DNA from: Alphaproteobacteria bacterium
GTDB lineage: Bacteria > Pseudomonadota > Alphaproteobacteria > UBA828
DNA: 64,000 nt
Assembly (NCBI GenBank): GCA_963667785.2
Contig: CAXXMU010000006.1
Span: forward strand, 832,001-896,000
Reading direction: 5' to 3'
Part shown: piece after piece, positions 1 through 64,000 of the stretch
Position numbering within the stretch: position 1 is the stretch's first letter
Layout: the number at the start of each line of letters is the position of its first letter
Notes under the pieces: model-generated
Told to the model about the DNA's origin: nothing
Database searches by the model: none
What the model saw: the letters and a program-made list of their open reading frames with translations, nothing else
Translations under genes and position numbers: made by a program

Positions 1-31
1 GCGCGGCGCAGCGACGGGGCGGAGGAGCCGA

Positions 32-1586
32 ATGAGGCTGATCGACTATTTCGAGCGCGGGCACCGCTACCACCCCGACCGCGCCTGCCTCATCGATGCG
101 GCGGGCACGCTGAGCTACCGCGAGGTCGCGCGCCGCAGCCACCGCACGGCGAACGCGCTGATCGCGGGCGGCCTCGTGCCGGGCGACCGGGTCGCGATCC
201 TGAGCGCGAACAGCAGCCGCGCCTTCGAGGCCTGGATCGGCGCGGCGCGTGCCGGCGGCGTCTGGGTGGGGCTCGCCGCGCTGGCCTCGCCCGAGGAGAA
301 CGCCTACGTCGTCGACCAGCGCGGGGCCGCGTGGCTCTTCTACGAGAAGAGCTTCGAGCCGGCCGTCGCGCATATCCGCGCCGCCTGCCCGGCGCTCCGC
401 CACCTCGTCTGCCTCGACGGCGAGAGCGCGGACGCGCCTTCGTTCGAGGACTTCATCGCGGGCCACGGCGAGGAGGCGCCTGAGCTCGCGGACGAGCGCG
501 ACGCGGTGATCAGCCACTTCACCTCGGGCGGCACCACCGGCCGGCCCAAGGGCGCCATGTGGTCCAACCTCATCTGGGAGGCCTGGTGCGCCAACGTCTA
601 CGCGCATCTCCCGGTGAAGAAGCCGCCGGTGCACCTGGTGGCGACCTCGATGGCCCATGGCGCCGGCGTCTTCGCCTGGCCCGCCATGGCCTTCGGCGGC
701 ACCACGGTCTGCATCCAGAAGGCCGAGCCGCTGGCCGTCATGGAGGCGATCGACCGCTACGGCGTGACCCACACCTTCATGCCGCCGACGGTGATCTACA
801 TGATGCTGGCGCACGACCGGGCGCGGGAGTTCGACTATTCGACCCTCGACTACTTCATCTATGGCGGCGCGCCGATGTCGGCGGACAAGGTGGCGGAAGC
901 CATCGACCTCTTCGGCCCCTGCATGACCCAGATCTACGGCCAGGCGGAATGCCCCTGCACCATCGGCATCCTCACGCCTGCCGACCATCTGGACGCGCTC
1001 GCCGATGCCGCCAAGCGCCACCGGCTGCTGAGCTGCGGCCGCCCGCCGGTCTTCGTCGAGGTGGAGATGATGGCGGACGACGGCACCCTGCTGCCGGCGG
1101 GCGAGTGGGGCGAGATCGTGGTGCGCGGCACCTTCGTCTCCCTCGGCTACTTCGCCGATCCCGGAGGCCACGGCGGAGATCCGCGCGCACGGTTGGCACC
1201 ACACCGGCGACATCGGCTACAAGGACGAGGACGGCTTCGTCTACATCGTCGACCGCAAGAAGGACATGATCATCTCGGGCGGGCTCAACGTCTTCCCGAT
1301 CGAGATCGAGCGCGTGATCTGGAGCCACCCGGCGGTGCAGGACTGCGCCGTGATCGGCGTGCCGGACGAGAAGTGGGGCGAGGCGGTGAAGGCGGTGGTC
1401 GAGCTCAAGCCGGGCGGGAGCGTGAGCGCGGACGCGCTCATCGGGCTCTGCAAGCGCGAGCTCTCGGCCTACAAGGCGCCGAAGACGGTGGAGTTCTGGG
1501 AGGAGCTTCCCCGCAGCGGGGTCGGCAAGGTGCTGAAGCGCAAGGTGCGCGAGCGCTTCTGGGCGGGCCACGAGCGGAAGATCTGA
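32..1586 (+). pseudogene. Acyl-CoA synthetase / AMP-binding ligase, split by a 1-nt frameshift near 1160-1164 (true lesion or sequencing error)
   Basis: P-loop FTSGGTTGRPKG and YGQAE lie in the frame starting at 32. After gatcccggaggcc the shifted frame reads EATAEIRAHGWHHTGDIGYKDEDGFVYIVDRKKDMIISGG and continues into ORF 1266..1586 (LPRSGVGKVLK). Confidence 0.85.
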
Positions 1587-1627
1587 GGGCCGGGCGGCCC
1601 GGACACGACGGCGAGAGGATACGGGCG

Positions 1628-2638
1628 ATGGAAATGGTCATGCGCAGCTACCCGAACGACTGGGTCGCCGAGTCCATCATGCACCGCAAGGGCATCGGCG
1701 GCGGCTCGTCGGGGGTCACGCACGAGCTGACCGAGGAGAAGCAGGGCACCTACCTCTACACCATCGGCCCCTACGCCGACCCGGTGCTCTCCATCGAGCC
1801 GGGCGACCGGGTGATCGTCGAGACCCGCGACGCCTTCGAGGGCAAGATCACGAGCGAGAGCGACGTGCCCTCCGAGCTGCTGGAGGTGCCCTTCCTCAAC
1901 CCGCAGTGCGGCCCGATCTTCATGGCCGGCGCCGAGAAGGGCGACGTGCTCGCGGTCCATATCGAGAGCATGGCGCCGCGCGGCCCCCAGCCCCGCGGCA
2001 CCTGCTGCATGATCAAGGAGTTCGGCGGGCTCACCAGCACCTACTACACCGCGACCCTCAACGAGCCGCTGCCCGAGAAGGTGCGCAAGGTGGACGTCGA
2101 CGAGGAGAACGTCTACTGGAGCGAGCGGGTGACGCTGCCATACAAGCCGCACATCGGCACGCTGAGCTGCTCGCCGCAGATCGATTCCATCAACTCGCTC
2201 ACGCCGGACGACCACGGCGGCAACATGGACCTGCCGGACATGGGGCCCGGCACCGTCACGTACCTGCCGGTGCGTGCGCCGGGCGCCCTGCTCTATATCG
2301 GCGATGCTCACGCCTGCCAGGGCGACGGCGAGGTCTGCGGCGTGGCGGTCGAGTACCCCACCACCACCACGATCACCGTCGACCTGATCAAGGACTGGAC
2401 CATCGACTGGCCGCGGCTCGAAGCGGACGACTTCATCATGACCATCGGCAGCGCGCGGCCGCTGGAGGACGCGACCCGGATCGCCTACCGCGAGCTGGTG
2501 CGCTGGATGGTCAGGGACTACGGCTACGACCAGTGGGACGCCTACATGATGCTGAGCCAGTGCGGCAAGGTCAGGCTCGGCAACTTCGTCGATCCCAAGT
2601 ACACGATGGGCGCGGCGATCGCGAAGAAATACCTGTAG
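1628..2638 (+). CDS. Acetamidase/formamidase family protein
   Basis: Motifs NPQCGPIF, HGGNMD and GDAHACQGDGEVCGVAVE. It has its own ATG at 1628 preceded by GAGAGG. Confidence 0.88.
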   Translation: MEMVMRSYPNDWVAESIMHRKGIGGGSSGVTHELTEEKQGTYLYTIGPYADPVLSIEPGDRVIVETRDAFEGKITSESDVPSELLEVPFLNPQCGPIFMAGAEKGDVLAVHIESMAPRGPQPRGTCCMIKEFGGLTSTYYTATLNEPLPEKVRKVDVDEENVYWSERVTLPYKPHIGTLSCSPQIDSINSLTPDDHGGNMDLPDMGPGTVTYLPVRAPGALLYIGDAHACQGDGEVCGVAVEYPTTTTITVDLIKDWTIDWPRLEADDFIMTIGSARPLEDATRIAYRELVRWMVRDYGYDQWDAYMMLSQCGKVRLGNFVDPKYTMGAAIAKKYL

Positions 2639-2649
2639 CCGAGGGGGGC

Positions 2650-3501
2650 CTAGACGACCCGCACCGCGTCTCCGCGCCGCACCGTGCCGGGCCGGACGAC
2701 GAAGGCGTAGACGCCCGCGCACGGCAGCACCTCGCCGTCGAGCAGGGGGACGGGAAGGCTGTTGTGCTCGACGATGGTGCGCAGCACCTGCGGGTCCTTC
2801 TCAACGTCCCTCTGGGCGATGGTGGGGATCGAGCAGCGCGGCGTCGGGTCGGAGATGCGGAGCCGCACCTCGTTGCCGATGGCGAGCTCCCGCCCGACCC
2901 ACGCGTTCTCGACGAAGCCGTCTGCGCCGTCGGGCGTCGCGATCGTCACGTTGGGGCGAAAGCGGCGCGCGGTGAACGTGGACTCGGGGCGGAGCGCGGC
3001 GAGGCGCGCCAGCGTCGCCGTGGTGATGAGATGAAGCGCCGCGTAGTCGGAGAAGCGGCCCGCCATCATCAGCTCGCCGATATCGACGATGGTCTCCTCG
3101 GCGGCGAGCGGGTCGAGACGCTCGAGGCTGGGCGCCTCCGGGCGCTCGGTGGTGAGCGTGACCGGCCGCCCCAGGGTCTCGGACAGGCGAGCATCCGGGT
3201 CGCCGTCGTCGCTGGCGAGCGCCGTGCCGTCGGGCCAGACGATGCGCACCGGCGGCAGCGGCGCGCCGGCCTCGGGCGGATGCACGAAATCGGCGGCGAG
3301 CGCCATCAGCCCGGCCCACTTCTTCGGTGTCTTGGCGCTCCCCACCCTGCCGCTTGTCCGGTCGATCACGGCATAGGCGCGGTCGCCCAGAATGCCGCCC
3401 TCGGTGACCAGCGCCTCGTCGAGCTTGGCGCCGGCCATGGACTTGACCGGATAGCGCCAGAGTGCCTTGACGGTGCCGCCATCGGTGCCGTGCGAGGTCA
3501 T
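2650..3501 (-). CDS. MOSC domain-containing protein
   Basis: LWRYPVKSMAG, GDRAYAV, RRFRPNV, PTPRCSIP and G.VRRGD are the MOSC_N and MOSC motifs. Confidence 0.9.
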   Translation of the reverse strand: MTSHGTDGGTVKALWRYPVKSMAGAKLDEALVTEGGILGDRAYAVIDRTSGRVGSAKTPKKWAGLMALAADFVHPPEAGAPLPPVRIVWPDGTALASDDGDPDARLSETLGRPVTLTTERPEAPSLERLDPLAAEETIVDIGELMMAGRFSDYAALHLITTATLARLAALRPESTFTARRFRPNVTIATPDGADGFVENAWVGRELAIGNEVRLRISDPTPRCSIPTIAQRDVEKDPQVLRTIVEHNSLPVPLLDGEVLPCAGVYAFVVRPGTVRRGDAVRVV

Positions 3502-3578
3502 GATCTCCCTTCTCCTGCCGACGATACGTCGTGCCGGGCGATGCTATAGCAGGCCGCCGGCACCATGACACGCGCGGG

Positions 3579-4055
3579 TCAGGGGTCCAGCAGGCCGCGG
3601 CTCCGGTGCCAGTCCTCGAGGGACCGGTCGGGATAGGCGGGAAAGTGGGGGTTCCGCGCGCCCGACGGGACCCTGACCCAGGCCGGCGCGAAGTCGACCA
3701 TGATGTGGCAGCGCTCGGGCGGCCGCGGCAGGGGCGTGTCGATGGCCGAGGCGAAGGGATGGATCAGTTCGGGCCAGCGCGGGTCCCAGACCCAGAGCGC
3801 GCTGCCGCAGCGGCCGCAGAAGCGGCGCTCGGCCGGGCTTTCGCTGCCGTCGTCGAGCCGCGCCCGGTAGACCCTGAGGTGGCGCTCGCCGCGGACGCTC
3901 AAGCTCTCCGCCTCGCCGCCGAGATTGATGGCGAAGCCGCCGCCGCCCGCCGTCTTCCGGCAGATCGAGCAGTAGCACTGCATGTAGGGATGAGGCGCCG
4001 CCGAGCGCAGCGAGAAGCGGACGGCGCGGCAGTGGCACGAGCCTTCGAGCAGCAT
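3579..4055 (-). CDS. GFA family (glutathione-dependent formaldehyde-activating / CENP-V-like) Zn protein
   Basis: GSCHC, CYCSICRK and FCGRCGS cysteine pattern. GGGAGG RBS. An alternative GTG start lies at 4061. Confidence 0.88.
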   Translation of the reverse strand: MLLEGSCHCRAVRFSLRSAAPHPYMQCYCSICRKTAGGGGFAINLGGEAESLSVRGERHLRVYRARLDDGSESPAERRFCGRCGSALWVWDPRWPELIHPFASAIDTPLPRPPERCHIMVDFAPAWVRVPSGARNPHFPAYPDRSLEDWHRSRGLLDP

Positions 4056-4167
4056 GGTCACCTCCCGTGGCGGCGGCGCGGCCTCACGTGCTCGCGGCGA
4101 GCGCCGAGGACCCTCTACAGGGCGGCCGGATGGCCGGCGGCACGCTCCCCGGAGCGGCCCGTCCGGG

Positions 4168-4653
4168 TCAGGACTCGTACGCCAGATCGGCAGGCGAGAT
4201 CAGCACGCCGAACTGGACACACCAGATCACGACGCTCGGATATTCCTCCAGGTCGACGCCCTTGGGGATGGGGTACTTCTGGCTGCCCTCGAAGGCGCGC
4301 AGCTTGCCGAGATCGATGTACATGGAGTTCCTCACGTCCGAGGACTCGCGAATCTCCTCGCGGGGCACGAGATAGACGTGAAACGCCGGCCCCGGCCCGA
4401 CCTTGAAGTCGTCTTCGAGGAAGACCAGCTCCTCGTAGACCGTGACGTTCCCCTCTCCGTAGTGGATGGGGTCCGAGGGATTGGCGTGAATGAACATCCC
4501 CCGGGCGACGACATCCGTCTGCTCCTCGGCGGTGAGCGTTTCCATCGCGGGCGGCGGCGGGAACACGTAGGGAAAGATGAAGAAGCCCACGGCGACGCCG
4601 AAGGCCGTTCCCAGAATGCCGCCGACGAAAAATGCCAAAATCCATCGTTTCAT
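4168..4653 (-). CDS. DM13 domain membrane-anchored protein
   Basis: N-terminal TM helix. Motifs GPGPAFHVYL, LGKLRAFEGSQKYPIP and VVIWCVQFGVLISPA. Confidence 0.85.
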   Translation of the reverse strand: MKRWILAFFVGGILGTAFGVAVGFFIFPYVFPPPPAMETLTAEEQTDVVARGMFIHANPSDPIHYGEGNVTVYEELVFLEDDFKVGPGPAFHVYLVPREEIRESSDVRNSMYIDLGKLRAFEGSQKYPIPKGVDLEEYPSVVIWCVQFGVLISPADLAYES

Positions 4654-4888
4654 CGCACCCTCCTGCAGTAATGCCGGCTACAGTTGTTCATGTACCGGCA
4701 TCAATACATGATTAGTATAGATGGCATTTCATTCAGACCTTCGGTAGACGAAATCGACACGGAGCAAACCGTGAATCCGGGAACAACTGCCGACTCTCTA
4801 GAGAGAGTAGTTTCGCCGCCCTGACCTTTCAAGTGGTGCCGTTGGGGAGTGATCCGGAAATTCGGCCGGGTGCATCGGCGCCGCGGGG

Positions 4889-6136
4889 CTACGACGAGGG
4901 GTCGTTCACGGCGCTCAGGTCAAAGCCTGCAATCCGCCGGTAGCGCTGCGCCAGGCCCTCCACCTCGTCGCGCGCCACGTAGTCGAAGACATCGTCGCAG
5001 TCCGGCGGGCAGCGCTCGTCGACGAGGCGCAGGATACGCTCCGCCGCGAATTCGCGATTGAGGAGCACGACCTCGGACGTGGGCGCGAGACGCGCCGCCT
5101 GGTAGGCGCGCAGGGCGTCCGCGACGCCAGGCTGCGAGCGGAGCGCGCGCGTGAACGCTCTCGCATCGAGCACCGCCTGGGCGGCGCCATTGGAGCCGCT
5201 GGGATACATCGGGTGCGCGGCATCGCCCAGCAGCGTCACCCGGCCGAAGCTCCAGCGCTCGAGCGGGTCGCGATCGCACATCGGGAACTCGAAGACCGTG
5301 TCGCTCCCGCGAAGGAGGCGCGGCACGTCCAGCCAGTCGAAGCGCCACGTCCGGAAGGCGGGGACGAAGTCGCCCTTCTCGCCCAACCGGTCCCAGTCCT
5401 CCCACTGCCACTCGGTCCGGCTCTCGTCGCGGATCTCGGCCACCCAGTTGATCAACGACCGGCCGCGCGCCGCGGCCTCTTGGGAAATCGGGTAGGCCAC
5501 CACCCTGATATGCCAGTTGCCGGCGATGATCATCGTCCGGCCGTCGAGGAACGCCTCCTGCTCGGTGATTCCGCGCCACATCGTGATGCCGGAGAAGCGC
5601 GGCGGGCCCTCCGCGGGATAGAGCACGCCGCGCACGCGCGAGTGGATGCCGTCGGCGCCGACCAATACGTCGCCGCAATCGCTGCCGACGGCCTGGCCGC
5701 TCGCGGGATCGACGAAACGCGCCGTCACGCCGTCGTCGTCCTGCTCGAAGTCCGCCAGGCAGTGGCCGGTCCGGATCGACGAGGCGCCCAGCCGCTCCTG
5801 CACCGCGCGCGCGAGGATCGTCAGCAGCCGGCCGCGGTGGATGGAGAACTGCGGCCAGCGGTAGCCGGCGGCGCGCCCGCGCGGCTCCTGCCAGATCGGC
5901 CTGCCGTGCCTCGTGTAGTAGGCGAGCGCCTGCGTCTCGATCGCCGCGGACGCAAGCGCCGGCTCGATGCCGAGCGCGCTCAGCTCGCGCACCGCATGCG
6001 GCAGGAGATTGATGCCGACGCCGAGCTCCCGCAGCGCCGATGCGGATTCGTAGACGACCGCCTCGATACCCGCATCGTGCAGGCAGAGCGCCGTCGTCAG
6101 TCCGCCGATGCCGCCGCCTGCGATGAGAACGCGCAT
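4889..6136 (-). CDS. FAD-dependent monooxygenase (group A flavoprotein aromatic hydroxylase, PhzS/salicylate hydroxylase-like)
   Basis: GGGIGG Rossmann motif, GADGIHSRVR and LLGDAAHPMYP.GSNGA. Confidence 0.88.
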   Translation of the reverse strand: MRVLIAGGGIGGLTTALCLHDAGIEAVVYESASALRELGVGINLLPHAVRELSALGIEPALASAAIETQALAYYTRHGRPIWQEPRGRAAGYRWPQFSIHRGRLLTILARAVQERLGASSIRTGHCLADFEQDDDGVTARFVDPASGQAVGSDCGDVLVGADGIHSRVRGVLYPAEGPPRFSGITMWRGITEQEAFLDGRTMIIAGNWHIRVVAYPISQEAAARGRSLINWVAEIRDESRTEWQWEDWDRLGEKGDFVPAFRTWRFDWLDVPRLLRGSDTVFEFPMCDRDPLERWSFGRVTLLGDAAHPMYPSGSNGAAQAVLDARAFTRALRSQPGVADALRAYQAARLAPTSEVVLLNREFAAERILRLVDERCPPDCDDVFDYVARDEVEGLAQRYRRIAGFDLSAVNDPSS

Positions 6137-6183
6137 CGCCCGTCTCCCCCCCCCCCGCCGTGCGCGAGGCGGCGGGTGCGCGT

Positions 6184-6591
6184 TCAGGTCCCGTGCGTGC
6201 CCATCTCGATCAGCTCGACCTTGTAGCCGTCCGGGTCCTCGACGAAGGCGATCACGGTGGTCCCGCCCTTCACCGGCCCGGCCTCGCGCGTGATGGTGCC
6301 GCCAGCGGCCCGGATTCGCTCGCAGGTCTCGGCGACGTTATCCACACCCAGCGCGATATGCCCATACGCGGAGCCGAGGTCGTAGTCGGACACGCCGTGG
6401 TTGTAGGTGAGTTCCAGCTCGGCCTCGCCGTTCTTGTTGCCGCCCTTGAAGGCGACGAAGGCGAGCGTGTAGCCCTGATCGGGGCGCTCGGTGGTGCGCA
6501 GCAGGTCCATGCCGATGACGTCGGTGTAGAAATCGATGGAGCGCTGCATGTCGCCCACGCGGAGCATGGTGTGTAGAAGCTGCATGGTCAT
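6184..6591 (-). CDS. gloA: Lactoylglutathione lyase (glyoxalase I)
   Basis: [24 protein letters not shown] and [13 protein letters not shown]. Confidence 0.92.
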
Positions 6592-6664
6592 TCTCCCTGG
6601 ATGAAGGCGCGGCAGGGTAGGCCAGGCGGTGCCCGCATCGCCAGCCCGGCGCGCGGCGTGGCGT

Positions 6665-7780
6665 TCAGCGCAGGCGGCTCACGACGAGCTCCTGGAAGCT
6701 CCGCACCGAGTCCTCCCACACCGGCGAGAGCACGCCGCCGCCGTCGGCGACCGCAGACGCGCGCCCCTGCTGCAACCGCTCGCAGATCACCTGGTCCTCG
6801 ACATGCACGTCGCGCCAGAGTCTCGCGAGCTGCTCCGCCTCCTCCGCCGACGGCAGCGCGGACTTGAGGGTGTAGATGGCGCGGCGCTGCAGGGTGAGGT
6901 CCGGCGCGAGCGGCACGTCGAGGTGCACGCCGACCTGGTCCGGGAGGTAGAGCCCGAGGCTGAAATTGGGGAAGAGCGTGAGGTAGCGGGAATCGGCCGC
7001 CAGCGTATCCGCCCGCTTCGCCTCGGCGGAGACGTCGACAGCGCAGCCCAGGCAGCCCGGCTCGTTCAGCGTGTAGTGGTCGGTCAGCGGCTGCTCGGTG
7101 GTCGTCGCGTGCACGAAGGGCACGTGGTAGGGCTCGATGAAGTTCTCCATCAGGAGCTTCCAGTTCGCCGCGATCGCGCCAAGGTCGACCGTGACGACGT
7201 GCTTCATCCGGGCGAGATCGAGCCCCCCGAGGTGCTTCTCGACCGGCGCGACGGCCTCCTCGAGCGGCGGCGCCGCGCCGTTCAGGTTGACGAAGATCCA
7301 GTCGTGCCAGATGGCCACGCGCACCGGCACCAGCCCGTGCTCGGCGCGATCGAAGCCGGCCGGCACGGCGCCCGGCTCGCGCCCGCCGAAGTAGGGAGCG
7401 ATGTGGAGCGCGCCGTCGAGCCTGTAGGTCCAGGAGTGATAGGGGCACTGGATGGCGGGCCCCACGTTGCCGGCCTTCTCGACGAGCTTGAGGCAGCGGT
7501 GGCGGCAGACATTGTGGAAGGCGCCCACCTCGCCCTTCGCATCGCACACCAGCAGCACCGGCCTGCCGGCCACGGTGACCGGCACCACGTCGCCCGGCCG
7601 CGCCAGCTCGTGCGCGAGACCGGCGAACACCCAGGAGTCCGAGAAGATCCGCTCGTTCTCGAGCGCGAAGAACGCCTCGCTCGTGTAGGCCGCCGCCGGC
7701 AGCCCCCGCGCCACCGGCGCCTGCGTCTCGAACGCGGCCAGCGCGTCCGCCCCCAGGATCGAATGCAGCGATGGACTCAT
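6665..7780 (-). CDS. Rieske non-heme iron oxygenase alpha subunit (choline monooxygenase / CntA-like group)
   Basis: Rieske ligands CRHR...CPYH, mononuclear-Fe motif [13 protein letters not shown], and EDQVICE. Confidence 0.88.
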
Positions 7781-7807
7781 GCCGTCCTCCCGAGAGCGCC
7801 GGGCCGG

Positions 7808-8329
7808 TCAGGGCACGTGGCGCTTGAGCAGGAACTGGTTCTTGAACATGCGGAGCCGAGTCATGACCTCGACTTGGGCGATGTCGGGCTGCCCGTGGAC
7901 GTGCTGGTTGAGGAAGCCCGCTAGCTCCGTTTCCTCGTCGCACACGACCTCGACCAGCAGGTCGAAGCGGCCGCTGACCCACATGATGTAGACGACGGCC
8001 GGGAAGAAATCGAGCCGCTTCGCGACCGCGCTGGGGGCGACGCCCGGTGCCGTCTTGATGCCGAGCATCGCGTCCGCCTCGTAGTCGACCGCCACCGGGT
8101 CGACCACGGCCACGATGCGCAGCATGCCGGCCTCGCGCATCCGGGTGACTCGGTTGCGGACCGTCCCGCCCGACACGCCGAGCTTCTGCCCGATCTCGTC
8201 ATAGGCCGCGCGCCCGTCATCCTGGAGCAGGCGGACGATCTGCCGGTTGAGGTCGTCGTCGGGAGAGGACAGCGGCGCGACATCGTCGCCGGCCGTCGCT
8301 TGGACCGTGTGCAGCGTGGATCGGGGCAT
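7808..8329 (-). CDS. Lrp/AsnC family transcriptional regulator
   Basis: HTH DDLNRQIVRLLQDDGR...TVRNRVTRM and RAM-domain VSGRFDLLVEV. Start placed at ATG 8329. Confidence 0.88.
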   Translation of the reverse strand: MPRSTLHTVQATAGDDVAPLSSPDDDLNRQIVRLLQDDGRAAYDEIGQKLGVSGGTVRNRVTRMREAGMLRIVAVVDPVAVDYEADAMLGIKTAPGVAPSAVAKRLDFFPAVVYIMWVSGRFDLLVEVVCDEETELAGFLNQHVHGQPDIAQVEVMTRLRMFKNQFLLKRHVP

Positions 8330-8513
8330 GCCGTCTGCTCCTGTCGCCGCCGGGCGCGAAAACGGTCGGTGTTGCCGAATCCTCAATTCGTGGTACATTG
8401 AGTGCAGAATACGCATCAATGGTCAAATCACATTTACGAAACGTCCTCATGAACGATTGCACGTACCCGATTCATCATTCTCAATCTTCGTGACGGAGGG
8501 AGGACGACAGCCG

Positions 8514-9932
8514 ATGAGTGAGATGCCACGGACCCTGGCCGAGGCGCTGCCTGACGTCGAGCGCGTCCGCGAGGAGGGGGCGAGGCTCGCCGAGGCGGGC
8601 GTGCGCTACGTCTTCTCCTGCTGGATCGACATGCACGGCCTGCCCAAGACCAAGCCGGTGCCGATCAGCGATTTCGAGAACCTGTGCATGGGCAAGGGGC
8701 CGCAGTTCGCGGTGCACTCGATCTCCTTCGTGCCGGAGCTCGGCGCGGCCGATTCCGACCAGATCCCGGTGCCCGACCTCGATTCCCTGGTGATCTGCCC
8801 GTGGGATCGCACCTGCGCCTGGATGTTCGCGGACCTCTGGTGGGAGGACGCGCCCTACAACCTCTGCCCGCGCCAGACGCTCAAGCGCGTGGTGGCCGAC
8901 ACGGCGGCGAAGGGGTTCATGGGCTTCGCCGGCATCGAGCCCGAGTTCATCGTCATGCGCTGGCAGGACGGCAAGCCGGTCAAGGCCTTCGACAACGACC
9001 CGCTCCCCGGCGAAGGCGTCCGCGCGCGGCGCCAGGCCTTCGGCTACGACATCGAGTACACGATCGATTCCATGGGCTTCCTCGGCGCGGTCATCGACAT
9101 CCTCGAAGACCTCGGCTGGGGCCTGAAGGACGTGGTCTGCGAGGGCGCGTATTCGCAGTTCGAGCTCGATTTCGGCTACACCGATCTCGTCGGCATGGCC
9201 GACCGGCTGGTGTTCCTGCGGGTGCTGCTGAAGGAGGTCGCCAAGAGCCAGGGCCTCTTCGCCACCTACATGCCGAAGCCCACCACCGGCGACTGGCGCT
9301 CGGGCGCGCACATCAACTACTCGATGCAGCGGGTCGACAACCCGGGCGTGAACCTCTTCGGGGATGCGGAGGGCGGCTGGGCGCAGGCGGCCTACCACGC
9401 GGTGGGCGGCCTGCTGCGCCACGGCGGCGCGCTCACCGCGCTCACCGCCACCACCGTCAACTCCTACAACGGGCTGGTGCCGCGGGTCGGCGGCTTCGAG
9501 GGCGGCACCGTGACCTGGGCGCCGACCCACATGACCTACGGCAACAACAACCGCTCGGCCATGCTGCGCCTGCCGCAGAACCGCTTCTGCATCGAGAACC
9601 GCGCCTCCGACCTCTGCATGAACCCCTATCTCGCGCTCGGCATGACCACCGCAGCCGCCGTCGAGGGCGTGATGGAAGGCATCGACCCCGGCCCGCCCCT
9701 CAACAAGGACCTCTACGACATGACGGACGAGGAGATCCAGGCCAGCGGAGGGCAGCGCCTGCCGCGGCACTTGCTGGAGGCGACGGAGATCCTGCGCGAC
9801 GACCCGCTGGCGGCCGAGGTGCTCGGCCCCGCCATGATGAGCTCCTGGCTGCGCTACAAGGTCGACGAGTGGGAGCGCTACCACCAGACGGTGACGGACT
9901 GGGAGGTGCAGGAGTACCTGCGGCTCTACTGA
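8514..9932 (+). CDS. Glutamine synthetase-like gamma-glutamyl-amine ligase (GmaS/GlnT-like)
   Basis: GIEPEF, EGAYSQFE, SGAHIN, NNRSAMLR and IENR. It has TWAP in place of GS YEAP and lacks FDGSS. GGAGG RBS. Confidence 0.85.
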   Translation: MSEMPRTLAEALPDVERVREEGARLAEAGVRYVFSCWIDMHGLPKTKPVPISDFENLCMGKGPQFAVHSISFVPELGAADSDQIPVPDLDSLVICPWDRTCAWMFADLWWEDAPYNLCPRQTLKRVVADTAAKGFMGFAGIEPEFIVMRWQDGKPVKAFDNDPLPGEGVRARRQAFGYDIEYTIDSMGFLGAVIDILEDLGWGLKDVVCEGAYSQFELDFGYTDLVGMADRLVFLRVLLKEVAKSQGLFATYMPKPTTGDWRSGAHINYSMQRVDNPGVNLFGDAEGGWAQAAYHAVGGLLRHGGALTALTATTVNSYNGLVPRVGGFEGGTVTWAPTHMTYGNNNRSAMLRLPQNRFCIENRASDLCMNPYLALGMTTAAAVEGVMEGIDPGPPLNKDLYDMTDEEIQASGGQRLPRHLLEATEILRDDPLAAEVLGPAMMSSWLRYKVDEWERYHQTVTDWEVQEYLRLY

Positions 9933-9944
9933 GGGCCAGTCGCC

Positions 9945-10961
9945 GTGGCGCCTGACCACGAGACGTTCGAGCTCGGCGCCGTAACGCTGCAATCGGGCAT
10001 CACGCTGCCGGCAGCCAGGCTCGCCTACAGGACCTGGGGCGCGCTGAACGCGCACGGCGACAACGTGATCGTCATGCCCACGTTCTACACGGGCACGCAC
10101 GTGCGCAACGAGGGCTACCTGCGAGCCGTGCCGGCGCTCGACCCGGCGCGCTGGTTCATCGTCTCGATCGACATGTTCGGCAACGGCCTTTCGTCGTCGC
10201 CGAGCAACACGCCGCCGCCCTTCGACGGGCCGCGCTTCCCCGCGGTCACGCTGCACGACAACGTCGCCTGCCAGCACCGGCTGCTCACCGAGGCGCTCGG
10301 GGTGAAGCGCATCGCGCTGGTGCTGGGGTGGTCCATGGCCGGCTGCCAGGCCTATGAGTGGGCGGCGCAGCACCCCGACATGGTGGACGCCATCCTGCCG
10401 TTCTGCGCTTCGGCGCGGACCTCGCCCCATAACAAGGTGTTCCTCGAAGGCGTGAAGGCGGCGCTCACGGCCGATGCCGCGTTCGCCGGCGGCGACTACA
10501 CCGCGCCGCCCGAGGCGGGTCTCCGGGCCTTCGCGCGGGTCTACGCCGGCTGGGCGTACTCGCAGGCCTTCTATCGCGAAGGGCTCTACCGCGAGCTGGG
10601 CTTCGATGCCTGGGAAGAGCTGCTTCTCGACTGGGAGCGCGATCATCTGAGGTGGGACGCTAACGACCTGCTGGCCAAGCTCCTCACCTGGCAGCGGGGC
10701 GACATCAGCGCGAATGCCCGCTACGGCGGCGACTTCAAGCGCGCGCTCGGCGCCATCCGGGCGCGGGCGATCCTGGTTCCCTGCACCACCGATCTGTACT
10801 TCCCGCCCGAGGACAACGCCATCGAGGCCCGGCACATGCCGAACGCCGCGCTGCGCCCCTTCGCCTCGCCCTGGGGCCACTGCGTGGCGTCGCCGGGCCG
10901 CGCCGGCAGCGACTTCATGCGCTTCCTCGACGCCTGCGTGGCGGAGCTGCTCGAAGGCTGA
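9945..10961 (+). CDS. Alpha/beta hydrolase, homoserine O-acetyltransferase (MetX)-like fold
   Basis: LAYRTWG, nucleophile elbow GWSMAG, DLYFPP and WGH. Confidence 0.8.
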   Translation: MAPDHETFELGAVTLQSGITLPAARLAYRTWGALNAHGDNVIVMPTFYTGTHVRNEGYLRAVPALDPARWFIVSIDMFGNGLSSSPSNTPPPFDGPRFPAVTLHDNVACQHRLLTEALGVKRIALVLGWSMAGCQAYEWAAQHPDMVDAILPFCASARTSPHNKVFLEGVKAALTADAAFAGGDYTAPPEAGLRAFARVYAGWAYSQAFYREGLYRELGFDAWEELLLDWERDHLRWDANDLLAKLLTWQRGDISANARYGGDFKRALGAIRARAILVPCTTDLYFPPEDNAIEARHMPNAALRPFASPWGHCVASPGRAGSDFMRFLDACVAELLEG

Positions 10962-11067
10962 GACGTCCAGCCCGCCGGCCCCCTCGGAGTCATGCGTGCC
11001 GCGCTCCTGTTCATTGCCGCGCACGTCGCGGGTAACATGGCGCCGCAAACGCAGAGAGGTCAGTCAC

Positions 11068-12090
11068 ATGCCGCGCATCGTTCGCTTCGCCAGACACGGC
11101 GGCCCGGAAGTTCTCGAGATTCGCGACGAGCCGCTCGAAGAGCCGGGGGAGGGCGAGGTCCGCCTGAAGATCGAGGCGATCGGCCTCAACCGGGCGGAGA
11201 TCATGTTCCGCAACGGCGCCTATATCGCGAACCCCGCCTTCCCCTCCCGCATCGGGATCGAGGCGAGCGGCGTGATCGACGCGGTCGGGCCCGGCGTCTC
11301 CGGCCTTTCCGTCGGCGACCGGGCCGGTGCCGTGCCCTACAACTCGTGGGACGAGTGGGGCAACTGGACCAGCGAGTCGGTCACGCGGTACGGCCTCTAC
11401 GGCGAGAGCGCGGTGGTGCCCGCGTTCTGCGTCGCCCGCAGCCCCGAGGGCATCTCGGCAGTCGAGGCCGGCGCGATCTGGTGCCAGTACGGCACCGCCT
11501 GGGGCGGGCTGGTCGACCATGCGGGCGTCTCGGCGGACGACATCGTGCTGGTCACGGCGGCGAGCAGCAGCGCCGCGCTCGCCGGGCTGCAGATCGCGAA
11601 GAATGCCGGCGCCACGGTCATCGCCGCGACGCGCAGGTCCGACAAGGCGGACTTCCTGCTCGGCGCCGGCGCCGACCACGTCGTCGCCACCGAGGAGGAG
11701 GATCTCGAGACCCGGGTGAAGGCGATCACCGGCGGCCAGGGCTTCACCATCGCCTACGACCCGGTGGGCGGCCGCTTCATCGGCGATCTCGTCGCGGCCG
11801 CGCAGCCCTACGGGCTCATCGTCAACTACGGCAACCTCCGGACCGAGGCGATCGACATCCCCGTCCTGCCGATGCTCGCCAAGCGGCTCTTCTTCAAGTT
11901 CCACAGCCTCTACGACACCATGCGCCTGCCCGAGAAGCGCGCCGCCTGCTTCGCCTTCGTGCAGGAGCAAGTGGGCTCAGGCGCGCTGAAGCCGATCGTC
12001 GACCGGACCTTCCCGCTCGAGCAGATCGTGGATGCGCACCGCTACATGGAGACCAACGTGCAACGGGGCAAGATCGTCGTCACCACCTGA
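11068..12090 (+). CDS. Zinc-type alcohol dehydrogenase-like / NADPH:quinone oxidoreductase (MDR family)
   Basis: GGPEVL, IGLNRAE, GIEASG, VTAASSS and C-terminal GKIVV. Confidence 0.85.
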   Translation: MPRIVRFARHGGPEVLEIRDEPLEEPGEGEVRLKIEAIGLNRAEIMFRNGAYIANPAFPSRIGIEASGVIDAVGPGVSGLSVGDRAGAVPYNSWDEWGNWTSESVTRYGLYGESAVVPAFCVARSPEGISAVEAGAIWCQYGTAWGGLVDHAGVSADDIVLVTAASSSAALAGLQIAKNAGATVIAATRRSDKADFLLGAGADHVVATEEEDLETRVKAITGGQGFTIAYDPVGGRFIGDLVAAAQPYGLIVNYGNLRTEAIDIPVLPMLAKRLFFKFHSLYDTMRLPEKRAACFAFVQEQVGSGALKPIVDRTFPLEQIVDAHRYMETNVQRGKIVVTT

Positions 12091-12180
12091 TGCCGGCCGG
12101 GCGCGGGACGCCCCGGCTTGGCGCGCGCCGGGCATTCAGGCAACATCGGCCCGGCGTGGGCTCAGGGAACGGACGGATAG

Positions 12181-13095
12181 ATGGCGCTTGCCGCCGCTGA
12201 GACGGGGCCGAAGCCTCAACTGCCGGACCTTCGGCGCATCTTCGCCGACACCAAGTTCTATTGGCTGGTGCTGCCGGCCTTCACGTTCTTCCTGATCTTC
12301 TTCGTCATCCCGACCGTCTCGCTGTTCCTGATCTCCTTCGACAAGTCGGTCGCGGGCGTGGTCGACGTCCAGTGGGACTTCACGCTGAAGAACTACATCC
12401 GGTTTTTCAATCGCTCGCTCTACTACGAGGCGGCGATACGCTCGATCGGGCTGGCGGCGATCGTCTCGGTCTGCACGCTGGCGCTGGGCTATCCGCTCGC
12501 CTACTTCGTGGCCAAGACGAGGCATCCGGGGCGCAACACCTTCTACATGATCCTCGTGCTGAGCGCGATGCAGCTCGACATGGTGATCCGCCTCTTCGGC
12601 CTGATGGTGCTGATGGGCGACAACGGAGTCATCAACGGCATCCTCAGGGACATCGGCGCCATCCGCGAGCCGCTGCCGCTGATGTACAACTTCTTCGGCG
12701 CGGTGGTGGGGCTGGTGCAGTTCACCCTGCCCTTCATGGTGCTCTCGCTGATCGGCATCATCAGGAGCATCCACCCCTCGCTGGAGGAGGCCGCGCGCAG
12801 CCTCGGCGCGAACCGCTGGACCACCTTCTGGCGCATCACCTTCCCGCTCAGCATGCCGGGCATCCTCGCCGGCACGCTGCTGGTCTTCGCCATCTCCATC
12901 TCGTCCTACGTGGTGCCGGCGCTGATGGGCGGCTGGAAGGTGATCGTGATGCCGCTCCACATCTATCAGCAGATCGCCGAGATGGGTAAGTGGCAGTTCG
13001 GCGCGACCATCGCGGTGGTGCTCTTCGTCACCAGCGTGATCGCGGTCTACGTCTACCAGCGCTTCGCGGCGCGCACGGCGGGGGGGCGCGCCTGA
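12181..13095 (+). CDS. ABC transporter permease, PotB-like
   Basis: Multiple TM helices, LGYPLAY, and canonical EAA loop LEEAARSLGA. Confidence 0.9.
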   Translation: MALAAAETGPKPQLPDLRRIFADTKFYWLVLPAFTFFLIFFVIPTVSLFLISFDKSVAGVVDVQWDFTLKNYIRFFNRSLYYEAAIRSIGLAAIVSVCTLALGYPLAYFVAKTRHPGRNTFYMILVLSAMQLDMVIRLFGLMVLMGDNGVINGILRDIGAIREPLPLMYNFFGAVVGLVQFTLPFMVLSLIGIIRSIHPSLEEAARSLGANRWTTFWRITFPLSMPGILAGTLLVFAISISSYVVPALMGGWKVIVMPLHIYQQIAEMGKWQFGATIAVVLFVTSVIAVYVYQRFAARTAGGRA

Positions 13096-13096
13096 G

Positions 13097-13984
13097 ATGG
13101 CGGAGATGGTGACGGACACGGCGCCGGAGCCGCGCAACGGTCGCTGGACGCCCTTCCGCCGGCGCAACGGCCCGCGCGAGGAGCGGGCGGTCGCGCTGCC
13201 GCTGCAGATCGGCGCGTGGCTCGCCTTCGTGGTGCTGCTGCTCCCCGTCGTGATCGTGGTGCTGGCCGGGCTCAACTCCGGCGATCACCTGACCTGGCCG
13301 CCGGAAGGGCTCTCGCTCCGCTGGGTGTTCGCCTTCTTCGAGGCGAGCGAGTTCCTCGACGCCTACGTGTTCAGCCTGTGGCTCGCCGTGGTGGTCATGG
13401 TCATCTCGACCACGCTCGGCACCATGGCGGCGATCTTCCTCACGCGCATGACCTTCCCCGGCCGCAACCTGCTCCGGGCGTACTTCCTCTCGCCGCTGAT
13501 CCTGCCGGGGATCGTACTGGGGCTTGCGCTCTACGTCTTCTACGTCTCGAGCGGAATCGGGCTCTCGCGCACGCTGCCGGGGCTCATCATCGGCCACGTG
13601 CTGGTGACGGCGCCCTACGTGATCGGGACCGTGTCGGCCGCGCTCTTCAACTTCGACATCGCGCTGGAGGAGGCCGCCCGCAGCCTCGGTGCCGGCCCGC
13701 TTACGGCATTCCGCAAGGTCACGCTGCCGATCATCGGGCCCGGCGTCGCGGCGGGCGCGATCTTCGCCTTCATCGTGTCGTTCGGCCAGTTCGACGTCTC
13801 GCTCTTCCTGAGCACGCCGAACTATACGCCGCTGCCGATCGCCCTCTATATTTCGCTGAGGTACACGTTCGAGCCGACGGCAGCCGCTGCGGGCATCTTC
13901 GCGATCGCGCTGGTCGTGATCTCGATGCTGCTCACCTCCCGGCTCATCAACATCCGGCGCTTCGCCGGAATCAAGTTCTCGTAA
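13097..13984 (+). CDS. ABC transporter permease, PotC-like
   Basis: WPPEGLSLRW, EAA loop LEEAARSLGA, and F.VSFGQF. Confidence 0.9.
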   Translation: MAEMVTDTAPEPRNGRWTPFRRRNGPREERAVALPLQIGAWLAFVVLLLPVVIVVLAGLNSGDHLTWPPEGLSLRWVFAFFEASEFLDAYVFSLWLAVVVMVISTTLGTMAAIFLTRMTFPGRNLLRAYFLSPLILPGIVLGLALYVFYVSSGIGLSRTLPGLIIGHVLVTAPYVIGTVSAALFNFDIALEEAARSLGAGPLTAFRKVTLPIIGPGVAAGAIFAFIVSFGQFDVSLFLSTPNYTPLPIALYISLRYTFEPTAAAAGIFAIALVVISMLLTSRLINIRRFAGIKFS

Positions 13985-14005
13985 CCGACGAAGGGAGAAT
14001 CGACG

Positions 14006-15127
14006 ATGACCGACAAACGCAACCTCAAGCCGTCGCGCCGCACGGTCCTCAAGGGGCTCGCGGCGGGCGGCGCGGCCGCAGCCTCGACCCAGTTCGGCCT
14101 CTTCAACATCAACCATTCCTGGTCTCAGGACGTGCACTGGGACGGCCAGCCCTTCGATGCCGGCGGCGCCACCTTCATCCTCGGAGAGTGGGGCGGCTTC
14201 TGGGAGGAATTCGTCCGCGGCGCGGTGATCGAGAACTTCGAGAAGACCTACAACTGCACGATCGCCTACGATTCCTCGTGGCCCTGGTTCCCGAAGTACG
14301 TCGCCAGCGGGCCGCAGGACCCGGCCTTCCACATGTGCAACTGGAACCTGCCGGAGATGATGAAGACAGCGCGGGCGGGCGACTACTTCCTGCCCATCGA
14401 CGACATCAAGGCGAACGTGCCGCACGCCGCCGACTGCTGGGACTTCGCCTTCGGCAACGGCATCGGCGTGACCTGGGCCTTCGGCCAGTACGCCTACGTC
14501 TACCGCACCGACCTGGTCGATCCGGCGCCTGCCGACTTCAAGTCCTTCTGGGAGGACCGCTTCGCCGGCAACCGCGCCACCTACATCACGTCGAACACCC
14601 TGCAGATGGTCTTCTTCATCACCGCCAGCGCCGCCTGGGGCGAGGGGCCGGAGGACCTGGATGCCGGCTTCGACGCCATGGAGCGCGCCATGCCGATGAA
14701 GATCAGCGACTTCACCGGCAACATGCAGACCCTGGTGGAGCGCGGCGAGGTGCATCTCGGCGTCCAGTGGGAGGGCGAGGTCTACCTGCAGATGGACAAG
14801 GGCATCTCTGTCGCTCCCGTCATCTGGGACGCCAAGCCGATCCTCACCCAGACCAAGACCATCAGCCGCTATTCCGAGCCGATGCAGAAGAAGCTCGCGT
14901 TCGCGCTGATGAACGAGGCGCTCGACCCGGGCTATCAGGAGCAGTGCGGCGGCACCTTCTACCTGCGGCCGACCAACGGCAAGGCCGCGGTGGCGGAGAA
15001 CCTCGCCAGCAAGGGCGTGGCCAACACGGCCGGCGCCATGGAAGGGCTCTGGATCCCGGACTGGAACTGGTATCTCGACAACGAGGACGACATCGTCGAG
15101 ACCACCAACGAGATCTTCGGCGCCTGA
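14006..15127 (+). CDS. ABC transporter substrate-binding protein, PotD-like, with Tat signal
   Basis: Twin-arginine SRRTVLKG. It lies between the permeases and the ATPase. Confidence 0.82.
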   Translation: MTDKRNLKPSRRTVLKGLAAGGAAAASTQFGLFNINHSWSQDVHWDGQPFDAGGATFILGEWGGFWEEFVRGAVIENFEKTYNCTIAYDSSWPWFPKYVASGPQDPAFHMCNWNLPEMMKTARAGDYFLPIDDIKANVPHAADCWDFAFGNGIGVTWAFGQYAYVYRTDLVDPAPADFKSFWEDRFAGNRATYITSNTLQMVFFITASAAWGEGPEDLDAGFDAMERAMPMKISDFTGNMQTLVERGEVHLGVQWEGEVYLQMDKGISVAPVIWDAKPILTQTKTISRYSEPMQKKLAFALMNEALDPGYQEQCGGTFYLRPTNGKAAVAENLASKGVANTAGAMEGLWIPDWNWYLDNEDDIVETTNEIFGA

Positions 15128-15161
15128 TCCACCGTTGCCGGGAACCTGAGCGGGGCCGCGC

Positions 15162-16232
15162 GTGTCCGACGTCGAGCTTTCGGGCCTGACCAAGCGCTAC
15201 GGCGAGACGCTTGCGGTCGCCGACGTCTCGCTCCGGGTCGAGGAGGGGGAGTTCTTCTCCCTCCTCGGCCCGTCCGGCTGCGGCAAGACGACGACGCTGC
15301 GCATGATCGCGGGCTTCGTGCGCCCCAACGAGGGCCAGGTCTTCATCGGCGGCGAGGACATGACCCTGCTGCCGCCGGAGAGGCGGGGCATCGGCATCGT
15401 CTTCCAGAACTACGCGATCTTTCCGCACATGACGGTGTTCGACAACATCGCCTTCGGCCTGAAGATGCGGAAGGTGCCGAAGCGGGAAATCCGCGGCCGC
15501 GTCGGCAAGGCGCTGGAGCAGGTCAACCTCGACGGCTACGAGCGGCGCTACCAGCGCGAGCTCTCCGGCGGCGAGCAGCAGCGCGTGGCGCTCGCCCGCG
15601 TGCTCATCACCGAGCCCAAGATCCTGCTCCTCGACGAGCCGCTCAGCGCGCTCGACAAGAAGCTCCGCGAGGAGATGAAGTACTGGATCAAGGAGCTGCA
15701 GCAGTCGCTCGGCATCACCACCGTCTACGTCACCCACGACCAGGGCGAGGCGCTCACCATGTCCGACCGGATCGCCGTGATGAACCGCGCGCGCGTGGTG
15801 CAGATCGGCGCGCCGGACACGATCTACGAGCATCCGGCCGATCGCTTCGTCACCGACTTCATCGGCGAATCGAACATCCTCGAGGCGCGCGTCGCGGCGG
15901 TGGACGCCGATGTCTGCCGCATCGCGGTGGGCCGCGTCGAGCTCGCCGCGCCCCGGCGCGACGGGATCGAGGCCGGCCAGCCGGTCGGCTTCGTGGTGCG
16001 GCCGGAGCGCGTGCTGATCGGCGCCGCGGCCGAAGCCGCAGGCGGAACCACCGCCACCGCCACCGTGGTCGACCGCAGCTACCAGGGCGCGATCATCCGC
16101 TACCGCATGCGCCTCGAGGGGCAGGAGATCGTCGCCGAGGTGCCCAACCGGCCCGACCAGCCCGACCTCGCCGACGGGGCCGAGACCCTGATCGGCTGGA
16201 CCGTGGCGAGCGGCGAGCTGCTGGTGGATTGA
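15162..16232 (+). CDS. ABC transporter ATP-binding protein, PotA-like
   Basis: GPSGCGKT, LSGGEQQR, LLLDEP, YVTHDQ and a C-terminal TOBE-like region. Confidence 0.93.
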   Translation: MSDVELSGLTKRYGETLAVADVSLRVEEGEFFSLLGPSGCGKTTTLRMIAGFVRPNEGQVFIGGEDMTLLPPERRGIGIVFQNYAIFPHMTVFDNIAFGLKMRKVPKREIRGRVGKALEQVNLDGYERRYQRELSGGEQQRVALARVLITEPKILLLDEPLSALDKKLREEMKYWIKELQQSLGITTVYVTHDQGEALTMSDRIAVMNRARVVQIGAPDTIYEHPADRFVTDFIGESNILEARVAAVDADVCRIAVGRVELAAPRRDGIEAGQPVGFVVRPERVLIGAAAEAAGGTTATATVVDRSYQGAIIRYRMRLEGQEIVAEVPNRPDQPDLADGAETLIGWTVASGELLVD

Positions 16233-16254
16233 GCGGGACTGCCTCCCGCGCGCC

Positions 16255-17358
16255 TCAGACCAGCTCTTCGAGCGGCGTGTAGACGTCGGCGATCCCGAAA
16301 TACTTGGGGCCGAAGACCGCGAGCGCCTCAGGTGTGCGCATCACCGGCGGCACGCTGACGCCGACGATACGCACCCGCTGGCCGTACTTCAGGCCCTCGG
16401 TGGTGATGGGCTCGGCATTCTCCTGGTCGAGCACGCAGATCAGGTCCGGCACCATGGCGAGCGTGCACTCGCCCTGCAAGGCCACCAGGAACTCGTTCTG
16501 GAAGCGCACCTCAAGCTGCTCGCCTGTGCTCTCGCCGATGCCCTCGAAGATCACCCGCCCGATGGCCCAGCCGCGCGTGGTCTCGCGCAACAGGTCCACC
16601 ACCTTGCCCTCGAACAGCACGGTGCAGAAGCGCCTGTCTCGCGAGGTCTCGAAGTAGCGCGCGAGGTGCGCGAAGGGGTCGCTCTGGGTCTCGCGCGCCT
16701 CGCGGATCGAGCGGCCGATCTCCATGGCGAGCGTGGTGGTGTAGAGCACCCCGGTCTCCTTGGCCTCCTTGCCCGACATGGCGTAGAGCGCGATCTCCGA
16801 CTTGGTGCCCATGCGGGTGCACACCACCCGCGCGAACCACTCGGATTCGAGATTGCTGCGGGCGCGAACGATCACCTCGTTGTCGTGCTCGTCGCGCAGC
16901 ACGATGGGCGACGCCGGCACGCCGTAGACGCCGAAGGTGCACATCTGCAGCTCGGGGAAGGCGCGGCCCATGCCGTCGCCGTCCACCACCGGCAGCCCGG
17001 TCATGGCGCCGATCACCATGGGCAGCGTGCCGTTGATACCGCCGGCCTCGGCGGCGATCAGCGCGGTGGCCTCGCGCCCCAGCTCGCGCTCGATCGAGCG
17101 CAGGCACTTCACCATGGCGTGCGCGCTCGGGATCTTCTCCACCATCACGGTGGGCGCGCCCATGTTGGCGACCGAGACGACGAAGTCGTCGTCGTCCAGC
17201 TCCATCGGGTCCATGATGGTGATGTCGGCGCCCTCCTCCAGCTTCTGCCTGAGGATCAGCCCGCCGACGTAGGGGTCGCCGCCCCCGCCGGTACCGAGAA
17301 AGGCCGTGCCGCGCAAGAAGTCCGGCAGCAGGTCGATGTGCATCTTCATCGTTGGCAT
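16255..17358 (-). CDS. DUF917 family protein
   Basis: LGTGGGGDPY, EAGGING, DGDGMGRAFPELQM, FQNEFL and VPDLI. Confidence 0.88.
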   Translation of the reverse strand: MPTMKMHIDLLPDFLRGTAFLGTGGGGDPYVGGLILRQKLEEGADITIMDPMELDDDDFVVSVANMGAPTVMVEKIPSAHAMVKCLRSIERELGREATALIAAEAGGINGTLPMVIGAMTGLPVVDGDGMGRAFPELQMCTFGVYGVPASPIVLRDEHDNEVIVRARSNLESEWFARVVCTRMGTKSEIALYAMSGKEAKETGVLYTTTLAMEIGRSIREARETQSDPFAHLARYFETSRDRRFCTVLFEGKVVDLLRETTRGWAIGRVIFEGIGESTGEQLEVRFQNEFLVALQGECTLAMVPDLICVLDQENAEPITTEGLKYGQRVRIVGVSVPPVMRTPEALAVFGPKYFGIADVYTPLEELV

Positions 17359-17383
17359 GTCCTTGCTCCCGCCCCCGCGCGCC

Positions 17384-18928
17384 TCAGCCGCCGGCGAGAT
17401 CGCCCACCGCCTTGACCCTGACCCGGCAGGCGGCGCCCGGCAGGTAGGCGAGCGGGATCTCCTCGACCTCGATGATCTCGACGCTGTCGGCCTCGGCGCC
17501 GGCGTCGATCGCCTTGGCGCGGGCCTCGTCCTTGGCCTGCTGAATCGCGTTCTCGCGCCCCTCCTGCTCGTAGGAGAAGACGCGGTCGACCTCGCCGCCG
17601 ACCTGGGCGATGGCGGCGCCGATGGCGTTGGCGACCGCCGAGTGCTCGGGCACGCTCATCGTCGAGACGCCGGCGAGAGCGCGCCCGATCAGGATGCTGC
17701 CGCCGCCGACGAGGATCGCGGGCACGGGCTCCGCGCTCGTCTTCATGCGGTCGATCGCATCCTCCACCATGGCGTGGATCCTATCGAGCGCGCGTTGCAC
17801 GGCGCCGCCGTCGAGCCTGGCGACGGCGCCCCGATCACCGATATCGGCAAGCCCCGCCGCGACGGCGATATCGGTGGCGGTCAGCGTCTCGCCGCCGAAG
17901 ACGAGCGCCTTCTCGGTCAGCTCGAAGCCGACCGAATCGGGGCCGACCGTCACCGCGTCGTCGCCCCGCACCAGGCTGCCGCCGCCCAGCCCGATCGCCA
18001 GCACGTCGGGCATGCGAAAATTGGTCCGCACGCCGCCGACATCGACGGCCACGGCGGACTCCCGCGGGAAGCCCCGCGCCAGCACGCCGACATCGGTGGT
18101 GGTGCCGCCGATATCGACCACCACGGCGTTCTCTTGGTCGGAGAGGAAGGCCGCGCCCCGCATGCTGTTGGTGGGGCCCGAGGCGAAGGTCAGCACCGGA
18201 TAGCGCTCGACGTAGGCCGCGCTCATCAGGGTGCCGTCGTTCTGGCTGATGAAGAAGGGCGCATCGATGGAGAGCGCCTTCAGCGCCTCGCGGAAGGAGC
18301 CCACCACCTTGGCGGAGAGCTGGACCAAGGCGGCGTTCATCACCGCTGCGTTCTCGCGCTCGATCAGCCCGACCCGGCCGATCTCGTTCGAGAGCGTGAT
18401 CTGGGCGTCGGGGTGCTCGGCGCGGATGATCTCGGCGGCGCGGTCCTCCTGCGCGCTGTTGAGCGGCGCGAAGACCGAGGAGACCGCCACCGATTCGAGC
18501 CCCTTGGCGGCGATGTCGCGGGCAATGCCGGCGATCTCGGCCTCGTCGAGGGCCGAGATCTCGCGCCCGTCCACCTCGTAGCCGCCCTTCGCCATGTAGA
18601 CGTTGCGGCCGATCACGTCCACCAGATCGCGCGGCCAGTCGATCAGCGGATTGAGGCTCTCGGTCGCCGGCAGCGCGAGGCGCACGATGGCCACCGGCAC
18701 CAGGCGGCGGCGCTCGACGATGGCGTTGGTGAACTGGGTGGTGCCGATCATCACCCCGGTGATCGCCTCGGGTGCGGCGCCCGAGCGGGCGAGCACGCCC
18801 TCGATCGCGGCCACCACGCCGGCGCCCACGTCGGCGGTCGTCGGCGCCTTGATCGAGGCCTTGACCGCAGCGCCGTCCATCAGCACCGCATCGGTGTTCG
18901 TGCCGCCGACGTCGACACCTATCCTCAT
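17384..18928 (-). CDS. Hydantoinase/oxoprolinase family protein (actin-like ATPase, HyuA-like)
   Basis: IGVDVGGTNTDAV, SGPTNSMRGA, DIGGTTTDVG and ANAIGAA. Confidence 0.9.
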   Translation of the reverse strand: MRIGVDVGGTNTDAVLMDGAAVKASIKAPTTADVGAGVVAAIEGVLARSGAAPEAITGVMIGTTQFTNAIVERRRLVPVAIVRLALPATESLNPLIDWPRDLVDVIGRNVYMAKGGYEVDGREISALDEAEIAGIARDIAAKGLESVAVSSVFAPLNSAQEDRAAEIIRAEHPDAQITLSNEIGRVGLIERENAAVMNAALVQLSAKVVGSFREALKALSIDAPFFISQNDGTLMSAAYVERYPVLTFASGPTNSMRGAAFLSDQENAVVVDIGGTTTDVGVLARGFPRESAVAVDVGGVRTNFRMPDVLAIGLGGGSLVRGDDAVTVGPDSVGFELTEKALVFGGETLTATDIAVAAGLADIGDRGAVARLDGGAVQRALDRIHAMVEDAIDRMKTSAEPVPAILVGGGSILIGRALAGVSTMSVPEHSAVANAIGAAIAQVGGEVDRVFSYEQEGRENAIQQAKDEARAKAIDAGAEADSVEIIEVEEIPLAYLPGAACRVRVKAVGDLAGG

Positions 18929-19092
18929 GCCGGTCTCCTGCTATTCGAGCCGGCGCATCCTAGTCGCAGTGCGGCGCGGCTGCACGAAGGAAAGAGCGCG
19001 GCGAGGCTTCGATTGATCGGCCACCCGCGCAGACGTAGAGTCTCCGCAAGGCACCGCCGGCCGGGCGGCGTTCCAACGGGAGGGCAGCAGCG

Positions 19093-19860
19093 ATGGCGAT
19101 GGACGTGAGAGTGGTGACCCCGATCACCACCTGGGGATTTCGGGACAGCTCCGAGTTTCGCGCGCTCGAACGGCCCGACCTGACGATCAGCCATGTGGAG
19201 ATCGAGACCGGGCCGGCCTCGATCGAGTGCGAGTACGACGAGGCCCTCGCCGTGCCCGGCACGATCGCGAAGATCATCGAGGCCGAGCGGGACGGCTGCG
19301 ACGCGGTGGTGATCGACTGCATGGGCGATCCCGGCATGCTGCCGGGCCGCGAGTGCGTCTCGATCCCGGTGATCGGGCCCTGCGAGGCGGCGATGCACGT
19401 GGCCTCCATGCTCGGGCACACCTTCAGCGTGGTCACGGTGCTGAAGCGACTGCGCCCGCAGTTCGAGCACCAAGCGCAGATCTACGGCGTGCGCGAGAAG
19501 CTCGCCTCGGTCCGCTCCGTCTCGATCCCGGTGCTGGAGCTCGAGCAGGATCTCGACCGCACCAAGGCGGCGCTCGCCGAGGAGGCGGTGAAGGCGGTCG
19601 AGGAGGACGGCGCCGATGCGATCATCTTCGGCTGCACCGGCATGCTCGGCTGCGCCGAGGCGGTGCGCCGCGGCCTGCTCGCCAGGGGCTACGACGTGCC
19701 GGTGGTCGATCCGGTCCCGTGGGCGGTCAAGCTCGCGGCGAGCCTGGTCGACGCCCGCCTCAGCCACAGCAAGATCACCTACGAGCGGCCGCCGGCGAAG
19801 CCCGTGGTCGGCTACGAGATTCCGCCGCTGACGAGCCTCGCCCGCGACGCGGCCGAATAG
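19093..19860 (+). CDS. Asp/Glu/hydantoin racemase family protein
   Basis: Two catalytic cysteines in DCMGDPG and FGCTGM. Also GPASIE and PVVDP. Confidence 0.88.
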   Translation: MAMDVRVVTPITTWGFRDSSEFRALERPDLTISHVEIETGPASIECEYDEALAVPGTIAKIIEAERDGCDAVVIDCMGDPGMLPGRECVSIPVIGPCEAAMHVASMLGHTFSVVTVLKRLRPQFEHQAQIYGVREKLASVRSVSIPVLELEQDLDRTKAALAEEAVKAVEEDGADAIIFGCTGMLGCAEAVRRGLLARGYDVPVVDPVPWAVKLAASLVDARLSHSKITYERPPAKPVVGYEIPPLTSLARDAAE

Positions 19861-20035
19861 GAGCGAGTCCGTCTCCGACGGACACGCGACAGGCCGCGAC
19901 TGCGGCCCGCCGCTTATGCGGCGCGCCCGCATCGTGCGCTCCGCGCGTGTGGACGCGCGACGGCGCCGGCCGCAGGCCGGCTGCCGTGAGCGACAAAGGG
20001 CTGGAGCGTATCCGTCTTATACGGGTGCGCTCTAG
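19857..20035. repeat. Intergenic mosaic palindromic repeat, copy 1 (TAG...CGCTCTAG ends), inverted relative to 52338..52487
   Basis: Shares ACGCGACAGGCCGCGACTGCGGCCCGCCGCTTA and AGGCCGGCTGCCGTGAGCGACAAAG with the reverse complement of 52338..52487. It carries terminal hairpins. Confidence 0.85.
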
Positions 20036-21147
20036 CCGACCCGGTAGTCGCGGATCACGTCCGGGTCGGGCTCGGCGCCGAGGCCGGGGCCGGTGGGGAT
20101 GCGGAAGAGGCCGTCCCGCTCGGGCGAGACGAAGCCCGGATAGAGTGTCGCCTCCAGGCGCGTGTAGAAGCGCTCGACCCAGCCCCCGCCGGGCCGGCCG
20201 GCAAGCGGCGTCGCCGCCAGCAGCTGCAGCGTGGCGAGCCAGCCGGGGCCGAAGTAGGGCGAGTGCGGCATCACCGTCACGTTGCAGCCCTCGGCCAGCG
20301 CGAGCACCTTGAGGAACTCGGTGACGCCGCCCACCTTGGTCACGCTCGGCTGCACGTAGCGCACCGCACCCGCCTCCAGCATGCGCCGGAACTCGAAGGC
20401 GGTGCACGCGTTCTCGCCGCAGGCGAGGTCGATCCCGGACTCCGCCTGCAGCCGCGCCAGCGCCGCATAGTCCTCCGGCGGGAAGATGGGCTCTTCCAGC
20501 CAGTGGAGGTCGTAAGCGCTGAGCCGGGCGGCCATGGCGCGCGCCTCGGCCGGCGTCCAGGGGCAGTTCGTGTCGGTGCACAGCGGCACGCCGGCCCCCG
20601 TCGCCTCGCGCGCCGCCGCGATCTCGGGCTCGCCCGTCTCGTGGAGCTTGATGGCGGGATAGCCTTCGTCGAGGGCCGCGCGCACGGTCTGCGCGACCAG
20701 CTCCCGGTCGCGGTACTTGAGCAGGCTGGCGTAGCCCGGAACGAGAGGCGGCGCGGCCGGCCCGCCGAGGAGCTGCGCGAGCGGCAGCCCCGCCCTCTTG
20801 CCCGCGAGATCCCAGAGCGCGATGTCGATGGCGGAGATGCCGAACATGGTGATGCCGTAGCGGCCGAAGAGATGCAGTGCCTGCTGCATCTCCCGGTTGA
20901 GCGCCGCGATGTCCGAGACGTCGCGCCCGATCAGGATGGGCGCCACCGTCGCATCGACGACCGCCTGCACCGCCGGCATGCAGTTGTAGCTGAAGGCCTC
21001 CCCCCAGCCGACGGCGCCGTCCCCGGTCTCGACGCGCACCAGCAGGATGTTGAGCGCCGCCCAGGCCTGCCCGCCCCAGGCCGGCGGCGGCCCGCCATGC
21101 TCGTGCGGGATGGCAAGCGGGATGGTGTCGATGCGGGCGATCTTCAT
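20032..21147 (-). CDS. Mandelate racemase / muconate lactonizing enzyme (enolase superfamily)
   Basis: GWGE, IDIALWDLAGK, KLH, D-x-N (DTN), WLEEP, GEN, PHS and PTGPGLG. Confidence 0.9.
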   Translation of the reverse strand: MKIARIDTIPLAIPHEHGGPPPAWGGQAWAALNILLVRVETGDGAVGWGEAFSYNCMPAVQAVVDATVAPILIGRDVSDIAALNREMQQALHLFGRYGITMFGISAIDIALWDLAGKRAGLPLAQLLGGPAAPPLVPGYASLLKYRDRELVAQTVRAALDEGYPAIKLHETGEPEIAAAREATGAGVPLCTDTNCPWTPAEARAMAARLSAYDLHWLEEPIFPPEDYAALARLQAESGIDLACGENACTAFEFRRMLEAGAVRYVQPSVTKVGGVTEFLKVLALAEGCNVTVMPHSPYFGPGWLATLQLLAATPLAGRPGGGWVERFYTRLEATLYPGFVSPERDGLFRIPTGPGLGAEPDPDVIRDYRVG

Positions 21148-21181
21148 GGCTCCCTTCCTGGCGTGAACTCCCGCATGCCGC

Positions 21182-21898
21182 TCAGGGGAGATCGCCGACC
21201 AGGTCGCGGATATGGCCGGGCGGTGGCGGCGGCAGCGCGATCCCGAAGCGGCGCTTGAGCGCATCGGCGATGAGCTCGAAGCAGGCGCCGTAGCGCACGA
21301 CCTCGAAGGTCTGCAGGTCGAGCAGGGTCGATGAGGCCCGGTAGAGATGATAGAGGCGGAGCCCGTGGTCGATGACGATGTCGGCGATGGCGATCAGCTC
21401 CGGCTCGATGTCTTCCGTGCGGAACTTCGTACCCGAGAGCGAGAGGTTCGCCGACGAGCCGAACAGCGGGTGCAGGGCCTCGCGGCTGAGCCGGGTGATC
21501 GCCGCGTGGAAGGGGCCGGCGTTGACCAGCATCAGCACTGTGCCGGCGCTGGTCGAGGCCGCGAGCGCCTCGGGCTCCATACCCCGCAGGATCGGGTGGT
21601 CCATGCGCGCCGGTGCGATCGCGCCGAGCGGCAGGTCGTAGTCCTCGATCAGGGTGCTGGCCACGTCCCACCCCTTCTGATCGAGGACGTGCAGCTCGCG
21701 ATGGAGCGCGAGATCGCCCAGCATCGCGTTCAGCTTGGAGGGCGCGCGTCGCTTGGTCTCGAAGATCGTCTTCAGCGCCGCGGCCGAGCCGCCGATCGCG
21801 GAATAGCCGACGCTCATGGGCAGGATGGCGATGCCGCCCTGCCGCAGGACGGCGAAGGCGCGCGCGGCGTCGCGCTCGACATCCGGCCTGCCCTTCAC
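21182..21898 (-). CDS. Divergent Sua5/YrdC-like fold protein
   Basis: LRQGGIAILP..VGY, IFETKRR, SSANLS, DIVIDHG and SSTLLDL resemble YrdC motifs. The GTG start at 21898 is uncertain. Confidence 0.65.
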   Translation of the reverse strand: MKGRPDVERDAARAFAVLRQGGIAILPMSVGYSAIGGSAAALKTIFETKRRAPSKLNAMLGDLALHRELHVLDQKGWDVASTLIEDYDLPLGAIAPARMDHPILRGMEPEALAASTSAGTVLMLVNAGPFHAAITRLSREALHPLFGSSANLSLSGTKFRTEDIEPELIAIADIVIDHGLRLYHLYRASSTLLDLQTFEVVRYGACFELIADALKRRFGIALPPPPPGHIRDLVGDLP

Positions 21899-21965
21899 GT
21901 CCGGCGCTCCCGTCCTCTGCGGGTCGCGTCCGTCGGGCGACGGCCCCGGGCCTGCGGGTGCCGCG

Positions 21966-24269
21966 TCAATCGGCCGCTGCCGCCCCTGCGCCCGCCCCCT
22001 CCACCGCCCGGGTCTGGGCCTCGACCGTGGCAAGCGCCGTCATGTTGAGGACGCCGCGGGTGGTGGCGGAGCCGTGGAGAACGTAGGCGGGCGCCGCGAG
22101 CCCGAGCAGGATGGGGCCGACGGAGATGCCGTCGGAGAGCACCTTGACCATGTTGTAGGCGATGTTGGCGGACGTCACGTCGGGCAGCACCAGCGTGTTC
22201 GCCTGGCCCGTGAGGCGGGAGTCCGGAAACATCTCCGCGCGCACGCTCTCGTCGAGCGCAGTGTCCGCGAGCATCTCGCCCTCGGCCTCGAGATGGGGCG
22301 CGCGCCGGTGCAGAAGCTGCAGCGCCTCGCGCATCTTCAGCGAGGAGGCGAAGTCGTTGCTGCCGAAATTGGAGCCCGACAGCAGCGCGATCTTCGGCGT
22401 CATGCCGAAGCGGCGTACCTGCTCGGCCGCCAGCACGGCGGTCTGGCAGACCTGCTCCGCGTCGGGGCTCTCCGCGACATCGGTATCGGCGATGAAGAAG
22501 ATGCCCTTGGAGAGGATCAGCACCTCCAGCGCTGCTGCCGAGGCAACGCCCTCCCTGAGGCCGATCACGTCGAGAATGTGCCGCAGCTCCGGCTGGAACA
22601 GCGTGGCGGGGCCGGCGATGAGCGCATCGGCATGGCCGCAGCGCACCATCATGGCGCCGATCGCCGTCGTGGCCGTGCGCAGGATCATGCGCGCCGTGTT
22701 CGGCGACGCGCCGCGCCGGCCCATCAGCTCGTGGTAGTTGCGCGCATAGGCGTCGTAGTGCTCGTAGCTGGCGGGGTCGATCACGTCCACGGTCTCGCCG
22801 ACCTTTAGCCTGAGCGAGAGCCGCTCGATCTTCTCCTCGATGCGGAACGGCCGGCCGATCAGGATCGGGCGGGCGATATCCTCGTCGATCGCCTGCTGCA
22901 CCGCGCGCAGCACGCCGTCGTTCTCGCCGGCCGCATAGACGACCCGCTTCGGCTCCCTCTTGGCCTGATCGAACACGACCTTCATCAGGTAGCCGGTGCG
23001 GAAGACGAGGCCCGAGAGCTGGTGACGGTACGCCTCAAGATCGGCGATCGGGCGGCTCGCCACGCCGCTCTCCATGGCGGCCTCAGCGACCGCGACCGGC
23101 ACGGTCGATATGAGCCGCGGATCGAAGGGCTTCGGAATGATGTAGGAAGGGCCGAACGCGAGCGACTGATCGCCATAGGCGGCGGCCACGACATCCGACG
23201 ATTCGGCCATGGCGAGGTCGGCGATCGCGCGCACGCAGGCGAGCTTCATCGCCGTGTTGATCTCGGTCGCCCCGCAATCGAGCGCGCCACGGAAGATGAA
23301 GGGGAAGCAGAGGACGTTGTTGACCTGGTTCGGATAGTCCGAGCGCCCGGTGGCGATGATCGCGTCCGGGCGCACGGCGAGCGCGTCCTCGGGCATGATC
23401 TCCGGCGTCGGGTTGGCGAGCGCCAGGATGATGGGCCGGGGCGCCATCTTGCTCACCATGGCAGGCGTCATCGTGCCGGGGCCGGAGAGGCCGAGAAAGA
23501 TGTCGGCGCCCTCGATCACCTCGTCCAGGGTGCTGGCGTCGGTGTCCAGCGCGTAGCGCCGCTTCTGCTCGTTGAGATCCTCGCGGGCGGTGCGCAGCAC
23601 CCCCTTCCTGTCGCACACCGCCATGCTGCCCTGCGGGATGCCGAGCGCCGCCAGCAGGTCGAGGCAGGCCATCGCCGCGGCGCCGGCGCCGGAGCAGACC
23701 AGCCGCACGTCCTGCATGCTCTTGCCCACGACCCGGAGCGCGTTGAGCGCCGCCGCGGCGACGCATATGGCGGTGCCGTGCTGATCGTCGTGAAAGACGG
23801 GGATGTTGAGGCGTTCCCGGAGGCGCCGCTCGACCTCGAAGCACTCCGGCGCCTTGATGTCCTCGAGATTGATCGCGCCGAACGTGGGCTCGAGACGGGC
23901 GATCGTCTCCACCAGCGCGTCGACGCCCGCTTCGTCGATCTCCAGGTCGAACACGTCGATGTTGGCGAACTTCTTGAAGAGGACGGCCTTGCCCTCCATC
24001 ACCGGCTTGGACGCGAGCGCGCCGATGGCGCCGAGACCGAGCACGGCGCTGCCGTTGCTGATGACCGCCACGAGGTTGGCCCGGGCGGTGTAGTCCCAGG
24101 CGCATGCCGCGTTCTTCTCGATCTCCTCGCACGCCGCCGCCACGCCGGGGCTGTAGGCGAGCGACAGGTCCCGCTGTGTCGCCATGCGCTTGGTCGCATG
24201 GATGCCGAGCTTCCCGGGCTTCGGCGAGCGGTGGTACTCGAGTGCCGCCTGACGCAGGTCTTCCGCCAT
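21966..24269 (-). CDS. maeB: NADP-dependent malic enzyme with C-terminal phosphotransacetylase-like domain
   Basis: [36 protein letters not shown] and [12 protein letters not shown], followed by a PTA-like domain. Confidence 0.95.
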
Positions 24270-24518
24270 GACGTGTCCGCGCTCCCCGTTCGAGGTCCGT
24301 CGCGTGCGTCGACAGTGCAGCAATACCGCCCCGGCAGTCAACGCGACGGCGCTCTCAGGCGCTTGAGCGGGCGGGCTTTTCCGCAATGAACGCCGCGTTG
24401 CACCGGGCGCGGCCCTTGCACCGGCCCCCTGAAGATGGCGATACCGGGGGCATGACGACGAAAGGGACCGGCACGAGCGTCACGGCGGCAGGCACCGCCG
24501 GCTGATGGAGCGACACCG

Positions 24519-25739
24519 GTGATCGCGCAGGCCATAGCGCGCCGGCCGCCGGCGCTGATCGCGGTGATGTGCCTGGCCGAGGTCCTGGCGATGACCGGCT
24601 TCGCCACCTACTGGTCGCTGCTGCCGGTGCTGCAGCCCGAGTGGCACATGAGAAACGCCCTAGCCGGCTGGCTCTCGGGCGCGTTCTTCGGCGGCTACGT
24701 CCTCGCGGTCCCCTTCCTCACCGCGATGACCGACCGGGTCGATGCCCGCCATGTCGTCATCCTGGGCGCGCTGCTCTCCGCCGGAGGCCTGGCGGGGCTG
24801 GCATTCCTGGCGACGGACTTCTGGTCCGCCCTGCCGTGGCGCGTGATCGCCGGCGCCGGCCTCGCCGGCACCTACATGCCGGGCCTCAAGGTGCTCACCG
24901 ACCGCCTGCCGGAGGCGCGACAGGCGCGCGCGGTGGCCTTCTACACCGCCTCCTTCAGTATCGGCACCGCGGTCTCCTACGCGCTCGCGGGCGGCGCGCT
25001 GGCGTGGTTCGGATGGCGCGGCGCCTTTCTGCTGACCGCCGCCGGGCCCGTCCTCGCCGTCCTCGCGCTGGCGGCGCTGGCCGCCCCGAAGGAGCCGGAA
25101 GCGGCCGCCGAGGAGCGCAGGCACGTGCTCGATTTCCGCCCGGTGCTGCGCTCGCGCGAAACCATGGGCTACGTCCTCGCCTATGCCGGCCACGGGGCCG
25201 AGCTCTTCGCCATGCGCTCCTGGATCGTGCCGTTCCTCGTGTTCTGCCTGGGGAGCGGTGGCACGTTCGAGCTCGACGCCACGCTCTTCGCCACCGCGAT
25301 CTCGCTCGTCGCGGTGGTCTCCAGCATCGGCGGCGCGGAGCTCGCGCTCCGCATCGGCCGCGTGCGCCTGATCACCTGGGCGATGCTGACGACCTTTGCG
25401 ATCAGCGTCGCCGTGGGCTTCTCCTCGCCGCTTCCCTTCGCCGCGGTGGTGGTCCTGTGCCTGGTCTACTCCGCCGCGATCCAGGCGGATTCGGCGGCGC
25501 TCACCGCAGGCGCCGTCGCCGCGTCGCCGACGGGCCATCGCGGCGCGACGCTGGCGGTGCACTCGACACTCGGGTTCGGCGGCTCGCTGTTCGCGCCGGC
25601 GCTGGTGGGCGTGGTGCTCGATCTCGCCGCGCCGCTGGGGGGGATGACCGCGTGGGGACTCGCCTTCCTCGCCATGGGGTCGATGGCGCTGCTGGGCTAC
25701 GTCCTCTTCATGCTCGTGCGCCGGCGCCGGACGCGCTGA
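24519..25739 (+). CDS. MFS transporter
   Basis: About 12 hydrophobic segments and a motif A-like AMTDRVDAR. Confidence 0.85.
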   Translation: MIAQAIARRPPALIAVMCLAEVLAMTGFATYWSLLPVLQPEWHMRNALAGWLSGAFFGGYVLAVPFLTAMTDRVDARHVVILGALLSAGGLAGLAFLATDFWSALPWRVIAGAGLAGTYMPGLKVLTDRLPEARQARAVAFYTASFSIGTAVSYALAGGALAWFGWRGAFLLTAAGPVLAVLALAALAAPKEPEAAAEERRHVLDFRPVLRSRETMGYVLAYAGHGAELFAMRSWIVPFLVFCLGSGGTFELDATLFATAISLVAVVSSIGGAELALRIGRVRLITWAMLTTFAISVAVGFSSPLPFAAVVVLCLVYSAAIQADSAALTAGAVAASPTGHRGATLAVHSTLGFGGSLFAPALVGVVLDLAAPLGGMTAWGLAFLAMGSMALLGYVLFMLVRRRRTR

Positions 25740-25845
25740 TCGGCCCCGCAGCCGCAGGAATGCGAGACAGCATCCCCATTCCGTGCAGCAGCGCGTAGGA
25801 TGCGACCGTGAGTCGACGGCGCAGCCTCTCAGGAGACACCCGGCC

Positions 25846-27066
25846 GTGAGCGATACCCCATCGCCCGCCGGCGGAAGCGGCGCGCCCGCGCCGGCCCAGC
25901 CCGGCTTCTCGCGCGAGGAGTACGCGGCCCGGATCGCGAAGACCCGGCGCGCGATGGACGAGAGAGGGCTCGAGCTCCTCGTCGTCTCCGACCCCTCCAA
26001 CATGGCGTGGCTGACCGGCTACGACGGCTGGTCCTTCTACGTGCACCAGTGCGTGCTGCTGGCGCTGGACGGCGATCCGGTGTGGTTCGGGCGCGGCATG
26101 GACGCCAACGGGGCGAAGCGCACCGTGTTCATGGCGCCGGACGATATCGTCGCCTACGCCGACCACTACGTGATGTCCACCGAGCGCCACCCGATGGACT
26201 ATCTGAGCGAGGTCATCGCCGGGCGCGGCTGGGGTACTGCGCGGATCGGCGTCGAGATGGACAACTACTACTTCAGCGCCGCCGCGTACCGCTCGCTGGA
26301 GAGCCATCTCCCCGACGCGACGCTGCTCGACGCGACGGGCCTCGTGAACTGGCAGCGGCTGGTGAAGTCGGAGACCGAGATCGCCTACATGAGGAACGCC
26401 GCGCGCATCGTGGAGAAGATGCACGCACGCATCCTGGAGGTGATCGAGCCCGGCATGCGCAAGAACGAGCTGGTGGCGGAGATCTACCACGCGGCGATTA
26501 CCGGCGTGGAGGGCGCCGGCGGCGACTACCCCGCCATCGTGCCGATGCTGCCGACCGGCATCGACGCGTCCGCCGCGCATCTCACCTGGGACGACAGGCC
26601 GATGCGGGCGGGCGAGGCAACCTTCTTCGAGATCGCCGGCGTCTACAGGCGCTACCACTGCCCGCTCTGCCGCACGGTCTTCCTGGGCAGGCCGTCCGCC
26701 CGCGAGCGCGACGCCGAAGGCGCGCTGCTGGAGGCCATCGAGGCGGGGCTCGACGCCGCCCGGCCGGGAAACCTCTGCGAGGACATCCACCGCGCGTTCA
26801 CCGACTCGCTCGCCCGCCACGGCCTGACCAAGGAGAGCCGCTGCGGCTACTCCATCGGCCTCAGCTACCCGCCCGACTGGGGCGAGCGCACGCTGAGCAT
26901 CCGACCGGGAGACCGCACCCTGCTGCAGCCGAACATGACCATCCACTTCATGCCGGCGCTCTGGTTCGAGGACTGGGGCCTGGAGATCACCGAGAGCATC
27001 CGCATCACCGAATCGGGCGCGGAGACGCTGGCGAGCTGGCCGCGAGAGCTGCGGGCGAAGCCGTGA
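25846..27066 (+). CDS. doeA: Ectoine hydrolase (M24 family, DoeA/EutD)
   Basis: SDPSNMAWLTGYDGWSFYVHQ, AHLTW, RYHCPL.RT and GYSIGLSYPPDWGERT are characteristic of DoeA/EutD. Confidence 0.85.
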   Translation: MSDTPSPAGGSGAPAPAQPGFSREEYAARIAKTRRAMDERGLELLVVSDPSNMAWLTGYDGWSFYVHQCVLLALDGDPVWFGRGMDANGAKRTVFMAPDDIVAYADHYVMSTERHPMDYLSEVIAGRGWGTARIGVEMDNYYFSAAAYRSLESHLPDATLLDATGLVNWQRLVKSETEIAYMRNAARIVEKMHARILEVIEPGMRKNELVAEIYHAAITGVEGAGGDYPAIVPMLPTGIDASAAHLTWDDRPMRAGEATFFEIAGVYRRYHCPLCRTVFLGRPSARERDAEGALLEAIEAGLDAARPGNLCEDIHRAFTDSLARHGLTKESRCGYSIGLSYPPDWGERTLSIRPGDRTLLQPNMTIHFMPALWFEDWGLEITESIRITESGAETLASWPRELRAKP

Positions 27067-27093
27067 GCCGCACGGACGCGCGGCCGGGGCTGG

Positions 27094-27876
27094 TCAGGGC
27101 AGGGTGACCAGTCCGCCGGACGCCACGTAGGTCTGGCCGGTGATGAAACCGGCGGCGTCGCTGAGCAGGAAGTGGGTGAGCGCGGTGATGTCCTCCGGGG
27201 TGCCGGTCCGGCCCGCAGGCGTGCCGGCCACGATGCGTTGGCGCATCTCCTCGCTCATGTCGCGCGTCATGTCCGTGTCGACCAGCCCCGGCGCCACGCA
27301 GTTGACGCGGATCGCAGGCCCGAAGGCGACCGCGCAGTTGCGCGCGAAGCCGATGATGGCGGACTTCGACGTGCCGTAGGCGATCAGCCTGTCCGGTCGC
27401 ATCGTGGTGGGCGCGAGGCCGTTGATCGAGGAGATGCAGACGATGCGGCCGTCGCCGCCGGCCCGCATGCCCTCCTTGGCCCGCCACACGCAGTGAAAGG
27501 TGCCGTCCAGGTTCACCGACAGGATGCGGCGCCAGAGATCGACGGGCATGTCGACGTCGTCCTGGAACGACGCGATCCCGGCGTTGGTGACCAGGAGGTC
27601 GACGGAACCCCTCTCCGCCTCGATGCGCCGGAACATCGCGTCGGTCGCCGCGAAGGAGGAGACATCGGCGCGATAGACGCCGCCCTCGCCGCCGTCGGCC
27701 CTGATCTCGGCCAGCGTCTCCGCCGCCGCCTCGTCACTCGACGAGTGGTTGACCGCCACCCAGGCGCCGGCCTGCGCGAGCCGCCGGCAGATCGCGCGGC
27801 CGATGCCCCGCGAGCCGCCGGTCACCAGGGCGACGCGCCCAGAGAGGTCCTGTTCGGTCACGGCTGCCCCCGCCAT
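27094..27876 (-). CDS. SDR family oxidoreductase
   Basis: TGGSRGIG, NAG, YGTSK and PGLVDT. Confidence 0.9.
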   Translation of the reverse strand: MAGAAVTEQDLSGRVALVTGGSRGIGRAICRRLAQAGAWVAVNHSSSDEAAAETLAEIRADGGEGGVYRADVSSFAATDAMFRRIEAERGSVDLLVTNAGIASFQDDVDMPVDLWRRILSVNLDGTFHCVWRAKEGMRAGGDGRIVCISSINGLAPTTMRPDRLIAYGTSKSAIIGFARNCAVAFGPAIRVNCVAPGLVDTDMTRDMSEEMRQRIVAGTPAGRTGTPEDITALTHFLLSDAAGFITGQTYVASGGLVTLP

Positions 27877-27948
27877 GTCCCCTGCGGCGTGCCGCAGGGC
27901 CGCGGCGTCGGCGAGCCGCGCCCGCCGCCGCCGGTCGGACCGCCGGGC

Positions 27949-28593
27949 TCAGGCCGCCTCGGAGACCGTGAAGCCCTCGCCCACATGCGTGGCCTTCCAC
28001 CAGGGCGCCGTCTCGATCCCCTCCGTCATCCAGCGCGTGACGTTGGCGTGGTTCTCGAGCGGCAGCTTCGCCCAGGCGTGGAGGTGCATCGGCGCCGCCA
28101 CCGCCACGTCGGCGATGGTGGGCTGATCGCCGCAGAGGTAGGCACTGCCGCCCAGGCGCGCATCCATGATGCCCGCCAGCTTGTGGAAGTTGGGCGCCTC
28201 GCCGTCGAGCACCGACTGGTCCGTCTCCGCGCCCAGCAGCGGCTTGACGCAGTTCTCGACCAGATGGACGTAGCAGGTCTGGAACCAGCTCCCGCATTCC
28301 CAGAGCAGCCAGCGGTTCACGTCCGCCCTGGTCGCGAGGTCGGTCGGATAGGCGCTCGCGTTGCCCGCCTTGTCGGCGGCGTACTGCAGGATCGCGTTCG
28401 ATTCCCAGAGGACCAGATCGCCGTCGCGCAGCACCGGGATCGCGGCGTTCGGGTTGAGCGCCACGACGTCCGCGCCCTTCTGCTCGCCCGCGAAATAGTC
28501 GACCTTGGTCAGCGAGTAGTCCGCGCCGATGAGCTTGAGGCCGGCGAGGACCTTGCGACAGTTCACGGTGATCGGGTCGGCGATAATTTCCAT
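27949..28593 (-). CDS. Glutathione S-transferase family protein
   Basis: LNPNAAIPVL.DGD, LWESNAILQY and TIADV. GGGAG RBS. Confidence 0.9.
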   Translation of the reverse strand: MEIIADPITVNCRKVLAGLKLIGADYSLTKVDYFAGEQKGADVVALNPNAAIPVLRDGDLVLWESNAILQYAADKAGNASAYPTDLATRADVNRWLLWECGSWFQTCYVHLVENCVKPLLGAETDQSVLDGEAPNFHKLAGIMDARLGGSAYLCGDQPTIADVAVAAPMHLHAWAKLPLENHANVTRWMTEGIETAPWWKATHVGEGFTVSEAA

Positions 28594-28842
28594 CGATGTC
28601 TCCCTTGGCCCTGCCGGAGCGCCGGAGCGGCCGCGTCCGGGGCAGATGTGTGATCGTCCCGGTGCGGCACACATGGCGACCGGCACCAGCGATCGGTTCG
28701 GCGCAGAATGTAGTGCATCGCCGGGCGCTGCGCCAAGCGGGGGCCGGCGGCGCCTCCGGGGCCAGGCCCCTGTGCTAGCATGCCTGCCTCGGGCCCCTCG
28801 CCTTCGCCGAGCGAGCGCGACCAACCCCTATCGGAGCGACCC

Positions 28843-29280
28843 ATGGCGGACTTCCACGTGAGCGTCGGCGAGCAGGTCAGGTTCTCCAAGACCGTAGGCG
28901 AGAGCGACATCTACCTCTTCGCCGGCATCACCGGCGACCTGGCCGGCAACCACGTGAACGAGCAGTACATGTCGAAGTCGGCCTACGGCCACCGCATCGC
29001 GCACGGGGCCCTGCTGATCGGCTTCATGTCGACCACGTCGACCATGATGATCGCCCGCTGCGTCGAGCGCGGGATCGACGAGACCCCCGTCTCGCTCGGC
29101 TACAACCGTATCCGCTTCACCGGGCCGGTCTACATCAACGACACGGTCAGCGTGACCTACACGATCGCCGAGATCGACGAGGAGCGCCGGCGCGCACGCG
29201 CCGACATCGAGGTGGTGAACCAGCGGGGCGAGACCGTGGCCGTGGCGCAGCACGTCCTCAAGTGGGTGGCCGACGCGTAG
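28843..29280 (+). CDS. MaoC family (hot-dog fold) dehydratase
   Basis: FAGITGD...H, RIAHG and RFTGPV. Confidence 0.88.
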   Translation: MADFHVSVGEQVRFSKTVGESDIYLFAGITGDLAGNHVNEQYMSKSAYGHRIAHGALLIGFMSTTSTMMIARCVERGIDETPVSLGYNRIRFTGPVYINDTVSVTYTIAEIDEERRRARADIEVVNQRGETVAVAQHVLKWVADA

Positions 29281-29391
29281 CGACCGCCCGCCTCCCGCTC
29301 CCACGCGCGGGCCGGCAGCACCCGCAATGGCGCACTCGTAGTCCGGCGCAACTCGTCCGGCGCGTGGGCACACGACGCACGCCCGCGCGCC

Positions 29392-29805
29392 TCACGCCGT
29401 CGATCGGTCTCGCAGCATGTCGCGCAGCGTGCAGAGCTCGTCGAGGACGCGCACGGCACGCGCACGGCTCTCGGGATCGAGCGGGCTCCCCGCCCCGTTC
29501 CCCTCGGGCGCCGCATCTGCGCTGGCGGCACGCACGCTGCGCTCGCGCAGGAGCTTCTGCACGCCCTTCACGGTGTAGCCCTCGGCGCGGAGCAGGTGGT
29601 GGATGTGGCGGAGCAGCGACACGTCCTCCGGCCGGTAGTAGCGCCGGCCGCCGCCCCGCTTCAGCGGTTTGATCTGCGGGAACTTGGTCTCCCAGAAGCG
29701 CAGAACGTGCTGCGGCACTTCCAGCTCGTCGGAGACCTCGCCGATGGTGCGGAACGCATCCGGCGACTTGGGCGCGTCCGCGCGTTCGGGCTCGGCGCCC
29801 TGCAT
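29392..29805 (-). CDS. MerR family transcriptional regulator (ihfA-linked)
   Basis: [17 protein letters not shown] and GGRRYYRP. Conserved position after ihfA. Confidence 0.9.
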
Positions 29806-29808
29806 CGT

Positions 29809-30177
29809 CTAGGAAGAGGCCGGCTCGTCGGGCCTGTCGCCCTCCGCCGCCGTCTCCGGCCCGTCACCTGGCCCGGCGGGCGCGAGCGAGCGGTTGATAC
29901 GGTCCTTGAGCACGTGGGACGCGCGGAACACAAGCACCCGACGAGGCAGGATGGGCACCTCCTCGCCGGTCTTGGGATTGCGGCCGATGCGCCTGCCCTT
30001 CAGCCGCGCGCTGAAGCTGCCGAACGAGGAGATCTTCACCGGCTCGCCGCGCGCGAGCGCGTCGGAGATCAGGCCGAGTACGGATTCGACCAGATCGGCG
30101 GAGTCCTTGCGTGACAGGCCGATTTCGCGAAAGACAGCCTCGGCGAGATCGGCGCGGGTGACCGTTCGCCCGGCCAT
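29809..30177 (-). CDS. ihfA: Integration host factor subunit alpha
   Basis: [16 protein letters not shown] and [14 protein letters not shown]. Confidence 0.95.
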
Positions 30178-30292
30178 TGTTCTCCCGCCTCCCCTATGGT
30201 GGAGACACGGTACTGCCTTGCGGCCACAGCGTCAACCGCGGCGCACCCGCCGGGCCGGCGGGCGGGCGCAATTGTCGGCCGCGTTCAGAGAG

Positions 30293-31264
30293 TTACAGGC
30301 GAACAACCCCGGCGCCCCAGACCAGCCCGCCGCCGATCGCCTCGATCACCAGCAGGTCCCCCGGCGCGATCCGCCCGTCCTCGATGCCGGCGTTGAGCGC
30401 CAGCGGGATCGAGGCGGACGAGGTGTTGGCGTGGCGGTCCACCGTGACGATCGTCTTCTCCGCCGGGATTCCGAGCTTCTTGCCGGTCGCGTCGATGATG
30501 CGCCGGTTGGCCTGATGCGGGACCAGCCAGTCGACGTCCGCCGCGCCGAGCCCGGCGGCCTCCAGCGCCTCGCCCGCGATGTCGGCCAGGTTGGCGACGG
30601 CGTGGCGGAACACCTCGCGGCCCTGCATCCGCAGGTGGCCCGACGTCTGGGTGGAGGAGACGCCGCCATCCACGTAGAGCGCCTGGTAGTGGCGCCCGTC
30701 GGAGCGCATGCGGACCGAGAGCACGCCCCGGTCCGCGGTGCTGCCGGTGCCCTCTTCGGCCCGCAGCACCGCGGCGCCCGCACCGTCTCCAAAGAGCACG
30801 CAGGTCTGGCGGTCGTCCCAGTCGAGGATGCGCGAGTAGGTCTCCGCGCCGATGATGAGCGCGCTGTCGGCGGCGCCGCTCCGCACCATGCTGTCGGCGA
30901 CCGAGAGCGCGCAGACGAAGCCGGCGCACACGGCCTGCACGTCGAAGGCGATGCCGCCGGTCATGCCGAGGCTCGCCTGCACCTTGGTCGCGGTCGCAGG
31001 GAAGGTGTTGTCGGGCGTCGACGTGGCCAGCACCAGGAGATCGAGGGAGTCCGCCTGCACGCCGGCCGCCTCCAGCGCCGCCCGGCTCGCCGCGCAGGCG
31101 AGGTCCGAGGTCAGCTCGTCATCGGCGGCGACGTGGCGCTGGCGGATGCCGGTGCGGCTCCTGATCCACTCGTCGCTGGTATCGATGCGCGTGCTGAGCT
31201 CGTCGTTGCTGAGCACGCGATCGGGAAGATAGGCGCCGCAGCCGACCAGCCGGGAGCGGCGCAT
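30293..31264 (-). CDS. fabH: 3-oxoacyl-ACP synthase III
   Basis: [19 protein letters not shown] and NTSSAS. Confidence 0.95.
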
Positions 31265-31266
31265 GG

Positions 31267-32319
31267 CTAGAGTGCGGCCCTCTTGGGCTCCGGCAGGTCG
31301 GCGAGCTGGAGGCGGGATAGCTCATCGATGATCTTGGGATTGATCCCCTGGCCCACCATGTCGCAGGCGACGCCGACGGCGTTGGCGAAGCCCTTGTGGT
31401 CGGTACCGCCGTGGCTCTTCACCACGACCCCGTTCACGCCCAGGAACATGGCTCCGTTGTAGGCGCGGGGGTCCACCCGCTCCTTGAGCAGGCGAAGTGC
31501 CGGCCGCGCCAACAGGTAGCCCGCGCGCGAAAACAGCGAGCGGCGGAAGGCGCTCTTCAGATACTCGGTGTAGAGCCGCGCCGTTCCCTCCGCCGACTTG
31601 AGCGCGATGTTGCCGGCGAAGCCGTCGGTGGCGATCACGTCTACCGTGCCGGCGGCGATGTCGTCGGCCTCGACGAAGCCGTGGAATTTGATCGGCAGGC
31701 CGGAGTTGCGAAGCGTCGCGGCGGCGGTGCGGATGGTCTCCGAGCCCTTCAGCTCCTCGGTACCGATATTGAGCAGGCCCACCGTCGGCTCGCGGACGCC
31801 GAGGACATTGCGCGCGAAGACCTCGCCCATCACCGCGAACTGCGCGAGCATCGCCGAATCGCTGTCGATGTTGGCGCCGAGATCGAGCATGACGCTCTCG
31901 CCGCGCACCGTGGGCACGATCGAGCCCATGGCCGGGCGGCCGATCCCCGGCAGGGTCTTGAGCGCGACCTTGGCCAGCGCCATGAGCGCGCCGGTGTTGC
32001 CGGCGGAGACCACGCCGTGCGCCTCCTGGTCGCGCACGGCGTCGATCGCGAGCCGCATGCTCGAGCCCTGGCGCTGGCGCAGCGCCTGCACCGGCTTGTC
32101 GTCGTCGGCGATCACCTCGTCGGCGTGGTGAACGGTGCTCACCTGCCTGAGCCGCTTGAAGCGGTCGAGGCCCGAGGCGATGGCCGATTCCTTGCCGAAG
32201 AACATGAAGCGCAGGTGCGGATAGCGGATGCGCGCGATGTTCGCGCCGCGGATCACCACGCCGGGCGCGCCGTCGCCGCCCATGGCGTCGAGGGCGATCA
32301 CGATCTCCGGGTTGCTCAT
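31267..32319 (-). CDS. plsX: Phosphate acyltransferase PlsX
   Basis: [21 protein letters not shown] and KSHG. Confidence 0.95.
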
Positions 32320-32350
32320 GCGCGGGCCTTCGCCTCGGCCTGCTGGGCGG

Positions 32351-32530
32351 CTAGGCCTCGCCCTCGATCACCTCGCGGCCCTTGTAGTAGCCGCAGGCCC
32401 GGCACACATGGTGGGGCAGCTTCTGTTCCCCGCAATTGGGGCACTCCGCCGGGTTGGCCTTCGCCAGCGCGTCATGGGAACGACGGCTGCCGCGCCGTGC
32501 GCGGGATACCTTTTTCTTCGGGACGGCCAT
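32351..32530 (-). CDS. rpmF: 50S ribosomal protein L32 (59 aa, Zn-ribbon type; missing from the ORF track)
   Basis: Manual translation gives [59 protein letters not shown]. Confidence 0.95.
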
Positions 32531-32638
32531 CGACAGCTTCTCACCGCTAGACTGTGCCGGCGCCGGATCATCGCGTCGGCCGCTTGGGACCGACCGACGT
32601 GCGGCGACCGCGCCGGCACTACACCATCGCCTCGCACA

Positions 32639-33211
32639 TTACAATTTGCTTTTCAGTTGGCCAAGCGCCGCGAAGGGTTTTGCGGCCGAATCCTCGCTTT
32701 CTGCGCCCTTTTCCTCACCGCTCCCGCCTGCCGCGTAAGTGAGCGGCCCGACCGGCGCCTCCGGGTGGCGCGGATAGGGGTCGAGGGCGAGCGCGAGATG
32801 CTCCGCCACCAGCGCGGCGGCATCGATGCCCTCGTCGGTCAGCGGCTCGGCATCCTCGCCCTCCGTCGCCACCTCCACCTCGCGCTCGGCCGTCTCCGCC
32901 GGCGGCGGCGCGAAGAGGGCGGAGACGGCCTCGTGCAGCACGCAGGGCACGGGCTCGAGCGTCACGACACAGCGCTGGGCCAGCTGCGCCCGGAGCGTCC
33001 CGCTCACGCGGATGGCGCCCTCGGCGTCCGTCGCCGGCTCGAAGCGGAGCGTCGCCGCCAGCGCCTCCAGCGCGAGCAGGTCGAGGCGGGCGGCGAGCGC
33101 CTCCCGCTCGGCCGCCGAGGCCTCGTAGGAGAGGGTGAGGCCGCGCTCGCCCACCTCTTCCGGCGCGACGAGCCGCCGCTCGCCTGCGCCCGCGCCTGCG
33201 TCGGCGCTCAT
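32639..33211 (-). CDS. yceD: YceD / DUF177 family protein
   Basis: QRCVVTLEP, LALDPYPR and PFAAL. Lies upstream of rpmF. Confidence 0.88.
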   Translation of the reverse strand: MSADAGAGAGERRLVAPEEVGERGLTLSYEASAAEREALAARLDLLALEALAATLRFEPATDAEGAIRVSGTLRAQLAQRCVVTLEPVPCVLHEAVSALFAPPPAETAEREVEVATEGEDAEPLTDEGIDAAALVAEHLALALDPYPRHPEAPVGPLTYAAGGSGEEKGAESEDSAAKPFAALGQLKSKL

Positions 33212-33804
33212 GGATCGGCGTCCGCCGCGGCCGCCTCAGCGAGGGGGGGCACCGGCGGCAGCCCGACCTCGCCGGCGAGAAGCGCCGCCGCGCTCTGGCC
33301 GTCGAGCGCGTCCAGCAGCGTCTCGACATAGCCGGCCATCGCGGCGACACGGTCGGCGGGCGGCGGGTCGTCGTTGTAGACGTTGCGTTCCAGCGCCTCG
33401 GCGATGGCGCGGCGGCGGCCCTCGCCAGGCGGCTCGCCGAAGGCGCGATCATAGGCGAGGGCGCGGCCGTAGAAGGCACGCGCCATCTGCTTCACCCGCT
33501 TGCCGACGCGCAGGTCGCCCACGCCCATCTCCCGCAGGCTCTGGTCCATGTCGTCGAACATCACGTCGAAGAGGGCTTGGGCGAGCTGCCGGCCTGCCTC
33601 GTCGCACTGGCGCAGCCTGCGCATCAGCGGCACCACATGCAGGACGATCAGGTCGAAGCGGCCGTCCAGCGTGTCCGCCACGCCGCCGCCGGTGTAGAGG
33701 GCCGGATCGCGGGCCTGACGCACCGCGGCGGTATAGAGGCGGCGGGCGGCCTCGCGCCGGCGCCGACGCCCCTTCAGATGGCGCCAGACGCGGCCCAACA
33801 CCAC
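33208..33804 (-). CDS. Ubiquinol-cytochrome c chaperone (Cbp3/UQCC1-like)
   Basis: DTLDGRFD, LREMGVGD and AFYGR..AY. Confidence 0.88.
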   Translation of the reverse strand: MVLGRVWRHLKGRRRRREAARRLYTAAVRQARDPALYTGGGVADTLDGRFDLIVLHVVPLMRRLRQCDEAGRQLAQALFDVMFDDMDQSLREMGVGDLRVGKRVKQMARAFYGRALAYDRAFGEPPGEGRRRAIAEALERNVYNDDPPPADRVAAMAGYVETLLDALDGQSAAALLAGEVGLPPVPPLAEAAAADADP

Positions 33805-33893
33805 GACGACTCGTCCCTCCCGGCGGCGGCGCCGTTGACACGCCCCGGCGAGGCGAGCAGGTTTGCGCCGGTCATCGAATGGGGGCGACCTCC

Positions 33894-34388
33894 ATGAAGC
33901 GCCGGCACGGAGCAGCGGCGAGACAGGCGGGGCCAGCGCCCGGCCCGCGCGCCCGGCGGGCGCTGCTCGGCTGCGCGCTGGCGGCGGCCGTTCTCGCCGG
34001 ATGCACGCCGCAGCTCCACAACGAGGGCCATGTCCGCAATCCCGATGCGCTGGCCGAGATCGAGCCCGGCGTGCAGACCCGCGACGAGGTCGCCCGCCTG
34101 CTGGGCACGCCGTCCGCGATGGCGACCTTCGACGACAGGCGCTGGTACTACATCTCCCGCCGCACCGAGACGGTCGCGTTCAACGCGCCTGAGCTGATCG
34201 AGCTGCAGATCACCGTGATCGACTTCGACGAGAACGGCGTGGTCTCGCGGGTCGCCTCGATATCGCCGGACGAGGCGCGCGAGATCGACCCGGTCGACGA
34301 GGAGAGCCCGACGCGCGGCCGCTCCGCCGGCGTGCTCGAGCAGCTCCTCGGCAATGTCGGCCGGCCGCTCCCGACCACCGGCCAGTAG
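33894..34388 (+). CDS. bamE: Outer membrane assembly lipoprotein BamE (SmpA/OmlA)
   Basis: Lipobox LAGC, LGTPS and WYYI. Conserved divergent position from the Cbp3 gene. Confidence 0.85.
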   Translation: MKRRHGAAARQAGPAPGPRARRALLGCALAAAVLAGCTPQLHNEGHVRNPDALAEIEPGVQTRDEVARLLGTPSAMATFDDRRWYYISRRTETVAFNAPELIELQITVIDFDENGVVSRVASISPDEAREIDPVDEESPTRGRSAGVLEQLLGNVGRPLPTTGQ

Positions 34389-34429
34389 GGCGCCGCGCGC
34401 CGACGATACCCCCGCCCGGCCGCGGCGCA

Positions 34430-36523
34430 TCAGCCGGAGACGAACTTCGCGATGATGGCCAGCAACAGGATCGCCACGATGTTGGTGATCTTGATCATCG
34501 GGTTGATGGCGGGCCCGGCGGTGTCCTTGTAGGGATCGCCCACGGTATCGCCCGTGACCGCGGCCTTGTGGCTTTCCGAGCCCTTGCCGCCGTGGTTGCC
34601 GTCCTCGATGTACTTCTTCGCGTTGTCCCAGGCGCCACCGCCCGCGGTCATGGCGATGGCGAGGAAGAGCCCGGTGACGATCGTGCCCATGAGCGCGGCG
34701 CCCAGCGCCGAGAAGCCGGCCGACTGGCCCGCGATCGCCCAGATCACGATGTAGAGCAGGATCGGCGCCAGGATCGGCAGCAGCGAGGGAAGGATCATCT
34801 CGCGGATCGCCGCCTTGGTCAGCAGGTCGACGGCACGGCCGTATTCCGGCTTGCCGGTCCCCTCCATGATGCCCGGGATCTCCCTGAACTGACGGCGCAC
34901 CTCGAGCACGACCGCGCCTGCGGCGCGGCCGACCGCGAGCATCGCCATCGAGCCGAAGAGGAAGGGCAGGAGCCCGCCGAAGAAGAGGCCCACCACCACG
35001 TAGGGGTTGCTGAGGGAGAAATCGAGCTCGACGCCGGGGAAGTATCGCACCACGTCCTCGGTATAGGCCGCGAACAGCACCAGCGCGGCGAGGCCGGCCG
35101 AGGCGATGGCGTAGCCCTTGGTCACCGCCTTGGTGGTGTTGCCGACCGCATCCAGCGCGTCGGTGGTCTTGCGCACGTCCTCGTCCAGCTCGGCCATCTC
35201 GGCGATGCCGCCGGCGTTGTCGGTGACGGGCCCGTAGGCATCGAGCGCCACCACCATGCCGGCCAGCGCCAGCATCGCGGTCACGGCGACGGCGATGCCG
35301 AAGAGCCCGGCGGCGAGATAAGCGAGGATGATGCCTGCGGAGATGATGATCGCGGGGATCGCCGTCGCCTGCATCGAGACCGCGAGCCCCTGGATGATGT
35401 TGGTGGCATCGCCCGTCGTGGACGCCTTGGCGATGCCCTTCACCGGCCTGAATTCGGTCGAGGTGTAGTACTCGGTGACCCAGATCATGAGCCCGGTCAC
35501 CACCAGCCCGATCAGCCCGCAGAGGAAGAGGTCGAGGCCGGACGCCGTCACCCCGCTCACGGTGAACTCGGTGCTCCAGCCCACCACCCAGTCGGTGATC
35601 GGATAGAAGGCGACGGCCGAGAGCACGGCCGAGACCAGGAAGCCGCGGTAGAGCGCGGGCATGATCTTCTGGCTCTTGCCGAGCCGGACGAAGAACGTGC
35701 CGATCACCGAGGCCAGGATGCAGGCGCCGCCGATGGCCAGCGGATAGAGCATGAGCGATTGCTGCAACGGCCCGGTGAAGAACACCGCCGCCAGCAGCAT
35801 GGTGGCGACGATGGTGACGGCATAGGTCTCGAAGAGGTCCGCCGCCATGCCGGCGCAGTCGCCCACATTGTCGCCCACGTTGTCGGCGATCACCGCGGGA
35901 TTGCGCGGGTCGTCCTCGGGGATTCCCGCCTCCACCTTGCCCACCAGGTCGGCGCCTACGTCGGCGCCCTTGGTGAAGATGCCGCCGCCCAAACGCGCGA
36001 AGATCGAGATCAGCGAGCCGCCGAAGCCGAGTGCGACGAGCGCCTCCAGCACCTTCTTCGTCTCCACGTCGGCGATCAGCAGGATCGCGTAGTAGACCGC
36101 GACGCCGAGGAGGCCGAGCCCCACCACCAGGAGACCGGTGATCGCGCCGGAGCGGAAGGCCACGCCCAGCGCCGGCTTGAGCCCGCCGGTCCTGGCCGCG
36201 TCCGCGGTCCGCACGTTCGCCCGCACCGAGACGTGCATGCCGATATAGCCGGCTGCACCCGACAGCACCGCGCCGATGAGGAAGCCGATACCCACGAGGT
36301 AGCCGAGCAGCCCGGTCAGGATGCCGAACAGCACCAGGCCGACGAAGGCGATCGTCAGGTACTGGCGGTTGAGGTAGGCGCGCGCGCCTTCCTGCACGGC
36401 GCCGGCGATCTCCTGCATGCGCTCGTTGCCGGCGCTCGCGGCGAGCACCGAGCGGGTGGCATAGAGACCGTAGGCGAGGGCGACGAGTCCGCAGCCCACG
36501 GCAAACCAAAGGATTGCTGACAT
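34430..36523 (-). CDS. hppA: Membrane-bound H+-translocating pyrophosphatase, K+-independent type
   Basis: [29 protein letters not shown] and GDTVGDP.KD. GNTTKA has Lys at the K+-independence position. Confidence 0.95.
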
Positions 36524-36722
36524 GGTGGCAACCTCGTGAGGCGATGGGGAAAAAGGCGCGTGCGCGCGCGGCCGCGCGCCGGGGGCGGCCCTCCGGCGCG
36601 GCGGAAAATGACAGAAGCGCGCTGCGAACGCAACCTGAGCGCCGGAGACCCGTTGCCCGGCAGCTCACGAGCGTGAGAACAGGATGGGCCGGGCCGCAAC
36701 GCGGCCCGGACGGCGCGACTGC

Positions 36723-36814
36723 GCGTCGCACGTCCACGTGCGCGGGCGCACGATGCGCGAAGCGCGTAGCCAAGCGAGCGTCGCGCGTCCACGCGCGCTG
36801 GAACGCACGATGCG
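36723..36814 (+). repeat. Two tandem copies of a ~35-bp REP-like motif (36723-36757 and 36778-36814)
   Basis: GCGTCGCACGTCCACGTGCGCGGGCGCACGATGCG and GCGTCGCGCGTCCACGCGCGCTGGAACGCACGATGCG. A third copy lies inverted at 19928-19961. Confidence 0.7.
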
Positions 36815-36911
36815 AGCGCCCGGCGCCTGAGGGATTGGAATGAGTCCCCGGGCTGGTACGGGCGGGGCGCGCTGGTATAGTGCGCGCGCTTTCGGAACGG
36901 GGAGAGGGCGG

Positions 36912-37766
36912 ATGAAGCTGTTGCGCGTTGGCGAGGCGGGCGCCGAGCGGCCCGCGGTGAGGCTGGACGACGGGCGCATCATCGACGTGTCCAGCGCCGT
37001 CGGCGAGATCGACGGCGCCTGGCTCGAGGGCGGCGGGGTCGAGCGGCTGGCGGCGGCGCTCGCCGACGGCGCCGATCGCTTCCCGAGCGTCGATCCCGGC
37101 ACGCGGATCGGCCCGCCCGTGGCGCGGCCAGGGCACATCATCGCCATCGGCCTCAACTTCGCCGACCACGCCAAGGAAGCCGGCATGGACCTGCCGACGG
37201 AGCCGGTGGTCTTCTCCAAGGCGCCGAGCTCCTACGCCGGACCGGACGACGACGTGCTGATCCCGCGCGGCAGCACCAAGACCGACTGGGAGGTCGAGCT
37301 CGGCGTGGTGATCGGGCGGACGGCCGAGTACCTGCCGGATGACGAGGCGGCGCTGGCCCATGTCGCCGGCTACTGCATCTGCAACGATGTCTCCGAGCGC
37401 GACTTCCAGCTCCAGCACGGCCCCACCTGGATCAAGGGCAAGTCGGCCCGGACCTTCTGCCCCGCCGGCCCCTGGCTGGTCACCAGCGACGAGATGCCCG
37501 ACCCGCAGAGCCTTGCCATGACTCTCTCGATCAACGGCGAGCTGCGCCAGACCGGCAGCACCGCCACGATGATCTTCGGCGTCGCCCACCTCGTCCGCTA
37601 TCTCAGCCAGTTCATGGTGCTGGAGGCGGGCGACCTGATCTCCACCGGCACCCCGCCGGGCGTTGGCATGGGCATGAAGCCGCCGGTCTACCTCAAGGCG
37701 GGCGACGTGATGGAGCTGGAGATCGAGGGTCTGGGCCGGCAGCGCCAGGCCATCCGCCAGGCCTGA
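36912..37766 (+). CDS. Fumarylacetoacetate hydrolase family protein
   Basis: IGLNFADH, DWEVEL, NDVSERD and ISTGTPPGVG. Confidence 0.92.
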   Translation: MKLLRVGEAGAERPAVRLDDGRIIDVSSAVGEIDGAWLEGGGVERLAAALADGADRFPSVDPGTRIGPPVARPGHIIAIGLNFADHAKEAGMDLPTEPVVFSKAPSSYAGPDDDVLIPRGSTKTDWEVELGVVIGRTAEYLPDDEAALAHVAGYCICNDVSERDFQLQHGPTWIKGKSARTFCPAGPWLVTSDEMPDPQSLAMTLSINGELRQTGSTATMIFGVAHLVRYLSQFMVLEAGDLISTGTPPGVGMGMKPPVYLKAGDVMELEIEGLGRQRQAIRQA

Positions 37767-37782
37767 GCGTCGCCGTCATCGA

Positions 37783-37811
37783 TTGACAGGGGCAGGGGTG
37801 CTCCCTATGGT
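37783..37811 (+). promoter_or_regulatory. Sigma70-type promoter for the L36 gene
   Basis: TTGACA-N17-TATGGT ends 26 bp before the ATG. Confidence 0.6.
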
Positions 37812-37837
37812 GCGCCGCCCTTGCCCGAGAGGTCGCC

Positions 37838-37963
37838 ATGAAGGTCTTCAACTCGCTCCGCGCCGCCAAGCGGCGCCACAAGGACTGCCAGATCGTACGC
37901 CGCAAGGGGCGGGTTCTGGTCATCAACAAGCGCAACCCGCGCTTCAAGGCCCGCCAGGGCTGA
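37838..37963 (+). CDS. rpmJ: 50S ribosomal protein L36, type B (Zn-free; 41 aa; missing from the ORF track)
   Basis: Manual translation gives [50 protein letters not shown]. Confidence 0.95.
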
Positions 37964-38010
37964 TCCCGCGCGCACGCCGCCCCGAGGCGCGGGCGCGGCG
38001 GCCCTCCGCA

Positions 38011-38039
38011 TTGACGGGCGGCGCGCGCACGCCGACAAT
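38011..38039 (+). promoter_or_regulatory. Possible sigma70 promoter of glcDEF
   Basis: TTGACG-N17-GACAAT lies upstream of glcD. Confidence 0.45.
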
Positions 38040-38089
38040 CCGCTACCCCCACGAAGAAGGGCCCGCGCCGGGCCCCGAAAGGTGTTGCC

Positions 38090-39580
38090 GTGATCGCCAT
38101 GCCTGAGCCCGACGCGGGCGTCATCAGCCAGCGCCAGTCCCTGGTCGCCGCGCTGCGCAAGCTGCTGCCCGAGGACTGCGTGGTCGACGACGAGCGCGGC
38201 CTGCGCGCCTTCGAGTGCGACGGCCTCAGCGCCTACCGGGCGCTGCCGATGATCGTCGTCCTGCCGCGCGACACGGGCGAGGTGAGCCGCGTGCTGTCCC
38301 TCTGCCACGAGCGCGGCGTCAAGATCGTGCCGCGCGGCGCCGGTACCGGGCTCTCCGGCGGGGCGCTGCCGCTCGCCGACGGGGTCACGGTGGGCTTCGG
38401 CAAGCTCAACCGCATCCTCGAGATCGACACCGCCAACCGCTGCGCGGTGGTACAGCCCGGCGTGGCCAATCTCGCCATCAGCACCGCCGTCGGCCCCCAC
38501 GGCTTCTACTACGCGCCGGATCCCTCCAGCCAGCTCGCCTGCTCCATCGGCGGCAACGTCGCCGAGAACTCCGGCGGCGTGCATTGCCTCAAGTACGGGC
38601 TCACCACCAACAACCTGCTCGGCGTCGAGATGGTGCTGATGGACGGCGAGGTTCTCCGCCTCGGCGGCAAGCAATTCGATGCCGAGGGCTACGACCTGCT
38701 CGGCGTGGTGACCGGCTCGGAGGGGTTGCTCGGCGTCGTCACCGAGGTGACGGTGCGCATCCTCCCCAAGCCCGCCACCGTGCGCGCGCTGCTGCTGGGC
38801 TTTCCGGACAACGCATCGGCCGGCGCCTGCGTGGGCGAGATCATCGCCGCCGGCATCATCCCGGCCGGGCTGGAGATGATGGACAAGCCGGCGATCGACG
38901 CGGCGGAGAGCTTCTGCCAGGCCGGCTACCCCATGGACGTCGAGGCCATCCTGATCTGCGAGCTGGACGGGCCCGCGGTCGAGGTCGACGAGCTCGCGGC
39001 GCTGGTGGGCGATCTCGCCCGCAAGGCCGGCGCGACCACGATCCGGACCAGCGCCAGCGACGAGGAGCGCGAGCGCTTCTGGCTCGGACGCAAGTCCGCC
39101 TTCGCCGCCGCCGGCCGCATGGCGCCCGACTACTACGTGATGGACGGCACGATCCCGCGCGCCCGCCTGCCCGAGATCCTGACGCGGATCGGCGAGCTCT
39201 CCCGCGAATACGACCTGCCGGTCGCCAACGTCTTCCACGCCGGCGACGGCAACCTGCATCCGCTCATCATGTACGACGCCAGCGTCCCCGGCGCGCTGCA
39301 GCGCACGGAGGAGATGGGGGCGGAGATCCTCAAGCTCTGCGTCGAGGTCGGCGGCGTGCTAACCGGCGAGCACGGCGTCGGCATCGAGAAGCGCGACCTG
39401 ATGGGCGCGATGTTCACCGAGGACGACCTCAAGCAGCAGCAGAGGATCAAGTGCGCCTTCGATCCCGACCAGCTGCTCAATCCCGGCAAGGTCTTCCCGA
39501 CGCTCCACCGCTGCGCCGAGCTCGGCCAGATGCACGTGCATCGCGGCGAGACGCCCTTCCCCGACCTGCCCCGCTTCTGA
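38090..39580 (+). CDS. glcD: Glycolate oxidase subunit GlcD
   Basis: PRGAGTGLSGG, APDPSS, GGVHCLKYG, HAGDGNLHP and GEHGVG. Confidence 0.93.
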   Translation: MIAMPEPDAGVISQRQSLVAALRKLLPEDCVVDDERGLRAFECDGLSAYRALPMIVVLPRDTGEVSRVLSLCHERGVKIVPRGAGTGLSGGALPLADGVTVGFGKLNRILEIDTANRCAVVQPGVANLAISTAVGPHGFYYAPDPSSQLACSIGGNVAENSGGVHCLKYGLTTNNLLGVEMVLMDGEVLRLGGKQFDAEGYDLLGVVTGSEGLLGVVTEVTVRILPKPATVRALLLGFPDNASAGACVGEIIAAGIIPAGLEMMDKPAIDAAESFCQAGYPMDVEAILICELDGPAVEVDELAALVGDLARKAGATTIRTSASDEERERFWLGRKSAFAAAGRMAPDYYVMDGTIPRARLPEILTRIGELSREYDLPVANVFHAGDGNLHPLIMYDASVPGALQRTEEMGAEILKLCVEVGGVLTGEHGVGIEKRDLMGAMFTEDDLKQQQRIKCAFDPDQLLNPGKVFPTLHRCAELGQMHVHRGETPFPDLPRF

Positions 39581-40800
39581 TGGCCGACAGCCTGGCGCCG
39601 ACGGATGCGGACGGCCTCGCGGACGCCGTCCGCTGGGCGGTCGCGGGCGAGCGGCCGCTGGAGGTGGTTGCCGGCGGCTCCAAGCGGCGCCTCGGCCGGC
39701 CGGTGCAGAGCGCGGCCAGCCTCGCGCTCGGCGCGTTCGACGGCATCGTCGACTACGAGCCTTCCGAGCTGGTGCTCACCGCGCAGGCCGCGACGCCGCT
39801 CGCCGCCATCGAGGCCGCAGTCGAGTCCGAGCGCCAGATGCTGGCGTTCGAGCCCGCTGACTATGCGCCGCTGCTGGGTGCTGCGGACGCCGCTGCGACG
39901 CTCGGCGGTGCGCTCGCCTGCAACCTCTCCGGCCCGCGTCGGATCAAGGCGGGCGCCGCCCGCGATCACTTCCTCGGCGTGCATGCGGTGAGCGGCCGGG
40001 GCGAGCGCTTCAAGGCCGGCGGCCGCGTGGTCAAGAACGTCACCGGCTACGACGTCTGCAAGTTGCTCGCGGGCTCCTACGGCACGCTCGCCGTCATGCA
40101 CGAGGTGACGATCAAGATCCTGCCCGCGCCGGAACGGACGCGCACGGTCCTGGTCTACGGCCTCGAGCCCGGCGACGCGCTGCAGGCGCTCGGCGCGGCG
40201 CTCTCGAGTGCCCACGAGGTCTCGGGCGCGGCTCACATGCCGGCCGAGGTCGCAGCCCGCTCGGCGGTGTCCTATGTGGCCGGCGCAGGTGCTGCGGTCA
40301 CCGCTGTCCGCATCGAGGGCTTCCCCGCCTCCGTGGCGGCGCGCTGCGACGCGTTGCGCGACCTGCTCGGGCGCTTCGGCGCGGTCGAGGAGCTGCATTC
40401 CAGGAACTCGGCGGCGCTGTGGCGCGAGATTCGGGACGTGCGGGCCTTCGCCGCCGACAGCGGGCCGCTCTGGCGCCTCTCGGTGCCGCCGGAGGCGGGC
40501 GCTGCCGCGGCCGCGCTGGTGGCGGGCGAGACGCGGGCCCGCGCGCTCTTCGATTGGGGCGGCGGCCTCGTCTGGCTCGCCGTCGACGGCGCCGACGATG
40601 CGGGAGAGGCTGCCGTGCGCGCCGCGGCGGCCGCGGCGGGCGGGCACGCGACGCTGGTTCGCGCGGATGCGCCGACCCGGGCGGCGCGCGCCGTGTTCCA
40701 GCCGCAGGCGACGGGAGTCGCGGCGTTGACGGCGCGCATCAAGCGGGCCTTCGACCCGGCCGGCGTGCTCAATCCCGGCCGCATGTACGCGGGCGTGTAG
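39580..40800 (+). CDS. glcE: Glycolate oxidase FAD-binding subunit GlcE
   Basis: YEPSELV, SGPRR and GGRVVKNVTGYD. TGATG overlap with glcD. Confidence 0.92.
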   Translation: MADSLAPTDADGLADAVRWAVAGERPLEVVAGGSKRRLGRPVQSAASLALGAFDGIVDYEPSELVLTAQAATPLAAIEAAVESERQMLAFEPADYAPLLGAADAAATLGGALACNLSGPRRIKAGAARDHFLGVHAVSGRGERFKAGGRVVKNVTGYDVCKLLAGSYGTLAVMHEVTIKILPAPERTRTVLVYGLEPGDALQALGAALSSAHEVSGAAHMPAEVAARSAVSYVAGAGAAVTAVRIEGFPASVAARCDALRDLLGRFGAVEELHSRNSAALWREIRDVRAFAADSGPLWRLSVPPEAGAAAAALVAGETRARALFDWGGGLVWLAVDGADDAGEAAVRAAAAAAGGHATLVRADAPTRAARAVFQPQATGVAALTARIKRAFDPAGVLNPGRMYAGV

Positions 40801-40805
40801 CGGCG

Positions 40806-42110
40806 ATGCAGACGCACTTCTCCGAGAGCCAGCTCGCGCATCCCGCGCTGGCCCAGGCCAACGAGGTGCTCCGCACCTGCGTCCACTGCGGGCTCTGTCT
40901 CTCCACCTGCCCGACCTACACGATACTCGGCGACGAGCGCGACAGTCCGCGCGGGCGCATCTATCTCATCAAGGACATGCTGGAGGCCGACGCGCCGGCG
41001 GACGCCACGGTCACCCGTCACATCGACCGTTGCCTCTCGTGCCTCTCGTGCATGACCACCTGCCCGGCAGGCGTGGACTACATGCATCTGGTCGACCACG
41101 CCCGTGGCCATATCGAACGGACTTGGACGCGCACACCCGCCGAACGGGCGCTTCGCACGGCTCTGAGCATCGTGCTGCCCCGTCCGGGCCTTGCGCGGCT
41201 CGCGCTGCTTGCCGCCCGGGGGCCGGCGCTGCTGGCGCCGCTCTTCGGCGGGCGCCTCGGCGCCCTGCTCCGCCTCGCCGGCCGCCCCTCGTACGGGCCG
41301 AGCTGGGTCGAGCGCCCGCAGGTGATCCCTGCCAGGGGCGCGCGGCGTGCGCGGGTCGCGCTGCTGACGGGCTGCATCCAGAGCGTGCTGAAGCCGGAGA
41401 TCAACGAGGCGGCAGCGCGCCTGCTCGCCCGCCAGGGCTGCGAGGTGGTGATCGTGCGTGGCGCCGGCTGCTGCGGCGCGCTCTCCCACCATCTGGGAGA
41501 CGACGTGCGCGGCCGGGCCCAGGCAGGGCGCACGGCGGCCGCGCTGGCGCGGGAGGCCTCCGCGCGAGGGCTCGACGCCGTCGTCGCCACCGCATCGGGC
41601 TGCGGGACGATGCTCAAGGACTACGGCCACCTGTTCCGGGACGACGAGGCCCGTGCCGCCGACGCGGCAGCGGTCGCCGGCCTCGCCCGCGACATCAGCG
41701 AGGTGCTCGACGGGCTCGGGCTGGCCGGCGCAGGGCCGCCGCCCACCACCGCGCCCGTCGCCTATCACTCGGCCTGCTCGCTGCAGCACGGCCAGCGGAT
41801 CGAGCGGCAGCCGATGGCGCTGCTGGAGGCCGCCGGCTTCACCGTGCGCACGATTCCCGACGGGCATCTCTGCTGCGGATCGGCCGGCACCTATAATATG
41901 ATGCAGCCGGACTTGGCCGGCACGCTGGGCGCACGCAAGGCGGCGGCGATCGAAGGCACCGGGGCGGCCCTTGTGGCCGCAGGCAATATCGGCTGCATGG
42001 TGCAGATCGCGAGCCACACCGCGTTGCCCGTGGTGCACACGGCCGAACTCCTCGACTGGGCAACCGGTGGACCCCGCCCACCGGCGCTCCAACGGCTCGC
42101 CGCCGGATGA
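40806..42110 (+). CDS. glcF: Glycolate oxidase iron-sulfur subunit GlcF
   Basis: CVHCGLC...CP, CLSCLSC...CP and two CCG motifs. Confidence 0.93.
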   Translation: MQTHFSESQLAHPALAQANEVLRTCVHCGLCLSTCPTYTILGDERDSPRGRIYLIKDMLEADAPADATVTRHIDRCLSCLSCMTTCPAGVDYMHLVDHARGHIERTWTRTPAERALRTALSIVLPRPGLARLALLAARGPALLAPLFGGRLGALLRLAGRPSYGPSWVERPQVIPARGARRARVALLTGCIQSVLKPEINEAAARLLARQGCEVVIVRGAGCCGALSHHLGDDVRGRAQAGRTAAALAREASARGLDAVVATASGCGTMLKDYGHLFRDDEARAADAAAVAGLARDISEVLDGLGLAGAGPPPTTAPVAYHSACSLQHGQRIERQPMALLEAAGFTVRTIPDGHLCCGSAGTYNMMQPDLAGTLGARKAAAIEGTGAALVAAGNIGCMVQIASHTALPVVHTAELLDWATGGPRPPALQRLAAG

Positions 42111-42192
42111 CTCGGGCCGGTGACGGCGAGCGCGAACAGGCACACCGCCGATGCGGCACGCGTGCGCATCGCCCGGTGCCGGATAGGTCGCC

Positions 42193-42531
42193 ATGGACCT
42201 GACGATGGAACGGGAGGACGGCGTGCTGACGGTGCGCGTCGAAGGACGTATCGACGGCTCCACCGTCCTGTCGTTCCAGGAGACCGTCGAATCCGCGATC
42301 AAGGGCGGCGATCGCGCGGTGATCGTGGACTGCGAGGCGTTGAGCTATATCGGCAGTGCGGGGCTTCGCACCGTGCTCGGGCTCGCCAAGACCGTCTCCA
42401 ACCGCAATGTGCGATTTGCGCTCTGCTGCCTCTCGGGTCAGGTCCTGGAGATCTTCGAGAAGAGCGGCTTCGACACGATCATCGCGATCCATCCCTCGCG
42501 GGAGGTCGCGCTCGACTCCGTCGACGGCTGA
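42193..42531 (+). CDS. STAS domain anti-sigma-factor antagonist (RsbV/SpoIIAA-like)
   Basis: GRIDG, phospho-acceptor loop LSYIGSAGLR and IFEKSGF. Confidence 0.88.
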   Translation: MDLTMEREDGVLTVRVEGRIDGSTVLSFQETVESAIKGGDRAVIVDCEALSYIGSAGLRTVLGLAKTVSNRNVRFALCCLSGQVLEIFEKSGFDTIIAIHPSREVALDSVDG

Positions 42532-42564
42532 CGGGCACGAAGCCGACGCCACGCATGACGCGAC

Positions 42565-43509
42565 TCAGTCGCGAATCTCCTTCCGCGCCGCGGCGGTAAG
42601 CGCCTGCCCGGCATCCGCCGTGGCCTCGGCCAGCAGCTCGATCCAGAGTTGGCCGTGGGCGGCGACGCGGTGGGTGAGGCCGATCCGCCGCGAGGGCTCG
42701 GGCGCATCGAGACGAGCGAAGCTCAGGCCGGGAGCGGCCGCATACTCGCAGAGCGCGGCCGTCTCTGGAACGAGAGTCAGGCCCTCGCCGCTGGCGATCA
42801 GCCGCGACAGCGTGGCGAGCGAGCTCGCGCCGCGGCGAACTTCCTGCATGCGCCACATGCGGCAGGCGCCCAGCACCTGGTCCGCCAGGCAATGGCCGTC
42901 GGCAAGGGTGAGCAGCGGCCCGATGTCGGCGCGCGCGAGGTCCTCCGGTCTCAGCGCATCGCCGACCGCGCGGCGGATCGAGGCGACGCGTTCGGCGCGG
43001 CCGGCGAGCAGAAAGCGGTCCTCGAACAGCTCTCGCTCCGGCAGCTCCAGCTTGCCCAGCGGGAGCGACACGATTGCCGCGTCGAGGCGGCCGGCGAGAA
43101 GGCGCGAGACGAGCTCCTGACCCGGCGCCTCCAGGATGTCGAGCTCGATGCGGGGCGTCGAAACGCCGACCCGCTCCAGGATTCCCGGCAGAATGTAGGG
43201 CGCGAGCGTGGAGAGGATCCCGACCCCGACCTTGAGCGGACCCGCCTCCAGGCGCTGCTCCATGTTCTCGAGGAGCAGCGTCTCGTCCAGGACGCGCAGC
43301 GTCTGCTCGTGCGCATCCCGGCCGAGCGGGGTGAGGAGGATGCCCCGGCTCTCGCGCTCGACCAGCGGCCCGCCGAGAGTGGCTTCGAGTTCGCGGATCT
43401 GGAGCGAAAGTGCCGGCTGAGAGACGTGCACGCTCTCGGCCGCCCGGCTGAAGGAGCCGTGCTCTACAAGCGCCTGGAAGTAACGCAGCTGTCGCAGGGT
43501 GACAGGCAT
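42565..43509 (-). CDS. oxyR: LysR-family regulator, OxyR-like hydrogen peroxide sensor
   Basis: LysR HTH (LRQLRYF, VSQPALS), TLAPYILP, redox pair GHCLADQVLGAC (C-X8-C) and SSLATL. Confidence 0.8.
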   Translation of the reverse strand: MPVTLRQLRYFQALVEHGSFSRAAESVHVSQPALSLQIRELEATLGGPLVERESRGILLTPLGRDAHEQTLRVLDETLLLENMEQRLEAGPLKVGVGILSTLAPYILPGILERVGVSTPRIELDILEAPGQELVSRLLAGRLDAAIVSLPLGKLELPERELFEDRFLLAGRAERVASIRRAVGDALRPEDLARADIGPLLTLADGHCLADQVLGACRMWRMQEVRRGASSLATLSRLIASGEGLTLVPETAALCEYAAAPGLSFARLDAPEPSRRIGLTHRVAAHGQLWIELLAEATADAGQALTAAARKEIRD

Positions 43510-43793
43510 GTTCCATCCTTCGCGGCACGACTGCGGCGGCGTGGGAGACCGGGGCGGGCGAGCGGCCCTCCCGATCGGCAGGACGGTCGGCCAGGTCGCG
43601 GGCCGAGGCCCCGGGTCTCTCGTGCAACCGCTCGGTCCCGGCGGCCCCCGCAGCGCGGGAGGTCATCCTGCCCGGGCGGGGCCGACGCGGCCGCTGCTGC
43701 GGGACACCTGGGGCGTGCCGTCGGGCGCGTGAGCCGTGTGTCGTGTGTGGGTCGGTGCCGCCGGCAGGAAGCGCTGCCGGCGAGCGATGACTG

Positions 43794-43943
43794 CTACGCT
43801 CCTCCGGGGCTCCCTGGAGAGCCGGGTGGGTCTGGTATGGGGATGGTTGGGCGCCACCCGCTGCAGACGGCGGCGAGCCCTTCTTCCGCGGTGTCTCGCG
43901 GTTCGGAGTCCGTGCTCCTGTATCGCGTACCTGTTTCGCTCAT
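43794..43943 (-). CDS. Putative small protein (49 aa) of unknown function
   Basis: GGGGAGG lies 5 nt before an ATG. Translation: MSETGTRYRSTDSEPRDTAEEGLAAVCSGWRPTIPIPDPPGSPGSPGGA*. No recognisable family. Confidence 0.3.
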   Translation of the reverse strand: MSETGTRYRSTDSEPRDTAEEGLAAVCSGWRPTIPIPDPPGSPGSPGGA

Positions 43944-44242
43944 CGTGGCCTCCCCTGGTGAACTCGGCCGTTGCTCGGCCGTGGACGCCCTGCCGACCGG
44001 TGGTGGCGGAGGGCGCCTTATGAAAAAGTCCGCGATGTTAGCGCTCGGGGTCTTTCGATCGACGCTGCCGCGCCGGCGGACATCAGTTTCACTTCGCAGA
44101 ATTTCTCCCTTGCGCTCATCGTCTCATGTGCCGGTTTTTTCGATACCCGCGACTTGCTCTGACCGTCAGTGCCGCAAAAAAGTTGCATGCCGGCTGCAAT
44201 CCGGTGGCGCTAGCTTATGCCGGAACGGGCAACCGATTACCA

Positions 44243-44279
44243 ATAGCGAATTAATGTGGTTTCCATAGTTTTCGCTTAT
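44243..44279. promoter_or_regulatory. OxyR-type operator candidate
   Basis: ATAG-N7-ATGT-N7-ATAG-N7-TTAT compared with the OxyR consensus ATAG-N7-CTAT-N7-ATAG-N7-CTAT. It sits in an AT-rich patch upstream of oxyR. Confidence 0.5.
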
Positions 44280-44313
44280 TCCGCCGCCACCCCGGATGGC
44301 GGCACGCGCGCCG

Positions 44314-46320
44314 TCAGGCGGCGCTCGCCTCGCCCGCGCTGCCGTCATAGCGCAGCACGATGCAGGTGATGTCGTCCGACTGCTCCGCGTCGCCGACGAA
44401 GTTGACCACCGCACCGGTCACGTTCGCGATCACCGCATCGACCGGCAGGTCGTGGCCGTCGGCGAGAACGGTCTCCAGCCGCGCCTCGGTGAACTCCTCG
44501 TGATCGGTGTTCATGGCCTCGGTGATGCCGTCCGTGTAAAGGAACATCGTGTCTCCCGGAGCCAGCGTCACCGCGTCCTCGTCGTAAGGCAGTCCCGGCA
44601 TGACGCCGACGGCCATGCCTCCCGTCATCGGCAGCGCCGCGACCGCACCGGGATGGCGAACGATGTAAGGCGGGTTGTGCCCGGCATTGGCGTAGGTGAA
44701 CTCTCCGCTCGCGGGATTCAGGATGCCGTAGAAGAGGGTCACGAACAGGTCCTGCGGGTTCTGCGCGCAGATGGCGTCGTTGACCTCCTGGAGGCACGGG
44801 CCCGGCGTGGGGTGGCGGTTGGCGGCGGCACGCATGACGGTCCGCGCGATCGCCATGAAGAACGCGGCCGGCACCCCCTTGCCGGAGACGTCCGCCATCA
44901 CCACGCTCAGGCGTCCGTCGTCCAGGGGGAAGAAGTCGTAGAAATCGCCGCCCATTTCGCGCGCAGGCGTCATGATGGCGTGCCCCGAATATGAGGGACT
45001 TTCCGGCATCGTCTTGGGCAAGATTGCACCCTGAAGGGCGTGCGCGATCTTGAGCTCCGATTCCATACGCTCTTTCGCCTTCTCCAGCTGAGCGTTGGAG
45101 AGTTCCAGGTCGCGCGTGCGGGCGCGCACCATGCTTTCCAGGTATTCCTCGCGCGCCTGAACCTGGCGCACCATGTTCTGGAAAACGCGGACCAGCGTGC
45201 CCAGCTCGTCCCGTCGCTCGGCAACCTGGTCCAGGGATTCCGGGGCGAAGCTCAGCGTGTCGGTGTCCACTTCGGCGGCCGCCGTGGTCAGCGCGGTGAC
45301 GGGCTGCACGATGCGCCGCGCCGAGAACACCGCGATGATGGAGCCGATGGCGAAGGCGGCCGCGGCGACGATCAGACCGTACTTGATGTGGTCCGAGAAC
45401 AGCTGATCCAGGTGGTCGCGCTCCATATGGATGACCGCGGCGCCCGAGGCGACTCCGCCGCGATCGAGGATCGGCGCCGCCACATGGAGGGCCCGCTCGC
45501 CGAGATAGGAGAGCGCGCCGCCCGCAGCGAGAACGCGCGTGGCGAGGTCCGCGTCATCCAGCATGAGCGCCGCATCCGCCATCGGGATATCCTTGGCGTC
45601 GAAGGCGGCGACGCCGATCGTGTCGAGCGAGTCGTTGACCACCCAGATCGACTGAATTGCCTCTCTCCCGGCCAGGGAGTCGAGCGCCGCGTCGATGCCG
45701 ATGACCTCGCCGGCCCCGCCCATCTCGCTGGCGATCGTGCCGACCAGCACCGACTGGTGGTTGCCGGCGCGGACGCCGACGTACCGGATGGGTTTCTCCC
45801 AGCCCGCCGGCGGTATCGACTGGAAGGAAACCGAGAATCGCCGTCCGGAGACCAGCGCCTCCACCGATCGGTAGTCGATGCCGGCCGCGGCGAGGTCCAG
45901 GGCCTCGCCCTGGTCCAGGCCGGCGACGGCGCGCACCAGGGGTTCGCCCGCCCGATCCAGCAGCCAGATGTCGTCGGCAGCGCTGTCCGCGGTGACGCGC
46001 GCAAAGTAGGCCCCGAGCTCGCCCGTGTCCTGCTCCGCGTCATCGTGGCTGTCGAGATGACGGGCGATCGCCAGCGCCTGCGCTTCCATCTGGCTGGTGA
46101 TCATGCGGTCGATCTCGTCGGTGGTGAGCTCGGCCCGGTTGGCCTCGCTCGCGATCAGCCCGGCCACGAGCTGTGCCTGGTCTTCCGCCTGCTCGATCAG
46201 CGCATCGCGCGCGAGATACCCCATCGCCAGCGCGACCCCGATGATCGCCACGCCGACCGACGCGGCGACCGTGATAATCAGTCGTGTGGAAAGGGTCACC
46301 GCAGGCCCGCGGTGGCGCAC
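44314..46320 (-). CDS. Membrane sensor PP2C phosphatase (2 TM + periplasmic domain + HAMP + SpoIIE/RsbU)
   Basis: HAMP ...QPVTALT...RRDELGTL and PP2C motifs GGDFYD, ADVSGKG, NAGHNPP, YTDGITEA and DDIT. The start is GTG 46320 or 46299. Confidence 0.9.
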   Translation of the reverse strand: MRHRGPAVTLSTRLIITVAASVGVAIIGVALAMGYLARDALIEQAEDQAQLVAGLIASEANRAELTTDEIDRMITSQMEAQALAIARHLDSHDDAEQDTGELGAYFARVTADSAADDIWLLDRAGEPLVRAVAGLDQGEALDLAAAGIDYRSVEALVSGRRFSVSFQSIPPAGWEKPIRYVGVRAGNHQSVLVGTIASEMGGAGEVIGIDAALDSLAGREAIQSIWVVNDSLDTIGVAAFDAKDIPMADAALMLDDADLATRVLAAGGALSYLGERALHVAAPILDRGGVASGAAVIHMERDHLDQLFSDHIKYGLIVAAAAFAIGSIIAVFSARRIVQPVTALTTAAAEVDTDTLSFAPESLDQVAERRDELGTLVRVFQNMVRQVQAREEYLESMVRARTRDLELSNAQLEKAKERMESELKIAHALQGAILPKTMPESPSYSGHAIMTPAREMGGDFYDFFPLDDGRLSVVMADVSGKGVPAAFFMAIARTVMRAAANRHPTPGPCLQEVNDAICAQNPQDLFVTLFYGILNPASGEFTYANAGHNPPYIVRHPGAVAALPMTGGMAVGVMPGLPYDEDAVTLAPGDTMFLYTDGITEAMNTDHEEFTEARLETVLADGHDLPVDAVIANVTGAVVNFVGDAEQSDDITCIVLRYDGSAGEASAA

Positions 46321-46351
46321 GACCGATGCCGACGCCGGAGGACCGGCGTCG

Positions 46352-47029
46352 TCATGGCAGCATGTCTCCCGGGCCGTCCGTGGTCTCCTGCATGGGCCGA
46401 TGCACGCGCCGTTTTATGTGCCTGCTCAGCCAATTCATGCCGAACGTGAGCAGCAGGCTGAATCCCAGGAACCAGATCATGGCCCACAGATAGACCCAGA
46501 GCGCGAGCCCGACCTTGTCGACGGCGCCGATGACCGTATCCGCGCGCCGCACGAGTTCGGGCACACCGATCACCGACGCGGTGCTGGAGGCCATGACGAT
46601 GATCAGGAAGTAGCTCGTCCAGGCCGGCACGAACAGCAGCGCCTCGGCGATCTCGTGCCGGCGCAGGTGACGAATCGCGGCGAGCGCGTTGTCGGACACG
46701 TAGCCGGCGACGGCGATCCCCAGCGCGAGCGACGCCTTGATCCAGGCCGGGAAGGTCAGGGCGGCGCCGAAGAGCTCGAACTCGGTGGGGATGATGTAGG
46801 CGAGATAGAACAGCATGACGAAGGTCGGCGCATTGCGCGCCAGCGTCGTCAACGCCCCGCCACCGTGCCGCGCTCCCCAATTCGTGCCGCTCCGCAGCAG
46901 GGCCAGGATCATCCCGACGATGGTGCCGATGGCCATGGCGAGGAGGGAGACGATGATGTTCCAGCCGAACCCCTCCGCCAGATAGGGCGACCAGGCCCAC
47001 AGGACGTCGATGGTCTCCTGCGCTGTCAT
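46352..47029 (-). CDS. Polar amino acid ABC permease (HisM-like) lacking the EAA loop
   Basis: ARNAPTFVML and ASVIGVPEL. The expected EAA segment is shortened to GYVSDNALAAIRHLRRHEIAEALLFVP. Confidence 0.8.
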   Translation of the reverse strand: MTAQETIDVLWAWSPYLAEGFGWNIIVSLLAMAIGTIVGMILALLRSGTNWGARHGGGALTTLARNAPTFVMLFYLAYIIPTEFELFGAALTFPAWIKASLALGIAVAGYVSDNALAAIRHLRRHEIAEALLFVPAWTSYFLIIVMASSTASVIGVPELVRRADTVIGAVDKVGLALWVYLWAMIWFLGFSLLLTFGMNWLSRHIKRRVHRPMQETTDGPGDMLP

Positions 47030-48627
47030 GCCGTCGTGGCCCTGCCCCTCTCGAACCGCCGGAAGAGCTGCACCGTGATGATGACCAGGACGAAGTAGCA
47101 GATCAGAAGCAGATTCATCATCACGTCCGCATTGCCCTTTTCGGCCACGATCGAGGTGCTGGCGTGCACCAGTTCGGGCAGGGCGAGGGTGCTGGCCATG
47201 CCGGTGGCCTTCACGATATTGGCCGAATTCCCCATCACCGCGGCGTAGCAGAGCATCAGCGCCCGTTGAATGTCGCGCGGCGTGAAGCGGAGCCGGTGGC
47301 TGCCTCCGGCGGCGACGTCCGCCGCGAGCGAGAACGCGATGGCGTTGCTCGACGCCGCGTAGAGCGAGAGCACCACGGCGGAGACCAGGAAGGCATCGAG
47401 CGTGAAGCCCAGCGCCAGCAGCACGCCGCCCAGGCCGAAGAACACGATGTAGAGCTGGAGCAGCGGGGGCGTCATGCGCATGAACTCGCTGAAGCCCCGC
47501 AGGAAGTGGCTGATCCCCGGCACCCGCCGGTGCATCAGCCAGCCGAAGAGAATGCCCAGCACGATGCTGCCGACGACGGTGATCACCGAAAGCAGCGCCG
47601 TCAGGCCCAGGCCGTAGAGGAAGACGTCTCTGTCGAGCGGGTCGTAGAGGATGCTGATGTCGAGACCCGTCACCTCCATGATCGTGAGCGAGAAGCCCGA
47701 GAGGCCGCCGATGCCGCTGCCGGTGACGAGAGCGACCTCGCGGCACTCGAGCGGCCACATGCCCTGCTCGTCGCGCCGGCACGTCAGCTCGCCGGCTTCG
47801 TCCGTCTCCTGCCACGTCGTGCGGGCATCGCGCAGGAAGGGAGAGGGCGGCAGGCCCCACTTCTTCTCAAGCGATTGCAGGAAGCCATCGCGATGCCAGC
47901 CGGCAAGCGTATCGCCGAGCACCAGATCCAGTGGGGCGCCGCCTTCCTCCTTGGCGATGGCGACGGCCCAGGGCAGGACGAAACGCGTCGGCAGGGTGAC
48001 GCTGAAGCCGTCCCACTCCCCGCTCTCGAGCTCGTGCAGGAGGAGGACTTCGTCGTAGATCCAGCCGAGGCAATGCCCGTTGCGCAGCGCCTGGCCGGCC
48101 TCGCGGGTGCTGTTGAACGCGGTCACGTCGAGCAGCAGCCGCTGCTTGGCGAGCCGGTTCCAGAGCGAGCCCTGGAGCCCGCACACCGTCTGACCGCGCA
48201 GGTCCGCCCAGCTGCCGATCTTGGCGTCGTCCCGCAGCAGCACGTTGGCGCCGTCGCCGTAATACTGCGGCTCGATCATGGTGACGAGCTCGCGGCGGCT
48301 GCGGGTATCGCCCATGGTGGCGGCGACGATGTCGATCTCGCCCCTCTGCACCTTCTGCAAGCGATTGGCGCTGGTCACCGGAACCAGCTCGACCTCGACG
48401 CCGATCGCCTCCGCGAATCCCCGCGCCACGTCCACGTCGTAGCCGACCAGCTCGCCCTCCTCGTCGCGAAACCCGAAGGGCGAGTAGTCTTCCTTGACGC
48501 CGACGATCACGTGGCCGCGGTCCCGGATTTCCTGCAGCCGGTCGGCGAGGGCGGGAGAGGCAACGCCTGCCCAACCGACGAGGAGTGCGGCGAACAGCAG
48601 GCGCAACGGCAGGCGGCGGCGGCTCAT
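47026..48627 (-). CDS. Fusion of a family-3 amino acid substrate-binding domain and a HisM-like permease lacking the EAA loop
   Basis: Signal peptide, SBP motifs GVKEDYSPFGF, GYDVDVA and VTSANR, and permease motif RMTPPLLQLYIVFFG. ATGA overlap with the next gene. Confidence 0.82.
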   Translation of the reverse strand: MSRRRLPLRLLFAALLVGWAGVASPALADRLQEIRDRGHVIVGVKEDYSPFGFRDEEGELVGYDVDVARGFAEAIGVEVELVPVTSANRLQKVQRGEIDIVAATMGDTRSRRELVTMIEPQYYGDGANVLLRDDAKIGSWADLRGQTVCGLQGSLWNRLAKQRLLLDVTAFNSTREAGQALRNGHCLGWIYDEVLLLHELESGEWDGFSVTLPTRFVLPWAVAIAKEEGGAPLDLVLGDTLAGWHRDGFLQSLEKKWGLPPSPFLRDARTTWQETDEAGELTCRRDEQGMWPLECREVALVTGSGIGGLSGFSLTIMEVTGLDISILYDPLDRDVFLYGLGLTALLSVITVVGSIVLGILFGWLMHRRVPGISHFLRGFSEFMRMTPPLLQLYIVFFGLGGVLLALGFTLDAFLVSAVVLSLYAASSNAIAFSLAADVAAGGSHRLRFTPRDIQRALMLCYAAVMGNSANIVKATGMASTLALPELVHASTSIVAEKGNADVMMNLLLICYFVLVIITVQLFRRFERGRATTA

Positions 48628-49081
48628 GCCGTCACCCGCGGTCCGGGGCCACAGGCCCCGCACATGCGATACGGATGGCGGGGGTGCCGTCGCCGGCAGC
48701 CGTCCATGGGGAAGAAAGACCGGGACGGGATTTCCGCATCACTCCGTTCGCACGACGGAGATATCGAGCGCAGGGGCCCGGCACGGGCGTGCGGCCATGG
48801 CGTTTCGGTCGTCGGTGAGCGTCGAGCGGGTCATCGTAGCGGTTCGGCCTGACGTAACCGATAGGAGGGACAGGTCCGGATAGGGCGCCGATGTCCGCGA
48901 CCGCGAAACGCGTCGGCCGCGTGCTTCTGTCTTATCAGATATAACGTTACGGAGAAATAGAGTATCGTGCCGCGCGAGAGAAACCAGTCCGAACCGTCGC
49001 CGCGCGGGCGCCGACACCTCGAAATGCAGATACGCGCTCGCCGCGGCCTTGGAAGATCGGCGGCGAGGCTCCGGGGGAAGA

Positions 49082-50029
49082 ATGACGGGCCGTGGTGATC
49101 GCTTGCCTTCGTTCGCGCTGCGCCGTCGGGTGCCGCTCCGCCGTGCGCTCGCTCTGCTCGCACTGCTCGCCCTCTCTGCGTCCGGCCTGCCACATCCGGC
49201 ACCACCGGCGGACGCCGCCGATGGCGGCGTGCTTGCCAGGGTCGAGGCGGACGGCGTGATCCGCGCCGGCACGAGGGCGAGCGCGCCGCCTTTCGCTCGG
49301 AAGCTGGAATCCGGCGGGTTCGAGGGCTTCTCGGTCGACCTGCTGGAGGAGATTCGCGTCTCGGTGGAGGAGAGGCTCGGCCGCTCCGTCGCGCTCGAGT
49401 TTGCGGAAGTAACCCCGTCCGACCGGCTGCAGCGCGTCGCCGCAGGCGAGCTCGACATCGTCTGCGGGATCACCACGCCGACCTGGGACAGGGAGACCCT
49501 CGTGGATTTCTCGGTGCCGTTCTTCCGCGACGGCACCCGCATCCTGATCTATCGGGAACGGGCCACCGGCGGCGTGGATCTCGGCAGGCTCGACATCGGC
49601 GTGGTCGAAGGGACGACCACCGTCACGATCATCGGCGACGAGCTGCCGACGGCCACTCTGCACCGGTTTCCCACCATGACCGACGCCATGGAGGCGCTCG
49701 CGAAGTCGGAGGTCCACGGTGTCGCCAACATCGGCATCACCCTGCTCGGGCTCGCGGCGCGGGAGGAGCCCCGCCGCAGCGTGGTCCTGCTTCCGCGCAC
49801 TTACGCGCTTGCCATGGAAACGCTGGCCTGCGTCCTTCCGCAGGACGACAGCGCGTGGCGGGACGTGGTCAATCGCGTCATCATCGATGCCTTCGCGGGC
49901 GTCGAGGATTCCAACAGCCGCTACGACGAGATCTACGAGCGCTGGTTCGGCCGCGACAGCGAGATCTTCTATCCGCTCGACCGCAGCAACCGCACCTATC
50001 TGAGCACCGTGTCGATCTGGGCGCGCTGA
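49082..50029 (+). CDS. Amino acid substrate-binding protein, family 3 (GltI-like)
   Basis: GTRASAPPF, GFSVDL, CGITTPTWDRETLVDFS, GTTT and IYERWFG. Confidence 0.85.
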   Translation: MTGRGDRLPSFALRRRVPLRRALALLALLALSASGLPHPAPPADAADGGVLARVEADGVIRAGTRASAPPFARKLESGGFEGFSVDLLEEIRVSVEERLGRSVALEFAEVTPSDRLQRVAAGELDIVCGITTPTWDRETLVDFSVPFFRDGTRILIYRERATGGVDLGRLDIGVVEGTTTVTIIGDELPTATLHRFPTMTDAMEALAKSEVHGVANIGITLLGLAAREEPRRSVVLLPRTYALAMETLACVLPQDDSAWRDVVNRVIIDAFAGVEDSNSRYDEIYERWFGRDSEIFYPLDRSNRTYLSTVSIWAR

Positions 50030-50104
50030 GGGCGCCTGCGCCCGCCCGGCTGCCGTGCGAGACGGCACACGGCCACGCGCCTCACCGCGGCGGCGGGGCA
50101 GGCT

Positions 50105-50122
50105 ATGCTATAGTGTCACCTT
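50105..50122 (+). promoter_or_regulatory. Zur box candidate
   Basis: ATGCTATAGTGTCACCTT resembles the proteobacterial Zur palindrome ATGTTATAnTATAACATT and lies just upstream of zur-znuCB. Confidence 0.5.
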
Positions 50123-50173
50123 GCCAATCGCCGCGCGGCGCATACCGGCGCGGGCGGCACGGTCGAGGAACGG

Positions 50174-50680
50174 ATGGACCCCCAGCAGGCCACGAAGCCC
50201 GGCTTCCGTAGTGACGGGCACGAGCACGAGAGCTGCATCGAGGATGCGCTCGCCCGCGCCGATGCGCTCTGCCGCGGGCGCGGCGTTCGCCTCACGCCGC
50301 TGCGGCGACGGGTGCTGGAGCTGGTCTGGGGCAGTCATCGCGCGGTCAAGGCCTACGACCTGCTCGCGGCGCTCGGCGAGGGGGTCGGCGCGGCAAAGCC
50401 GCCGACGGTCTACCGCGCGCTGGAGTTCCTGATGGGCCAGGGCCTGGTCCATCGCATCGACAGCCTCAACGCCTTCGTCGGCTGTCCCGCGCCCGACCGG
50501 AGCCACAGCGCCCAGTTTCTCATTTGCGGAAGCTGCGGCGAGGTCTCGGAGCTGAACGCGCCCAGTATCGACCGGGCGGTGGCGCGGCAAGCCGCCGATT
50601 CGGGCTTCGCGGTCTCGCGCCAGGTCATCGAGTTGCACGGAAAATGTCCGCGTTGCACAGCGCCGCCGCCGAGCCCGTGA
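50174..50680 (+). CDS. zur: Zinc uptake regulator (Fur family)
   Basis: RLTPLRRRVL, AYDLL, PPTVYRALEFL, HRIDSLNAF and CxxC...CxxC. Lies upstream of znuC/B. Confidence 0.9.
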   Translation: MDPQQATKPGFRSDGHEHESCIEDALARADALCRGRGVRLTPLRRRVLELVWGSHRAVKAYDLLAALGEGVGAAKPPTVYRALEFLMGQGLVHRIDSLNAFVGCPAPDRSHSAQFLICGSCGEVSELNAPSIDRAVARQAADSGFAVSRQVIELHGKCPRCTAPPPSP

Positions 50681-51936
50681 CCCGCCGCGCCGGCGCCGAC
50701 GGCGCGACGCTCGCCTCGGGCGAGGGCCTCGTCGTGCGCTACGGCGGGCGCACGGTGCTGGACCATGTCTCGCTCGAGGTCCGCCGGCGCGAGGTGGTGA
50801 GCCTGATCGGGCCGAACGGCGCCGGCAAGACCACCGCCGTGCGCGCGCTGCTGGGACTCATCAGGCCGGATGCGGGCACCGTCCGTCACGAGCCGGGCCT
50901 GGTGGTGGGCTACGTCCCCCAACGCATTGCGCCGGATACGCTCCTGCCGATCTCCGTGCGGCGCTTCCTGGCGATGGCGGGTCGCAGCACCGCGGCGGAC
51001 GCCGCCGCGACCCTCGACGAGGTGGGTATGGCGGCGGTGATCGACCGCCAGCTCAGCGCCCTGTCCGGCGGCGAGTACAGGCGGGTCTTGCTCGCCCGCG
51101 CCCTGCTGCGCGATCCCGACCTCCTGGTGCTGGACGAGCCGGTCCAGCAGGTAGACTTCCCCGGCCAGCTCGGCTGCTTCATGGTCTGGCGGCGCATGGC
51201 CTACTTCGGAGACTCCGTCGCCCACAGCGCGCTGCTCGGCGTGGTGCTCGGCATCGTCCTCGGCATCGAGCCCAACGCCGGCATCATCATCATGTGCATC
51301 GCCCTCGCCCTGCTGCTCCACCTGCTGCAGCAGCAGCGGCGCCTGGCCACGGATACCCTGCTCGGAATCCTGGCGCACGGGGCGCTGGCCCTCGGACTCG
51401 TCGGCATCAGCTTCCTCGAGGGCGTGCGGGTCGACCTGATGAGCTATCTGTTCGGCGACATCCTCGCCGTCACCGGCCGCGACCTGCTGTGGATCTGGGG
51501 CGGCGGTGGCGCCGTGCTGGTGGCGACGGCGCTGATCTGGCGGCCGCTGCTCGCCATCACGGTCCACGAGGAGCTGGCGCGCGCCGAGGGCGTGCGGGTC
51601 GGCCTCGTGCGCCTTGTCTTCACGCTTCTGATCGCGCTCGCGGTCGCGATCGCCATGAAGATCATCGGCCTGATCCTGATCGTGGCGCTCCTGATCATCC
51701 CGGCGGCGACGGCCCGCAGACTCGCGCGCTCGCCCGAGCAGATGGCGCTGCTCGCGAGCCTGATCGGGGCGGCGGCGGTGGCGGGTGGGCTGCATGCCTC
51801 GCTCGCCTGGGACACGCCGTCCGGCCCCTCGATCGTGGTCGCGGCGCTGGCTCTCTTCACGCTCGGTCTGGGCGGCGCCGCGCTGGCCTCGGCGTGTCTC
51901 GGGCGGGTCGTTGATTCGGCGCGGGCCGAGCCCTAG
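50677..51936 (+). CDS. In-frame ZnuC'-'ZnuB fusion (truncated Zn ABC ATPase joined to truncated permease)
   Basis: GPNGAGKT, LSGGE and LVLDEP...VDFPGQL run directly into the ZnuB motif LGCFMVWRRMAYFGD. The ZnuC H-loop and ZnuB TM1 are missing. Confidence 0.8.
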   Translation: MTRRAGADGATLASGEGLVVRYGGRTVLDHVSLEVRRREVVSLIGPNGAGKTTAVRALLGLIRPDAGTVRHEPGLVVGYVPQRIAPDTLLPISVRRFLAMAGRSTAADAAATLDEVGMAAVIDRQLSALSGGEYRRVLLARALLRDPDLLVLDEPVQQVDFPGQLGCFMVWRRMAYFGDSVAHSALLGVVLGIVLGIEPNAGIIIMCIALALLLHLLQQQRRLATDTLLGILAHGALALGLVGISFLEGVRVDLMSYLFGDILAVTGRDLLWIWGGGGAVLVATALIWRPLLAITVHEELARAEGVRVGLVRLVFTLLIALAVAIAMKIIGLILIVALLIIPAATARRLARSPEQMALLASLIGAAAVAGGLHASLAWDTPSGPSIVVAALALFTLGLGGAALASACLGRVVDSARAEP

Positions 51937-51960
51937 CCTTCACACAATGAGTGGGCAGCG

Positions 51961-52341
51961 ATGACAGCGGGCGACGACCTGGCCGGTCAGGTGATCGAGC
52001 GGTTGCGCTTCGACGACGCGGGCCTCATTCCCGCGATCGCGCAGTCGCACGCGACGCGCGAGGTGCTGATGCTCGCCTGGATGAACGCGGACGCCGTGCG
52101 CGAGACGCTGGCGACCGGCCGCGTCTGCTACTGGTCCCGCTCGCGCCGGAAGCTCTGGCGCAAGGGCGAAAGCTCGGGCCACACGCAGGCGCTGGTCGAG
52201 ATGCGCTTCGACTGCGACAGCGACGCCCTGCTTCTCCTGGTGGACCAGACGGGCCCCGCCTGCCACACCAACCGCCCGGCCTGCTTCTTCCATGCCGTGA
52301 AGGAGGACGGGATCAGGGTGATCGCCGAGCCCGTCTCCTAG
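51961..52341 (+). CDS. hisI: Phosphoribosyl-AMP cyclohydrolase
   Basis: YWSRSR, LWRKGESSGH, DCDSD and GPACHT...CF. Confidence 0.95.
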   Translation: MTAGDDLAGQVIERLRFDDAGLIPAIAQSHATREVLMLAWMNADAVRETLATGRVCYWSRSRRKLWRKGESSGHTQALVEMRFDCDSDALLLLVDQTGPACHTNRPACFFHAVKEDGIRVIAEPVS

Positions 52342-52487
52342 AGCGCGTCCGTTTTACACGGAAACGCTTCAGGTCTTTGTCGCTCACGGCAGCCGGCCTT
52401 CAGCCGGCGCCTCCGCGAGGGCGCCGCGTAAGCGGCGGGCCGCAGTCGCGGCCTGTCGCGTATCCGTCAAGGACGGATACGCTCTAG
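52338..52487. repeat. Intergenic mosaic palindromic repeat, copy 2 (CTAGAGCG...CGCTCTAG, 150 bp)
   Basis: 8-bp terminal inverted repeat, terminal hairpins (GCGTATCCGTC-AAG-GACGGATACGC) and homology to 19857..20035. Confidence 0.88.
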
Positions 52488-52491
52488 CGGG

Positions 52492-53616
52492 TCAGCGCAG
52501 GCGGCCGGGGCCGAGCTCTGCCACCGTGATGCCGCGCGCCGCGGCCTCGTCCGGCAGGGGCGCGCCGGTGACGATCGCAGCCGTGAGCGCGCCGAGCGCC
52601 GGCGCGGTCATGATCCCGGCGCCTCCCTGGCCCGCCAGCCAGAAGAACCCCTCGGCCGCCTCGTCGAAGCCGGCGACCGGCTGCCGGTCCCGGACGAAGC
52701 TCCTGAGGCCCGCCCACTTGTTGCGTATGTGGCGGATGTCGAGGGCGGCAGCCTGCATGATGCGGTCGGCGCCGATGGCTATATCGAGCTCCTCGGGATA
52801 GGCGTCGCAGGGTTCCGACGGCGTCTCGTCGGCGGGCGAGCCCAGAAGCCGGCCGGCATCGGGCTTGACGTAGAAGGCATCGCCGACGTCGTGCAGCATC
52901 GGCCAGTCGTCGGCGCCGTCGGCCGCCGGCGCGTCGAAGATGAACGCCGTCCGGCGCTTCGGCTGGAGGCCCAACGGCGCGACGCCGGCGAGCCGGGCGA
53001 CGACATCGCACCAGGCACCGGCGGCGTTGACCACCACCGGCGCGGCGTAGGTGCCGGCAGCCGTCTCCGCATGCCAGAGGCCGTCCTTGCGCGCGAGTGC
53101 GGTGACCGCCGCCTCGGTCACCAGCCTGCCGCCGCGCGCGCGCAACCCGCGCAGATAGCCCTGATGCAGGGCGTCGACGTCGATCTCGTGGGCCGCCGGC
53201 TCCAGCACCGCGCCGGCGACGTAGTCCTCGCGCAGCGGCACGGCGTGCTCGAGGGTCTCGCCAGGGCCGAGGCGGGCGAGCGTCGGCACGCGCGGGCGGT
53301 TCTCGCCGTAGAGCCGGTCCAGCGCCTCCACCTGATCGGCGCGGCCGACATAGAGCACCGGGCGCGGGCTGAGCAGCGGCGAGGCCGCGAAGCCGGCTGG
53401 GGGCTCCGCGAGGAAGGCGTGGCCGGCGGTAGCGAGTCCCCGGGTCAGCGGGCCGCCGTAGGTCTCCATGTACATGGCGGCCGAGCGCCCGGTCGCGTGG
53501 TAGCCGGCAACCTCCTCCTGCTCGAGGACGGCGACGCGCCCCCGCTCGGCAAGCCAGTAGGCCGCGGAGGCGCCCGCCATGCCGGCCCCGACGACGATCA
53601 CGTCACAGCGCTCCAT
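52492..53616 (-). CDS. FAD-dependent oxidoreductase, DAO family (D-arginine dehydrogenase DauA-like)
   Basis: VGAGMAG, GYHATGRSAA, NAAGAW, WAGLR and GQGGAGIMT. Confidence 0.88.
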   Translation of the reverse strand: MERCDVIVVGAGMAGASAAYWLAERGRVAVLEQEEVAGYHATGRSAAMYMETYGGPLTRGLATAGHAFLAEPPAGFAASPLLSPRPVLYVGRADQVEALDRLYGENRPRVPTLARLGPGETLEHAVPLREDYVAGAVLEPAAHEIDVDALHQGYLRGLRARGGRLVTEAAVTALARKDGLWHAETAAGTYAAPVVVNAAGAWCDVVARLAGVAPLGLQPKRRTAFIFDAPAADGADDWPMLHDVGDAFYVKPDAGRLLGSPADETPSEPCDAYPEELDIAIGADRIMQAAALDIRHIRNKWAGLRSFVRDRQPVAGFDEAAEGFFWLAGQGGAGIMTAPALGALTAAIVTGAPLPDEAAARGITVAELGPGRLR

Positions 53617-53733
53617 CGGCCGCATACTATGCCCTGCGCGGCGTGGCTCAAGCACTGCCGGAATGGCAGGCGCCCCTCGGCAAGGAGCGCCCGGCCCGCT
53701 ACTCTGGCGCCCGCGACAACGCGGGGGCGGAGC

Positions 53734-54549
53734 ATGCGGATTTCCTGCGAGGGGCGACGCGCGGTGGTCACCGCCGGCGGCTCGGGCATCGGGCGCGTCA
53801 TCGCGGAGACGCTGGCGGCCAACGGCGCGCAGGTGTTCACCTGCGACGTCGAGCCGGGCCTGATCGACGAGGTGCGCGAGAGGGGGATCGGCGCCTGCCT
53901 CGTCGATGTCGGCGATCCCGCGGCCGTCGAGCGGCTGTTCGAGGCCGCGGTCGCGGCCATGGGCGGCGTCGACGTCCTCGTCAACAACGCGGGCATCGCC
54001 GGCCCCACCGCGCGGGTGGAGGCGATCGAGCCGGCCGACTGGGACCGCACGATCGCGGTCAACATCTCCGGCCAGTTCTACTGCGCCCGCCGTGCGGTCC
54101 CGCTGATGCGCAGGGCCGGCGGTGGCGCCATCGTCAACATCTCGTCCACCGCCGGCCGGATGGGCTTCCCGCTCAGGCTCCCCTACGCCACCTCCAAGTT
54201 CGCCATCACCGGCCTGACCAAGACGCTGGCGCTGGAGCTCGGCCCCGCCAAGATCAGCGTCAACGCCATCCTGCCGGGCTACATCCTCAACGCCCGGGGC
54301 GAGCGCGTGATTCGCGCCAAGGCCGAGGCCGCCGGCCGCACGGTCGACGAGATGGAGGCGACCATCCTGCGCAACATCGCCATGCGCACCGGCATCACCG
54401 AGCAGGAGATCGCGGACCTCGCGCTCTACCTCTGCTCGCCCTCGGGCCGCCACATTTCGGGTCAGCTTCTCGGCGTCGACGGCGCCTTCGACACTTACAT
54501 GGGCATGGACAATCTCGACGACCCGCCGCCGGACGCGGGCCGCGCGTGA
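53734..54549 (+). CDS. SDR family oxidoreductase
   Basis: TAGGSGIG, NNAG, YATSK and ILPG. Confidence 0.9.
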   Translation: MRISCEGRRAVVTAGGSGIGRVIAETLAANGAQVFTCDVEPGLIDEVRERGIGACLVDVGDPAAVERLFEAAVAAMGGVDVLVNNAGIAGPTARVEAIEPADWDRTIAVNISGQFYCARRAVPLMRRAGGGAIVNISSTAGRMGFPLRLPYATSKFAITGLTKTLALELGPAKISVNAILPGYILNARGERVIRAKAEAAGRTVDEMEATILRNIAMRTGITEQEIADLALYLCSPSGRHISGQLLGVDGAFDTYMGMDNLDDPPPDAGRA

Positions 54550-55289
54550 TCGTCCTCTTCACCGATTTCGGGCCGGGCGGGCCCTACACGGGCCAGATGA
54601 AGGCCGTGCTCGCGCGCGCGGCTCCGGGAGTGCCGGTGGTCGAGCTCGCGGACGACCTGCCCGCCTGCGAGCCCGAGCCCGCCGCTTATCTGCTCGCGGC
54701 GTGCGCGCCCGCCTTCCCGCCCGGCGCGGTCTTCGTCTGCGTGGTCGATCCGGGGGTCGGCAGCGACCGGGCGCCGCTCGCGCTCAGCGCCGGCGGGCGC
54801 TGGTACGTGGGCCCCGACAACGGCCTGCTCGCGATCGCCGCGCGCCGGGCCGACGATGCCGCGTGGCACACCATCACCTGGCGCCCGCCGACGCTCTCTG
54901 CCTCCTTCCACGGCCGCGACCTCTTCGCGCCGGTGGCAGCCCGGCTCGCGCGCGGCGAGGCGGTGCCGGGCACGCCGCTCGACGGCGATGCTGCGGTCGG
55001 CGCCGACTGGCCGGCGGACCGCGCGGCGATCGTCTATGTCGACCCCTACGGCAACGCGATGACGGGCCTGCGGGCGAGCGAGCTTCCCGAGGGAGCGGTG
55101 CTTGCCGCGGGCGGGCGGCGGCTCGGGCGCCTGCGCACGTTCTCCGATGCGGCACCGGGCGCGGCCTTCTGGTACGAGAACGCCAACGGGCTCGCCGAGA
55201 TCGCGGTCAATCGCGGCCGGGCGGACCGCGTGCTGGGGCTCCGGGTGGGGACGCCGGTGCGCATCGAGGCGGGAGGGCGCGCCGGATGA
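54546..55289 (+). CDS. SAM hydroxide adenosyltransferase (DUF62, fluorinase/chlorinase homolog)
   Basis: TDFG, VVDPGVGSDR, GPDNG, SFHGRDLFAP and D.YGN. GTGA overlap with the SDR gene. Confidence 0.88.
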   Translation: MIVLFTDFGPGGPYTGQMKAVLARAAPGVPVVELADDLPACEPEPAAYLLAACAPAFPPGAVFVCVVDPGVGSDRAPLALSAGGRWYVGPDNGLLAIAARRADDAAWHTITWRPPTLSASFHGRDLFAPVAARLARGEAVPGTPLDGDAAVGADWPADRAAIVYVDPYGNAMTGLRASELPEGAVLAAGGRRLGRLRTFSDAAPGAAFWYENANGLAEIAVNRGRADRVLGLRVGTPVRIEAGGRAG

Positions 55290-56020
55290 CGCGCTGGCGG
55301 CCCAACGGCGACCAGATCCGTGCCGGCGCGCTCGCGGGCGCCGACCTCTCGCGCTTCGACCTGCGCGGCTTCAGCTTCCGCCAGGCCGACCTGCGGGAGG
55401 CGAGCTTCGCCGGCAGCATCCTGCGCGAGGTCGACCTCTGGGGCGCCGACCTCGGCGGCGCCGACCTCACCGGGGCGAACCTGCGGCTGGCGACGTTCAA
55501 GGGCGCGACGCTGCGGGGGGCGAGGCTCGCCGGCGCCGATCTCTGGAGCGCCGACCTCAAGGTCGCCGAGCTGGGCGGCGCCGTGCTTGCCGAATGCAAC
55601 CTCGCGCAGGCCGAGCTCGCCGGCGCCAGGTGCCGGGGCGCGGACTTCAGCGGTGCCGAGCTCTACTGCGCCGACCTGCGCCTCGCCGATCTGGAGAACG
55701 CCAATCTCGGCCGCGCCGACGGGCGCCTCGCCAAGCTCGAGGAAGCGGTGCTGATCGGCGCCAATCTGCGCGACGCCAATTTCTCGGGCGCGAGCTTCAA
55801 GCGCGCGAGGCTGGCCACCGCCGATCTCGCCGGGGCAACCCTGCGCGAGGCGAACTTTCGCGAGGCCGACCTCATCCGCGCCGACTTCCGCGGGGCCGAG
55901 GTGGCGGACGCCTTCTTCGGCCAGGCCAACATCGACGGCACCGTGATGCCCGACGGCACCATCGAATCCGCCGCCCTCCGCCACTGGGCGCCGCCGGTCG
56001 AGCCTGACGACGAGACCTAG
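55286..56020 (+). CDS. Pentapeptide repeat protein
   Basis: Long run of A(D/N)Lxx repeats and a C-terminal MPDG. ATGA overlap with the DUF62 gene. Confidence 0.88.
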   Translation: MTRWRPNGDQIRAGALAGADLSRFDLRGFSFRQADLREASFAGSILREVDLWGADLGGADLTGANLRLATFKGATLRGARLAGADLWSADLKVAELGGAVLAECNLAQAELAGARCRGADFSGAELYCADLRLADLENANLGRADGRLAKLEEAVLIGANLRDANFSGASFKRARLATADLAGATLREANFREADLIRADFRGAEVADAFFGQANIDGTVMPDGTIESAALRHWAPPVEPDDET

Positions 56021-56022
56021 GC

Positions 56023-57117
56023 TCAGCCGCCCGCGTCCACGATCGCCACCACCGGGCCGCCGCCCTGCGGCCCCTGGTGCATCGCATCGACGGAGACGAA
56101 CACGGCGGGATCGCCGATCGCCGCCGCGGCGACGCCGCCCACGGCGCCCTTGGAGTGGCGGTGATGGTGGACGTCCGAATCGTCCAGCATGATCTGGCGG
56201 CGGCCGCGCAGGCGGGCGGTGCGGTCCGCCTCGCACTTGATGAAGCAGTTGACGAGGCGGCCGCCGAGGTCTGCGGCGCGGGGGCGCTCCGGCAGGTCGA
56301 GCCCGGCGCTGCGGATGGCGTCGTAGATGCCGTCGATGTCGAGCGCGTCCTGCATCACGCCGTGGCCGATGCGGAAGCGGCCGCCGGCGCCGGGCGCATT
56401 GCCGAAGAGGACGATCTGCCCGCGGTCGAGCTCCACGCCCGACGAGCAGGAGGCAACCGAGGAGTAAAGATCGAGGTTGCGGCAGATCTCGTCCGCCGCC
56501 GGCATGTCGACCTCGCCGAGCGCCACGGCGATGCCGAGCCCGGTGGTGCCGTTGGAGACCCCCATGGAGTCGTGAACCTCGCAGGCCACGCTCTGGCCCC
56601 GGCCGTGGGCCTCCTGCACGGTGTCGATGGTGAGCAGCGGCGTCTTGGTCTGGACGTAGTGGACGTCCGCCGGGTCGGCGATACCGGCATCGGCCATCGC
56701 CGCGCGCACGCCGTCGGCGATCGTCGCGACCATCGCCGGGCGGCCGATGTCCTCGGGCAGGATCGGCGCGCTCATTGCGGTCCCCATGGCGAGGCGGGGC
56801 GCGTCCGCAGGCCCCGTGCTGTCGTCGCGGGCGAAGACGGTGGCGTGCGGCGTGAGCACGCCGTCGCATCCGCCCGACCAGACCATGGGGATCTCGCCGA
56901 CCTCGGCCTCGCTCCGCGTGCCGTGCGCGAGCAGGACGCCGCGGAAGGCGGTGTCCGAGAGGATGCGAGTGAAGTCGTTGACCCCGCCGTTGCCCTCGGT
57001 CTTGCCGATGACGGCGACCACCGAATCCGCCGCCATGCGGCCGGCGACGATCAGCTCCTCCAGGCCCGAGGCGTCGGAGACCGACTTGATCTCCACCTTC
57101 GCGACGTCGATGGCCAT
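56023..57117 (-). CDS. Cyclic amide hydrolase of the AtzD/barbiturase family, barbiturase-like
   Basis: [34 protein letters not shown] and HQGP.GGGPV. Confidence 0.9.
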
Positions 57118-57158
57118 GTTCCTCTCCCCTCGGGCTGCGGGCGCGCGGCGCGGCGCCG

Positions 57159-58412
57159 TCAGGACCAGGCGGTGCGCCGGCGGGTCTCGGTCTCGGCGAC
57201 GACCCGGCCGCGTTTGATGACGCAGGCGCGGTCCGCCCGCCGCGTCAGCGCCTCCAGCGGATCGCTCGCGTCGATGATCACCAAGTCGGCGACGCAGCCG
57301 GGCTCGGCGCCGTAGTCGGCAAGCCCCATGGTGCGCGCGGCCGCGCCCGTCTGCATGTCGAAGACGGTCTCGATCTCGTGCGGCCGGCTCAGGTGCGCCG
57401 CGTGACTGGCGAGGAAGGTGACTTCCAGCGGATCGCCCCGGCCGAAGGGGTAGAAGGGATCGCGGATGCAGTCCTGGCCGCAGGCGACGTTGACGCCGGC
57501 CGCCAGCAGCTCCTTGACGCGGGTGATGCCGCGCCGCTTAGGCTGCGCGTCGCCGCGCCCCTGCAGCATCAGGTTGGTCGCGGGGTTGACGATCATGTGG
57601 ATGCCGGCGTCGCGCACGAGACCGATCACCCGGTTGGCGTAGTCCTCCTCGTAGCCCGCGAGCGCGCAGGTGTGGCCGGCGGTGACGCGCCCCTGCCAGC
57701 CGTTCGCCATGGTCTGCTCGGCTAGGATCTCGAGGGTCTTCGCGTCGGGATCGTCGGTCTCGTCCACGTGCATGTCGATATCGGCGTCGTGATGCGCTGC
57801 GATCTCGAAGGCGAGCGCGATGTGGCGCGCGCTGTCCTCGGCCGAGTTCTCGTTGAAGGGCATGCCGCCCACCAGATCGGCGCCGGCCTCCATCGCCTTC
57901 CACATCAGCTCGTCGGTGCCCTTGTCCTTGAGGATGCCCTCCTGCGGGAAGGCGACGATCTGCACGTCCGCGATGTCGCGGGTCCGCTCGCGCGCCTCGA
58001 GCACGCCTTCCAGCGGGCGCAGGCCGCCGATGCTGTCCACGTCGACGTGGGAGCGGAAGCGGGTGACGCCGTGGGAGACGGCCGAGCGGATGGTCCGCAC
58101 GGCGCGCGTGGCGATCTCGTCAATCGTGTAATCACGCTTGCGCGCCCAGATGATCTCGATCGCCTCGTCGAGGGTGCCGGAGCGATTGGGCCGGACGTCG
58201 TCGTTGATCTGCGCCTTGTCGAGATGGATGTGGGGCTCCAGGAAGCCTGCCACGCAGAGCCGCCCGCCGGCGTCGATGACGCTCGCGGCCGCGGCGGTGC
58301 CGACGGCGGGTGCTGCGACGAAGCGCCCGTCCCTGACGTAGAGGTCGCGATGCTCCTCCTCGCGCCAGAGATGGGCGCCAGTGATCGCGAGATCGACCCG
58401 GTCGTCCGTCAT
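57159..58412 (-). CDS. Metal-dependent deaminase, cytosine deaminase (CodA)/AtzC-like amidohydrolase
   Basis: HIHLDK, RSHVDV, AFPQEG, HVDE and GQD...DPFYPFG. Confidence 0.88.
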
Positions 58413-58462
58413 TGCCTGTTCCTCCCTCGACCGTCGGCGCCCGCCGGCGACGCCGCGTGCTC

Positions 58463-59914
58463 CTACCCCTCCGCCTCCGCCTTCCGCTCTGCGGCGATGA
58501 TGGCGACAGCGTTGACGCGGGCCACCGTTTCCTCCCGGCCGAGCGCGGCCATGACGGCGAAGATCCCGGGCGAGGCCTCCGCCCCCGTCAACGCCGCCCT
58601 GAGCGGCTGCGCGATCTTCCCCAGCCCGACCCCTTCCCTCTCGGCGAAGGCGCGGACGGCGCCTTCCAGCGCCTCCTCGTCCCAGACGGCAAGCTCGTCC
58701 AGCATGTAGGCGAGTGCGCCCAGGCGCGCCTCTTCCTCCAGGCTGAGGCGATCGAGCAGTCGCCGCGCCTTGGGTGTCATTTCGTCTTGCGGATCGCGGA
58801 ACAGGAACGCGAGGTTGTCGGCGAGTTCCACCAGCGTCTTCGCCCGCGTCTTGGCTTCCGGCAGCAGGGTCACGATGCGCCGGCGCCCCTCGTCCGTGGC
58901 GGCCAGCGGGTACGTCCCGGCGAGCCGGGGCTCGATCGCGGCCAGCAGCGCGGACTCCGCACTCGCCCTGATGTAGTGGCCGTTGAGGCTCTTGAGCTTC
59001 TCCATGTCGAAGCGGGCCGCGCCCCGGCCCACCGCATCGAGGTCGAACCAGGCGATGGCCTGATCGGTGTCGATGATCTCGTCGTCGCCGTGACTCCAGC
59101 CGAGCCTGAGGAGCGCGTTGCGCATCGCCTCGGGAAGAATGCCGAGCTCGTCGTAGGCGCCGATGGCGACGGCCCCGTGCCGCTTGGAGAGCTTGGCGCC
59201 GTCGGCACCGTGGATCAGCGGAATGTGGGCATAGAGCGGCGGCTGCCAGTCCAGCGCAAGGAAGAGCTGGGTCTGGCGAAAGGCGTTGGTGAGGTGGTCG
59301 TCCCCCCGGATCGCGTGGGTAATCCCCATGTCGTGGTCGTCGACGACGACCGAGAGCATGTAGGTCGGCGTGCCGTCGGCGCGCAGCAGCACCATGTCGT
59401 CGAGCGCACCGTTGCCGATCCTGACCGGACCCTGCACCAGGTCGTCGATCACGGTCTCGCCTTCCTGCGGTGCGCGGAAGCGGATGACGGGATCGATGCC
59501 GGGCGGCGCCTCGGCCGGATCGCGCTCGCGCCAGCGCCCGTCGTAGAGCGCTGTGCGGCCGGCGGCGCGGGCGTCTGCGCGCATGGCCTCCAGCTCTTCC
59601 GGCGTGCAGTAGCAGCGATAGGCCCTGCCGGCGGCGAGCAGGCTGCGCGCGACCGCGACATGACGCTCGCGGCGCTCGGACTGGCGCACGATCTCACCGT
59701 CCCACTCGAGGCCGAGCCAGGAGAGCCCGTCCGTGATCGCGGCGAGCGCCTCGGGCGTCGAGCGCTTGCGGTCGGTATCCTCCAGCCGCAGCCGGAAGCT
59801 GCCGCCGTGGTGGCGCGCGTAGAGCCAGTTGAAGAGGGCGGTCCGCGCGCCGCCCAGGTGGAGCATGCCGGTCGGCGACGGCGCGAAGCGGGTGACGACG
59901 CCCATTTCGCCCAT
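58463..59914 (-). CDS. gltX: Glutamate--tRNA ligase
   Basis: [18 protein letters not shown] and KLSKR. Confidence 0.95.
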
Positions 59915-60064
59915 GAGTCGGTCTCGCTCCCGGTAGACTGCGCTGGTGTTGGCCGCGGGCCGGAACCATCGTGCGTTTAGCATATCGCCCGGCGGCAGGC
60001 GACCGGGGCAGCCCGCCGCCGGGCGGGCTGCCGGCGCGCGCCGGCGGCGACGGAAGGGTGCGCG

Positions 60065-62176
60065 ATGATCGCTGTTGCGGCGGGGCTCGGCGCTCGCCTC
60101 GGCGCCGTCTGGGCCGCCGAGCGCCAGAGGCTGTTCCTCTGGGTCCCGGTCCTCTTCGGTGCGGGAAGCGGCCTCTATCTGACGCTGCCGGTGGAGCCGG
60201 TGGGCTGGGCAGCGCCGGCCGCCGCCGGGCTCTTCGCGACCCTCGCGCTGCTGCTGCGCCGACGCGCGGCGCCGGCACTGGCGCTTGCGGCGCTGGCGCT
60301 TCTCGCCGCCGGCGTCGCCGTCGCCGACTGGCGGACCGAGCGGGTGCGGGCGCCGGTGCTCGCCGCCCCGGTCGGCCCCACCGACGTTTCCGGGCGCGTG
60401 CTCTGGGTCGGCGCGGGCGACGGCCCGCAGCGCTACCTGCTCGATCACGTGCGCATCGAAGGCGTCGCGCCCGAGCGAACGCCCGAGCGGGTGCGAATCA
60501 GCGTCCGCAGCGGCACCCCCGGCGTCGTGGCGGCGCCGGGCGAGTGGCTCGCGGCGCGCGCCTCGCTCAGGCCGCCGCCCGCGCCGGCTGAGCCGGGCGC
60601 CTGGGACTTCGCGCGCCAGGCCTGGTTTCAGCGGATCGGCGCCGTCGGCTTCTCCTACGGCGCGCCCGAGGCGGCGCCGACGCTTGCAGGAGAAGGCGGC
60701 GGCCTGCTCTCCCTGCTCTCCCGGGTCCGCCACTGGGTTGCCGCCCGCATCCTCGCCCACGCGTCTCCCTCGGCGGGGCCGTTCGCGGCGGCACTGCTCA
60801 CCGGGGACCGCAGCGCCATCGACCGCTCCGCCCTCGCCGCGATGCGGGATTCCGGCCTTGCCCATCTGCTGGCGATCTCGGGCCTGCATGTCGGCCTCGT
60901 CGCCGGGTTTATCTTCTTCGCCGCGCGCGGCCTGCTGGCGCTGGCCGAGCCGCTCGCCCTCAGGAGGCCGATCAAGAAGTGGGCGGCGGCAGCGGCGCTG
61001 CTGGGAGCTGCGGCCTATCTGCTGCTGTCGGGCATGAGCGTGCCGACACAGCGGGCGTTCGTCATGGTGGGCGTCGTGCTGGTCGCGATCATGCTGGATC
61101 GCGCCAGCCTCTCGATGCGGTTGATCGCCTGGGCGGCGCTGCTGGTGCTGGCGCTAGCGCCGGAGAGCATGCTGGGGCCGAGCTTCCAGATGTCCTTCGC
61201 CGCGGCGACGGCGCTGATCGCGACCTACGAGGCGGCACGTCGCCCCCTCGCCCGCCTCGCAGCGCGCGGCGGGCTGGCGCTGCGCCCCCTCGTCTACGGC
61301 GCCGGCGTCGCGTTGACCTCGCTGGTCGCCGGCATCGCCACCGGCCCGTTCGCCGTCTACCACTTCAACCGCTTCGCCGACTACGGCCTGCTCGCGAACC
61401 TCGGCGCCGTGCCGATCACGGGCTTCTGGATCATGCCCTGGGGGCTTGTCGCGCTCGTCCTCATGCCGTTCGGGCTGGAAGGGCTCGCGCTTGCGCCCAT
61501 GGGCTGGGGGATCGACGCGGTGGTCTGGATCGCGAGCCAGGTGGCGGCGCAGCCGGGGGCGGTGTCGCTGGTTCCGGCGATGCCGCCCGAGGCGCTCATC
61601 GTGATCGCGGTGGGCGGGCTCTGGCTCTGTCTCTGGCGCAGCCGCTGGCGCTTCCTCGGCGTGCTGGTCATCGGCTGCGGCCTGCTGCTGGCGGGCCTCG
61701 AGCGCCGGCCGGACGTTCTGGTCGACGGCGATGCGCGGATCGTCGCCGTGCGCGGCGAGGACGGGCGGCTCTGGCTCTCCACCCGCGCGCGCGGTCGCTT
61801 CGTCAGCGACATGTGGCTGAGACGGGACGGACAGGCGGAGACGCCCACCTGGCCGCGCGCCGGCGCGGGCGATGACGCCGCGGGCCTCCGCTGCGATACG
61901 CTGGGGTGCATCCAGCGGCGCGATGGCAGCACCGTTGCGTTCGTGCGCGATCCGCGCGCGCTCGAGGAGGACTGCGCCCGCGCCGACCTCGTGGTCAGCA
62001 CCGTCCCCGCCTGGGACCTGTGCGCGGGCCCCGGCACCGTCGTCGACCGCTTCGACCTCTGGCGCAACGGGGGCCACGCGATCTGGCTGGAGCCGGACGG
62101 CGCGCGGGTCGAAAGCGTGGCGGAGAGGCGCGGGAAGCGGCCCTGGGTCGCTTCCCGGCGCGCGTCGGGAGATTGA
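60065..62176 (+). CDS. comEC: ComEC/Rec2 competence protein
   Basis: [25 protein letters not shown] and GLLANL. Lies between gltX and lexA. Confidence 0.9.
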
Positions 62177-62207
62177 GCGCGGTAGGCGCCGGGAACGCGG
62201 TGAGCGC

Positions 62208-62915
62208 TCAGTAGCGGCGCAGGATGGCCCTGAGCCGCCCCTGCACCTTGACCCGGCCGGGGCCGAAGATGCGCGTCTCGTAGCGCGTGTTCGCCGGCTC
62301 CAGCGCGGTCGACTGGCCCTTGATACGCAGCCGCTTCAGCGTCACCTCGCTGTCGTCCACCAGGGCCACCACGACGGTGCCGTTCTCCGCCGTTTCGCAA
62401 CGCTCGATCACGGCGGTATCGCCGTCGAGAATCCCGGCGTCGATCATCGAATCGCCGTCGACCTCGAGCGCGTAATGCTCGCCCGCCCCCAGCATGCCGC
62501 CGGGCACGTCGATGTGGTTCGTCTCGTCGCGCAGCGCCTCGATCGGCGTGCCGGCCGCGATGCGGCCGTAGAGCGGCAGCGCGACGCTCGCCCGATCGTC
62601 GGACGGGCGCTCGGTCCCGCGTCCGGAGCGGAAGTCGCCCTTGATCACGCTCGGCCGGAAGCGCCGGCCCGGTTGACGCTCCGGTCCGCACGCGGCACGG
62701 GAGGGTGGCCGCCTCAGAACCTCGAGCGCCCGCGCCCGGTGCGGCAAACGCCGCAGGAATCCTCGTTCTTCGAGCGCCTTCACGAGGCGATGAATGCCCG
62801 ATTTCGACTTGAGATTGACCGCTTCCTTCATTTCCTCGAACGAAGGTGCGATTCCACGCCGGTCGAGATAGGAATCGATGAACAGCAAGAGCTCCATCTG
62901 CTTCCTGGTCAGCAT
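62208..62915 (-). CDS. lexA: SOS repressor LexA
   Basis: [14 protein letters not shown], cleavage site IAAG, GDSM (catalytic Ser) and TLKR (catalytic Lys). Confidence 0.96.
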
Positions 62916-62958
62916 CGGCCGGGCTCCATCAATCGAACCATGTCCATATGGCTGATAT

Positions 62959-62973
62959 GTTCTAGTTTAGTTC
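62959..62973. promoter_or_regulatory. Alphaproteobacterial SOS (LexA) box
   Basis: GTTC-TAGTTTA-GTTC matches GTTC-N7-GTTC and lies 43 bp upstream of the lexA ATG. Confidence 0.8.
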
Positions 62974-63254
62974 GCGTTTCGTGTCAAGCGGGCAATCACA
63001 CGAGACGCCACAATTCGCACTACTCAGTCTTCCACACGCGTCCCCGGTGGCGCAAATTCGCCCCTGCCGGGGCCCGCACCGCTCCTCCCGCCACGAAAAA
63101 CGGGAGCGCCGAGCACGTTGCCGACGCTGCGTCACGATCTTTCGCAAAACCAATAATTCGACGATTTAACTTCGCGATCGGGAGGGGACTTTTGCCGCGA
63201 AGTCTGATATGGTGCGCAGGCGAAAAGACAGAATCAACCGTAATAGGCAAATCA

Positions 63255-63533
63255 ATGGCTCCGAGCTCTTCCTCTCGTATCGACGAAGGCGCCCTGACCA
63301 AGGGACAGCGCCGCAAGCTCAATGCCCTGAGAAAGTCCGTCGGCAACGAAGTCGGTGAACGCGCGTTCGCCGAATGGCTTGCGTCGCGACCGGTGGCAAA
63401 AGCGGACGAGAACGCAGCGTTGATCGTCGATACGCTCTGGCCCCTCGTGCAGGACGGTACGCTCGCTATTCCGCGCGGCGGCTATCTTCTCAGACGCGGC
63501 CGCGGCCGCATCATCGTCGAGCCGGCCCGCTAG
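63255..63533 (+). CDS. Hypothetical basic small protein (92 aa)
   Basis: Protein-like sequence MAPSSSSRIDEGALTKGQRRKLNALRKSVGNEVGERAFAEWL...IPRGGYLLRRGRGRIIVEPAR, divergent from lexA. Confidence 0.6.
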   Translation: MAPSSSSRIDEGALTKGQRRKLNALRKSVGNEVGERAFAEWLASRPVAKADENAALIVDTLWPLVQDGTLAIPRGGYLLRRGRGRIIVEPAR

Positions 63534-64000
63534 CAACGACTCGCGGACGTTCGGGACGGTCCTCGCTTGTTCGGGGCCGTTCCCGGCGCTCGGACGCCGG
63601 CGTTTGCGGCAAGGCCGGACCACCCGGCCCGAGAATCGGCGCCGCACGTTCTCCCTCTGGCGGTCCCGCGGCCGGCCTCGGCCGGGCGGATTCCGTCCCG
63701 TCCAGGCGCACCGGGCGGGCGACCGCCGTGAGCCCTCGTGACCGAATAATGCGCTGAATCGAAAGACGGAATCGCGGCCTTATCCGACTGGATAACAGCG
63801 GCATCGGGCACGCTTTTCGACGCGCCCGCGGGAGATCGTTCCGGCACGACCCGCGATCGTTCCGTCTCCGCTCTCCCCGATGTTCTCGCCGGGAACCGAA
63901 GAACGTTCATGCAAACGGCCGCTCGGACGCGGCGGCCCCTGCTCCGGGCGCTTCGTCAGGCACTCGGCAAGGAACATGCCGCCATTGGCGAGCCTATAGC

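Follow-up and report, generated by a model that had tools for sequence, protein, structure and literature searches.

An ATPase-less ABC transporter with degenerate docking loops, clustered with or fused to a phosphatase, suggests an undescribed kind of nutrient receptor

We describe a family of proteobacterial gene clusters in which a pair of permeases of the polar-amino-acid ABC importer (PAAT) type, without an ATPase and without intact ATPase docking loops, is clustered with or fused to a membrane phosphatase. This arrangement points to a nutrient receptor of a type not yet described. The pair is probably a receptor derived from a PAAT importer that has lost its motor and passes a ligand signal to partner-switching enzymes. 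Comparative evidence gives good support to the prediction that such a transporter-derived receptor feeds a STAS partner switch. Comparison of the predicted proteins and their neighborhoods demonstrates the permease ancestry, shows that loops and ATPase were lost and that purifying selection is strong, and reveals the conserved linkage or fusion to parts of a partner switch. The initial annotation of this DNA knew of no described system with this architecture, and our search of the full-text literature found none.

Organization of the locus

The genes lie at positions 44314-50029 of the window (the whole 64-kb stretch of DNA analyzed), where ORF and domain calls bore out the gene run and coordinates proposed initially: a free SBP, an SBP-permease fusion, a second permease (perm2), and a 2TM sensor-HAMP-PP2C phosphatase. 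The features of the locus and its surroundings are:

49049..50029, plus strand: SBPdiv, free SBP_bac_3 protein (Pfam SBP_bac_3, 74.2 bits)
47026..48663, minus strand: SBP_bac_3-permease fusion, 545 aa (Pfam SBP_bac_3, 93 bits; TIGR01726, 40.3 bits)
47272..47352, minus strand: degenerate former EAA loop of the fusion, residues 438-464 (alignment to 4yms_D)
46352..47029, minus strand: perm2, 225 aa, PAAT-type fold (TIGR01726, 43.7 bits; AlphaFold2/Foldseek)
46625..46705, minus strand: shortened EAA loop of perm2, residues 109-135 (alignments to ArtQ and to EAA-retaining sisters)
44314..46320, minus strand: membrane phosphatase (Pfam SpoIIE, 182.1 bits; HAMP, 24.8 bits)
42565-43509, minus strand: LysR gene, between the STAS gene and the phosphatase
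42193..42531, plus strand: STAS-domain protein, anti-sigma-factor-antagonist type (Pfam STAS, 82.6 bits)

The ATG of perm2 overlaps the TGA of the fusion (ATGA), and the gap between perm2 and the phosphatase is 31 nt with the GTG at 46320 as start, or 52 nt with the next GTG. SBPdiv has a signal peptide and is transcribed divergently from the rest. All peptide strings quoted in the initial annotation, including the HisM signatures of both permeases, are present in the translations, as is LEEAARSLGA in both Pot permeases at 12-14 kb. The absence of a polar-amino-acid ATPase gene from the window was also confirmed: among the 39 other ORFs scanned, the only ABC ATPases are PotA-like (15150-16229) and ZnuC-like (at ~50.7 kb).

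Ancestry of the permeases and degeneration of their docking loops

Both permeases are of the ArtQ/HisM type by NCBIfam, PDB profile and predicted fold. Against the PAAT N-terminal model TIGR01726 (cutoff 42.2 bits), perm2 scores 43.7 bits and residues 347-438 of the fusion score 40.3 bits, which is below the cutoff. The best Foldseek matches of the AlphaFold2 model of perm2 (pLDDT 77.8) are 4yms_D and 4yms_C (E=4.9e-6, TMq 0.65), and the family profile of the fusion matches ArtQ (4yms_D) with E=5.2e-7. Neither protein has a match to Pfam BPD_transp_1, even at E<=10. The only Pfam match of the fusion is SBP_bac_3, while a precomputed Pfam domain is absent in 119 of 120 perm2 homologs among those listed.

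The fusion comprises a signal peptide, the SBP_bac_3 domain (~47854-48510) and a PAAT-type membrane domain (47029-47706), and SBP and membrane domain share a single ORF in 78 of 80 related loci. An Arg and an Asp of the fused SBP are invariant in all 80; they align to positions that we take to be the alpha-amino-acid anchoring residues of SBPs, the Arg presumably anchoring the carboxylate.

The EAA loop is the docking site for the ATPase on ABC permeases. According to the initial annotation, both permeases have lost the EAA motif and have a shortened loop. The shortening was corroborated, with 18-20 residues missing from perm2 and ~10 from the fusion, but an ‘E-A-L’ remnant survives in perm2 (residues 129-131). 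The family profile of perm2 shows a 20-residue gap relative to ArtQ (PDB 4yms_D) right after this remnant, and alignment to the nearest EAA-retaining relatives places an 18-residue gap in the loop. The coupling helix is largely but not entirely gone: in the AlphaFold2 model, a 5-residue helix (127-131) stands alone between TM3 (95-123) and TM4 (133-154). Since it lies where the coupling helix was, docking of a cytoplasmic partner, even an ATPase, would be structurally possible according to the model. The rest of the perm2 loop is basic and counts among the best-conserved segments of the protein, with complete or almost complete invariance of V111, S112, D113, F133, P135, W137 and T138 across the family. 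The loop of the fusion is shorter than that of ArtQ 4yms_D by profile alignment, a regular expression search finds no EA[AL] match in the fusion, and the loop is variable across the family, with a consensus devoid of any conserved residue there.

Estimated dN/dS ratios are 0.073-0.135 for perm2 (versus 9 close relatives), 0.053-0.143 for the membrane domain of the fusion, 0.10-0.15 for the PP2C catalytic domain and 0.23-0.28 for the sensor domain. No other gene of the cluster is under as much constraint as the permeases; relaxed selection is not seen, as their values are as low as or below those of the PP2C domain.

Loss of the ATPase among related loci

We analyzed 80 of 111 detected loci, each with at most 10 kb of flank and many on MAG contigs. 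By record labels, 53 are alphaproteobacterial, 17 belong to Competibacteraceae, 6 to Accumulibacter and 4 have other labels; the permease genes retain 50-60% identity across three proteobacterial classes. The pair of fusion and perm2 is kept in all 80 loci. No ABC ATPase-like ORF was found within 10 kb on either side in 50 of them, and none of the 34 such ORFs in the remaining loci is a sister-operon-type ATPase, so that homologs do not usually sit with a cognate-type ATPase: not one of the 80 loci has it. The best-scoring ORF (232.9 bits, in L024) is part of another PAAT operon, complete in itself, at a distance of 5 kb, and all others score at most 143 bits; comparisons among the ATPases of the 12 sister operons give 284-599 bits.

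These sister operons (L096-L107; 12 genomes out of 401 searched) are the nearest EAA-retaining relatives of both permeases, reaching ~190 bits to the perm2 profile, and have in common with the family motifs such as MASSTAS-VGV and the order SBP, TMD, TMD. They differ in a separate SBP gene, in canonical EAA loops (a regular expression detects the loop in both membrane domains of 8 loci, in a single domain of 3 loci, and in neither domain of L103), and in the ATPase, which completes an SBP-TMD-TMD-ATPase operon in all 12. The ATPase gene comes right after the perm2-like gene in 11 sister operons and is divergently upstream in the twelfth. The only PAAT-type ATPase in the genome of the window (AapP-like, C6:740873-741709) is located inside a complete canonical operon with SBP_bac_3, two BPD_transp_1 permeases and ABC_tran.

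Signaling partners

In the derived family, the ATPase slot of the sister operons is held by a signaling gene. Downstream flank of over 3.5 kb is available for 70 loci, and in 66 of these the same phosphatase, with a homologous sensor domain, directly follows perm2. The proposed link to PP2C genes is thus conserved, and it extends to in-frame fusions, as perm2 and the phosphatase form a single ORF in 11 of 80 loci (855-aa proteins). Perm2 is also joined in a single ORF to an RsbW-like kinase (HATPase_c_2) in 6 of 80 loci, with the two genes adjacent in 3 more, and one protein (P0248) fuses perm2 to STAS and cNMP_binding domains. The four exceptions among the 70 loci have an MCP (L037) or Peripla_BP_6-MscS channels (L042, L053, L065). 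The MscS-type channel of these three loci is not a classical signaling output.

The phosphatase is composed of TM1, a periplasmic double-PDC (dCache-like) domain (~45421-46215), TM2, HAMP (45157-45324), a coiled coil and the SpoIIE/PP2C domain (44347-44922). The AlphaFold2 model of residues 1-330 (pLDDT 85.7) has two alpha/beta modules between two long helices. The best Foldseek matches of the sensor domain are TlpQ, PctD, KinD, Tlp3 and LuxQ, with probability 1.0 but TM scores of 0.3-0.4. In a search of ~5.8 billion proteins, SpoIIE is present in 116 of the 120 sensor-domain homologs listed, the other 4 being short. SiaA is the best NCBIfam match of the phosphatase, but membership was rejected at 110.8 bits versus a cutoff of 700.

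The STAS gene of the window is 1.8 kb from the phosphatase, on the opposite strand and behind the LysR gene, and its product is a candidate substrate of the phosphatase. A STAS gene is found at the equivalent position in close relatives (L003-L010) and at most 10 kb away in 50 of 80 loci, and 54 of 80 have a STAS or an RsbW-like gene within that distance. No RsbW-like gene is near the locus in the window; the three in the genome are on other contigs.

SBPdiv scores 125.5 bits against TIGR04262 (GrrP orphan SBP), under the cutoff of 190. In the 66 loci with sufficient flank to either side, SBPdiv and PP2C are always present or missing together: 63 loci contain the two, 3 lack the two, and no locus has one without the other. 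All 72 SBPdiv sequences retain an Arg that aligns with the carboxylate-anchoring Arg, and I or V occupies the place corresponding to the anchoring Asp. By analogy with LuxP and LuxQ, SBPdiv is probably a second input that acts on the dCache-like domain of the phosphatase.

Proposed mechanism and alternative explanations

We propose that an ancestral SBP-TMD-TMD-ATPase operon, encoding a polar-amino-acid type I importer, lost its ATPase gene, that the SBP was joined to the first membrane domain, and that the EAA docking loops of both membrane domains degenerated. The tethered SBP, with its retained alpha-amino-acid anchoring residues, would bind ligand and dock in loaded form on the heterodimer of membrane domains. 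Instead of driving a pump, the ensuing conformational change would be relayed to partner-switching enzymes held at the complex, namely the downstream dCache-HAMP-PP2C phosphatase and, in some lineages, the RsbW-like kinase, which would determine how far one or more STAS-domain proteins are phosphorylated. Loss of transport by the complex, its binding and sensing of a ligand, and its control over the phosphatase are inferences; the direction of signaling, the STAS target and the output are putative in the same way.

Several other explanations deserve consideration. The pair might be an ATP-free, SBP-dependent facilitator or channel, with a phosphatase, MCP or MscS partner that reads occupancy or flux, as in the trigger-transporter model of DctA-DcuS, or that is merely co-regulated for the same ligand. 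We regard this as rather unlikely. To our knowledge, no membrane domain of a type I ABC importer is known to work as a transporter once the ATPase is missing; in addition, the module is fused to a phosphatase, kinase or STAS protein in several lineages, and signaling genes have taken the slot of the lost ATPase in 66 of 70 loci. Nevertheless, the constraint on the membrane domains and on the tethered SBP anchors would fit a translocation path as well as a receptor, and the association with an MscS-type channel in three loci hints at solute flux. Moreover, real transporters fused to kinases exist (for example, an Amt-kinase), so that fusion to a signaling domain is no proof of lost transport. 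Powering in trans of an ordinary ABC importer, for example by the AapP-like ATPase, is a highly improbable explanation, even though ATPase sharing is known in other importer families, the genome does encode one PAAT-type ATPase, and the ‘EAL’ remnant and 5-residue helix persist in perm2. It is opposed by the deletion in the docking loop of perm2, the short and unconserved loop of the fusion, the loss of any BPD_transp_1 match, the contrast between 0 of 80 loci and 12 of 12 sister operons in cognate-type ATPases, and the placement of the only PAAT ATPase of the genome within its own complete operon.

The dCache-like domain and the co-occurring SBPdiv alone could do all the sensing, with the permease pair reduced to a scaffold, localization factor or stabilizer for the phosphatase, kinase and STAS protein. 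The strict co-occurrence of SBPdiv with the phosphatase agrees with this idea, as does the classical ligand-binding fold of the sensor domain, with LuxQ, which binds the SBP LuxP, among its matches. We nonetheless find it improbable, because a scaffold has no need of a tethered SBP, yet all 80 loci retain one and its anchoring residues are invariant, because the pair persists where both phosphatase and SBPdiv are absent, and because no sensor domain in common with the phosphatase was detected in its replacements, the MCP and the unknown protein. The loss of the EAA motif and the ATPase could finally mark the permease genes as decaying, functionless relics, but intact ORFs in 78 of 80 loci, the lowest dN/dS of the cluster (0.05-0.14) and the conservation across three classes make this hardly conceivable.

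Comparison with known systems

The receptor reading can be compared with several known systems. The membrane-domain fold and N-terminal 3-TM signature are common to the family and the PAAT importers Art(QN)2 (PDB 4YMS), HisQMP2 and GlnPQ (6H30, 4LA9, 4KPT), whose SBPs have the aligned amino-acid anchor residues also kept in the fusion. As here, GlnP has an SBP_bac_3 domain tethered N-terminally to the permease, and structures of GlnP SBDs are among the PDB matches. In contrast to these importers, the family has no ATPase gene but a signaling gene in its place, EAA loops deleted or degenerate in both subunits, and no BPD_transp_1 match.

Re-use of an ABC-type transporter membrane fold as a receptor has a precedent in the ECF S-component/5TMR proteins. 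In PMC11109136, the 5TMR sensor kinases are described as the first prokaryotic ‘transceptors’, and the fold is reported to be fused to MCP and SpoIIE domains as well. The 5TMR fold is of the type III/ECF S-component, whereas a type I importer TMD heterodimer is present here; 5TMR systems also lack an SBP, are fused mainly to histidine kinases, and were found by structure and not by operon decay. In BceAB-BceS, VraFG-GraS, DctA-DcuS and PstSCAB-PhoU-PhoR, a transporter is the input device of a signaling protein in the same membrane, as proposed for our family. These co-sensing transporters reportedly keep the motor, still transport, and have a two-component kinase as output, whereas here the motor is gone and the output would be a PP2C/RsbW/STAS partner switch.

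LuxP-LuxQ and TorT-TorS are SBP-dependent membrane sensors. They pair a free SBP with a double-PDC sensor, as SBPdiv and the phosphatase may do, and the LuxQ domain 3c30 is among the fold matches; the present system differs in a PP2C instead of a kinase output and in the additional SBP-TMD/TMD module that is always present. The accessible literature on SiaABCD/RsbU-type PP2C systems yielded no description of an association with ABC permeases. The RsbU/SiaA-type phosphatases (SiaABCD, chlamydial RsbU) reportedly have the same periplasmic sensor-HAMP-PP2C architecture as the phosphatase described here and act on STAS-type proteins.

Organization of the gene cluster

The window has a G+C content of approximately 70%. 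The genes considered here, among them that of the second permease (perm2), are:

47026-48663, minus strand: fusion protein of 545 aa with a signal peptide, a substrate-binding SBP_bac_3 domain (93.0 bits) and a C-terminal membrane domain
46352-47029, minus strand: perm2, a membrane protein of 225 aa; its ATG overlaps the TGA of the fusion gene
44314-46320, minus strand: phosphatase of 668 aa with two TM helices, a periplasmic domain, a HAMP domain and a full SpoIIE/PP2C domain (PF07228, 182.1 bits, model positions 1-191 of 192)
49049-50029, plus strand: free SBP (SBP_bac_3, 74.2 bits), divergently transcribed
42193-42531, plus strand: STAS protein, encoded beyond a LysR gene, 1.8 kb from the phosphatase gene
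15150-16229, strand not given: PotA-like ABC ATPase with a TOBE_2 domain

The perm2 and phosphatase genes are separated by 31 nt. All peptide strings quoted in the initial annotation were recovered in translations of the window.

In a separate ORF of 470 aa (50524-51936, plus strand), a ZnuC-like ABC ATPase is in frame with a ZnuB-like ABC-3 permease. Its ATPase part stops just past the Walker B motif and the D-loop, the H-loop region is absent, and no continuation was found in the other frames. Either a genuine fusion or deletion or an error of assembly could account for this joined ORF.

Membrane domains without EAA loops

The two membrane proteins had been described as amino-acid ABC permeases that lost the EAA loop, the docking site of the ATPase, and both parts of this description hold. 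For perm2, the model of the N-terminal three-TM region of polar-amino-acid (PAAT) permeases (TIGR01726, HEQRo_perm_3TM) gives 43.7 bits, above the cutoff of 42.2, while the fusion scores slightly below it (40.3 bits). The only PDB match of the two family profiles is the ArtQ chain of Art(QN)2, with E=4e-8 for perm2 and 5.2e-7 for the fusion. Neither protein matches Pfam BPD_transp_1 (PF00528), even at E<=10; the Pot permeases of the window match it at 48.7 and 52.1 bits, and the LEEAARSLGA motif reported for them is present in both.

The EAA loop has the pattern EAA-x3-G-x9-I-x-LP. In the alignment of perm2 with ArtQ, a gap of 20 residues opens right after a remnant 'EAL', and an 18-residue gap separates the perm2 family from its nearest loop-keeping relatives. 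Relative to ArtQ, the fusion lacks about 10 residues, in a stretch with no EAA motif and no conserved residue at all; the shortened perm2 loop retains several invariant residues. An AlphaFold2 model of perm2 built on an 80-row alignment (pLDDT 77.8) has only a five-residue helix (127-131) as the spacer between TM3 and TM4. The best Foldseek hits of this model are 4yms_D (E=4.9e-6) and 4yms_C (2.1e-5), with a TMq of 0.65, followed by MetI. The type I importer fold is assigned to perm2 by the model and to the membrane domain of the fusion by sequence profile. Perm2 and the fusion membrane domain are ABC permeases lacking the EAA loop.

Absence of the cognate ATPase

A Pfam scan of the main genes and of 39 other ORFs agreed with the initial annotation that the window encodes no PAAT ATPase, the only ABC ATPases detected being the PotA-like protein and the ZnuC-like one near 50.7 kb. 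The same absence extends to the homologs. In 50 of 80 related loci, no ABC ATPase-like ORF occurs within the stored flanks of 10 kb on either side. A search with the ATPase of one sister operon, described below, found no sister-type ATPase at any of the 80 loci. The best of its 34 ATPase matches (232.9 bits, at locus L024) is part of another, complete PAAT operon at a distance of 5 kb, and the others score at most 143 bits.

As a control, the closest relative that keeps the loop served as query against 401 genomes of the phylum, and the best 12 loci were retained. All 12 of these sister loci have the SBP-TMD-TMD-ATPase composition, and their ATPases match each other at 284-599 bits. Canonical EAA loops (for example QWEAAESLAFSRRQTLWRIILPQ) were detected by regular expression in both membrane domains of eight sisters, in one domain of three and in neither domain of L103. 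Since the ATPase gene directly follows the perm2-like gene in 11 sisters (it is divergently upstream in the remaining one), the signalling gene of the derived family occupies the slot of the lost ATPase.

Three kinds of neighbouring ATPases were considered as candidates and rejected. The one located 26 bp past the phosphatase gene in L058 has two NBDs and precedes a BPD_transp_2 permease, and so is part of another system. The L036 ATPase, encoded between the genes of the free SBP and of an SBP_bac_8 protein, matches the sister ATPase at only 125.9 bits. In L002-L010, the ATPase at about 2.1 kb takes the place of the ZnuC-like gene of the window, judging from synteny.

Conserved neighbourhood of the permease pair

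The loci were mapped with HMMs built from the domains of the window itself and iterated over loci and genome. An SBP-TMD gene lies directly upstream of perm2 in all 80 loci; SBP and TMD share a single ORF in 78, and frame breaks occur in the other two. The proposed link to a PP2C phosphatase is conserved as well: a phosphatase with a homologous sensor domain follows in 66 of the 70 loci that have more than 3.5 kb of downstream flank. In the remaining four, the phosphatase slot is taken by other membrane proteins, namely a chemoreceptor (MCP) in L037 and Peripla_BP_6-MscS channels of about 1000 aa in two Azospirillum loci and an uncultured Rhodospirillaceae bacterium (L065, by record title), all three of which lack the free SBP:

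L042, 10641-13640, strand not given: Peripla_BP_6-MscS protein after perm2
L053, 10593-13652, strand not given: Peripla_BP_6-MscS protein after perm2
L065, 10634-13666, strand not given: Peripla_BP_6-MscS protein after perm2

When the profile of the phosphatase sensor domain was compared with the L037 MCP and with a 568-aa protein of L040, itself matching no Pfam family, no relation emerged (probability 0.2).

The free SBP and the phosphatase occur together. Among 66 loci flanked on both sides, both are present in 63, neither in three, and there are no discordant cases. The free SBP gene is divergently upstream in most alphaproteobacterial loci, and between perm2 and the phosphatase gene in those of Competibacteraceae and Accumulibacter.

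Partner-switch genes are frequent neighbours. Within 10 kb, a STAS gene was found in 50 of the 80 loci, an RsbW-like gene in 37, and either of them in 54; the window has no RsbW-like gene, and the three encoded by the genome are on other contigs. Since the neighbouring genes differ by lineage, no common output of the cluster can be named from them. In a Rhodospirillales group (L017:2466-6437; L018, L020, L029 and L034 by the HMM map), genes for Amt, a STAS protein and a type III glutamine synthetase precede the cluster, which hints at a nitrogen-related output of the partner switch in that group.

In Accumulibacter and Competibacter (L049:14311-20629 and L044:14348-16177), the phosphatase gene is followed by genes for GlcNAc-2-epimerase-like, STAS, GlgX-like isoamylase, STAS, RsbW-like and HD-domain proteins. 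This context is glycogen-related, and the hosts cycle glycogen.

Fusions to partner-switch components

A search for longer relatives, annotated with Pfam, revealed proteins of 855 aa, P0234 among them, that consist of perm2 and, after it, the TM-sensor-HAMP-PP2C phosphatase; perm2 and the sensor domain form a single ORF in 11 of the 80 loci. The linker is short and runs from the cytoplasmic end of the last perm2 helix to the first TM helix of the phosphatase, and the topology fits. In six loci perm2 is fused to an RsbW-like HATPase_c_2 domain, with the two adjacent in three more, and in one protein (P0248) it is joined to STAS and cNMP_binding domains. With phosphatase, RsbW-like and STAS fusions found, perm2 is thus joined to three different partner-switch components. 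A complex prediction for the fusion TMD, perm2 and residues 1-330 of the phosphatase, with the phosphatase as partner, scored 0.00 against a mark of 0.32, which gives no answer either way.

Two other kinds of joined proteins were observed. P0337, P0341 and P0393, each of about 650 aa, begin with a domain distantly resembling perm2 (about 100 bits) and continue with an NMT1_3 (TAXI/NMT1-type) binding domain; they may constitute another permease-SBP fusion family. In P0246 (492 aa), a perm2 homolog is joined to the C-terminal region of an NhaA Na+/H+ antiporter; as its contig is very short (1.9 kb), a chimera or an error of gene calling may be the explanation.

Sensor and substrate-binding domains

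By score the phosphatase is not a member of the SiaA equivalog family, with 110.8 bits to NF038263 against a cutoff of 700, and the match covers only the HAMP-PP2C part. For residues 1-330, AlphaFold2 predicts (pLDDT 85.7) two alpha/beta modules with a long helix on either side, a layout compatible with that of double-PDC sensors. The best Foldseek hits of the sensor domain are the double-PDC (dCache-type) proteins TlpQ, PctD, KinD, Tlp3 and LuxQ, at probability 1.0 but with TM-scores of only 0.3-0.4; the phosphatase has no Pfam dCache match. Among the 120 sequence relatives of the sensor domain listed, 116 have SpoIIE attached and the other four are short.

Both the fused and the free SBP exceed the cutoff of SBP_bac_3 (PF00497, 26.4 bits), and their closest PDB relatives are the amino-acid binders AncQR, AncCDT-1 and the GlnP SBDs. 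In the alignment, two positions correspond to an Arg and an Asp that we take, from GlnBP and HisJ, to be the anchors of the alpha-carboxylate and alpha-amino groups. Both residues are invariant in the fused SBP (80/80). The free SBP keeps the Arg (72/72) and has I or V at the Asp position, and since the latter is replaced, this protein probably binds something else, or a protein. It scores 125.5 bits with the orphan SBP model GrrP (TIGR04262), below the cutoff of 190.

Selective constraint

Nei-Gojobori dN/dS values were calculated against close relatives (nine comparisons, eight for the free SBP).

Table. Ranges of dN/dS for the parts of the cluster
perm2: 0.073-0.135
fusion membrane domain: 0.053-0.143
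fused SBP: 0.116-0.177
free SBP: 0.129-0.195
PP2C domain: 0.100-0.154
phosphatase sensor domain: 0.232-0.275

As the lowest values fall in the permeases, these are the most constrained part of the cluster, and the relaxed selection that would have spoken against the proposed sensory system is not seen there.

A motor-less importer as a proposed signalling input

All the evidence is comparative or predicted. Its simplest account would be that of an SBP-TMD-TMD-ATPase importer that lost its motor together with the docking loops and was retained as an input device of a partner switch, as proposed in the initial annotation. The tethered SBP would report an amino-acid-like ligand to the TMD pair, which may be coupled to the PP2C phosphatase, to an RsbW-like kinase, or to both, with a STAS protein as the likely substrate. 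For the free SBP, the dCache-like domain is the probable target.

Four rival explanations were weighed. An ATP-independent carrier whose occupancy is sensed is considered unlikely, although it is the strongest of the rivals. That the permease pair is merely a scaffold seems improbable, about half as credible as the carrier. Still less credence is due to an importer powered by an ATPase acting in trans. The only PAAT-type ATPase of the host genome belongs to a complete operon (SBP_bac_3, two BPD_transp_1 permeases and ABC_tran), so that an orphan PAAT ATPase was rejected, and the next two best ATPases are of the Opp/Dpp type, each within its own operon. With 14 contigs and 98% completeness, it is unlikely but possible that a PAAT ATPase gene was missed. 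Decay of the permease genes has practically no probability left and is the sole rival excluded outright.

A more far-reaching version of the motor-less importer reading, which we advance tentatively and hold to be somewhat less probable than an even chance, is that of a portable receptor. The ATPase-free cytoplasmic face of the TMD heterodimer would hold the PP2C phosphatase, the GHKL-type RsbW kinase or the STAS protein, SBP-driven inward/outward transitions of the TMDs would directly gate the kinase/phosphatase pair, and the same module could also serve a chemoreceptor or an MscS-type channel.

The membrane domains of type I ABC importers are not known to function without their ATPase. Here a whole family lacks it, is strongly constrained, and is linked or fused to signalling proteins. 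If the receptor reading is true, an ABC importer's alternating-access machinery can serve anew as a device for signalling across the membrane, and the partner-switching pathways of Proteobacteria, few inputs of which are known, gain a defined input from outside the cell, probably an amino acid. The portable module would then represent a second, independent class of prokaryotic transceptors across Alpha-, Beta- and Gammaproteobacteria. The natural fusions are ready-made constructs for structural work, and the hypothesis can be tested at the bench in cultured carriers (by record title, Kaistia, Aquamicrobium zhengzhouense, Zavarzinia aquatilis, Oryzicola mucosus and Azospirillum). The first four, with Kaistia represented by Kaistia soli, have the form with the phosphatase. 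The current gene names 'ABC transporter permease subunit' and 'hypothetical protein' mislead transport inventories.

A full-text literature search, whose coverage lay mostly outside subscription journals, returned no description of ATPase-less ABC permeases tied to PP2C or STAS proteins. The closest published concept is the ECF S-component/5TMR 'transceptor' (PMC11109136), which differs from the permease pair of the window in fold and transporter class.

Distribution and origin of the family

Perm2 belongs to a small, distinct family. Among about 5.8 billion proteins, 313 relatives were found at E<=1e-5, and no Pfam domain is precomputed for 119 of the best 120. When 1.84 billion cluster representatives were searched with the perm2 profile, the number of matches rose from 56 at E<=1e-30 to 260 at E<=1e-10 and to 1351 at E<=1e-3.

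The locus set comes from a scan of one genome per species, which identified 111 loci; the best 80 were examined, with up to 10 kb of flank each. By record title, 53 are alphaproteobacterial, 17 are from Competibacteraceae and six from Accumulibacter (which we assign to Gamma- and Betaproteobacteria, respectively), and four bear other labels. Many of the loci are on MAG contigs, and the odd taxonomic labels of these four may result from binning errors.

In a FastTree phylogeny of 81 family and 12 sister perm2 sequences, the family forms one clade apart from the sisters. As the support of this node is only 0.52, a single origin rests mainly on the shared deletion. Within the family, the RsbW-adjacent loci form one clade (support 0.97), and the phosphatase fusions fall within one clade of 13. 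The six Accumulibacter copies also constitute one clade (0.998), nested in that of Competibacteraceae (0.935), which suggests transfer between unrelated bacteria of a common wastewater habitat.
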